A stretch of 62,682 nucleotides of DNA, counting the filler, from Platydemus manokwari (Eukaryota), in assembly GCA_037951405.1 (NCBI GenBank). It is 6 parts of 6 records of this genome, joined end to end, with 100 filler letters (N's around TTAATTAATTAA, not from the genome) between each part and the next. Parts side by side here need not be neighbours in the genome. Positions count along the whole stretch, not along the records: positions 52,068 to 62,682 come from JBBMOY011119552.1; 5 more parts are not named here. One strand, given 5' to 3'. The translations under genes and the position numbers were made by a program. Below are positions 1 through 62,682 of this stretch, in pieces (the stretch's first letter is position 1; every line of letters begins with the position of its first letter). The notes below the pieces were generated by a model. The model was not told the origin of the DNA. It searched no databases and saw nothing but the letters and a program-made list of their open reading frames with translations.

Positions 1-2606
1 TTAAAAGTTAAACTTAATTAAGTGCCATTCTTCTATTTCACAACTAATGTATGTTTATATTACATATTAAGGTTATCATCATTAAAAACTAAATCATTGG
101 TACATTATTATGAAATATTATTAAAGAATATTTAAACGACATTCCTAAAATTAATCTTAATCAATTTACGTCTTCATATTAGTGAAGAATACATTAATTG
201 TATAAAACTGTTTTTACCTTAATAGACATATAACTAATTGCGAAAGCCAATTTGGTGATAAATAGAATCAATGTCACATAAAACATAACATGTACTTATT
301 TCTTAATATTAACTGAAAAAATAACTCAACAAAACATTAAACACGTGCACAAATAAACGAAATATTTAAAATCACCCTAATTTCATTGATTTTAATATTT
401 TGTTGCAACTTTTCATTGGAAGTTGATGTCAAGTGAGGATATCCATAAGATGAAATTTCGGAATCAAAAACTGTTGTTTGGGGTGAAGGTTTGTTCTTCA
501 ATGAACTCACGTATGGTTTCCAATTATTAATTTTGCAATTAGCAGTAATAAAGTCACAATTACATATTTGTTTTCTGTTCGATGTTGACAGGCCTGGAGA
601 AATATTAGATACTGATTTTTGAAAATTAGTTTGGTAATATTATTAAATGACTTGTCTTAGACATCATGTTGTATTGTAATAGTAAATTTTCAAAAGTTAG
701 AAAAATAAAATTGAAAAAATTTAACGCAATTGCCAATATTTCAACGAAATCCATGCACTCTAAAAGTCTAACAGTGTAAAATCAAATACAATTCATTTAA
801 ATCATGCATTAATCTTGAAATTCACCTGGCAACGTATTTATTCTTTAATATTTGGCGTTGTCAAATGATATCCGCGAAAAAAATAAATAAATAATTATAA
901 ATAATATATAGAAATTAAAATAATAATAGTATATCGGCAAAATAATTGCTATAAACCGATCTTAGATATTGACAAACTCAAAGATATCAAGCTAATTCGG
1001 TTAATTGAATATACTTATTAAATAGATCATATAGACAAACTCACAAATACAAAGCCAAAAAATTGACAGAGAAATCAAAAACCAATTCCTTAAATATTTT
1101 ATGTCTGTCTACTTATAATGGAATTGACATAATTATAATAAAGTTAATAACAAGTAGACCAGCAAGTTTAATGTGAAGAGAATTAGATAGAGTCAATCAC
1201 TACTGTATCGAATATGAGAAGAGTGTATGAATGCTTTTAATATTAATTTTAAACAAATAAAAATTATGCAGTTTTTGGTTGAAATTTCAGGAAATCAGAA
1301 TAAATAATTGTTTATAGTAAAAGAGTTTCTTTTCTCAAATATATCAGAGCAACATGTTTAAATTATTATAGTTTATTTTTCAAAAGGTAATTTTTTATTA
1401 TTAAAAGAATAATTTTATTTTTGTACTATTTGTGATAATTAATCTTATTTATATCAATTATTACAAACTGGTTTGTACATTTAATTCATTTTTATAAAAT
1501 AGAAAAAATTCTGTATGATTTATAAGATATAATTAATTTCTCAAAAATCAATTTTGAAAATATTTTTATGGAGATGCTAATCGAAATGCAACAAAAATTA
1601 TTATTGATTGGCATTCTTAATTCGCAAAATGAAACCGAAATTTCTCAACATTTCGAAGAAACCAATATTTGCTAAGAAATTATATTATTTTACTTGTTTT
1701 GTAATAATCTCAAGATTTTTAATAATCTCATCAACTCAACCATGCCAACCCATTAATACCACCATTTTCTTTAGATATTTTCATCAAATGAAATTGTATT
1801 TAATCAACATGTATAAAAATTAAGTTTAATTTCTTACATCTTATACCAGTTCAATTTACAATTTTACTTATTTAGTTAATCAATGTAATTCGATAGCACC
1901 CATTTTCATAAAATATTTTAAAATATTATAAAATTTTAGAGAAAAAGTTTATTTTGGACGATTTTATCTTGATTAAACATTAACTTCGTTTTGGTTATTA
2001 AAAAACTCAAATTACTAACAGATTCCGAAAAAATATGCTGATGATTATGTGTAAAAAATGTTTGTGACCTACTCAAACAATAATCATGACCAGCATCACC
2101 ATCAAGAAAGCAATATCTGCAATGATATTCAGAAAAGGTTTAATAATAAACTATAATGACAATATAATATTTATTCATTTTTTATTTAATCGTAATTCAG
2201 ACGTATTAATAGACATTAAGAGTAAAGATACAATGAAGAGGTACAGATTATTTTAGTAAATGTAGAAAAAAGACTGATTTTATGAACTTGATTTAAAAAG
2301 GTCGTTATTAATCAATAGTTATGAAGCTACTAAAATTACAAATGAATGAAAACGAAAAATGACTGACAGAATATAGAAAAACTGTACAATTAATTATATT
2401 TTTTTCATGATTAACTTTTAATTATTTATATTTTTGTGAAAAATTCTAAACGAAATGGAGAATAATTGATAACAATAATTATAAACCGATATTCGTCAAA
2501 ATCAGTATATAAACTAGGCTACAAAGTATAAGGACACAAACAAAAAATGTTCAGTTTAATCTTCGAAATGATTACTGAAGTACACATAATACGTTCCTTT
2601 ATTTGA

Positions 2607-4790
2607 TTACTTTGACTTGCTGATATTTTTTGTAGGAATTAGATCAAATTCTACACAAGAGCAATCATTTATTCTAATGTATAATTTCTTATATTCCTCC
2701 ATTTCGGAAATAAAATTTTCTCGGTCACTTATCAAGGTGATAAAACACAGCCTATGATTACGATTTGGTTGTTCCGTTAATTTTTCGATATATTTTGAAT
2801 TGATAAATGTATCATTGTTACCGAGCTTTTGTTTTTGATTCGATTCACAAGTTTTATCTATTATAGACAGTTCACCAATGTAAGCAAGTCGATTTCAAAA
2901 TTTCATTGCTACACCGCTATTAAATACGATATTATTATTAATTACATTATATAATGGGCACATTCGATCAATAAGCACAAGATCAGCTAAAAACCTACAG
3001 TTATACATAAGTGATAAATCAACATTAATTGTATAATTTCTGTAATAATTTATGCACAAAATTCTTCGAGATAATTAAAACTAGTGACTTATAGGATAAA
3101 AATTTGTGTGATGTATTTCAATGAACTTTATAAATAGAATCATTACAATCCTTACTTATAATTTATATGAAGATGTCCTTAAATAACTTAGCTGTAATCT
3201 TGAAACTTGGGGAAAGAAAGTCAGTTTTTAAATCAGATAAATAAATAAATTTCATTAGTTGTTTAATAAAATAATCATCTTAAATAAACCATAAAACACA
3301 AAAATTTTAAGAATTGCACATTCATCAAAAATATTAAACTTTCTTGATAATTTTTTAACCAAGAGACGAATTTTTTTTTAAATTGATATACATTTTTTAA
3401 TATTTTGTAAAATAATTTTATTTAAACAATTATCAATAAATACTCGATAGATTTTGACGAAAAGCATCTTTCCTTTGTCTATTCAATACTCGAATTTTAT
3501 AATTTCCTGTATTAAGTCGATCTTTTCTATAATATTTTGAATTTAAAGCACCAATCTAAATATCAAAACAAAAGTAACAAATTTGATATATTTATTAAAA
3601 ATAGAATTTATATTTTATATAAGTTATCAATCAGTATTGAATTTCGTGAGATTACATTATAAGTTGGAAATAAATTTAAAATAAAATTTTGTAGAATCTT
3701 GCTTCAACCTGTAAAGAATACTAAATACAAATCTAATCTAAATTATCAAAAACTGGTAAATCAAAAATACTAGATGAAGAATAAACAATTGTTCAGTTAT
3801 TTATAAGCTGGTGATTGTAGTAGTTCTTTTACAATTAGCATATTATCTGTGCATTTGTTAAGTGTTATCAAATTAAATATTTAATTCACGAAATTGATCA
3901 ATATCAACGTGTATTGAAAAAAATCAACACCATTAGAGGAATATTATCAAATTAAAGAATACAGGTTAAATAAAAATCAAATTAAAATTCATGAAAAATT
4001 AAATACACTTCACAATGGAGTCGGTGTCGCATTAGAAAACCATGTATTTTTTGAATTTTTTAAATAATCAATTAATAAAAAATTTATTTACCAGTATTTA
4101 GTTTGATTAGATTTAAAATTATTCGAATCGAGATTGACATTATTTAAACCAACCTGATGATATTATTTTTAATTCTTGAATGTGTAGTTAAATTTGTTTG
4201 AATGTTATTGGAAGAAATGTTTATTAAATTTGTTTAAATATTTGTAGATTAAAAATATTTATTTTAATTGAAATATTTTAAAATCTTTAATTGAAATAAC
4301 TCCAGTTGAAGGGATATATAGTATTCGATAATTTCATTCCAATAAAATCAACATTTCGATAGAATAAAAATGCCATTAGAAATAAGAAGCGATGCAAATA
4401 AATGTACAAAAATTCAATCCGCATTTCCATAGAAAAAATGATAAACTGAAGAAATAGATAAAATTATTTCCAGTAATCCATTTATATTTTATTTTTGATT
4501 GATTTGATGAATGGAGTCAGTGGTAGTAAAAATAGATCAGCAATGATTATGGTAAATAATAAAAGAATAATAATAAATGATGAAAGAAATTAACATTGTC
4601 TGCTGTACTTAATATCAGTGGCATCTTAATATTAATTGCATCTAAAAGCATGTGATCACAAATCTTACAATAATTATTAGACTTTTCTAATATAATATTG
4701 AGGATTATAACAAATATATTTACCCTAAGATAGACACAGGTAATAGTTATAATCAAAGTTAACTCAGAGCGACACAGAACCTGGGCGCTA
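2607..4790 (-). pseudogene. Decayed rhodopsin-like (class A) GPCR
   Basis: Motifs in correct order on - strand: TM1-like IITITCVYLRVNIFVII (~4700-4760), TM2 IIIADLFLLPLTP (~4512-4550), ECL1 WKCGLNFC (4406-4429), ECL2 Cys then TM5 IPLMVLIFFN (3913-3942), helix-8-like exon IGALNSKYYRK (3555-3444) splicing in phase to an open last exon (2857-2607). Several stops and frameshifts lie between the motifs. Confidence 0.45.
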
Positions 4791-7700
4791 AACTACTAAG
4801 TTCCATTGATAATGCCGTGAAATTAAACACCATTTATGTGTGAAAGCTTGTTGATGCATAAAGAATAACAAAATAAATTGATATTGTGATCAGTTTGACG
4901 AGATTTAGCATGTAACGCACAATGAACCTTTTAATCAAATAGAAGTAAAACAGGTTTCCACATAATTTAATTAACAAAGTTAACCTTTAGCTAATATTTC
5001 CGATATTAAATCCAATATTCTTCTTACCAATTATATTAGAAATTTTATATATATACTAATTGAGCAATTGTAATAAACGATTCAGCCTTATATCTTCACA
5101 TAAACGGTGCAAAAGTTACCCGAAGTTTTAAAATTATATTCAACTTTATTAAATATATTTAATTGCATTTACTACATAAAAAATATTAAATGTCATTTAT
5201 TAAAAAAATTAATTTTCAAAATATTATTCATTAATTTGACTCAACTTCTATATCCAAATAAATAGATGGATAAATATTCTGTTAATAACTTAAATAAACT
5301 TTTTCAAATTGTGATTTTCCACTCACCATTTTAATTGTTTCCTCGATGCGCTGAGCATCATTAGCAGATTCATTAGACAATTTCTTAAGATTATTAAGCG
5401 ATTTCAATTTGATTCCCCGAACCTTTGAAAAAGTCAAATATCGTCGACTTAATTCTAAAGCGAGATTTACAAAAATTCTATACAAAAATATCTTGGTTTA
5501 ACCTGAGAATTTATCACAATTCATTATCGGAAATTGGTAAATTTATGACATCAAGGATACTGAACAACTTTGAATTGCTATATTTTATTTTTTATATTTG
5601 TGGGTAAATTTATTGTTTTAAACAAAAATGATAAATTACAAATTTTTGGCCTTTAAAATTGCAAATATATTCAATAATTTAAAATATGCATGTTTTAGGT
5701 AAATAATTAAATAAATTTCGGAAATTGTATAATTGGTATTTTTTGAATTTTATATATACATTAGAATTATTGTTAAATATGAAGCTGATGAAAGATGTTT
5801 GTTAAAAGGATACAATCGTTAAGAACCGTAAAGAAAGAAAGAGTTCTGGAAACGTTTTAAAAATTACAAGAAAAGGCATGCTTTTCAAAATGGTCTGATG
5901 ATGGAAAAATTACTTTCTAAGGTTAATCCGTAGCCTTAATGACGATGTTACAGACTGAAGACTACAGTATAGCGGGTAATACTTGGAACTATGTATCGAA
6001 GATATATACTTTCTAAATAAGGATTCTGTAAATTGCCGAGACCAGAGATTCATGGTAAATGGCTCAATAAACCGTCATAATTGCATAAATTTGAAAACCT
6101 ACCTACACTTATCAAAAGAATTAATCCCCTGTAAGTGATCTCATTAGCTTGCTGCAACAAAATATCGCATCAAGTTTTAAGACTTCAAATATATGGAATT
6201 TTTATTTTCAGTAAGACGAGCATTACACAAAAATCAAGATTAGTAAATGGATCGATATGATTATTCAGATTTTGTAATAATTATTAGTAGCTCCTGCACT
6301 ATTGTTACTTCCTATTTGCAAATAGTTAGATTATGTCTTCGTTTTTCCTAATAAAATCCAATACTGCGTGCTTTTGCACGACAGGAAATTTTTAATATTA
6401 AATTCATAAAAACAAATCGCAATATATAAATGACAACAATAACATGAATGAAAATTTATGAAAAATGAATGATTATTTTAAAATTAGTTTAAAATCTCGA
6501 ATATAAGCCGCAGAGAGGTTATTTGTTTAAGCTGTATTTTAATTGTATATGCTGTAGCAAGTATCGTAGTCAATTAGGAATCCGTGCGAAACCACTTAAC
6601 AATAAGATATCAAAGAAACTGTTATTCAACATTGGATCACCCAAGAATCTTTTACCAAATTTAAGAGATTTCCGTTATAGCTACGGTAAATATCTGGAAT
6701 TGGAATCCAAATTACACGAATCGATATGCTAATGCTATATTGATGAGGAATTCAAGTGTCAATTACACGAAATCGAAGTCATTACCAAAGACAAGAAAAA
6801 TGAAGGATTTTTGGTGACTTCAGAGAGAGCTTAACGTTTAAAGCAACAATTACCTAAACGTTAGGAATTGGAAGATTATCTTTATTTTTTTATTGTTTTT
6901 GCATGATTTCATACCTGAAATTAAACCATTTTCATGGCAGAAAATACACATCATAACATCTGATTTTTATATATCATCAGCTTTTAAAATTGGGATATTT
7001 CAGCAATACTAAATGAGATGAAATTCTGCAAAAACAAAAATGGATTTGAACCTTGGAACTCTTGTTTAAGTATTTTAAACTTTTGCATGCCTACACAGCA
7101 TACCTACATACATAGCAACCAACCAATCACGGTGGAGTTAGATGGTATAAGACAATTGGATAAGGGACATACCCACACAAAAACGCATACATGGGGATTG
7201 AACAAGTCTACTCATGCAATTCTACTCAAGCCAAATGGGAATATGGAAAAAAAGAGATCAAATCAAAATGTGTTACATGATAGCACAAAAAATGGATCAT
7301 ATCTTGATTATAAATATCGATGTAAAGATGGCCAATAACCAGGTTTTGGTTATATTTCGAGAATTATGCTGAGTGTTTTTATTTTGTAAGCCTTACTGAG
7401 GAGTACGCAGTTGAAAATAAAGTCAATCTTCTAGTTTTTGGAGTTAGCAATTAGTCAACTGTTCAGTAATAATATTAAATCAATAGATATAAGAAATACA
7501 ATCCCAAAAATCTGTTGATCAACTTCTGTTAGCAGTAGCTACTTCGTTTAAAATTGAAGATTCAATGCAAGAATTCATTTATGCAAGAATTTTGTATTAA
7601 TCCACACAAATCAGACATTTCTAAAACAAATTAAAAATCCTTTCCAGAGAGATTTTATTGTCAATCTTAATCAGGCATATAAATATTTATAGATAAAGAT

Positions 7701-9776
7701 AATTGTATTTAAATTATTTCAAAATGACTTAATGTTAATTTTTTAAATAATTTAATAAAATTTCAAAATATTTTTTTAATTTTAAAATGTTTATTAAAAT
7801 TTTTATTGAATTTATTCATTCAAATTTTCCTCACAAACCCGATGAAATTTCATTACATTTTCTCTATGAACAAACCAATTTCTCAAGGAAATATTTTCGA
7901 AACCATTTTATCAATGAAAAACATTTGAGCATTAATATTTTACAAATCGATATGACATTTCAATATTTGCTAACGTCAACTTTGAAGTGGCCGATTTATT
8001 GATATTATTATTGATTGAATAATTTTAATATTCGTCTCCAACATTTCCCATTGTAATGGGAGACCAATCGAAAACAATAGAAAACCCATCAAAAGAATTA
8101 TTTGTTTACGATTGTCTGGTAAATTTATTATCAATATAATAATATAAATCAATTAACCTAATGACTACAAACGAATAACAGGATCAATAAGTATTTCAAT
8201 TAATTGATTCTTATCGAGAATTATGTTTTCATTGAATTATTCCGTATAAAGTTACAAAAGAAAATTTTCTAATAAATTAAGATCAACGATAAGCCTTCAT
8301 TAGAAATTGACAATGTCTTAGGTCTGTTCTGAATCCGATACTGGTGACAATGAAAACAATCGAAATAATAGCTAACAATGAAATAATATAAATATTCATA
8401 CCGCCGATGGGTTAGCAATTTAAAAACTTAAATAAAATGAATCATTTCTCTCTCACATAGTCATTCATCAAGCCGCCACTATTTTATGAAACACGAATCG
8501 AAAACGAACTGAAATACAATTATTTTATTTATATAAATTCTATATTAAATTAAATGTTCAAAATTTTAATTCAATCCTGATGATCACACATTTACCATCA
8601 AGTTTTTGTTGCGATAACAAGTCGATTCCATTTCGCTCACATTGAATATCAGGAAAATTATTATTTTCAGACAACAAAAAGAGATTAGTGACTACACAAT
8701 CTGGATATGATAGCCACATTTTGGTTGAAAAGGGATTTATTTTATCGATTGTCACTTATAAATTGAAAAAAATAATAAATCAATATCGATTTGAATATGA
8801 TTATTCTATCGATATTAAAACCGTCAAGATTTTTCTAAACCAACATATTAAGTATCTCACTTGCACACAAGACTCAATCAATGCGTACCATTCTATTGAA
8901 CACCGATAGAATTCCACTAACTGGTTAAGACAAATTGGAAATATTGGGAAATATTGACAGAAATAAATTTTACAGCGAAAAAATATTGTAGTAAAATAAA
9001 GTGTGAGTCACACAGCATTTCTTTTCACATGGTGTCATGTGTTGAAAAATGTTGAGAATCAAGATAATAATAGATTCTATAATGTTGCCAAGCTACGGAT
9101 AATAGTTTTACTTGGAACAATTCCTATTGGCGACATTCTATCGGATAAAATTAAGACTTGTAAAATAGAAAAGCCAATACAATGCCAATTATTAATGTTT
9201 TTGTAATCAATTTTTTGCCAGTCATTTTGGAATAAGCCTGCCATGGATAATTGTTTTGTTTGATCAATAGATTTTCTTTTTTATTACTCTCAAAACAAAC
9301 ATTAAAAAACGTTTTTTTTAATTTCTTTCTCCATGAGTGCTACTTGTAATATTTTTCCCGACAACCCTTAATTTTTTTAAGGAATTTTAATCATTCTGGT
9401 GGTATATGAATCTGAATTTACATCTAGGATTTCAAAGTTGAAGCCGTTAGTAAAATTGGAATCTTTAATTTAAATTTATTTTATTTTTAAACGTTAGCAC
9501 TCAGACAACAATAACGCAATGTTATTGATANNNNNNNNNNNNNNNNNNNNNNNNNNNNNNNNNNNNNNNNNNNNNNNNNNNNNNNNNNNNNNNNNNNNNN
9601 NNNNNNNNNNNNNNNNNNNNNNNNNNNNNNNNNNNNNNNNNNNNNNNNNNNNNNNNNNNNNNNNNNNNNNNNNNNNNNNNNNNNNNNNNNNNNNNNNNNN
9701 NNNNNNNTATTGATAGTATTATTATTGACCTTATTATTATTGTTATTATTGTTATTATTGTTATTATTATAATTAT

Positions 9777-9876
9777 NNNNNNNNNNNNNNNNNNNNNNNN
9801 NNNNNNNNNNNNNNNNNNNNTTAATTAATTAANNNNNNNNNNNNNNNNNNNNNNNNNNNNNNNNNNNNNNNNNNNN
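9777..9876. other. Artificial 100-nt scaffold linker N44-TTAATTAATTAA-N44 (also 21947-22046, 31808-31907, 41026-41125, 51968-52067); sized gap 9531-9707
   Basis: Identical length and an all-frame stop cassette at each junction. Confidence 0.95.
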
Positions 9877-12427
9877 ATATTTATACTAAATTGTAACTGA
9901 TAAAATTAGTGTCATTCCTTTTATTATTAATTTCAATTTTTGAATAAAATATAAACTAATTAAGTTATTAATTCAGATTAATCAACTTTATATTCTAACT
10001 TTATATTCAAAATATTGCTTATCTTACATCAAGAACGTTCGCTTTCATCTATATTATCGAAATTAATCGGTCTTATTTTTCAGATAATATTTGTTTAAGC
10101 TCAGTTTTTAATTAATTTTTTTCCATGATGACAAAATTTAGCCTAAGATTTTAGGATTATTTATTTACCGTTGATTGATATTTAATAAATTGTTTTTTTA
10201 TTTGTTAATTATAGAAATTTTACAATTCCTTTTTCACCTTGTTAGCTCAATAAATTTTTTCAAGAATAAGTTATTAATTATTCAACCGAGAAATTTATTT
10301 TCTAATAATATTCAAACGATTCATGAAAAGATATTTTGTGTTATTTCTTTGCGATTATTTATCCTTATAAATTTCAACATAATAGAACTCACGCAGTTGA
10401 GTTGTTAGTAACATCACACGAACACCTATCACAACCCAACATTAATATTCCCTTAAGTCATAATTCTTATGGAAGAATATGCTTGTCCATTAATATAATT
10501 GGTGATAGATGATTGTACTGGTCATGTAAAATTATGTACGACATTGACAAAAGATTTAAGCTATTTTATAAAACACAATAATTACTTTGTTTCTTTAGAC
10601 CAAGTATAATTCGCTTATTATTAATAATATTTTTCATTTGGCTTAAATAGAATTGATTTATAAGACTTCTTAACAAACAAATGTAAAGCAAGATTATATC
10701 AGTAGATTAATGAGTTGAAAATTATTTTAATTATGTTTGACATAAATAAATTTATTAAAAATTATTATTGATCTCTTCCTTGTTTAGAACCGTCAAGAAG
10801 TAATTGAGATTTTATATAATTTAAAGAAAATTGAATAACTAATCGAGATATAATATGTATATGATCATTGTTTCGACCATGTCCAAACAAGTGTCAACAG
10901 ATGTATAATTTTTATTACTCAATTTTTGATGCAACAATCACATCACTCAATTTTACAAACAAAACTAAAAAGATTTTTGAACTTATATCATAGAAAATTG
11001 ATGAAATGAGGTTTTGTAACTTGTAAGGCATAAAACAAAATCCTACCTCACTAGGTACGAACCATTCTCATTTCTGTCTTTTCATCTTTTTTGAAACTAT
11101 TTAATATTTATTATTTCATTATTTATTGGTTTTATGGAGTCTAAATTTGAAAGAATATAAACTTTCAGTATGAAATCACTATCAAGAAAAAATTAAAAAT
11201 AATTTAACGTAAATCTGGTGATAATGGTTTTGTTAGTTATTGCTTGGAATTGGTCAATTGATTGTAATAATAAAGATAATAGATATCATCACATAATAGA
11301 ATGGTTAGATAATCATGCCCTTTTGTTATTAAGAAAACACATAAATAATCATGATAACTTAGATCTTGAACACGTTGGATAAATAAACAAGAATCAATTC
11401 GTGTTTTATTTACAGTGTAAATGTTTATTAATAGTATTATTATACTTGTAAAATAAACAAACGTTAGTTACTGACGAAATAAGTCTACAATGTACAATCA
11501 CAGAAAATTATTAAATTAAAAGTTCACTTTACTAACAAGTATACTCCAAACGAATTACAAGTTATGAACAAGGGCGATTTTTTAAATTATCTGTCTAATA
11601 ATTTTAATAAAAACAATAATTTAAGAAAAAAGTAAATATATTTAATTCATCCATAAACAGTTCAATTGCAACATTTTAAAGAACTGTTTAGCTATATGAT
11701 CGGTATCAGATAGTTCAATTACAACCTTTGGAATATAAAAGATAATGAAATAATAAAATATTAGTTTACTAAAAAATATTCCATACCTTAGTTTGTAGAC
11801 TAACTGTTCATGGGTTTCTCTGACATTATTCGCGATTTATCTCTGAATACTTGGTAAATATAGAAGGTCAATATTAGTTAGAATTTTAAACAATTTTAAT
11901 CTTTTGTCTTAAAACTTGTTAAAAATCACAAACAATATTTTGATCCAACATAATATTAAACAAGCGGTATGTGATTGATGTACTTATTAACTTGGAAAAG
12001 TAAATTTATTCATATAGCAAGGACAAGTGGTTATAGACGACTAAAATACAAATGAATTATTGTTTAAAGTGTTTTTCTTATAATATAAAATATTTTCAAC
12101 TATCCAAAGAATATATGATATACTAATTTCAGATTTGTGTAAAGATTTAATATTTTTTGATAACATTCTAAAATAACAAATTCAACTTGAAACACATAAT
12201 TCAGTATACAGAAATCATTTCAGACAAAATTATGCGAAGTATTAATATTAATCAAAAATTTTCAAGTACTAAATTCAAGTTTTATTAAATTTAATGATAT
12301 TTATAAAATCGTTATGAATTAATTAAAAATATAAATATATTTACGTGGATTTTGATTTTGTTTAATTCTTTCAAAATTATTGTTTTTTAGCCATTTTGTT
12401 ATAATTTAATTTCTAATTTTACATATT

Positions 12428-13296
12428 ATGTCAAATCGAAATGATAATGATCGGTCATCAGAGCAGTTTAGAAAATTGTTTATTGGGGGTTTAAGCTTCG
12501 TCACAAATGAAGATGCATTAAAGTCTCATTTTGAACAATGGGGAGAATTAGTTGACGTCGTTGTGATGAGAATGGGTGGCAAAAACGGAAAATCAAGGGG
12601 CTTTGGATTTGTAACATATAAAGATTCAGAGATGGTAGATGCAGCTCAAGCTAATAGGCCCCATATTATCGATGAACGAACAGTCGAAACTAAACGCGCA
12701 ATGCCACGGGATGAAGCAAACTCCGCCGAATCACATATGACAGTAAAAAAATTATTTGTGGGAGCTTTGAAAAAGGAAGTGGTGGCCGATGACTTGAGGG
12801 ACTACTTTGGGCAATTTGGAAATATTGTAGAATGTGAAATCATAACTTGGAGAGAAACAGGAGAATCCCGTGGGTTCGGGTTTGTCACTTTTGATGATTA
12901 TGATCCAGTCGATAAAATTCTACTGCTTAAACCACATTTTATTGATAACAAGCGTTGTGAAGTTAAGAAAGCTCTTAGTAAAGAAGAAGCTCGTTCGCTT
13001 AAAGCCAAAGAAAGTATGAGTACAATTGGTAAGTCAAAATTTCCTCCATTATCTCAATCAAATGGCGGACTAATGGGTATAATTTAATTTTAACTTTAAT
13101 TTTTTTAAAGATTTATTAAGGATTTATGGGTGATATGCGAAATGAATTTAATAATCGTTATGATAATATTGGTTACCAAGATTATGATGATAGGTTTGGT
13201 CGTTATCCAAATCAGGGTTACAGTGGAGGGCCTATGAGAGGAAATTTGAGTTACAGGAATCAGCCATATAGTGGAAGGATGAGGCGAGATTATTAA
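12428..13296 (+). CDS. hnRNPA1: hnRNP A1/A2-like (hnRNP A/B family) protein, 2 RRMs + short G/Y/R/N-rich tail; exons 12428-13076 and 13121-13296 (~274 aa)
   Basis: RRM1 (KLFIGGL, RGFGFVTY) and RRM2 (KLFVGAL, RGFGFVTFDDYDPVDK) with A/B-type linker KRAMPRDE..HMTVKK. A phase-1 GT..AG intron 13077-13120 extends the frame to GFMGDMRNEFNNRY...GGPMRGNLSYRNQPYSGRMRRDY*, containing an M9/PY-NLS-like GGPMRG..PY motif. AATAAA at 13567-13572. Confidence 0.93.
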
Positions 13297-13669
13297 AATA
13301 CAACCTAGCTTGTAAGAGATCTAGATTTGGAGTGATTAATATAGAATGATTAACGATTCTAGGAATACTGAAACCAGTTACTGAGGGATAAGCTATCATA
13401 GAATCCCATAGTTACAGATTTGTTAAGTTTTATGAGCTTAGCTATTGAGTCAGTAACAAATTTTTGTATTCAAGCTAGAAGTGTGATTGTACAATAGTGA
13501 TCGTCATTTTATATTTGACTTTTAATCATTCGCATAGTTTAATTTAATGTTTGTTATTTTTATTGAAATAAAGGTGCCTAAGATTTTAGTATTTTATTGA
13601 TTTAAGAATAGGGTTCAGTTGTTAGTTATTTATCATGTAAGGTTGCATAATCCATTTTAACCAATATAT

Positions 13670-16600
13670 TTAAATAAAAAATAATTTTCCTTTATGAAAA
13701 TCATTGATCAAAATTTGTGAATCACTAGAGTCAGTTCTTGCGCTTTGGCCTGATGCAACACTGGCACTGTCATCATCAGTTAGTCCAATCAACGTTCTTC
13801 CTCTAAAGGCAGCCAAATGTGCATAATATGTCGGTGCTGGATATGAAACGCTTCGTGTACACCTTGCGTATACATGACATAAAAAGTAAGTAAAACTCTG
13901 CAAGTCATCTGATCCCCAATTATTTTCATCAAACAAGACATGATAATGGGCAGGTTTTGAAGTTCCCTAAATATAATAAATAATTATTATTCTAGATTTA
14001 ACTGAAATCGAAAATTTCCGATATTACGAAAGAACTGTAATTTTGTTAAATAAAATGTTTATTGAATTTGTTTACTTGAATTCCGTCATGAGAACAAAGA
14101 TAAAAGTCAAATTCTCTGCAGTGAGTAATATCTTTATCGATAACTGTCCCAGATGGAACGTTTCCAGACTTTCCAACTTCGTCTTCCCTGCCATAATTTA
14201 TTAAGGAATTTTAAAAACTGAAATTACCGTTTAGCAGGAAAGAATCGAATTTTATGACGTTTTTGAACAATAATGTATGTTATTGGAGGTTGATAATCAG
14301 GACTTAGCTTTTGACAAGCCCTTTGAATAGCAATTATTTCGTGTTGAAAAACAATTTCAAATTGACCTTCTGAAACACCATCACGATAAAATATTAAATG
14401 TCTTGGTTTCAATTGTTTATTCATCTGATAGAAATTCTAAAATGTATTAAATTATAGATTAAACATTGTTACATTAAAAACAATGGAATTTAATGAAGAT
14501 CTATTAGTATTGATAATGAATTGTATACAGTTTAGTAATATTGTCAATCTAATCATGCTAGCTGCTACTCATATGCATACTTATACATTGATGAAACAAA
14601 TTATAGGTTATATGACTAATCAGAAAATTTCCTAAATCAACACATCTATCTCCTACAAATGAAATTTGTATATTATGAAAATGTTTTGCCCATGAAACTT
14701 GTATTTTGTTAACAGAAACAAAACAAGTTTAGAAGTTGATTTCAATACAGTGAACAGACGAAATAATTAATTAAAATTTTCTTTAGTCTTTTGAAAACTA
14801 GTTTATTGGAAAGAATATTGTTCATATAAATAGACAATCTAATAAATTGTAATGACTAGCTGGGAAAATCCTATAATATTCGGTGATCTGAAGTATATAT
14901 TTAATATTTTCATATTTCAATATAATTGTCTTGAATTTGAAAAAGGTTATTTTTATAACATTGTTAAAATATTTACAAAATATAAATAATTTTATCGCAC
15001 ATATTTCTCCTTGAGATGTCATAAAACATGTAAATTTAAAACAATATAATTTGTTATAGTACATACTTTCAATAACTGGTGCACCATATCTTCCATTTCT
15101 AAAACAACTTCCACAATGGCTTTCTCTTTCTTTGATATTTGCTGACGAATAACAGCGGAATAGAGAGTAGCCGAATGATTTACACTACCAACAATAGCAG
15201 CAACACTTTTCGCTAGATCTTTTCTCGTTGAAGCCGGATGTGTTACATCGATTCCAAAAACCATAAACGAATCTTTCACCGGAGTAAATGTTCCTTCGTT
15301 TATAGAATTTAACTCCCAATTTACACCGCCAAGTTTCGTATTTATTTTTAACATAACATTGCCTAGATCAAAGATTTTTTTATAATTAAACGAAAAAAAA
15401 ATCCGATATAAACTCTGTTTTACATTGATTTCAATTTAATTTATACCATAAATATATATTTTTTTAATTTTTGGTATATAACAGGGGTGGCCAACCGGTC
15501 GATCTTTAAGCCAATTTTAATCGGTCGCGTGAGATGTTATTCAAATGAAAAGTCGATCTTACGTACACAAAAGTTGGCCACCTCTGGTATATACAATACA
15601 AATAAGAGATTGGGAAGAGGAACCACTGAAAACAAAAAATTCTAATAGATTCAATCTGACATAAAATATGATATATAATTGTGAAAAGATAATAAAAGTA
15701 TTAAGTTCACTTTTATGTGGATTTTCTGAATGGGATTTTTAATAAGTGCCAATAGAAAAATTATCAAACAACATGTTTGTTGCAAGAAAACATGGCCTGA
15801 ATGTAATGAAAAGTCATTTTGTCGAAAAATTGAATTCGTAAACTATATCTTGATTGGATAAGGTTTTCAAAAATTATCAGAACATTCTTCAGATGATTTT
15901 GAAATTCATGCATTTTATGAAGATTAATCTTAGAATGATTTCGAAAAAATGAATAGAAATCTCACTTACATCAAGTATCATTCAAAAATATCCAAAACCT
16001 GTATATATATAATATACAATGCATCATATTGAATTTTTAATTAAATTTGGGATAGTTTTGTCTAATATATCATTGAAATTACAGCATATGGAGTAAACCC
16101 CATGAAAGAACATAATGCATATATTAATGTAAATACAAGAAATATAGATGCTTAAATAACATTACTGATAATCTAAATTTCTGACTAATTACACGGTAGC
16201 AAGAATTCACCAGGAAAACATAAAACAAATTAGGTTAAAGTTTTATTCGAGATAAATCTTATATTTCGACTTTGTAAATCTAGAACAAATATTTGAAATA
16301 AATAATTATGATTATCAATCAAATCAGGCCATGTTAAAAGCTGAAATGAAAGATTTATCGTTAATAATGTTGAAATAATTATATAGATCCCACTTGAACA
16401 AATTTGTTTTCAAGTAAATGTAAAACTTAAGAAAAAAATAAGTGCCAAATGATCACAATAAAACACAAGTTTTCATATCAACTATTTCCAGACCTATTTA
16501 TTAAAGATTACCTAAATATTGATCCAAATTTCTTTGTCTAGAGAGATTACTGAATTTCAAACATTGCGTAACGATACCGTAAGACATATCACCAAATCTC

Positions 16601-19600
16601 TTTACAGCCCTGTAATCTTCATCTTTATTAACCACAAAAATCAATAAATCAAGAGGTTTTTTTTCCTATGTTAAATTTAATTGTGTTTTTTATCAACAAA
16701 AATTACTTTTTTAGAATCATCGATCACATTAGTGGCTAGTTGTTCAATACCTTGACAAGAAACATAAGAAAAATGAAACATTGGCATTATATTCATTCCT
16801 ACTCCATTCGCTGCTCTTCCAATTTTTTCTTCAACATCATAAAGACATCTTTCATTCTGATAAATATCAATAAAATCGATAATTAATTTGTTTCAAAATG
16901 ATGATAAAGAGAAATGTAAAATATATCACCCTTTGATAATCTCGTTCTTGACCAACGGCAAAGAGAGCCCAATTTATCGATCTATTATATGGGTTTAAAA
17001 ATCTTTTGTTTCTAATATCCCATTTTCCAGAACGCAATACCTCCATTTTTGGACCACCAAACAGTGCCTGTGGCCCATCGAGAACTCGCCCAGTTACATT
17101 GATGAGATTGGGGTCAATTTCGATCATGTAATTTTTCAAAAATTTATCAGCACTATAGAAATAAGAATAATAATAGATTCGGTAAATAAATAGGTACCGA
17201 TTATTTAATCCAAGCGATCCAATAGCTTTTTTTAGATTAGCTAATCTGTCAAAACATGGAATAGCCGCAAATCTAATGACTTCTTGTACGATTCTACCAT
17301 CGCTAGAGACTACCTTTTGAAAAGGCAACACCGTTAATAATTCTATCGGGAGAAAAGTGTCTTTGACGGGGTTAGTCTATGTAAGAAAAATATTGAAAAT
17401 TCACTAGAGTTGTAATTTTTGATTAACATTTATAGATATAATGACATTTAAATATTATTATTTAAAACAATTAAGCTGACAACGATTCAAATAAGTAACT
17501 GAATTATTTTGCCCATGAAATTCAGTGATTGAAAAAATATTTATGTTATTTAAAACATAAGACAAACATAAGAAAAGCATAAAGTGAAATCAATTGTCGT
17601 TGTCCAGAATATAAATCTTCACAATGGATAATTTTTTAAATGATTCCATTGACATTTACACAAACTCTCAAAAGAAATAACGTTAAACAATAGAGAATCT
17701 GTAAATTAATTTAGAAAGAAAATCGATATAATTTTACACCGAAATTCTAATAATCATATATCTCATACCTTTATCATTTGTAGATTTGGGTATTTCAAAG
17801 TGATATTGTATTCATTTTTAAAATACTGTTCAATGGACATATTTTTCTCAGCAATTCTTTCTTCTCTGGCACTTTTCTTGGAAAATCCACAAATGGTATA
17901 CTTACGACTGTACGGTTTGCCTAATTTCATAATAAAACTTATCAATAAACAATGTAAGAACTCAACAATTGAAACATTTTCATCGCTATCAGATAATAAA
18001 TTCGTCAAAATATAAAATACACGTGAGATCATTTATAGTAGTAAATTAATTTATTCAAATAATCCAAATATTCATGAAACATATCATATTTAAGAATAGT
18101 AGATTTATTGTAATCGATTTTTTTTAGGGGGAAAGCCTCACTACATTGTTAAATTTATAAAAAATAGAAAAAAATTCAGAGATTCGGATAATTATTTTAT
18201 ACTGATGAATAGAACATGTCTTGTTAGAAATATTATTATTATTAGTGATGATCTTTTACAAAAACGCTTCTTATCAATTTAGAAAAACTTGGTATTTTAC
18301 TCAAAATTTGAGTAGAGTATATTATAAAAAATAGAGTATATTATACATTTACGATTACTAGCTATCGTAGTTTTGAAATACGTTTTCTGAATTGGTTTTA
18401 TAATAAAAATATATTGATAATATTACAAAACATAGAGCAAAAGATTAAACCACTCTTTCTAAAACCGTCGCTATTGATGAGTACAACAATGTTTATAGCC
18501 TAAAATTTAATATGAGCTTTACCATGCTTTACAAATGTTAATCAAGATAATTTCAAATCCAAATAAAATTTTCGAAACACACACACATACACACATACAT
18601 ATATATGAGAGGTGTGGATCTGATTTGATGGATGTATGAATTGCTAAAATTTAATTTACTGGTATATAGTACTACTAGATATCGCCTGGAAATGACTGTA
18701 AAATCAATCTTTCAGTAGACTATCAATTGTGAATAGCAAACCATTTTATTACTGACAACAGCAATTCTTAAATGCAAATATCCGAGAAATTAAAATTTAA
18801 TACTGTCAGAACTTAATTATTTAGAAGATGATTAATGATGAAGACTGCCAATATTTTACTATTATTATCTGTTACTAATAATAATGCAAAATAGTTGACA
18901 GTTGGAATTAAATGCAAGCGCAAATATTTACAAATATATAATGACATCCTTAGGAAATATTTAAAATTATTATCGAATTAACTTGTTTCGGATTAATATT
19001 TTATTAATATTTATGAAGGCTAAAAGTTTTTAATACATATGAAAATCAAGAATACCTTCGGCATTCTTCAAATGATAAGCCTCAACACGAACAGATTTCA
19101 ATTTTTCATTTAACATTCTTGCATTAAATTGATTCAATGGAGCAATTTTTTGGATATAATCAATAAGATTGATTGGTTCATGACAAACGATTTGGGTCTA
19201 AATAAAAAGTCTATTGAAAATTAGAATGTATTATTTTATTTTAAAGATTTTTGTGTGTAGAATGTTACAATTCGAACATAAAACACTCATTAGTTTTAAA
19301 GATGTTATTATAAAACATAATCAAAATTACACATTCATTATATAATTATAATACTGTTAGATTTGGAATATTAATCAGATCGATTTTGTCCATTTACAAA
19401 ACTATATTTCGTACACATACATTAATCGTTAAAGGATTTTATTTCATAGAAACGTTAATATCAGTAGTAGAAAACTTTAATATTGTGTTTACGGGACATT
19501 TTGTGAATGTTGATCATTTATTGATTTGTAATTAAAACCAAATACATTCATCATATTATTTGATATGACGCCAGTTTTTTGGTTGGTTTGCAGATTTATA

Positions 19601-21197
19601 TAGGTCATCATTGTTCATAAAAATCTCAATAAAATAAGGGAAGCTAATTGGTTAAAAATATTTCATTGTGAGCCAATAATAACTTGTGTATACTGGCAGC
19701 ATCGATATAAGGAAAATTTTGTGACATTACTGATCTGTTCGAAACGTAATAGAGAAAATTCATGTTGTAAAGGAATGTGAAAATTGTTGAGCACTCAGAG
19801 AATAGAACTAACATTATTGACAAAAATATAACTGAACAAAATAATAAAATACGCCATTTAATTGGGTCATTCCATGATTATTAAAATAGTGAAATGAATA
19901 ATAATAATTCATTCTTGACCTGCTTAAAATTCGAAATTCTCATTTGAAATAAAATTTTCCATCCTTCAATTTGAAAGAATATACTTTTGAAAAATTTATA
20001 TAATCTGGGGGAAACGGACACAAGTATTTCTAGCCAATGTTATGTAGAAATTAATGAACCGAATAATATTTTAATAAATGCAACTCTAGTATGTGATTGA
20101 ATGCATTATTTGATGATCGAATAATGTTAGTGTGTTAGTCGTATATTGTGATTGGATATGCCGCCATAACTAAATTCTTAATTTTGTATTAAATTTTGAC
20201 GGTTGTGTTTTTGAATAAAGTTCCCAAAATTACCTTAACAACATAATAGAAATTAACAAGGAAATTTCTTTTAAAAATTCTTTTATTATAAAAAACAAAC
20301 ACATGTATTAAAATTTTTTTAAATAATAAAAATTTAAATTTATAATATTTAAATACTAATTAAAATTATCTAATAATTTGATGCAAAACAGTTCCAAATT
20401 TGATTACTAGATAAACATCATCAGGGGCAATTATTGATTAATATATACCAAAGAAACTAAATAGTAGTAAATCACAAACAAAGTCAAACATTTATCAATT
20501 TGGTCGATTGTTACGATAATACTGATTATACTGATAATAAATAATTAGCTCTTTTTCAAAATGAAAAGAAACTTAGAATAATACGAAAAATGATTATATT
20601 ATTATTATATTGCAATATTATTGATCAATGCCACAAATTTAGAAAGAGATTAGATTCGATTTTTAAAGTGTAACCATATCAATTTTAAATAAAAATCAAT
20701 ATTAAAAATATATCATTTAAGTTACTGGCAATCATAAAACAAATACCTTATCATAGTTGAATCTGATTTTCCACATGTGAGGTCGAACTGTGGTTGAATA
20801 TCCATCCATCAATACATAAGGACCACATTTGAGTGGAATAGATGTTTTCGGATCGAAAATTGCTCTTCCACCAATTGATATTAAATTTTTATTGAGAAAC
20901 ATTTCTTTCATTACTGTATCAAGCGCTCTTAATGCTTCCTATAAAACATAACAAATAGTACAAATAAATTAAAATTATACCTGTGGCATATCATCACTGG
21001 ATCCTTTCCGGGAATCGACATAATTGATTAAATTATCTAAATCTATATCTTCTTCTTTTACATGTTGAATCGTAAAATGACAAACGGTATTTTCTTTGTC
21101 GAATACATAATTAAATGTTATGTTTGTAGGTTCATCGGGAAACGGTAACAATTTGTTATTGAAGATAATTCGACCACCATCAAAAACAGGTACACCA
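13670..21197 (-). CDS. Ago: Argonaute (AGO subfamily, divergent, probably flatworm-specific clade), 5'-incomplete; ~773 aa visible
   Basis: 12 GT-AG exons give one open frame: 21197-20981, 20938-20747, 19197-19056, 17920-17769, 17376-17198, 17152-16930, 16856-16707, 16665-16512, 15362-15067, 14436-14228, 14187-14076, 13966-13670. Motifs: N/L1 ([26 protein letters not shown]), PAZ ([20 protein letters not shown]), MID ([20 protein letters not shown]), PIWI ([45 protein letters not shown]). N-terminal exon(s) not found before the 21947 gap. Confidence 0.95.
15482..15586. mobile_element. hAT (Buster/Charlie-type) MITE, 105 bp, in an Ago intron
   Basis: 14-bp TIRs CAGGGGTGGCCAAC / GTTGGCCACCTCTG (1 mismatch); 8-bp TSD GTATATAA (15474-81) / GTATATAC (15587-94) with central TA. 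Confidence 0.85.
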
Positions 21198-22046
21198 CTG
21201 ATAAGTATATTTCAAGTAGACAAGTGTAATGAAATAAAATTTTAAATATTATTTGGCAAGTATAATCTATAATTGTATCTACTTCTGTAAACTTTATCAC
21301 ACATACGCCATAAACAGATGAATTTTCAATACTAGAAAGTTAAAGTCAGTTCAAAACAGTTTCACCTTATTTTAATAAAACACATTTACATAATAAGATG
21401 TATAAATTATTCGCATGCTCGTGTTATATCACAAAGAATGATGTAATCAAAGCAAAATCATTGAAGTGTGATTGTTATTAACGATGAAAGGGTATTTATT
21501 GAATTAAAGGATGATGAATCGGTTTAATATTGTAAACTTAAAATTTAAAGTTACGATTTCAAAAGCTCAGTATATTGACCAATTGTCGATTTGATGCTTT
21601 TTACAACTACACATAATTTTATTTAGCCATCACTCCCTGGCATGTTTCGTTTCAAAGAAAGATATCCCGAAATACCACCAAAATAAAAGCTAGTAATGCG
21701 GCTAATAAAACAATTTTAAACTCAAAATTCTGATTAGTTAAACATCAACAATTACTCAGGAAATTTCAATATTATCGATTAAGATATTTTAAAAAATTAT
21801 TTAATTTAAACAAAAAACTTTTGATTTAAAATTATACAATCTTTGTTTCTTGAGTATCGGACTATGACACTAAAAATAAAGTTACATCTCATTTTTTATA
21901 GTTCCAGCTGTTTTAGACAGCTGTTTTAGACTCAATCCGAAATACTNNNNNNNNNNNNNNNNNNNNNNNNNNNNNNNNNNNNNNNNNNNNTTAATTAATT
22001 AANNNNNNNNNNNNNNNNNNNNNNNNNNNNNNNNNNNNNNNNNNNN

Positions 22047-22122
<76 letters not shown>

Positions 22123-22124
22123 TA
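22047..22124. repeat. (ATT)n microsatellite; others at ~9708-9776, ~40535-40560, ~49500-49580
   Basis: Direct inspection; two of them abut gaps. Confidence 0.9.
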
Positions 22125-23159
22125 TAATTTTTTCTAATATTTAAATTAATTAACCCATTCATACCGCTAAGGATAATTGAACTCTTTCAAAAATATATTT
22201 TTAAATAAAATTTGTAATAAATCTATAAATAAATAAAACTATAAATAAGTAAACTTCGGAACTGGGGGGCAAAATGAAACACTTTTCTCATGGAATATCC
22301 ATGTTAAATTAAGAATCAAGTTAAAAATTTGCAAACAAGGTTATTGGCAATAGTTTCGCCAAATCTTGACGTATCCAATGATAACTAATTTATACAATTT
22401 AATTAAAAGTAAATGTGGAAAATAACCCATGTTTCAATCATTTCTGTCATATGAACAATTTCAGGATATATATATTAATCATTAGGTAAATGTTGAAATG
22501 AAATCCCAGTTGTTATAATTAAACTCGTGGGTAATTATTTCACTGACTAATTTTCGTAAATCGATATCACGGAGGACGCTCGAAAAAAATTGTACCTGAA
22601 TTCTAAAATTACCAATATGTTCAAAAATGATTGAAAAGGAGTAGGCAGTCAGATTGACTAAAATGACATATATAAATCAACGGAGTCACCCAAGAAGATT
22701 TCAGGGTATCACAAACACTCCTCTCACTTGTGTTTACTCATCTCTAACAAATGTTTTTTTAGATAAACACTATCGATCTTATTGAATCATATGTTAATTT
22801 GAAAGCCAACGGTTATTAACGCCACATTAATTCATAGTTTTTCGGTGACTCCTATCATAACAAATAGCTATTTATTAAGGGGGATTTTTTTGAGAAATCA
22901 CACGAAATAAACGACATGTAGTGAACAACAATTTATTTTTGTTTTGATTACAAAAAAATCTGATTTATATTCAATTGAAATCCAGCTAAATCGATAAACA
23001 TTTTTTTTTCATTGATAAGTCATTTGGCATTTGACAGAAGTTTGCCACACCTGTTTCAAACAAAAGAAAGTACTGTAAACATAAATTAAACAATTTATAA
23101 AATCTCATGGATTATCATTATTTTACTCGATAATTAATCCAATTCTATTTTGATTTCAG

Positions 23160-23512
23160 GCGTATTCTCATATTCTTATTCTCAACATTGATTCTAAATT
23201 TATTCGGAAAAATGCACTTTTGTCAAGTGAGTTGTTTGTGTATCAATTTTTTTGTGGATTTGATTTATTAAAATTTATTAAAAATAGTGTGTCTTCTATC
23301 ACAAACACAGACATGGAGTATCACAACGAATAATGGATTACAGAGCCGACTTCAATTCTCATAGAAGATTCGTCAGAATATTCAATCCTGGAATACCTGG
23401 CTTTATCAGTAACAGATACAATAAACTGGTGATAATTGAGAATCAAGATTTTACAAGCAGTTCAGGTGATTTTTTTATTAATCCATCAGGGATTTTAAAT
23501 TTTTTTTATTAA
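23160..23512 (+). CDS. Putative small orphan protein (exons 23160-23226 and 23288-23465/23512)
   Basis: ttttgatttcAG acceptor, GTGAGT donor and a 61-nt intron join in phase to give RILIFLFSTLILNLFGKMHFCQ|CVFYHKHRHGVSQRIMDYRADFNSHRRFVRIFNPGIPGFISNRYNKLVIIENQDFTSSSG... No recognised domain. Confidence 0.35.
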
Positions 23513-26500
23513 TTTTCATTTTTTACACCTTAATCAGGTGTGTGTGTCTAAAACCATTCATTTTTATAGGCATCGTTCTGAATTAAAAACTCATTTATAA
23601 TTCTGATTTTCTCCATAGTTTTAATTCAGACATACTTGGGTGGTTAATGCGTTTATCATGAATCTAAATTGTAAATTCAACAAGTCCATAAGAATATTAA
23701 TAATTTTGATCAGATATTATTTTTTCTATTTTTAAGTTCATAATAAATTTAAAATTTGATTTTCTTGAATTTGAAATTAATCCACTAGATTCGATTTTAC
23801 TTTAAATAGTATTTGGCAATTCTTGCGGTGAAAGAAAAAATATACTTTTTCAAGTTTTGCGACGACAAATAGTGTATTGGTTTTTAGTGAATATCGTAAT
23901 AGGCTTTTATAATATCTGAATCATATAATTATAGATAGATAAAAATAGTATCTGTAATTTTAAGAAGACTATGTACTATTTTTCTGAAAATTTAGTGCTA
24001 CTCATAAATTGAATAATTTTCCCTTTCTTAAGAATTGATGGAATCCTTTTATTTAACTTTTAAAAATGAATTCAGTACTTTAGATGAAAAAAACATTATC
24101 GTTCATTTAATAAACTTTAATGGTTAATTTTTATTACATTTTCTTGAGCATTCTCACATATTGATTGGCAATATTAAACTACGGATTAAAGTGCTGGGTT
24201 TATTTTATTTTTGTTTATTTTCAAAACATAAACATTCTAATTGGTGATTCTGAATTGTTTAGAAATCTCAGAATTTTATACACACTTTTTACTATTTTAT
24301 TATTAACCATTTAATGACAAAAGAAAAGATAATATTAACAAAACAAAAATCGATCAATTCAAATTATTTTGTCAGCAAAGTTATCCATTCTGGTTGTCCT
24401 ATAAGCACGAATATTAGCACCGACAATATTCATATCTGTTCTCAGGAAACAATAAATAATATAATAAAATATAATAAAATACTTATTATTTAGTAAAATA
24501 TTTAATTCGATACATTAAAAATAGATTGAAATTAATTTATTTTCATTGAAACAAATCTTAGATAATTATTTAAAAATTTGAGAAACAAGGGTTTGAGAAT
24601 ATATAAATTAAATATTAAACATTTTCGAAATTATACATAGGAAATTCGAGAAATATTTCGTCATATCCGAAATATTTGTAATAATTATTTTTATTATTAT
24701 TACGATTTAAATTTTTATTCAACATTATAAAATAAAAACATCATTAAAATTCCCAGAGAAATTATTTTTGTTAAATTGATTTTTGTTTTGATAATTAAAG
24801 CTAAGGTTACGACAAACGATAGATATAATCATTGTTTTGTTCATAATATTGTATTAAAATTATTAGGGCAAAAGAGAAAAAAATATATGTATATAAGTGT
24901 GTGTGTGACTGTGTGTGTCTACTCATCATGTTGACACTGAAAGTAATAAAATGTATTATTTCGATAATCGTTTATTACATCATGAATATTTATATTGAAA
25001 ATAAACGTACTTCCTCCCGTCAATTCTTAGAAAAGCAACTTGTTTTCAAAGGGACTAACGTATTAATTAGTACAATCCAAAATTGATTACAATAATAACA
25101 TTTTCTGTAGCACGCTAAAAGATTTGATTTACTTGACTTAATTAATTTATGTTGATTTACATCCACGGAAATTTTGTGTATCCCGAATAAATCTCGATCA
25201 TTGAATTATTTTTTTCTGATGGCACACTGCAGGGAATTAATACCACTGTGGTAAGCCTCGACCGTACTTTTGTAGCCACTGTGGTTAAATAAAATTTCAA
25301 ACGATAATCTTGAACAATAATAAAAAAAATTTCGAATTTTTAAGTTTCTAATGATGTTAGAGAAAATATTCATCAAATCTTTATCAATTATTGAATTAAA
25401 TTTGTTTATTTATTGGCAGATATAATCATTTTTGATTGTTTGTCTGTTAAATGTTTGTCTGAAAATGAAAGTGCAAATGAAACAGTGATATTGAAAAAAA
25501 ACTGATATAAAGATATTATTTTGTTTTAATCTAAACAATCGATTTTGATTTTTTGTTTTAATGTAAGATTTTTTTCCTTCGATATTTTAATGAAATAGAA
25601 ATCTTGATTTATTTTGACAAAAAGAGAATAACCTTTACAAGTTATTATTTCCACAAACATTGATTTATTATTAGGTTTAAAGTTTGGCATTTTCATTATC
25701 CAACAACTGTCTATGGGGTCTTCTGATTTTCACTGTCAAAATTTATTAACTATCGAAAATGATAACCACGTTTTACAAAAAAATTTTTTGTTCAATTTCA
25801 CCAATGTCTCGAAATTTTTGAATTTTTTTTTCTGTCGAAAAATTTAGTCAAACATATCAACAAAAAAATTATAATTGTTACGAAAAAATCGATAATTTTA
25901 AACGTATCGAAATTTTTGTTTTATTAATTGAATTTGTTAGTAAAAAAAGATTTTTCAAATCCAGTCACTTAACGTAAAAATTGACCTGGTATCAAACAAA
26001 TTAATAAAAAAAATTATTTTTTAAAGTGCATAAATAAAATTAGTACATATTCGCACAAGAAACCATTTCGAGAAGTCGTGAAAATTTGTTTATATCGATG
26101 GAAATATATTGCAAATTTCAAATATTGGATAGATGATATTTTTATAAAATCAATTATCGTTGCATTATAAAATAATATTATCATGGTCCAGATCACTGAC
26201 TTCGTCGATGTTGTTCTTCATTTAACTCGAGACCTACCTGAACACTGTTAATTATTGAAAATTATCCTCAGACTGTCTGTAATAGACTTGTTGTCAGTAA
26301 CAGACAACACAGTTTTTTCCTGCCTGCTTCTTTTACAATTACAACTGTTTCTGAATTTGGCACAGATGTTATCGTAGATGATATTAGTATTGTTGCGAAA
26401 GTACTGGTTTTATAACTTCAAATACAATCACAAGACACCGTAGATAAAGGGAATTAAAAAACAAACACACAAACGTAACACACTTGAATATAATATCAAA

Positions 26501-29500
26501 GCAAACCCGGTTTTTCATTATACATATATATAAATATAAATATACTTTTTCCTCCTGTATCTTGTAATTGGATGCGTTTGTGTGTCAATAAATTTATGAA
26601 AATGAATCCTTTTACACACATGCAGATTTGGCAAAGTTTCAACTGAACTTCGCTGCAACTCAATTTCATAGAAAATGAAGCAGTGATTGTGTTGTCAATG
26701 TTAATATCGGAATAGAAATCAATGGGTAATAGAATTCATCAGCCGGTTGGACATGCAGTTAGATAACAGCCGCGAAGATATAGATAGAGATTCAATTGAC
26801 TGACAAATGGTTGAGCAAGGTATCAATATTCGTGTTTCACACAATTGACATGGTGGGAAGCGGTTAGATTCAATAGAAGCTGCATGGGTGGCCGCGACCA
26901 TCTGACAACAAGTGTCAGACCCGATAATCGAGAAGAGGCCGCTTCTCACGATCCTAGACAGGATAAAACGATGTTGTACGGATATGATTTGGCTTAAGAA
27001 GGCGTGTGCTTCTTGAAATTAGAGGCAACGAAAGTATTGAGAGCCAATAATAGGCTTGTCTCTTAATTACTGACGCTGGGATCATCAACATGCAAATATT
27101 ATGATTAATAGGTCTATATTCTGTAGCCAGTTTTACACAACTTCGATTGGTTTTTTCGCTTTTAAATTTATTTTCAACAAAAAAACGATTAGTTTTATTT
27201 GATTATAATTAATAGACTTACATGAGTTTTATTAATTAATTAAATTAATTTTTTTAGTTCTCTGGGAATATATTCCATCAATCAATCAAACTGTGGTTTT
27301 GCGCCACAAAAACACGAAACGGTTCTTTTGCTTCAACAAAAAAGGTCGCCCAACACTGAGGGTAATTTAGTATTTCAAGCTTTTTTAGTCCATTTATTTT
27401 AAAATTTTAAAATTTCAATTTTCAGAAGTTTTATATCATTTAAAAATGGGCGAAAAGTGATAATTATAATATTATCATAGAATTCTACCAAATATTAATA
27501 ATAATCGAATTGTGAAAATATATTATATGCGACGTGGACTTTTCTAGCATACGCTAATAAATACGTTTATAGCTCAATTTACTCTGGATAAATATTAGCA
27601 TAAGATTGAAATAAAAGAAAGATAAAAGCAACATTTTCTTCTCTCAATCAAGTTTATATTAAGAAATAATTTTCCGTATTCATCATTTAAATCTAGAAAT
27701 TTCATTTATATTTTGGATCGAGTTGTTTCTTGCTGTATACATTCAATAGTAAATTCTACTATCAACATAAAATTAATAATTACAAATGTCATCAGTATAA
27801 AAAATAAAGTCAAGTGAAACTTATGAACTATATCATTAAAGTATACTAGGTTAATATTATGTGACAAATACGTTCTGCAAGAGCTCGCATAAAAATTACA
27901 ATTGCAATGGTAAAGCTTAGAATACATTTATCGAAATTTGACTAATAAATATAAACTCTAAAAATGTAATTACTAACCAACATTTATATCCTGATAAGTT
28001 TAAATCTAAAATATTTTAAAACCAAATAAGAGAAACCGTAAAAGTTTTTCTAATGAGTAGATCAAATATAGTTGAAAATTGTTTTGATAAATAATTATTG
28101 AAAATTAGATAGGTTAATTTGATTTATTTTTGGACAGAAAATTCAATATTTCTAATGTCAGATTTCATGAATATAATCACAATAAGTTTCGATTTTTGAA
28201 TATTTTTACATTTTACGTTTCATTTCTCAAAATTTTACCAAAATTTGAATTTTTTATAAAGATTAAAAAAAAATTTCTTTAAATTTATATTAAAAAAAAC
28301 TTTTCATTTAATTTGATATTTAAAATTCCACAATACTACCCAAACGACACCCAAATTAAAACAATGAATTCTGATTAGAAAATTTCAAAAATAATAACAC
28401 TGGGTTGATTTCCTTTTGTACCTCGTTTTCAGTAGAATTTTCTAAATGAGTAAGTAAACCATAAAATCTATTAGCGGCGGAGGATAAAACAAATAAGTAG
28501 GATCTCTTGTTAGATTATTAGATTCATCGTTTCATTGATTGAGTTCTATCAGTGAAAGAATTAATAAAGCATGATTTAAAAAGAATAGGGCTTCTTGTCT
28601 TTGATATTTACGATGAAATTCAATGAGTGGTATGACAAAGAAAAATTCTGGAGATATTTTCGGTTGGATGATTACTAAAAAAAAATCTATTTTTGAAACT
28701 GAATCCTAGAATGAGTCATATTTTTGATGAACTCATGTTTTCGAAGTTGAAAATAATTTCAGTTATAAACATTAAAAAATGGCGATTTCATAGCAGTATT
28801 CTCAATATGAAATAATTATTCCTTAATTTTCTACACAACTAATGACTGAACGTAGAACTTATGTTTTGTTTACAAGTATATGAAGGTATCGATGTATGTA
28901 CATATGGGCATTATTGGAAACCAAAGAAAAAATAATGGAAATGATACCTGGAACAATATTTTTTTTACTAAGTAGATAGTCTACAAATCAATTTTTTGGC
29001 TGATTGCATTATCTATAAATAAGAATATTAACGAGAAAAACAAAACAACTGTCTTCTATAATTACCTTTCATAAATACACATATATAAAGGTCAACTAAA
29101 TTTTACAAGTGATCTTTAAATATTCCACACTCTCTTTTTGACTAGATGCATTGTAAAATATCAACTAACTGTTTTCATCATTGCACAAGACAAGCAGACA
29201 TGCCAGTATATTTAGTACTCGTAACCTAATGTCATGATTATCCGGAAAGTAGTGAAGGACAGTATAAATAATTGCTAATTTGACGTAATTTTGTGACACT
29301 ATATCCGACCTTACTGTGCTATAATGTGTGAATTTTATTTTGTAATAAAAGGATAGAAAGGCAAATCATGTAACGGAATAACAGATTATGTAAAGTTCGG
29401 AAATTAAGACAATAATTAGCGGACATTGACCTAAAACAGAAAATTATGAAAGTTAACGGCTCAGTGTTTCGGAGGATTGCTGTAGCTACAAAACAGCGAA

Positions 29501-31152
29501 CAATTAACAATTTTCTTTATCAACATTGTCGCTTCTGATATACACATCACAACAAAACGATATTTTATGTTTTCTAAAGATGTAGAAGATGAGACAATTT
29601 GTTATAGTTTATCTAGGATTTATAAATTTTATAATAAATTATAAAAAATTTTGATATTGAATTTGGAACAATTTATTTTTGAATATTTCTGCAGATCTAT
29701 GAACAGAACAAAACAATATTTAAATATACTGAAAATAATCAGGCATTATATGATTCGAATGTTTGATTGAAGACTAGATAAAAATGGCTTTTTAAACTTA
29801 TTTATCAACATAATGGAATTATTGATTTTTTGTTATTTGTGAATCATTTTCTACACAATTATTTTCTGAAAAACGACATTGATTTACGACGTAAAATCTT
29901 TATCACCGGATCAGTTTTGATATGCATTAAATTTCTCAAAAAGTCACTGTGACACATGTTTAATTACAACGATTTAATTTCATTTTATAATTGGAAATTT
30001 TAATAATTAGAATATTATTATTATTGTTATTTTTTCTCTGACAAGTAGTGCCTAGAAATCTATTTAAAATAAATCACAAAAATCTACATTAGACAAGTGT
30101 AATTGTTTGATTTACATTTATGCTTTTCGATTAGGAAATGACAGAATTTTCATAAAGATTTTTATCTCTGGTCTGGATTTACCGCGAACATAAACATCAG
30201 TGCTTATTTTAGATAAACTTAATCCGATTAAAATCTAGCACTCCTTTTCAACAGATCAAGAACTAGAATTATTTTGACAACTATACAAGAAAGTTGATAA
30301 GTACTATCAATGAATATTAATAACAGTTAATTAAATAAAAAAAGCTTCGATTCAATGCTATATGCATTTGGTGTGCTAATATATTCATCCGTTTTGCAGT
30401 AATATTTATATATTTCAATAAATTTCTGAAATATGAAATACAAACTCGTTTTATATTACGAATAATAAGATTGGAAAATAGAATTTCGATTTGAAATTAA
30501 ATTGAATTTAATAATTGGAAAATCTTTTTGCATATTTTCATCGCTGAAGATCCAATACTTCATAATTGTTTGAGATACATTTTTATTAGAAGTGTTAGGC
30601 GCTACTATTTTATAAAACACGTTTTGGAAATAAACTGAAAAGTCACGACTCGAAATTATGTATTTAAACAGAATTATATAAACAAATTAAAATTATTTTA
30701 TATAAAATTAAATCTTTGAAAATTTAATTCAATTAAAAATTCTCACAAAAATTAAAAGTAAAATTTTATACAATTTTCATTGAATTTTCAATTCAAATAA
30801 ATTCAATACATAAAAATTATCCTAAATGATTTTTGTCTTAGTTTATTTGGTATTCGTTTCAGAAAAAGATCAATTCTAATCTCTGTCACCTCAGTATTCA
30901 ACATACCCAATCCCATGTCAGGATTCTTTTAAAAAATCACTCATGGTACGTAGCATTTTGTCGAAATGGCTTTCCTCTCACATATCGCAGAAAAAATTCC
31001 AAATGCAATTCAAGTAAATCTGTTTTCTTTTCTTTCAAACTATGTCAGTCTCTACCTCCGGTTTGCCTCTCAAAATGCAAAGGCTATCCTTTTCGATCAA
31101 CTTCCACTTGTCCGACGTTCTGTCAACATTTGCTTGTATGTTCTAATTACAG

Positions 31153-31410
31153 AGTTCCCAAACGTGTCGTACATAATTCTGGAGCTCAACGGATTTTGGC
31201 TTTAATCAGAAAGATGCGACAAAGATAATATACTTTTTACAACGCAATTTCTACCTCCAGTGAAGATTATGTCTTTGTGTTAAAATTTTTAAGTTCCGAA
31301 ACGTGTCGTAAAGAAGAGTTCTGGAGCTCAATTTGACATAATTTTAATCAGAATATGACTAAGATAATATACTTTTTTGACAGTCTTTTCTACCTCCATA
31401 GAAAATATTC
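31153..31410 (+). repeat. Diverged ~140-bp tandem duplication
   Basis: AGTTCC.AAACGTGTCGTA..TTCTGGAGCTCAA..TTTAATCAGAA..AAGATAATATACTTTTT..TTTCTACCTCCA occurs twice. Confidence 0.8.
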
Positions 31411-32951
31411 ACAGTGCCTAGAAATATATCAAAATTTAATCTTATATATTGAATGTTTGATTATTTTGTATCAGTTTTTGTGATTTTCACTTTTAATATC
31501 AATTTGGTACTAATCGATTGATATAATTTTTGTCTGTTGTAGTCATCGAACAAGGATTATAAACTGCACCATTTATTTCTAATATACTTTCTTGTATTGT
31601 GTTTTATAATTTATCATATAATATTTCTCATATTACAATGCGGTACATTATATATGATAATATTACTGTCGTTACATAAGTAGTTATAGAACCATAATTT
31701 TACTTTTGTTACATTCTGGCGATTCGAACATCAAACCATTTCATTTTGTTGTTTTTAGACTTTAAAATAAGAATAACTATAATAAATGGTATGAATGAAT
31801 CATCAGTNNNNNNNNNNNNNNNNNNNNNNNNNNNNNNNNNNNNNNNNNNNNTTAATTAATTAANNNNNNNNNNNNNNNNNNNNNNNNNNNNNNNNNNNNN
31901 NNNNNNNAATATAATAAGCTGGAATTGCAAATTAATAACACATTATTGATAAATACACGATTAATTAGGGGATATTGTGATATGGAAGCAGAAATTTTTG
32001 AATATCGGTTCACACGGTCATTCGAAAAGGGATAATGATGTTGTGAAATTTGATCAATTCAATACCCTATTCGAAATTGAAATAAATAATAGGAAACCGG
32101 TCTAACAGGGGATTTCTTGTTGGGATTGTCTTCAATTTCATAATGGTAGACTTAAAAACAGAATAATGTTTAACAATATTAGTTGCACTATGGTTTATTG
32201 ATTTTGCAGATGACGATTAAAACATATGGTCTAATTAATGTACTGGTTTGGGTAATTATTATTCTCCTATCAAATAGTCATTTTAATTGGTTAGCTTTAT
32301 GATTCAACATTGAATGCACTTGCACTTTATCAGTCTCCACCATCAGTTTCTTCATGGCCGTACGTATCTCACTATCTATGAGTTCATGAAGAAAATCATT
32401 AATTAAATAAGCGTTAATATCATTGATCTGATATTATCATAGACTTTATTCTAATAAATTCTCTCACCTCGCAAATTATTATTGATTTTTAATCAGTTTG
32501 ACTTAACCAAATCAAAACGAAAACCATTTCCGGCCAAATTAATAAATCGGAATTCCCGAACACCTATGGTTTGTATGGGTTTATCATCAAGAAATTGACA
32601 TTTAAAATCGAATATAAATATTTGCGCTTTACTTTCACATGTGTGTTGAGATTGAGGAAAAAATAGTTTCCCTTTGACTCATACAAGTCTCGATTAATTT
32701 CCGGAGAAATTTTTACTTCATTACCTATGACATTGTGGCTTAATCACATATTCCTATATTGCTGCTACTCTACTTTATTGATATTACTCTTACACTGTAT
32801 CAATAGGATATTCATTAAGTTCCATTGAGAAGCTGTCATTTTAATTAATTCTATTACAATACATACCCGATTCTCATTGAGAACATATTGATTTTTTTTC
32901 TATAATTATTGATTATCAATATTATATGCATCATATTATAATGAATTTCAG

Positions 32952-35900
32952 TGGATTCGGATTTGTGACATTTATCGACTATTCAACAATTGAAACTATT
33001 CTGCTCAATTCTCCTCATTTTTTGGATTCCAAAAAAGTAAGACCATTGATTGATGACAAATATTTTCAGACAAAAAAATATTCATTCGAAAAATTCTAAT
33101 CCATCTCAAGATCGTTATAAGCGATAAAAATTAATTTGTCAAATCGACAGTCAGTGAGAGACGGAATTAAATGAAGAATAATAATAAAAAAAAAACAAAA
33201 AAACTTTTTCGTGAATTTCATTTTCATATTTATTATCACATTATCAGAGACTGATATCATAATTCTTCTTTAGATTGATCCGAAAATTGCGATTCCAAAG
33301 AAACCGGATCTAATTGATAAAGTGAGTTTTTATAATTAGTTTTCCACAAATATTTCAGAAAGCGAATCAATGGAGAAGACTGCAAGTCAAATTGCACTTT
33401 TTCAATGATTTGATAATAGCAATTCACTTGAATAAAAATGTCCTGGTGCTTGCATTCTATGATTATGTTTTATTTGAAATGTCTAATAATTATCTCTATT
33501 ATTTAATCATAGAACGATAACAAATTATAAAATAAATAAAATTTTTACGATTGTTTAAATCAAGCAGTAATTCACGCAGAAATTTATATTAAATTAAAAT
33601 TAATTTATATTAGAAAAACAACTTTCAAGTTGTCAGCCGATACTATTTTTTTAAAATACTGAAAATGAACTGAAAAGTCACGATACCAAATAATCTTCAA
33701 TAATGTTTTCAATATTAATAAAATTTTAATAATATTTTTGAAGTTAGAAAACGTCCAATAAAACACTAATTTTTGAAATACAATTTCGTTCCGTTATTCA
33801 GTTTTTGTTCTATTTCCACAATTTTTTAATAAATTTAAATAATTTTTTATTAAATGGAATCTGTTTAGAGAGCAAGACTCAAATAACTTCGCAACTACTT
33901 AACTCAAATCCTTATATTACTATTTTTAAAAAATGATCTGTTCATAGATTTGAATGAAAATCGCTGGTTTTAATACACCCAACAAATTGATATCACAATA
34001 ATAAATACAAACACTTAAATAACCAATCAACAGTAACAATCAAATTGTCAACAAACTCATCATCCTATAAAAAGCTTCCAAACCTTAAAATAATCATCAA
34101 AAAGCTTGAGTCAGATTAAACAAAGATTCAGAATGTCACAACAAATGATAATTAAATATGACTCATCAAATCTATACACAGATTTTTGGCTACTCTCGGT
34201 GGATTGGCCAATGTTTTTTATTGGTTGATTATTTAATGATTCTTATCGATTCGCTTTCACATTTCGGATACTCATCTTCATTTATATTGTCATTTAACTG
34301 TGATCTTGTGAACTCTTATTTGATTGGAGCTTAATGGAACTTATATAGTTTATAAAGGACAATAAAGTCTTTTTGTTATTATTTAGTGCTTTGTTAATTT
34401 ATTTAAAATGTTTAATTTGAATTTAAACAATGTTTTAAAAATGTGCATATGAATGCAATTAAATATAAGATTTATATTAAATTTATTTTCATCAAATTAA
34501 TTATGAGATAAATTGATAGGAAATCAATCAAATTTCCTTATTGATTTCAAACTATCAAGTCGGTCCAGATACTGTGTTGAAGAAGATAAAAATCTAAATA
34601 TCGGCACATCAGTAAATAAAAATATTTAAAACTTTTTGTCCTTTATCATTAATTATTTTAAATACCCACTAAAAATTTTCAAATTTATATTAAAATTTAC
34701 TGGAAATTGGATTGTTTATTTGAAGTTTTAAATTTAGAATATTTTTTTATGTTTAATTCTTTCTTCGTCCTCTATTGGTTTAAAAACTTCAGAGAATTCC
34801 AACTGATGTTTTAAGCTAGCCTGAATAATTATTACGGTGCTTTCTTCGAGAATCATTGACTACGTTGATAATTTCATATCAACTAAAAACATGAATTCAT
34901 AAACGTAACTTTCTTAGAAGACTCTTAAGCTAATAATGAATTCCTTTGTAATTTTTATTCTTAATAAATGGTTCGCTTTTTTTAGAAAGTCAGACTTTTT
35001 GTAATAAAATTATGAAATAGGTTTGAAAATTAATCTTTCCCCTAATACTGTTAACACATTTATTATTTCTAAATAACTAGTTTTATCTTATTAATTTTCT
35101 ATATACTTGGTTGATTAGAAGTAGCATTATTAATTAAAAATTTATTTAAATTATTTAAATTATTGGAATTAACCAATCAAGATATTTTTTGGATTCCTTA
35201 TTAAAAGACGCATAATCTTGCTTAAAGTTAGATACCATGAAAGACGGATCATTGTTGTCGATAGTCTGCTATTTTAAAGGCTGTGGTAGGTGTGAGTTCT
35301 TTGTCATGTTGTATATGACTTCTAATTGTTTGAATTATCCACACTATGTTCAAAGACTTTTGTTGGTAAAATTTTATCTTTCATAATTGTCCTTTAGTGC
35401 GTTTTTTTCAGTTGACATGCACTGTTGGTAAGCCATTGGCAATTTAAAGATCACTGATTGCCTACTGCCATGATTCTTATCATGTCTGTTTTACATTTAC
35501 TAAAACGACTTTTCAGTCATAAAGAACTTCAAAACTAATCAACCAAAATTAAGTCAATCGATTTTTGAACGAATTTAAAAACTGCTGACAAGCATTAAAT
35601 TAAAATATGTCATTAGCACTGGAGTAGAACCCACAATTGAAAGTTAAAACTTGATCTAGGATTTTTTTTATTGGTGAACGTATCTCTAGGACATATATTT
35701 TATTATTTTTCTATATTATTAAAGTGGCCATCGTTACGTTACTGTTATTGATTATTATTAATATTAGTTTTTTGTCTTTATGCGCAATAACATAGTCTTA
35801 GCAATTAAATCTTTTTATTTTGTTTTAATGAGAGCATAATAGTACACAGCTCTGTATTCATTGTGTAAGCCACTATCTTATAAAGCATGGGTACAAAACG

Positions 35901-38316
35901 AACTGAAAACTGGTGAAACCAAATTGTATTTTAATTACAATTTTTCAAACAAAAAAAATATCATATAAAAATCGTATAAAAATCGTATAAAAAATATAGA
36001 AAATTTTAATTCATTATAAATTCCTACATTCATCTTTCTTTAAAATCTTTCATTTTCTCTGAATTCGTATTTTTCTCTGTATCAAAGTCTCTAGGTATTT
36101 ATCTATACAAAATTTTCAATTTCTTCTCGAGTTTATATTTTCTTTAGATCTCATTTATATTTTTTATATCTTCTTTATCTTTTCACTTTTTCTTCTCTAT
36201 ATCTTCTATGCAACTTCGTTATATATTTAAGGCTTTTATGTATCTTTCTATTGCTCTTCTACACTACCATGCCATAGACATTCTCAGAATCTAATCCAAA
36301 CGTGTAGTCGCTATGAAAGCCATAACTATTTTATAAATTACATGTTAAAAACGAACGGAAAAGTCATGACATCAAATTATAGTCTATTTACAATTATTTT
36401 AAAAAATAAATATTCTATAAAAATTTGACTATTACATTATTTTTTAATTTCAATTCATTATAAATCCTCACACATTTAATTAAGCACATCATGTAATTTT
36501 TTTGAATATTCGTGATGCTTATCAATAAGATTCCAAGTTTAAAAACAGCCCATTTATTTATCTTGTTATCGAAGAAAACAAATTGAGTAATACCTGTTAA
36601 AGATATTTTTACTCTCTATTCAATGATTCGACTTTTAAATGAGCGATTAATAATTTATGAGTTATCATAAATATTGAAAACAATCTATCCACGAAGACTT
36701 AATGAAGATTGATTAGATTATAGATGGCTCTCCATTAATTGGCCTAAATTTGAGATAAACTATGTGAGCGACATGAAGATAAGTCATGGATGTAGTTCCT
36801 TTTGTAAATTATATCGATTATGGTCTGGAAAAAGTTAGGGAGATAATGGATTCCCGTCTTCATTTTTAAGCGGTTATTATGTGCAGTAACGTTGAAACTA
36901 TTTTTTATCTTTTATAAAATTAAAAAAATAGTTAATTATTGAAATATTGTTGATAAGTGTTAAATTATTAGGAAATTATTCAGGAAAATTGTTCAACAAT
37001 CAATCCGGTTCGGTATCTTTCAAGTTGCCGCATGGCCTCAACTTTTTTCAATAAGCTCTGCAATCATGATTGTATTAATAACGGTTTTTTATTGTACCAC
37101 CACGATAAACACCGGAATATTTCACTTATCGATTTCAATTCATTTTACTGATGTTGTTTTTCTTCAATGTGAAATATTTTCAAAACGATTATCGATATAA
37201 AGTCAGATGAAACTAGTTATCCAGGATAAATTGCAAACACTTTACATGGATAATATGGATAAGATGGATACAATGATTGTTACAAATCAAAAACAAGATC
37301 CATTTGTCACTTTAGTTATTTTTAAATTTATTTATTTGAACTTCCTAAGACAGCTCGATGATTAGAAATAGATTTTACAAGATCGAAAGAAAAATTGTTT
37401 GTTTATGTGTTAAATAATCAAGAATTAAATTTAATTGTATTTATATTTATAAAATCAAATTTTAAAATATTTATTGTAGCATGATTACAATGCATTTTCA
37501 AAACGTTAATATTTTAATCTGTGGTTTTAGTAAAATAAATTTAACTAATTGCCAAACACGAACTCTTAAATAATATAATGTGTATACTAATAACTTAATA
37601 AATATTGTTATGATTATTATAAGCATAAATTATTATTTTTAAATTTTACTATTGCATTAGGTTTATATTTCATTTATAAATTCGGATAATTATATTTAAA
37701 TTACCACAATTGACTATAATAGTATTTAAACAAATGGCATGTAAGTGAGCTTTTAAAATTTTAATCTGGGAATTTTTATAAATTTTGAAAATATTTAATT
37801 ATAAAATGAAGCCTTAACAATTAATTTTAACTATGTTCAGAATAATCATTAATCATCTGAAATTATATTTAAATTATTTCAGTTTTTTTAACAATTCATA
37901 ACCATATAAACATTATAATTAAGCCATTATCATTACAATCAATTTTTCATTATTTTATTACAAGTCGTTTATTGAACTTTAGACAAAAAACTTGTGTATA
38001 AATCTGTTAAGAACTCCTAGATTAGCTAGCATTATTTGTTCCGATTGCTGGCAATTAGAATCGAATGATAACTGCAATAAGAATACTCGTGAGACTTGTA
38101 ATTAATTATGATTTTCTTCAGCAAATTAATATCGATAAAACCAGAAAGGTGTTCATCGGGGGCTTATCTAACAACACGGTTCAAAAGGATCTGGAAAATT
38201 TCTTCGGAAAATATGGAAAAGTTGAATCGCTTAATTTAGTTATGATATAGTTAAAATTTGATTACAGATAGAATCTTGTGAACTGATGATGGACAAATCA
38301 ACTAATCGTCACCGAG
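32952..38316 (+). CDS. msi: Musashi-like RRM protein, internal exons only: 32952-33036, 33274-33321, 38122-38220, 38268-38316
   Basis: Spliced frame (R)[28 protein letters not shown]|[16 protein letters not shown]|[33 protein letters not shown]|[17 protein letters not shown]. The H.LDSK.IDPK.A.P and DK.TNRHRG motifs and the intron positions are Musashi-type. 5' and 3' exons not found in this segment. Confidence 0.85.
35860..36470 (+). repeat. Dispersed repeat family (~450-bp unit, tandem here); other copies ~8470-8525(+), 30597-30680(+), 33635-33700(+), 41600-41925(-), 43580-43652(-)
   Basis: Shared core AAGCCGCTACTATTTTATAAA..AAAACGAACTGAAAAGTCACGAC..AAATTAT. 36263-36400 matches the reverse complement of 41640-41760 (CATAGAC.TTCTCAG.ATC.AATCCAAA). 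Confidence 0.75.
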
Positions 38317-41300
38317 GTTTTTCATTTCAAATTATTATTTCAACCATTAATATTACTTTATTACTATTATAATTACTTCTATTATTCTCATTTCTATGAT
38401 TTCATTCATAGTTATTGTCATTGTTGTACTTATATTTCTAAAGCCAAAAATGCTCATTACACTTTTAGTTATCTGATTGAAAGACTGGTCGTGCTTTATT
38501 CTTGATAATTACATATATTTTACACTAATATGACATCAAAGATCGGCACAAGACAGAATAAAAGTAAAGTGATCAAAGATTTATTTTTTTCAAGAAAAGG
38601 AAAGTACCAAGTATTTATTTAAATAAACGAATGTTTCTTTGAACTCTTTACTTGTAATCGAACATTATCAAATTAAATATCTAACTCGAATATCTTACTT
38701 TTAGCATATTTTTTACACTGACAATTAATGAAAATTCCTATTAAATTAAGTTTTGCTTTTATTATCATATTATTCGCTGCTAGTAATGGGCTTGAATAGA
38801 TTATTTGATGACAAACCATTGGAATGATTAAAAAATCTAATGAATGATTTTTCAGAGTCAAAATAAAGATTAATTCTTAGTTTTACTGAAATTGATCACT
38901 TGTGAATATCAAAGTAGTCTACAAATAACAGCTGGATTAAATGATATTCCGCGATAACTAAAATGCTTATCTAAATCACAACTCTACGGAATAGTTATCA
39001 AATATTTTGTGTAAGACGAATGAAAATACTTAAATGTAAAATAACAAAAAATCTGACAACACAAGTGCATAGATGGCAAGGATCCGAAAAGTTGGACGAA
39101 AGTCAGATGCAAAAGAATAGTCGATTAATTAAAATATGCTAATATTATTAGAGTTTGTGCAATTCAAAATTATATAATATAATTTTATATTTTTATAAAA
39201 ATGAAAATTAATTAATAAATCTCCCTGTTAAAAATTGTGCATCTACTATAACTCCCTTTTGTATTTTTAGTTTAAGAATTATAACACTCACTCCCTCCAA
39301 TAACTGGTGTGTGAAAATTTTCTCATTTATTCGATTATTAAAAATTATACTTCATGTGAATTTTTACACTCATACCTTAAGTTACTTTCAATATATTTTT
39401 AGAATTTTCTATATTTTATTATTCTGTTTAATTATTTATTATTTTGTACTAATATTGTTATTATTATTTCATTTTACTGTCTTATTATTTATTATATTTT
39501 GATTTTTCATAATCTCATTCTTTTTAGTTTATTACTTATTATTTACTGTTTTAATTATACGTTGCATATTTCAATAAACCCTTTTACACTTTCACAGAAT
39601 TTATCCATCATTCAAAATTATAATCAACTAAATTTTATTTTTTACTACTTCTAACAATCACACCAAACATAATCAAACATATATTTATAGAACAACACCA
39701 ACACTTCGTTGGTAACAAAATATTATTACCGAAATACCAAGTATCAAAATCAAATATTTTAATATAAGGATATCAAGTGCTACGATCAATTGTTTTATCA
39801 ATCAGATTTTGAAACACAGCGTTGAATGTTATTGGAATTTATCATTTCAGAATTTCTAACTTTAAGACTGAGAGATTAGTGGTTGGGCAATGTTTTGGGA
39901 ATATGTGTGTGTTTGGGGAATTGGAAGTTAATGAATTGGTTGGATACTGATTTTTGAAGGGCCCATGTACCGGAATTTGGGACTTTTTGTAGAGTCTGCC
40001 ATTAAACTTCTCTTAATTATAAATCCTCAGATTTTGACAACAAATTCGCCAATTTATTTATACTATTTTTTGTCAAATTCATACAATTACTTTCGCAACA
40101 AGTTTCCTTCTATAGTTCAATTTCATATGACTTACAATTACCTTTTCCAAATTTAGTTGTCTCTATAATATTCTCTGAATAATTGAAACTTTTACATCGG
40201 TGTTTGCGATACTTAAAGTAGCATCCTTCTAGCTATTGTATTAGATTAACAATTTGCTTAAAAAGTCATTTATTATTATTCTTTCTTGAACACTATTTAT
40301 TGTTTACGTGTTAGTCATCATCTCTAAATAATATTTAGTTCTAACTGTACTCTAATTATCATTAACACTAACATAATTACACAATAGCAAATATTAATAA
40401 AAATAGCTAATAAGAAAAATATTATGATAATCAAAAATAATAATCATACGTTTTATAGTAATTTATAATATTTATAATAGTTGTAGTATTATTTATAAAA
40501 AAAATTAAAAAATAAGACAAAAAACTATTACAACAATCATAATGATAATGATAATAATAAGAATTATAGCAAGAATTCCACACCTTTTTAAGCAAAGGTA
40601 AACTTTCTGAACCCTATCTTGTATGTAGATATTTGTCTGGTATATTCTTTTTATACGGTGTGTTTCCTGAACGAAGCTTTTAAATTCTAACAGGCATTTC
40701 ATCGATAAACCGGCTGCTAAATTCTTTCTATTTCCCCTGCAAGACTTTGAATGCGTGATTAAATAATTCGTTTACAAATTGATTCAAATAGGAGATAATT
40801 CCGCTCGGATTTATTGTCTTTTCCTAAACTATAAGATTATATTTAAGTATTCTAAAGAAATCTATGGGAATATTGATCTTAGTAATATTGGGTCTATAAC
40901 TTAATAACCGGAATTTGACACCAGATGTAAACACTTGTGTGTGTGCTATAGCAAATCATTAACATACACGTCATTTTGAAGCTCTATTCATAAGCTATCA
41001 AAATCAGTCAACATTGTTTGATTTGNNNNNNNNNNNNNNNNNNNNNNNNNNNNNNNNNNNNNNNNNNNNTTAATTAATTAANNNNNNNNNNNNNNNNNNN
41101 NNNNNNNNNNNNNNNNNNNNNNNNNTGGAAGATTTTTTAACTTATTTTTACTTTTAATTATATTTCTTTCAAATTTTATGAAAGATAATTTTGAATTAAA
41201 ACCTGCAAAAGAATAACCTAACAGTTTTAAACTAAAATTTGGAAATATTCTTTTGTTCGTGGTTTGATAAATGTTTCCAACGTTATTAAAATAAATGTCT

Positions 41301-44300
41301 GAATGACATTGTGTTTCGGGAGCTAGTTAAGAGAATATTTGTTAAAGACACGGACGAAACTTACCCAATTTCGAATTCCGATTAACAAAGCTTCAATAGG
41401 AATATTTATAATAAGTTGTTGCTTCTAACAGGTCTATTTTTAAAATGATATAATTGAAAACTTAATCAAAAATATTTTTATCTAATATTTATATTAAGCC
41501 AGTCTGACAGTAGCATTGGGTTTCAAATTTTTAAAACAACATTAATAATAAATGGCAATTGATAGTGTGAGGATTTGCAAATTTAAAAGTATCATAAATT
41601 AATATCAAAAGATATTAATTTGTTTATATAGTTGTGTTTAAGCAGATAATTTAGTGTCGTGATTTTTCAATCGTTTTTAAAGAGTTCTAGAATAAAAGCG
41701 GCTTACATAGTGACCACTCATTTGGATTCGATGCTGAGAAGGTCTATGATATGGAAGTACATAAAAGGAATAATATTCAATTACGATGTAGAGAAGATTT
41801 AGATAAGGTGAGGAGAAAATATAAAGAAAACAAAGAAAATTCGAAGAAGGCGTAAAGAATTTAATACAAAAATACTTAAGAATTCATGGAATATCAAACA
41901 TTTTAAGTAAAGAGAGATGTGTGGCTTTGGAAAGTTCACTGATCTTCGTTTATTTGTATATATAATTTGATTATAACAACTAGATTTTCCAGCTTGGTTT
42001 AATATTAATGAAATATCAAATTGGGTAATCTTCTTTCTTACTTTCCCGGTATTTATATCAATTTTCTCATTATACTGCTTGGTTGCTATTAAGTAGATAT
42101 TTGGTTGTAATTTCATCCAATAATTCTTTATTTAACTGTTGCCCAGAAGTTTCTAATATCTACGTAGAGTAATATATGGCTAGTATAATTGAGGCTTGAT
42201 CATTTTTATCATTTCATTTATTTATTTCCGAATTTTTAGGGTTCTATAAAAATGTTCTGAGTTTTAAGTATAACTGGCTACTGCTAAATATATAAAACTT
42301 CATTATTATTAAAAACTGAAATTAGAATTATTATTTCTAATTAGGAACCCACAACGAGAAATTATAAATTATAAATTATAATATTCGAAGAATTTTTTGT
42401 AATATTTGAATGAATATTGTTTATGACATTTGAAAAATCATATTTGACGTGGAAATTCTTCATGCGATATGTCTATAGGTATGAAACATGATAACAATGT
42501 AATCGAATATCTCATTGGAAAACATATTTCCCCTAATGTATCTGTGAAACTTCTGTCCACGAATGATGGAATCAATCAAATTCAATTGATAAATTTCCTC
42601 GCATTGACTTGAATTTCAATAAAATAAAATAAGATTTCATTCTTTTCATTTTCAATTCTGTTAAATGATATTTTTATTTGTTATCAAATGAAAATTTAAT
42701 CGAAGATCGAGTCTCATATTGGCAAAAACGTTGAAAATGTTTCTATCATTTAAATGGATATTTGTTAAAGAAAAGTTTTCACGTCAAAATTTGTCATTAA
42801 TATATAAATAATATATAATTAATATATTATTTTTAAAATAAAACATTCTTTTTGAGTTATTAAGGAATGAAAAAAATTATTTCAATTTAAAAATTATAAT
42901 CAAACAAAGCATCTAATTTAATATTTCTTTCGAGAAGTTTCTTAAATATAAAGCAAAGCCTTTAAATAATAATTATTCTAAATAATAATAATTATTATTA
43001 ATTAATTATTGATTATTATTATAGATAACCATTTTTAACTCTCAAATTGATCTAACTTCTTCCTAATAAAAGTACTTACATTGAATTTCTTTCCATTAAC
43101 TTGAGTTTAGTTATTTAAGGTTTGTTTAACTACATCACATAAACAGTTCAATAATTACTTATGGATTAAAGGCTTTATGTTAAAGAAGGCTCCTTTGGCT
43201 TACTTTTGTTATAATGAATTTTCGCGCATGAGATTATTTTTCTAATTAAGAATAATGATATGGATATGAGCCGTTAACCAATCCAACCAATAATCTAAAA
43301 GAGAAATTATCGATCGAAAAATATTAAATAAAAGGAAAGCAAAGTAATTTTAATAGAGAACAAATATATTTACTCCTCGAATATTGTTGCAGAGCAATTT
43401 TTCGGTTAATGCTAATGTACACTGAAATTATTTATCCTCTTTGGATTGAATATTGTCCAACTAATGAATTAGTTTATACGAAATAATAAAATTCATTGTT
43501 TGATGAGTAATACATTTTAAATAAAATAGTTTTATAAATTAATATCAAAATATAATCATTTGTTTAAATAATTATTTTTCAACAGATAATTTGTTGTCCT
43601 GACTTCTCATTTACTTTTCGATGTTTGTTTTTTAAAATAATTGCGGCCTACAAATTACGTTAAATTTAACAGCCCTAATATCGCTAATGACAACTAGGAT
43701 CTCTCGACCTTCAATGCTTGACGCGATAGCAAGGCCACTTGTGACTTTTAGCACTCTCATAATTAAATGTTCCAGCTGTTCTAGTACCGTTAATAAAGCT
43801 TAAAAAATATTTTTTGTACAAGAAGATATTGTTATTAATCAACATCATTGTTGTCGATATTTATTTCATTCTATGAAATATTAGTTAGTTTATTATGATC
43901 ATTTGTTTTACGCTAGCTATATCTATACATCAATGTTTGGAGTCAAACTGATTAAAAAATTCAATATCTGGCATTGTTAATTAAACATTTGCACCATTTT
44001 AAGGTTTTCCTAACTATTAAATATGAAATTCTTTACTTTTCCAGATCGATAAAAATTCTAAAGATTTTGTGAAAAGAATCTTTGAATAATCGATCAGGTC
44101 ACATCAATGAAAACAAATAAAACAATGAAATCATTTCATAAAAGTAAAATTCTTTAGAATAACGATAATGATGATGATTGTTCGATATTGTTCCCTTGAA
44201 TAAGATCTCAATCTGTAATGTGTTGAGATGGTAAAGAATTATCTGGCATGAAAACTTTTTGAAAATTATCATTTATAAATCTATTCAGATCGATAAAAAT

Positions 44301-45604
44301 TAAAATGAAATTCATTTTCACCAGAGAAATTTGATAATATCAATAAAGAATGTTTGGAGTTTCTCCAATATTTTTATATAATTCAAGAATATCAGCCAAA
44401 TGCTGAATTATCCAAAGATTTATTTATTTTAAACAATGAATTGGAGAAATCTATTTTTATAAACTGATATGATTGATGTTTATCAGTGAATATCAATTAT
44501 TTTGTCAACTAACATCACCGAACTGATTAGGTATAATCAATATATTATGAAGTGGTGGGCAATTTATGAGTTTGAAAGAAAACATTATTTGTTATTATTA
44601 AATATTGAATCCGTTACGCTACGTTAAAGGAATTGATAATGAAGAGAAAAACCTTTTTCAAATTCTACAATATTCCTTAGTGTCAATGAAAATACTTCAA
44701 TGATGCCATGAAATGTTTACAAAACAACAAATACATGCTTTCATATAAGACCATGTGACATTCCACGAAACATCATTTGCATTCCCTGGAAATGCTTAAA
44801 AATCGAACGATTTAGCAGTAATAAGCTTTGATAATATCGATCATTTAGAGGTGATGAAAATGTTTTGGTAATTCTTGTTGAAGCAAATTACAAATATTTA
44901 TTACTTTTATTGCTTTAATTGACTTGGCTTGACTATTTTCCATAAATACTTTATCATGGAAATCAATAAATCATTTCATTAAAAATATCAGATCAAATCG
45001 AATTCTTATTGTGCAGCATAATATCCAAAATTATCAACTCAAAATCTAATTGATCAAATAATACACTGCTAATAACGTAAAATAGTTTAGCGCATCTAAA
45101 ATGTCTACAATTTGAAGTGATTGATTTTATTCTAATACCAATCTATAATTTAGTCCATTCTATGAGAATCAATGCTGTTTATTCAATAAGCTCTGATCGA
45201 AACTTCAATGATATGGATAATATTATTTCAATTCACAAAAATGTTTAAATGCATTATAATAGCCAGTTTTAGTTCGAAATTATATGGTTAGGGTTCGGGT
45301 TAAAAACAATGAATTAACAGTTACAATCTTTTTTATATATGTGAATAATACTTTTAAGTTTTACTTTTTGTGTTGAATCGACAAGTTAATTGAATTTTTA
45401 TGTGTGTAAAAGTAATTTTACAAAAAAGGGTTATAATAATAACAAGTTCATTAATAATATTGTAACAATTTTTTATGGAGACGGCTGGATAGTCAATTTT
45501 GATACATTGAGATGTATCAATATAGTTTTAGAAACTTTAATCGAAATGTTGTAAATCTTTTTCGATACATTTGACATGCTGTCATACGTATCAAAATCTT
45601 TATC

Positions 45605-46469
45605 AAATTTTATAAATGATTAATGAGTGCAATTCCAGACGGAGTAAAAATGAAAATATTTATAATATTGATAATTTATATAAAAATTACGTAATAAATT
45701 ATTATTTGAAATGGCAACAAAATTAATAATATTAAATAACTAAAGGGAATAATATTAAATTATAATATTTTTAGCATTAAAAATCTATAGTGATTTAATT
45801 TGACGATCAATATTCGGGGAAACCCATGGGGAATTTTAAATATGGTAGCGATTTTAATCATTGAAGCTTGACGAGTAAAAATAGTATAAATACAAGTTCA
45901 AACACCAGAACTTGCCCGGCCCGTTATAAGAAACCACTAGATTACAGTGCGTTCGTAAAGAAGCTATTAAGACGAATCTCTCGAAATTAGAAGAATTGCT
46001 CGACCACAGATCATACGCCATTTTATGCCAATTTGTTTTATGCCAAATTGCTATTTCAAGTAGTAAGTCCGATGTTGTGTAAACCACTGATTATCTATCT
46101 ATAGTACGTATCGTATAACCTTCTATTATAGAGTTTTACTCAAATACCTTTGGTAACTGGTTTTACGCCAAGAGCAGGCTGTATTAACCGCTATCATCTG
46201 TAATTGTTAGGTTTAGCCGTCATCCAAATTTAGCATTTCTGTATAAAAGTATTCCAAATTGTAAATTTGTTATTGTACCAATAAACCTTTATTTAGCCGA
46301 ACGTGTTGAATTGTCAATTGATATTTTGAAGTTCAAACTATCGAGACTGATTAGGATTAAATTAGAACTCGCCAGAGACTGATCAAGACAACAGTGATCC
46401 ATGAGCAAAATCATAATAACATTTTGAGACTGATAAAAAACCTTAAAACAACAAGCTCGAAACCCATTA
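45605..46469 (+). mobile_element. Solo LTR related to the LTR at 61688-62682
   Basis: Collinear blocks shared with the reverse complement of 61688-62682: CATGGGG, TATAAATA, CAGAAC.TGCCC, AAGAAACCACTAGATT, TTGCTCGAC, AGAGACTGATCAAGACAAC, TTTGAGACTGAT, CGAAAC.CAT.A end. No PBS follows. 5' boundary approximate. Confidence 0.75.
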
Positions 46470-47221
46470 ATACAATTTAGTTTTTCTTCACCAGTGTGCC
46501 TTGATATCCTTGGGAAATATGGGTTGAGTGAAATATATAAGGGATAATTAACAGTACCATATTGGTAATAAGAGCTTGTAAAGCATCTGTAATACTTCCA
46601 ATAAAAATTAAAAGTAATTGGTCAGGGTGTAATCATTTAAAAAAAACCGAAGGCCAAGACAGTCAAAAAAATTAGGAATGGGAAGATTGATATTATACTC
46701 GTACAGTAAAACAGGGAATGTAAAGAGGACCATGACTGTTAGTACGTTGCAAGTAATGGATAAAGAAATCTTCCGAAACAAAATCGTCAAGAAATACCAC
46801 CATATATAATAAATGGGACAAAGAATAAGTGGTCAATAACATTTGACAACAGTGGAGAAGTCTGAAAAAGCCCGGATGAAAATCAAGAGGGTAAAAATAA
46901 GTCAAAGATGGACAGCTTTGAATGTGGATTTCGATGCATAAATTCTAAAATCATTTCCTAATCTTAATATTGTAATTCCAAATCAACAAGTACAATTTCG
47001 ATACTTGATTTTGATATCTTTCTTAATGAACAATGGCTGTGTTGATATTATTACACAATTTTGACTACTTGTACAGATTATCATTAAAATTCTTGAAATG
47101 TTTATAAAAGTTTGGTTAAAACATATTTATTCATAAAAAAAGAATATAATAATTTGTTCCTTTTGCAAATTTAATTTTTTTAATATTTTAAATCGCCATA
47201 ATAAACTCCTAACATGTTTAA

Positions 47222-47422
47222 CTCTTTCAATAGTGCGGGGATATATAAGTCCCAGAGAATGTTCCAAAATTACTGATGCGAAAAATATTCGCATTAAACT
47301 ATTGCAGGGACATATTTTCTATAAATCTGAAATTATGTAAATATGTTCCTTTATTTCTTTGCAGTAAATATAGATCAGTTATACATAAATATTTTCACTG
47401 GCCAAAAGTCGTATTGAAGGGG
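47222..47422. mobile_element. piggyBac-like MITE, ~200 bp
   Basis: TTAA on both sides (47218-21, 47423-26); imperfect TIRs CTCTTTCAATAG / GTATTGAAGGGG. Confidence 0.55.
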
Positions 47423-50400
47423 TTAATTAATCAACTAGATTAACCTTTTTGCCCATTTTGTCTGAAAGATGTATTAATATAAATTATTCATAGCATGATA
47501 AAAATTCTACTCGTTTTCCCCTTCTGACTTGGATTCACCCATATCCTTGGCTTTCAATTTTTCTAGTGCTGCTCTTATTCTGCCTTCTTCAATATAGTCT
47601 AAATGATATAATTTACAAACAAAATAACTGCAAATATAAAGTTACAATAAGGTAAAGCCATTTCAGAATATATTAGAATAAATTTATGCGTATATATATA
47701 TACAGATTTATAACAATAGCTTGATTTTGATTGGTCTATTTTTGTTATGACCTAAAGAATAAAAATAATTCAATCATATCCTGTTTACGACATCAATCAT
47801 TTCATATTAAATCGTTATTGTTTAAATAATTGTTTCGATTATTTGGTAATATCTTGTACAATTTTAATGAGGCATAGTCGATGAGATAATCAATTATTGT
47901 TAATCGATAATATGGAGGAAATAAAGAAATGAGTAGAATTAATCAATTTTAAAATTTATATTTGATTGCTCGCCGTCATTATCATTCATGTTCTACAAAT
48001 ATTATTAGTGAATATTTTTGTTTTCTATTATTACTCTCACTATATATTTATCATGAAAACAAATTTCTATATATTCTAAAGTCAATCTGTATTTTAGCAA
48101 AGAATTAATGCGATTTCGTGTTATTTATAAAGATTTATTCTAATATCTTAATAGTTATTGATTATTTTCATGTTCTATTGTTATTGTAGTATTTTTTTGT
48201 GTGATAGTGCTATCGGAAAACACATAAGATGTCTATTAACTCGCTAATATTTTCGATAGACTTCGATAAATTTCTTCAAAACTTAATGATGTCCGTGAAG
48301 AGTAACTTAAAGGGAAGAAATTTTGTCCTTATTATCGGTTTTTCTATATTTTCTATCATTATCTACACTATTTGAGACCAAATTTGCCTTGAAGCTGTCA
48401 ATTTTCACCATAAAACTGGTCTCATGGGTCTTTTTTTGTGCAATCCTCTGTAATTATCATGTTTATATTGTTTGTTAGAAAATTTATTATTTACAATAAC
48501 AAAGTTTCAGTCTCTAATCTTCGAACAATCACTAACATAATAAGTAGCCACGTGACAGTGCTGAATAGATCATACAGCCAATACTGTTATCAAACACCTA
48601 TTCAATATTTGAACATTTTATCTCTAGATTATTTGGTTTATTCGAACAATAAAATATTCAAATTCATCACAAATGCTGGTTCCATTCATTCATAAAACCA
48701 GATCCCATAGATAAACATAAACATAAACATTATTATTTTTAATAACCGGATGTATAAAATATTTTTGATTGATATAACTTAATATTTTATCTACAAATCA
48801 AGGTTGCTATACCATTTTCTAACATTTCACACTAGTGATTGATACAATAGAAGCTCATAGATTGTTATTGTTTTATCACACCATTTTAAAATAATTTGAG
48901 TTAAAAATATCTTGGTGCTTGTTTATTTTAAATTTGTAACGGTCACAAGGCTTTTTATGATATTTTTGATGTTTTAAAATTTAGCTACAATTAATTTGTC
49001 AGTTATTAAATTTAGCCTTGTAGTATTGCTTTGGCAATGTTTATTACTTTACTAGCTTGTTTTCACTAATGATATCGTTTTTGAACTTTTTATAGTCCTT
49101 CAGTATATTTGTTTAAAAATTAATTTGTTGCATTGAATCAAAAATTTTAAAGACTGTTTTAAAATATTTTTTATATTAAATTATTTTAGATTTTTTGTTT
49201 ATTTACAATTAATAAATCTATCATTTATGAATTTATCATGAGATTAATTATTTTTTGTATTTAAGTAATTTGATATATCTAATCAATGTTGTGTTTAAGT
49301 TATGGTTTTGCATTGATCTATCGAAAATATTAAGGATTCAATAGTTAACGTGTTTTATGTCATTTCAATCCGAAACCTAGATTAATAAGTATGACATTTC
49401 ACTTGTCAAAATCAATAGGCATCTATTTCATATTCCCTTGACTTGAAGATCATTTGGCATCATTTAATAAGCCAATATTCTTCCAATGATTCGAAACCAA
49501 AAGAATGATAATAATGATAATAAGAATGATAATAATAATAATAATATAATAATAATGATAATAATAAAAAATAATAATAATTTATTTTATCTCAAAGTCA
49601 TTTACAACACAAACAATTCTCTAATACAAATAAACGAGAATATTTTAGGAAAACATGATTCCAATCAATAAATGTTATTATCACTACGTTAATATCCTCC
49701 ATTGATTTTAAAGGTTCATTTGGAATGATCAATTTTGAATATCTAATTCCAAGTTTTGTTTTTCTGTGACACAAAAGGTCAATTTATATCGCATAAACAC
49801 GTTTCAAGCATATACCATTATATGATAACTGTGTAATGTATCTTTAAAATATAATAAAACAAATATTGTGGAGCATTTAGATTTGTTAAAATTAAATGCG
49901 AATTGAATGTCAATAAATTGCGTATTTAGAATTGTATCCGACCATTTTGTGACTGATTATCATGAGGTCACACCATTTCATATGAATTTCACATAAATAT
50001 TCTTTTTATTTTTATCATCATTCAGTAATAAGAAATACTTAATCATAATCATTCTCCAATAGCTCGTAATTAAATAAAATTCGTATTATAGTATTTCACC
50101 AATTGAATATGAATTGTTTAGTTTCGCTTAGAATTTACCACTTTGATCAATCTTACCAAATGTCTGTCATTGCGGAACACATTTTATTTTGATTATAAAT
50201 CTTTAGTTCATAAGATATTACCAGATTCGATTTCTAAATAATGTTAATTATTTTTATAAATCGTTTGATTGGTTTTTAATTGTCAGTAATATCTCAGTGA
50301 TTATTTCGGCTTGTGAGGATTTCATTTTTATATTAAATTCAAAGATTTTAGGTTAGGGTTAGGGCGTAAAGAGAAGTAAAAAGAGATAGTCACTCTACAA

Positions 50401-51176
50401 AGATTATCAAGTCAGTGTGTCAGCCATGAGTTCCCGAGAAGGTTTATGAAATATGTAAAGAGCCACATAGTGGAAATAATAAAGAAAATCTACCTCGCCG
50501 TAAAAGCAAGGTGGACGGATCATTATCTTTTTGAACCTAAGGAATCAAAAGAATTAAGAAGAGACGAGGAATAAACAAAGGTGAAAATCCCGTTCAAGAA
50601 AAAAGAGCAATGCAGGAAAGCAGAGATACGTAATAAAGAGAAAACAACGAAAAAAAGGAAACTGGGAAGACTCAAATACCATCACAGATAAATCAAGAAG
50701 AGCCCAGACCATCCACAAGTAGAGGGACAGAAGAATGTCAACCATCCACCAGTAAAAGGATCAAGTTGGAGGAAATCGATATAAAAGAGGAGATACTATG
50801 GGAACCCCAGAGTCTGTAGAGATTCTTGCTTTTGCGTTGTCATTTTTCACTTCACTTGTCAAAGATCTGCCAACTGTTGTTAACATAACACAACACCAAT
50901 ATGCATTTATTTTATACTCCCTTTTATATGAATATCAGATGTCGGCATTTATTAAAGTAATATTCTTGGTAAGATTTGAGAAAAAAGAACTTTGAATAAA
51001 ATAATAAATTACTAAATACAATTATTTGAGTAATCTGTAAACATTTTGAGAAAAATTCTGTACGCCATTAAACGGATTGTTTATTAATATAGATTATCGT
51101 CGAAATGCATTTTCTTTTTATAGACGTTAAACCCAATTGTCAATTTGTATTGCGATTGTACACGCTGCTTGTTTGA

Positions 51177-51967
51177 ATGAAGCCCACGACGATGACGAAG
51201 GTTAATGAAAATGCAAGAAGCAATGACGCAACCAGTGCTAATCCTGTGTCAAGCACTGATGACGCAATGCCACTTAATTTGGGTGGTATGACGAAAATGC
51301 TTTTTGAAATGATTACAAAGGGAATCGAAGAATATTTGAAAAGTAAGGATTTTTTAAAACAATTTAGGGATTTTTGTCCAAGTTTGGAAAATACTGAAGA
51401 ACGAATTTCTAATGATGCCTTGATTTCAAGAATGAATTCTGTTGAAAAAAGTATGTCTGTTTTAAATTTGAAAATTGATAATTTTATTAATGATTTTCCT
51501 AATTTGAATAATGTTTTTGATTCTGATAATATTGTTAATGATTTATTTTTTTATAAAGAAAATACGACCAAAAATATTAATAAGTCTGATAATAAGAAAT
51601 TATTTACTAATTTATTTAATGATAATGTAATTAATAAGTTAAGTAATGATGATTTTAAAATTTCGAATAATGATGGTTACGTTACGGTTGGTAAAAATGG
51701 GAAACCGTTGAAACCAACTAAAACTAAATCCAAGCCAAATACTGACCATAAAACTAAAAAGTCTTCTAAATATCCTAGTATCATTGACTATAAATTTGTT
51801 TTAAGAATTTTGACTAAAAATGAAAAGAAAAGATTATTTGATTCTTTTCCAATTTTATTGATTTTAAATAAATTGAAAGATGACAAAACAAAATTTGATA
51901 TTATAAATCATCAATTAAAATATTGTAAAATTTCTGATAATCTTCTTAATATAAAAAATCTCGTTTC
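51177..51967 (+). mobile_element. Open ORF resembling non-LTR retrotransposon (LINE) ORF1, truncated by gap
   Basis: >260 intronless open codons; coiled-coil (LISRMNSVEKSMSVLNLKID), FPNL, and GYVTVGKNGK followed by a basic tract, a layout common in LINE ORF1 N-termini. No diagnostic domain reached. Confidence 0.5.
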
Positions 51968-52067
51968 NNNNNNNNNNNNNNNNNNNNNNNNNNNNNNNNN
52001 NNNNNNNNNNNTTAATTAATTAANNNNNNNNNNNNNNNNNNNNNNNNNNNNNNNNNNNNNNNNNNNN

Positions 52068-52586
52068 CGTATAGTAGTACCGTATAAGTAGTAATTTATA
52101 ATCACCTAGTTGTATATCTGTAGTAACAATATAAATTTCCTAAAACACAATTTGAGTTGGCTTTTAGAATTGATATAAGGTATCACAATTTCAAAGTAGT
52201 GATCGTCATTGTCATACATCACCTTTTACTGTTATTGGGAATAATTTTGATTAATTTAAAGAGACTGATTTAAAATACGAGTGAGGACCGAGTAAAAGTG
52301 AATAATATTAAAATTAGTACGATTAAGTTACAGTTAAAGCATCAAAATCGATTTCTACGCCGATCCACTTATCGTCATATAAGAAGTGATCGTCGAAGCT
52401 AAAGAACATCAATAATCATAAGGTTTCACTGCTACCTGAGGGTCAATAACAGACTCAGAGCACTGATTAAGTCGTAGATTCGATTCAATCAATTAAAACA
52501 AAGAAATAATAATAACAAGAAAGAGAGTGACCCCCAAAAGCAACAACTGGTGTCCCGAGTGAGGATCGAACTCACGACCTTCAGAT
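52068..52586 (+). mobile_element. Gypsy-type LTR segment (ends ..GCAACA 52545) followed by 39-nt tRNA-Met complement
   Basis: Similar to LTR 61688+ (TAGTTGTAT, GAGACTGATT.AAATAC, ATAAGGTTT..TACCT..GG, CCCC.AAA..CA-AC-TGG end). 52548-52586 is the reverse complement of ATCTGAAGGTCGTGAGTTCGATCCTCACTCGGGACACCA. Confidence 0.75.
52548..52586 (-). tRNA. 3' half (positions 38-76, CCA encoded) of elongator tRNA-Met; retro-copied fragment, not a functional gene
   Basis: A-TCTGA-AGGTC-GTGAG-TTCGATC-CTCAC-TCGGGAC-A-CCA matches the conserved metazoan tRNA-Met(e) 3' half. No 5' half upstream. Confidence 0.8.
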
Positions 52587-52739
52587 ATTTAAGGACTTCG
52601 TTGGGACATTTACTACTTTATTTCATTCTGTTTATCAACTTAACTCCTTTGATATCACGGACGCCTATGACTCTAAGAAAATAGACAGATCTATAAACTT
52701 TTTTACCCACAATTATTTTTCCATGCGTTAATTCAATAT

Positions 52740-53526
52740 TTCTTTTACTTAATTTCTCTAAGTTGACTGCTCCTCGTAGACAATTTTCCCATTATAATCC
52801 ATTAAGCTTATCCACACAAGATACTCTTTGTTATTGGCACCCGTTAAGGAAACGGATGAAAAAATTATGCACAAAGCGATTAATTTCATTGGGTTTCCGG
52901 ATAAACATCATTTTGTTTTTCGGTTCAGAAAAAGAAATTTGTAAAGGGCTATTGGTCTGATATGGGTTGGGTTCTCGAACTTTAACCGGATCGGGTTGAT
53001 CTGGTTCGAAAGATTTGATCATAATAGCATATGGAAAATGATTTCTTTCTGGGGGCCTAAATATACGAAAGCTGAAGAATACGACTCGATGTCTATTTTT
53101 TCTGAGTGAAACTTGAGATTAATTTCTGCTTGCGCATTAGGGATAATTAAGGTTGACAGCTGAAAGGGTAGAACAGCAATGATGCTGTGGATACTAAAAC
53201 TCCCTTGTTCTTGAGAGTAAAGAATTATAGCCGATCTTCTTAACTGTGATGCTGCCTTTAAACAGTTAGAGTAATGATTTATGGTGTTGAAATTTCTCTT
53301 TGATACTCCAAAGAGTTAGGTTTGCTTCAGTCTTGATACTGTTATAAAACATTCGAAAGAAGTACTGGATGACAGTTGTACTAGGTCACAAATCTTTAAA
53401 ATAATTATAAAGCAAAAAAGGGACAAATTTACTTACCTGTAGTTGTTAATTGATAGATTTTGTCACTTTATTATGAAATTTGAAGGGTTGCTGCCCGGTT
53501 TTATATGCTTTAGGAGCTGTAATCAT
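52740..53526 (-). pseudogene. Decayed two-exon ORF of unknown family, 3' of the Gypsy integrase
   Basis: ATG 53526; CAG|GTAAGT..AAG intron 53436-53394; about 155 codons with only two TAA, then a frameshift near a C5 run into the ORF 53022-52831. Confidence 0.45.
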
Positions 53527-55651
53527 ATTAATTAGTTCCTTATGGGCTTTATTTTCATTGATTAGGGATTTTAGAGTGATTTTCTCATCGATCAAAAAAT
53601 TGTTCTAATTTTTATTTGACAGAAATTTTTATTACAAGAATTAATCCATTTTTACTTGACTGGGATTTTTTATTTATAGATATTAAAGAATCTATCAGTA
53701 ATTCACAATTCATACTTTTCTTATATTTACATAGATTGATTTTACTTTCAAAGCAAAAAACAAAATAATCAGACTGCTATTTACAATCAAATATTATATT
53801 CCTATATTTACAACCTTTTAAAAGATTCATAAACTTAACTTATTTAATATTATATATCCTATTGACTACTATTTTACAGGTTAAATTATTAAATTTTATT
53901 ATAAAATTGTTAACTACTATTATACAACTATATTTTATATACAATTTTTTTATACAGTAGTCGCTACGTATCAACTGAACCAATCTACGAACTTCATCCT
54001 TTTCTACGAATCCCACAATGACTTGGTCTCCACTGAATTACCAACATACGGTCGTCTACATCATAATCATACTTATTCAATAATCTCAACAACAAAAGAA
54101 AAATCAACAAAAACTCAAAAAAATCTTAATGGCAAGGAAGACGATTCTACATTGCCTGAAACAATGGTACTCACACTGTGTGCAGCCAATGAAGGAAGAC
54201 ATCATAAGCATTCAAAATCAGATACAAACTTTAGTCGAAGTGAGGGATATTCCCAACGCCTCGTGAAGGTCCTATTTATGTATAAATAAATATTAGATTT
54301 CTTTTCATTTTGAGATTTATTCTTGTTTGAAAGGGTCAATTTTATATCACTTGTTATTCTTATAACCTTTTTGTAGTTCCAATTATGGATTTAGTTATAA
54401 CTTTATAACGGACTCTAGAATTACTTGGTCTCCGTGGATTATGATTTTAGGGTTGCGTTTCTCATAATACCAAAAATATATATTTATAGGATTTTCTATA
54501 TTAACATTCTTGGTGTCGATTCCTTCAACTAAATTTATTTTATATTGATGTTCATTCAAAAGAACGAAAACCATTTCAATTCTTCCCAAATAAATCCGTG
54601 ATTATATGCTTTTTTGTCGTGATAATCCTTATATTGCTCTTTGAATTTTAAATTTAATTGAGCATAGTATGTTTCTCCTAGATTTTCTTTCATTGTTGTT
54701 ACATATTCTTTTTCATCAATTAATTGTGATGTTTGTGGCAAGAATTCTAAGCCTATATACATTAGGCAAAACGGTGAATATCCCGTTGTTTCATTTATTG
54801 CTGTATTGTAATCGAGCGTACATGGCTTAATGTACTCATCCCAATCAGTTTGCGTTTTATAAACAAAATTTGACAACATAATTGGAGTTTTTGATTATAT
54901 CGCTCTACTAATCAATCTTTTTGAGGTCCATAAGAGGATGTATTGATCTTTTTGATTTTAAATAATTCAGTGACTTTTTTGACATCACTTGAAAAAGTCT
55001 TTTCCCTATCAGTTAGTAATTTGCTAGGCAAAATATATTACAATATCATTTTTACCACTAGTAATTTGGTTATTGTTTCACTCTTATGATTTTTAGTCGG
55101 AAATGCTAATGATATTAAACAACAGTTCCATTACATCCATTGCACACATTTCCATGGGTCTTTCCCATGGTAGTAGTGGCCTTAATGGTAATTTCCTTAC
55201 TTTTCCTGTATTTCCCCTAGTTGCACATAATGAACATTGTTTACAACACTTATTTACATTATTTTTCATATTATACCAATAGTATTTGTCTTTCAATTTC
55301 CCGGATGTTTGTGTTTTAGATAAATGTCTTCCTAATGCTCTATCGTAGGATTCTTGGGTACTAAAATTAAATTTTCTTCGCCATAAGTCAATATGTTTTC
55401 ATTATTCAACTTATATCTTTTTACACTTTCACTATTTTTATCCCTTTCAATTAACCATCTTATTTTTCTTATCTCGCTTTTTTTTATCTTTCTGTTTTCT
55501 TCTTATTTTTTTCTATGTCCTTTTTAGTATTAATTGTTCTTACGTATGTATTTATGGCATTAATTTCTAATAATTTTCCTTCAGATCTTTCAGTATTCAA
55601 GAATTTGTACCCCCGTTTGCTTTGGGTTTTCCTGTTCTAAAATTATTTTGA

Positions 55652-56835
55652 TGTTATGACCTACTAATTTTAGTGCCCCACTCAACCCCATTGACGAGAT
55701 GTACACAGGAGATTGATTCCAGTTTTTTGTCTTCTATGGAGAGTGAGCTTACACAATCACTTGCTTCACTTTCAGTATGAATATCGGCTTCATCTTCTTC
55801 GTCATGGATGTACAGTATTTTCCTCGGACTATTGCAACTAGGCTTTCTGGTTAAATGACATTTTCGGAACGAATGTCCGTCTTTTCCGCATATAAAACAT
55901 TTATTCCGCAATGGGCATTCAAACTTTCGGTGTCCTAACTCACCACAGCAAAAACAGGCTCCTGGTTTCAAATAATGACCACGTGTGGGGGTTTTCCTCT
56001 ACAATTGTTGTAGAATTTAGAAGCAATAGCCTTCATTGATCTTGTTGGTCTCGTATTGTTTAGATATTCCGTGTGATTAACTGATGCACGATGATATTCT
56101 TTTACACTATAATCTCTTTCCTGCACAATTTGGCTTTGCTTTTTGAACGATGTCTCCTTCTGAAAGGACTTTCTTAGTTCACTTTGAAATACGACTAAGC
56201 ATATGTCTTCTTGGTGGTGTTTATGGGCTTTGTCAGAGTTAAATTCGCAAAATTGACAGCTAGCTCTCTTCTTCTATCGTCGGACATTACTGGGTCGAGA
56301 GTAAATGACTCTTTCAATTTCTTACTATTTAGATTATGCAAAATAAATAGTCTTGAAATTTTTTCAGAACCGTTTTTATTGTCAAACACCTCCAAAACTA
56401 GCGTCTTTACCCAAAGTTCATAACTGCAATATTTTTTATCTGGTCTTTGTTGCATTGATGCCAAATCCTGAACCTTGTCATAAACTGTTTTGGCATGTGG
56501 AAATGTTTCTAAAAGCAATTTCTCAATTTCTGCATTTGAAACAGCCTCTTTGAAACTGCTGAATTCTTGCCATAATTGTCTGGCGTCATCTCTCAAAAGT
56601 ATGTCAAATGCAAATGATAGTTTCATTTGATTAAAGATCGCGAAATCTTTGGTTGTTAGGAACCATTTCTCAGCGTCTTGGATTGATGAATCGAATAATG
56701 AGGGTTTCGGAATTAATAGCTCCTGAGTTTTTTGTGGAAAATTTGCAAAACCTTTCTGCCTCTCCTCTCGTTTAGCTCTAGTCAGAGCGTTAATTACGGC
56801 GTGGTCACCAGTTAATACATAAGTCGTGTCTAACA
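55652..56835 (-). mobile_element. Second, nested Gypsy-type fragment: TGTTA..TAACA ends, PBS (tRNA-Arg-like), gag capsid and two CCHC knuckles
   Basis: AC-TGGTGACCACG at 56812-56800; gag (IPKPSLFD..DAEKWF..LRDDARQLW..MQQRPD) 56836-56195; CFCCGELGHRKFEC and CFICGKDGHSFRKC in 55971-55654. Confidence 0.75.
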
Positions 56836-57354
56836 ATATTTTTATTCTATTTCAAAATCTCACCGTTTGTTTTTTAATATTAAAATAAATTTTATTTGTT
56901 ATCCAACTCCATGTAATCTCGTTGATGATCTTACCCATTCTCTATCATATCTTCCTATATCGTCATAAAACTCCATGGCCTCATTATTGCCGTAACCTTA
57001 TTTTCTTCAACCTTATCTATCTGGTAGAAACTTGAATGTTCTCCGTACATAAATACTCCTGTCATTAATTCTAAAGTTCTTCCTATTGTTTTTGTTTCTA
57101 TATTTTTCCATGTTTGTCCTGGTATTGTTCTTATTCTTTCTACTCCAAACTTTTTTTCATCTCTATTGAATGACCAAATTCTATTTATTTCATTTCTCGA
57201 TGCATTTGTGCTTATCTTAATTTGCTTCTTAATTTCTCTACCATATTTTTCTATCATTTGGACTTCAATTTCAGCTTTTCCTCCGCTGCTATTCTTCTCC
57301 TGTTTTATGCTAATCCTATCGTTGTTTGTGTTAATGATAGTTGAATTATTCAAG

Positions 57355-57490
57355 TTAAATTCAATATTAAATAAAATTCAATATCAAATAAAATCTAATA
57401 TCAAATAAAATCTAATATCAAATAAATTTAACATCAAATAAATTTAACATCGAATAAATTTAACATCAAACTAAATTCAATACAAATTCA
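57355..57490. repeat. 16-17-bp minisatellite inside the Gypsy gag-pol region
   Basis: About 8 units of AATAAA(A)T(C/T)TAA(T/C)ATCA. Confidence 0.8.
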
Positions 57491-60400
57491 ATTTGATATC
57501 CTCACAGCGCTTATTTTCCTGTCTTACATCATATTCATCTCATAACATGTCATCATCCTTATGATTTTTTATTTCTCCAAACCCTTATGAAATTTTCATA
57601 ACACCTCAAAAAACTTATTCATTTTCTTATTTTCATATTCATATACAATTGTGCAATGTTTGTATTTTACATAAAATCTGTTTTAGATTCCCTTATTTCA
57701 TCATCTTTTATCTTATCTTTTATCTTTTCGAATTCTTTTGGCAATAGCTTTTTCAATTTTAAATATTCCTTTTCTGTTATTTCTATATCTTCGAATAAAG
57801 GCAATATTCTTACTTCTTTTATTTCTTTCGATGGTAGTAATTCTTTTATTATTTCATTCTCTATATCGATTCTTGTTTTCATCTTTTCTACTTCATTATC
57901 TGTTTTCTCATTATTGTCTTCTATTCCTTCTTCATTATTGATTTCAATTATCTCATTGCTATTCACTATTTCACTAACATATGCAGAACTAGTTTCAGGA
58001 GACTCTATTTTATCCGATAATTTGTTCTCATTTACACAACTATTGTAACCCTCACTATCATCGAATTTCCATAAATTACTTATTTCACTATGTCTACTAT
58101 GGCCAGAATTATCATCATTAGCATTATCAATTTCATCTTCATTATCATTATTTAACTGCGCGATTTTACGGCCAGAATTTCCATTGGAATTACTACTCTT
58201 AATATCATTATCAACTTCAGTTTCCTCATTAACAACTTTATACTGAAATTCGGGTGCAACATTAATGGAATGACTTTTCGTCATCAAAGTATCTATTATT
58301 GCCTTAATCCTACCTTGCTCAACTATTTCTTTATTAGCTAACATACAGATTTCTCTACTGTTCTCATCATTTTTATCCTTATTCTCTGCAATTTTATCTT
58401 CATTTTTTACTGATTTACTTTCGATGTAATTTGCACATATAGACTATCCGGATCATAATGTGAACATCCTGTATCTATTAAATATTCTATGTCGTGTAAT
58501 TCCTTTGTTTTCAATAATATTACCATATCCTCCGCTACTATACCATGATTTTCCTCTAATTGTTATGTAATTGATTATTTTAATTTTCTTAATGTTTCTA
58601 CATGCATGTTTGGGGAACTTTATCTTTTATCTTTTATAATCCTTATCTCTTATAAAAGTCCGAATGCTCAATCTAAACGATCTTTGTAATTCCGTATTTA
58701 TCCTAATTATTTTTCAACCATCTCGTAATGCTTATTCTTCTTCCTCTGTCAACTTTCTTGCTTCTCTTTCTTGTAATTGTATTTCTCTAATTATTTCTCT
58801 AGTTTCCTTAAAATTTTCGTATCTAACAAATTGTTGTATTTTTTCAACTTTTCCTATCACTGTCTTCATTACAAATGGTCGATTGAAAATTCTACTACAT
58901 GAGTACAGTCCACAACTATATCCTTTTATCAACGTATTTTCTTCTTCTTCACTTCAATTTATATATGAATTTTTTCTTAATGCTGCCTAATATTTTCAAT
59001 TTCGTCTTCTCTATATTCTCTTCTATAATATTGATCATCATTTCTACATCTTAATTCTAAACCATGATTTGTTTTGCTATATCGTGATTCCCTACTGTGA
59101 TCTTTTTAATAACTTAATTCTTCTTATTTCCTTTTTAGTTATTCTTTTTCGTATGCTGATCTCTTCATTTCTCTTTGATATTCCTGTTCTGCCTTTTTCC
59201 ATAAATTTTCTGCACTTTTAATTTCTGTGTCCAATTCTTTTTCCTAATGAATTTTCGTTTCTCTTCTTTTTGAGCTATTTTTCTTGTTCTTCTTCCCATA
59301 TCTTTTTTCGTTTCTCTATTCGTTTTTTTGTATGTCTTCTTGTTCTTGTAATTGTTTTTTAATTTCTTCCTTTTGTTTCATTACTGTTGCATTTTGTTTA
59401 TCATACTGATCTTTTCTCAATTTTCATGATGTAATAATATGTCCTGTTTGCCCTCAAAATTTACATAGGAATTCTCCATTACTATTTAACTTATCTCTTG
59501 TATTATTAAATTTCTCTGTCCTATTATCACTACTAATGATCTATCTACTGATGGGCTCCTATTCCTATCATATGGCACTAAATGTTTTTCATTATTCTAA
59601 TTTGTCATCATATCACTGTTATTATTTGATTTATTATTAAATTGCCTATTTTTCCAATTATGGTTGTTATTCTTATCATATGGGCTTTTACTTCTATTAT
59701 TTGACCTATTTTTATTGCTGATATTAAATCCCATATTATTTTATTTTTATCCAATAGACTTCTACTTCTATTTCCACTTCTATTTTCTTATTACTTTTGT
59801 ATTCACTATTTTGTTTGAATATACTTTGCCTATAAAATCCTCTATCGTTGTTTCTATTATCCAATTCTCTATTGAAATTTCATCTAGTATTAAAATTGTT
59901 TCTGTTATCTCTATCAAATCCACGTTGACCATAATTTTAATTATCATAACCCCGTTATCACATATTTTAGTTTGCTTAACATTATCATCCTTTATTTGAA
60001 ATTAGGTTAACAATTTGTTTCATTTTTTCCATGTTACATTCAAATCTGGGATTTTCTCATCATCTTTAGCTACCATATTATTTTTAGTGGTGACAATGGG
60101 TGTCTCCTTTTCATCTTCCTTAAATGATATTGTGCTTAATAATTGATAGTTTTCAGGTATTAGATAACCTCTATTATGATTCAAGAAACTAGTTGACCCA
60201 TAAATTATTTCAACTCCCTGTGTTTTTTAACTAACTCATCGATATTTTTATATTTCGCTAATGCTATTGGACTTCTTAATATGGGTATTATTCCCCTTCT
60301 AAATTAATCGATAACCATTGAATCGCGGCCTTTAACAGATACATATTTGCCATAAGCCTTAATTATCAATTATTTTAATACCATTGAATATTCTCCTACA

Positions 60401-61667
60401 CTTTCCTCAAACATTTTATATCTTTCATTGTATTGCTTTACATAAAATCCATGTACGTCATCCTCCATGACTAATTTTCTTTTCAATTCCTTAACTAAAC
60501 TCTCATAAAACTTAATTTTGTCTAATTGTCTATAAGATTTATCGAGTATTGAATTTCTTTTACTCATATGCGCTTAACACGGATTCTAAATCATCAACTT
60601 TATCGCTAAAATCGTAAAATGCTTAATTTATCAAATCCACTAGCTCTTAACAACTTTAATCCTATTTAACAGACAAAACATTGCTTTATGCTCACGTAAA
60701 CGGGCAAATTTTCGACCTCCCTTCAATTTGAAACTAGATTTTAATCAAAATCAAACTATTCAAATCAAAAACGCTTACGATGATTTATTTAATTGAGACT
60801 TTTCGTGGAATAAATATCGATACATATTACGAAATCAGACTATTAATTTATCTATCTATTTACTAAATAATATCACTTAGAGCAGGATGTAGACCTCTCA
60901 AATTGTTACCTTTATTCTTACAAAGGTGAAAACTTTAATCTTTTTTACTTCTTTTTATATACCGAAGTTACTATTATGCGTCACTAAACTAGCTCCCTGG
61001 TTCACGCAATAAATAATACATGCTTTAATTGTCAAATTTATCAAAAGCTCTCTGGTTCAAATTCAATTTTAATTTATCAATAATTGTTTCCTGGCTTAAT
61101 TCAAATTTATCAATAGCCCCTTGGCTTTTATTTATTAATTTATCAAATTCGTTTACTCTATCTATCCGTATTATAACGATTTCCAATTTCACTAATTTAC
61201 CGGTTTGTAACTTTAATTTATCAATTTTCAAATTTCACTATTCGTAACTATTCGAGCACTAGTTAATGTTTATTCTAATTTTTTATTACTATTGCACCAA
61301 TTAATGTGTATTTTAAACAATTTACTCGGTTTTAACAGTTGATGTCTTTTTAAACAGCCTTTAATAATTTTACTAACTCATTCACTAGTTAATGTTTATT
61401 TATCAAACTTAAAACCTTTTACGATTTTAAAACAATTTAAATCCTCCTCGGTTAACTATTGACCTTACTCAATTTTACTCACTATTTAATTCTTCAATGC
61501 ATTTTATTAATTTCTAAACCAAATGTTATCCTTCTCTCGCACCAGTTAATATTTTATTGCCTTGTCTTTAAAAACCTTTCATTAACTTTTTAACCAAATT
61601 TATTCTTCACTCGAGTCCTCAAATTTTACTAATTATTCACACCTTGAAAGCTTTTACATAAAATTTT

Positions 61668-61685
61668 TCCTCACTCGGGGCACCA
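61668..61685 (-). promoter_or_regulatory. Primer-binding site, tRNA-Met(e), 18 nt
   Basis: + strand TCCTCACTCGGGGCACCA equals tRNA positions 59-76; 2-nt spacer (AC) after LTR end ..CATCA. Confidence 0.88.
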
Positions 61686-62682
61686 GTTGATGTGTTTCGG
61701 GGTTGTAACCTTATTTTTGTATTTCAATCAGTCTCAAATATTAATATTAACTATTATGGATAACCGTTGTCTTGATCAGTCTCTAATCAGTTCTAATCAA
61801 GCCCAAGGTACAATCTATAAAACCTTATTTCTATCTTATTCACCTCGCAATAAATACTATACGGAGATAATATCTTTGCCAACAATGACCTAAAAATTAT
61901 TATTATTGTTATCACTCTCAATATTTATTGTATACTTATATTTTACCAATTATCAATCAATAACTCAGATGTGGCTACGCTAAATATTTATTAATATAAC
62001 AAACAAATACAACTAAGTAAGTTTATGAATACAATACACGCTTAAATAAAAATGGTTAACCAACTTCCTTACAATTTCCAGATTAAAAGAATGTTAATAC
62101 CTCCAACTCTTGGAGTGAATCCAATTTGCCTTCTTCAAAGTTTATTTTGAGCAAAGCTCTATAATAAGATGATAAACGATAAACTACTATAATACGTATC
62201 AGTTGTTTAAAACAAAATCGAACTTACAGATATTTGGCAATGACAATAACGAATATCGGCTATATGGCGTATACTGTTGTCGAGCAATCTCACAATCTAG
62301 TGGTTTCTTCTTATAGGATTTAACAAATCTTCTTTAGTGGTTTCAGTTAACTAAATGGACTTAATGGTTTCGGTAAATGGGCAGGTTCTGTTGTTAAAAA
62401 CCTCTATTTATACCTTTCATAAACGAATTTAATTCTTCACACTTAAAGATTTAATTCGGTACATTATTATTTTTATTCCCCCATGATTTCCTTTTATTTG
62501 TTTATATTTTAATTACAATACCTAATTTTATTGAAAATATTTTGTTCTAAATTGTTCTCATTACTGAATATATATTATATATTGTTTTACATAAATTTTC
62601 AATATATTAAGATTTTGTTAACCCGTCCTTTAATATATTAACATTTTAATTATAAAATTTACCATAAATTATTAAACATAAA

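Follow-up and report, generated by a model that had tools for sequence, protein, structure and literature searches.

The window analysed here is a 62,682-nucleotide stretch of DNA (filler included) from Platydemus manokwari, and the part of it that we examined comprises positions 52068-62682, which contain zero N, have a G+C content of about 29% and belong to an AT-rich genome. Two LTR-like regions lie towards the ends of this piece in opposite orientation, each closing with a CA that is followed, after a two-nucleotide spacer, by DNA complementary to the 3' end of elongator tRNA-Met. At one of these junctions (site A) the complement extends from the CCA end of the tRNA to position 38, and at the other (site B) it has the length of an ordinary PBS. 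Remnants of two further elements, C and D, lie between the two sites (Table 1).

Table 1. Features at positions 52068-62682, ordered along the stretch
Feature	Position	Strand	Remarks
LTR-like region A	52068-52545	+	ends ...GCAACA; collinear distant homology to region B
LTR-like end CA of region A	52544-52545	+	direct read
Spacer AC, 2 nt, between CA and tRNA copy at A	52546-52547	+	direct read; same spacer at site B
tRNA complement of site A	52548-52586	+	39 nt, elongator tRNA-Met 76 (CCA end) to 38
Canonical 18-nt PBS of A	52548-52565	+	complements tRNA-Met(e) 76-59 including CCA; one base differs from B (tRNA position 71)
21-nt extension of A	52566-52586	+	complements tRNA 58-38: T loop, T stem, variable loop, anticodon-stem 3' strand
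TTGGGAC 7-mer, status uncertain	52601-52607	+	14 nt past tRNA copy; weak Rfam matches only
Element D	54556-55398	-	broken integrase remnants only: zinc-binding H2C2 domain and part of core
Element C	55680-56906	-	short LTR, own PBS and broken, 3'-truncated gag with two CCHC knuckles
PBS of element C, other tRNA type	56810-56797	-	
LTR of element C, about 96 nt	56906-56811	-	
Leader of B	61257-61667	-	five further degenerate copies of junction motif ACATYAAYTRGTG
Canonical 18-nt PBS of site B	61668-61685	-	tRNA-Met(e) 76-59; spacer AC at 61687-61686
LTR-like region B	61688-62201	-	514 nt, starts TGAT, ends ATCA

Read directly on the plus strand, site A is ...GCAACA-AC-TGGTGTCCCGAGTGAGGA-TCGAACTCACGACCTTCAGAT-ATTTAAGG, or, with the tRNA-derived part left undivided, ...GCAACA-AC-TGGTGTCCCGAGTGAGGATCGAACTCACGACCTTCAGAT-ATTTAAGG. 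The terminal CA and the TGG that begins at 52548 are thus 2 nt apart, within the 0-5 nt allowed for an LTR-PBS junction, and the same arrangement is present at site B on the minus strand. The sequence-only reading had described a tRNA-Met match that runs from position 76 to exactly 38 after an LTR end CA-AC, together with an 18-nt match (76-59) at 61685-61668, and both descriptions proved correct. At site B the PBS reads TGGTGCCCCGAGTGAGGA after the same ...CA-AC junction; it ends before A58, and the base that would pair with A58 is a mismatch. Each site therefore carries a complement of the mature tRNA 3' end that includes CCA, 39 nt long at A and 18 nt long at B, the latter ending at tRNA position 59 as a canonical PBS does and the former running on to 38, in support of the proposal that both are LTR-end/PBS junctions based on mature, CCA-bearing elongator tRNA-Met.

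The tRNA reference used for these comparisons was the human elongator tRNA-Met as printed in PMC8216282, which may differ from the tRNA-Met of the host. Relative to it, the 21-nt extension is a perfect complement (21/21), and site A is identical over tRNA positions 38-65 (28/28; human reference, not host), which would suggest an animal host. The acceptor strand of site A, in which CCA is present, shows two differences from human tRNA-Met and one from site B. The initiator tRNA-Met and two other tRNAs printed in the same source do not fit. Past the copy, the bases at site A leave the register of the anticodon loop, agreeing with tRNA positions 1-37 at 5 of 37; this 5' half was compared in register by eye and searched for with one 20-nt D-arm pattern. 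A 24-mer spanning the extension occurs once in the window and in none of 100 shuffles, and the 17-mer core has 28 chance matches in 596 Gb of prokaryotic genomes, 0 of which run past 18 nt; together, these results exclude a chance origin of site A. The predicted fold around the leader of A, or of an antisense-tRNA-like structure there, is no better than that of shuffles (z -1.1), and Rfam matches there fall far below threshold. We also observed that the 7-mer TTGGGAC could base-pair with the first bases of the PBS, among them the variant T of site A, and that 6 of its 7 bases match the complement of the predicted 5' acceptor strand of the tRNA. We estimate the probability of such pairing by chance at about 0.02-0.05, which is statistically marginal.

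The regions upstream of the two junctions are distant collinear homologues of about 480-514 nt. Region A has probably lost about 5 nt of its start at the edge of the piece, and region B appears complete, its start being placed by a terminal inverted 4-mer and the onset of homology to A. Compared over their whole length, the two reach a local score of 75 versus 40 +/- 7 for shuffles (z 4.8), and without the conserved end the score is 71 versus 41.8 +/- 7.1, a value that 0 of 300 shuffles attain. The strongest likeness is a common 36-nt inverted repeat (86%) made up of the last 18 nt of the LTR-like region, identical at 13 of 18 positions, and the PBS. Past the tRNA copies no similarity between A and B was found, scores falling to the level of shuffles, such that homology ends at the tRNA copy. 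Calling B a sister element of A is too strong: clear likeness is confined to the PBS and the 18 nt of LTR before it, the rest of the LTR is weakly collinear (about 400-480 nt, z 4-5), and there is no likeness downstream. A 14-nt unit that occurs once at the matching place in B is tandemly duplicated at the beginning of LTR A (52068-52093).

That either LTR forms the 5' end of an element was not borne out. No second copy of LTR A or LTR B was found within 52068-62682, so that neither has a partner LTR in the piece, though one may lie beyond it, and profile searches of the stretches following A (52587-54400) and B (61667-56909) detected neither gag nor pol. The interior of B is purine-rich on the sense strand (0.59-0.64), as compared with a purine content after A of 0.48 overall and 0.39 in the first 250 nt. 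A tandem array at 57356-57500 (17-nt units, 8.8 copies, 86% matches) lies in the 4.3 kb of purine-rich sequence that separate B from the gag element, and beside it, in the interior of B, is a 225-aa acidic ORF (57667-58344, minus strand) for which a word-index protein search returned no homologue. The same type of search returned no match for a 63-aa ORF adjoining A, and an exact look-up of 13 window ORFs in a protein collection found 0.

The coding remnants between the sites belong to other elements. Element C matches Pfam zf-CCHC, with gag profile matches only at 55680-56851, and its DNA is 88% identical to three metagenome or run-assembly contigs (L001, L002 and L003). At least three frame changes and one in-frame stop interrupt its gag, and the element lacks protease, RT, RNase H and integrase. 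The gag family is small (44 matches in 1.84 billion representative proteins), and the relatives of C form compact gag-pol units, each about 4.4-4.6 kb long and with only 70-225 nt from the pol stop to the next gag start. A PBS motif, TGGCGACCACGCCG, is invariant across six loci of the family, and the copy in the window differs from it by one change. Members of the family (L002, L003, L005, L006 and L007) are Ty3/gypsy-like, with an LTR of about 100-200 nt and a gag frame that begins in the LTR and runs through this PBS. Relatives are found in gag-pol-gag-pol arrays (L006 at 1709-1960 and 6280-6531; the whole of L007), L006 has a 126-nt LTR unit in two tandem copies, and many contigs of one cluster measure 4516-4528 nt, which suggests collapsed-LTR or circular assemblies. 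In L005, positions 1-2937 beside the gag-family element encode an rve integrase and a protein that faintly matches the Pox_A32 packaging ATPase, which hints at a Maverick/Polinton-like neighbour in the host of that relative. Element D matches Pfam Integrase_H2C2; pol profiles match two open stretches, and the integrase profile matches only at 54915-55398. Since D is only 24-27% identical to the pol of C's relatives, it derives from a further element, separate from C. Links of this gag and this integrase to A or B were considered and rejected: the gag belongs to a compact family with a very short LTR and a different tRNA, and the integrase to yet another element.

The leader of B is itself unusual. 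The motif that recurs there, ACATYAAYTRGTG, consists of the last 8 nt of the LTR and the start of the PBS, and six same-strand copies, the PBS junction included, fall within 440 nt (61257-61693, minus strand), as against at most two in 200 shuffles. Copies in the array are separated by 38-157 nt and show progressive decay, and these repeat units contain nothing of the 21-nt extension; an impression of such traces by eye was not borne out on testing. One possibility is that the array arose by an old tandem amplification of the junction, in which case the first copy alone would have been kept intact because it is renewed from the tRNA.

Searches for further copies of the junction plus PBS pattern gave 0 matches in viral contigs and, among the matches listed from JGI metagenomes, one bacterial tRNA-fragment contig that is irrelevant here. 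On the bacterial JGI contig B570J29032_109857085 (L004), two truncated tRNA 3' ends point the same way, as attachment-site repeats of integrated elements typically do; the contig has no relation to site A. As only one copy of it has been found, site A is at present a curiosity.

Site A thus holds a 39-nt copy with CCA and exact ends, 2 nt past an LTR-type CA, in continuity with an LTR homologous to that of B, where the copy has the ordinary 18 nt. Plus-strand strong-stop DNA normally copies the last 18 nt of the primer, a length explained by the halt of synthesis before methylated A58, and elongator tRNA-Met carries t6A37. The m1A58 modification is required for plus-strand strong stop, and without it synthesis goes on into the tRNA (PMC8599865). 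In unintegrated retroviral DNA, 2-LTR junctions have been seen to carry copies of the tRNA primer and PBS joined to the U5 end (PMC5618025), and primer extension on ANN-decoding tRNAs is altered at base 37 when this base is t6A (PMC9765431). Given this published behaviour of m1A58, of primer copies and of t6A37, the simplest reading of site A is that copying went past 58 and ended at 38. On balance, we consider it probable that in site A an LTR U5 end is followed, after a spacer of 2 nt, by the 3' half of the primer tRNA-Met copied into DNA, synthesis having read past 58 and stopped at 38 and the product having been fixed in the chromosome. In such a sequence of events, reverse transcription would be primed by mature elongator tRNA-Met, plus-strand synthesis would pass position 58 and continue through the T arm and variable loop, it would end after base 38, either through a block by base 37 or at the end of a primer starting at 38, and the read-through product would become fixed in the chromosome. 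The homology of LTRs A and B and their identical ...CA-AC-TGG junctions support this reading.

The earlier suggestion that the extra 21 nt come from copying of the primer beyond A58 names their simplest source, and we infer that the read-through took place in a single replication event and that the locus is a one-off. Several points count against this. The extension is seen at one locus only, and the base opposite A58 at site A is the correct T. Since read-through of m1A often misincorporates, the correct T would call for an unmethylated primer or for luck. Furthermore, a 21-nt unpaired 3' tail would have to be converted to double strand and retained.

Site A could be an extended PBS or a dead-end LTR plus tRNA tail, and three anatomies fit it: a 5' LTR with an extended PBS, captured strong-stop DNA (LTR, PBS and tail), and a 3' LTR with a tRNA tail on U5. 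Because the piece does not include the left side of LTR A, a 5' and a 3' LTR are indistinguishable here; a 3' LTR, or strong-stop DNA that ends in a tRNA tail, would suit site A equally well. We lean slightly towards a dead end in which an LTR with tRNA tail (strong-stop DNA, or linear cDNA whose U5 end was left unprocessed) became attached to unrelated DNA, over the 5' end of a working element. Captured strong-stop DNA or a tailed 3' LTR is slightly favoured by the break in homology, the lack of an internal region and the change in composition after base 38, although no point among these is strong. In particular, leaders evolve fast and the leader of B is a decaying repeat array, such that the missing homology downstream of A and B is weak evidence.

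Read-through at a single locus has to be weighed against a heritable long PBS, that is, a sub-family of elements with the 39-nt complement in their RNA, to which the 3' half of the tRNA anneals in full and which is inherited in each cycle, possibly after one initial read-through event. We regard this as a tentative possibility. By the standard replication scheme, a 39-nt site in the RNA would be copied into minus-strand DNA and inherited without new read-through, and complementarity beyond 18 nt is known from lentiviruses, where it reaches position 55 and 22 nt (PMC8599865; PMC7472051). The near intactness of the copy (38/39 relative to site B plus the human sequence), next to LTRs that have diverged almost beyond recognition, is also consistent with inheritance. 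However, a second copy with the extension was found neither in the piece nor in the collections scanned, the decayed junction repeats of B hold no trace of it, and downstream of A there is no recognizable internal region. An antisense T-arm hairpin within the site would, in addition, compete with annealing of the tRNA, and the fold predicted there is unremarkable.

The position at which the copy ends also bears on the nature of the primer. In the sequence-only reading, the two boundaries, 18 nt and 39 nt, were said to map both tRNA modifications, a conclusion that does not follow, since the 18-nt boundary is ordinary and the 37/38 boundary fits several causes. A stop before modified base 37 is plausible. 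However, the 37/38 junction is also the canonical intron site of nuclear tRNAs, from which a CCA-bearing 3' exon would start at 38, and it falls within the zone of the anticodon loop in which tRNA halves are cut; base 38 alone is therefore not a pointer to a modification. The boundary fits equally well with a primer beginning at 38, and the primer could accordingly have been a 3' tRNA fragment, either the 3' exon left by splicing endonuclease or a nuclease-made half, with the plus strand running to the end of its template. That the copy ends exactly where the 3' exon would start speaks for this explanation, yet passage of position 58 would still be needed, so that it accounts for the second boundary only. 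Moreover, elongator tRNA-Met genes have, to our knowledge, introns in plants and not in most animals, and a nuclease of the RNase A type should cut this anticodon loop after pyrimidines, so that the fragments would start at 35 or 37 and not at 38. On these grounds we think a 3' fragment primer decidedly unlikely.

Very improbable, and close to refuted, is the idea that the minus strand of site A carries a gene or pseudogene for tRNA-Met or a SINE derived from it, perhaps interrupted by an intron at 37/38: the end of the match at the intron position, a TTTT run 8 nt past CCA on the minus strand and a 7-mer like the 5' acceptor strand 14 nt away would suit it, but CCA is present, only the 3' half is represented, antisense to the LTR and outside it, ARAGORN reports no tRNA, the Rfam tRNA match to the 3' half (16.7 bits) falls short of the gathering score of 29, neither a D arm nor an anticodon was found within reach, and the flank past CCA is homologous to the LTR of B, which has only the 18-nt end of the tRNA. 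An upstream 5' half, which had been named in advance as one finding that would overturn the sequence-only reading, was looked for with ARAGORN, Rfam and the D-arm pattern and was not found.

If read-through copies of the A type can be gathered across the genome, their ends would naturally record the points at which a retroelement polymerase stops on its primer tRNA in vivo. In a non-model organism, they would reveal indirectly how germ-line tRNAs are modified, spliced or cleaved, and they would also show that dead ends of reverse transcription can enter chromosomes. A lineage that routinely anneals the whole 39-nt 3' half of elongator tRNA-Met, or that primes with a 3' tRNA half or 3' exon, is unlikely; were it to exist, the length of its PBS would be a direct indicator of how the host tRNA is structured or modified, and the decaying repeats in the leader of B could be an adaptation of a similar kind, such as decoys against 3' tRNA fragments that target the PBS. 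As a single locus, site A is an instructive anomaly rather than a new mechanism. For annotation, it indicates that PBS finders that assume 12-18 nt would miss an anomaly of the A type, and that an end point at 37/38 is no proof of a modified base.

Several known systems invite comparison with site A. In Ty1 (boxes that pair with the T and D arms), Ty3 (a bipartite PBS) and avian retroviruses (a U5-T-loop contact), template RNA pairs with the T arm and 3' end of the primer; these contacts are separate short boxes, whereas site A is one continuous 39-nt complement. In the half-tRNA priming of copia and Ty5, as presented in the work cited in PMC10886601, the anticodon loop likewise bounds the part of the tRNA that is used. 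According to that account, however, the primer of these elements is a 5' fragment of initiator tRNA-Met that pairs through its 3'-terminal anticodon stem-loop, in contrast to site A, whose complement starts at CCA of the elongator and is not matched by the printed initiator tRNA-Met. Helenus TRIMs (PMC10886601) resemble site A in that tRNA-derived sequence is associated with an LTR element, but their tRNA-like part is in sense orientation within the LTR, acts as a pol III promoter and is unrelated to the PBS, unlike the antisense copy at A, which lies outside the LTR, includes CCA and is continuous with the PBS. Closer to site A are the junctions of 2-LTR circles (PMC5618025 and, as cited there, older work), reverse-transcription by-products in which primer tRNA sequence copied into DNA follows a U5 end; those tails are episomal dead ends in infected cells, whereas the tract at A is chromosomal and longer. 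The lentiviral PBS, complementary to tRNA-Lys3 as far as position 55 with a second stop at m5Um54 (PMC8599865; PMC7472051), similarly extends beyond the m1A58 limit and stops one base short of a further modified nucleotide. It differs from site A in being 22 nt long, conserved across many viruses and functional, where site A, seen once, is 39 nt and reaches into the anticodon loop. Altogether, site A most resembles known read-through and untidy-end products of reverse transcription and the modestly extended PBS of lentiviruses.
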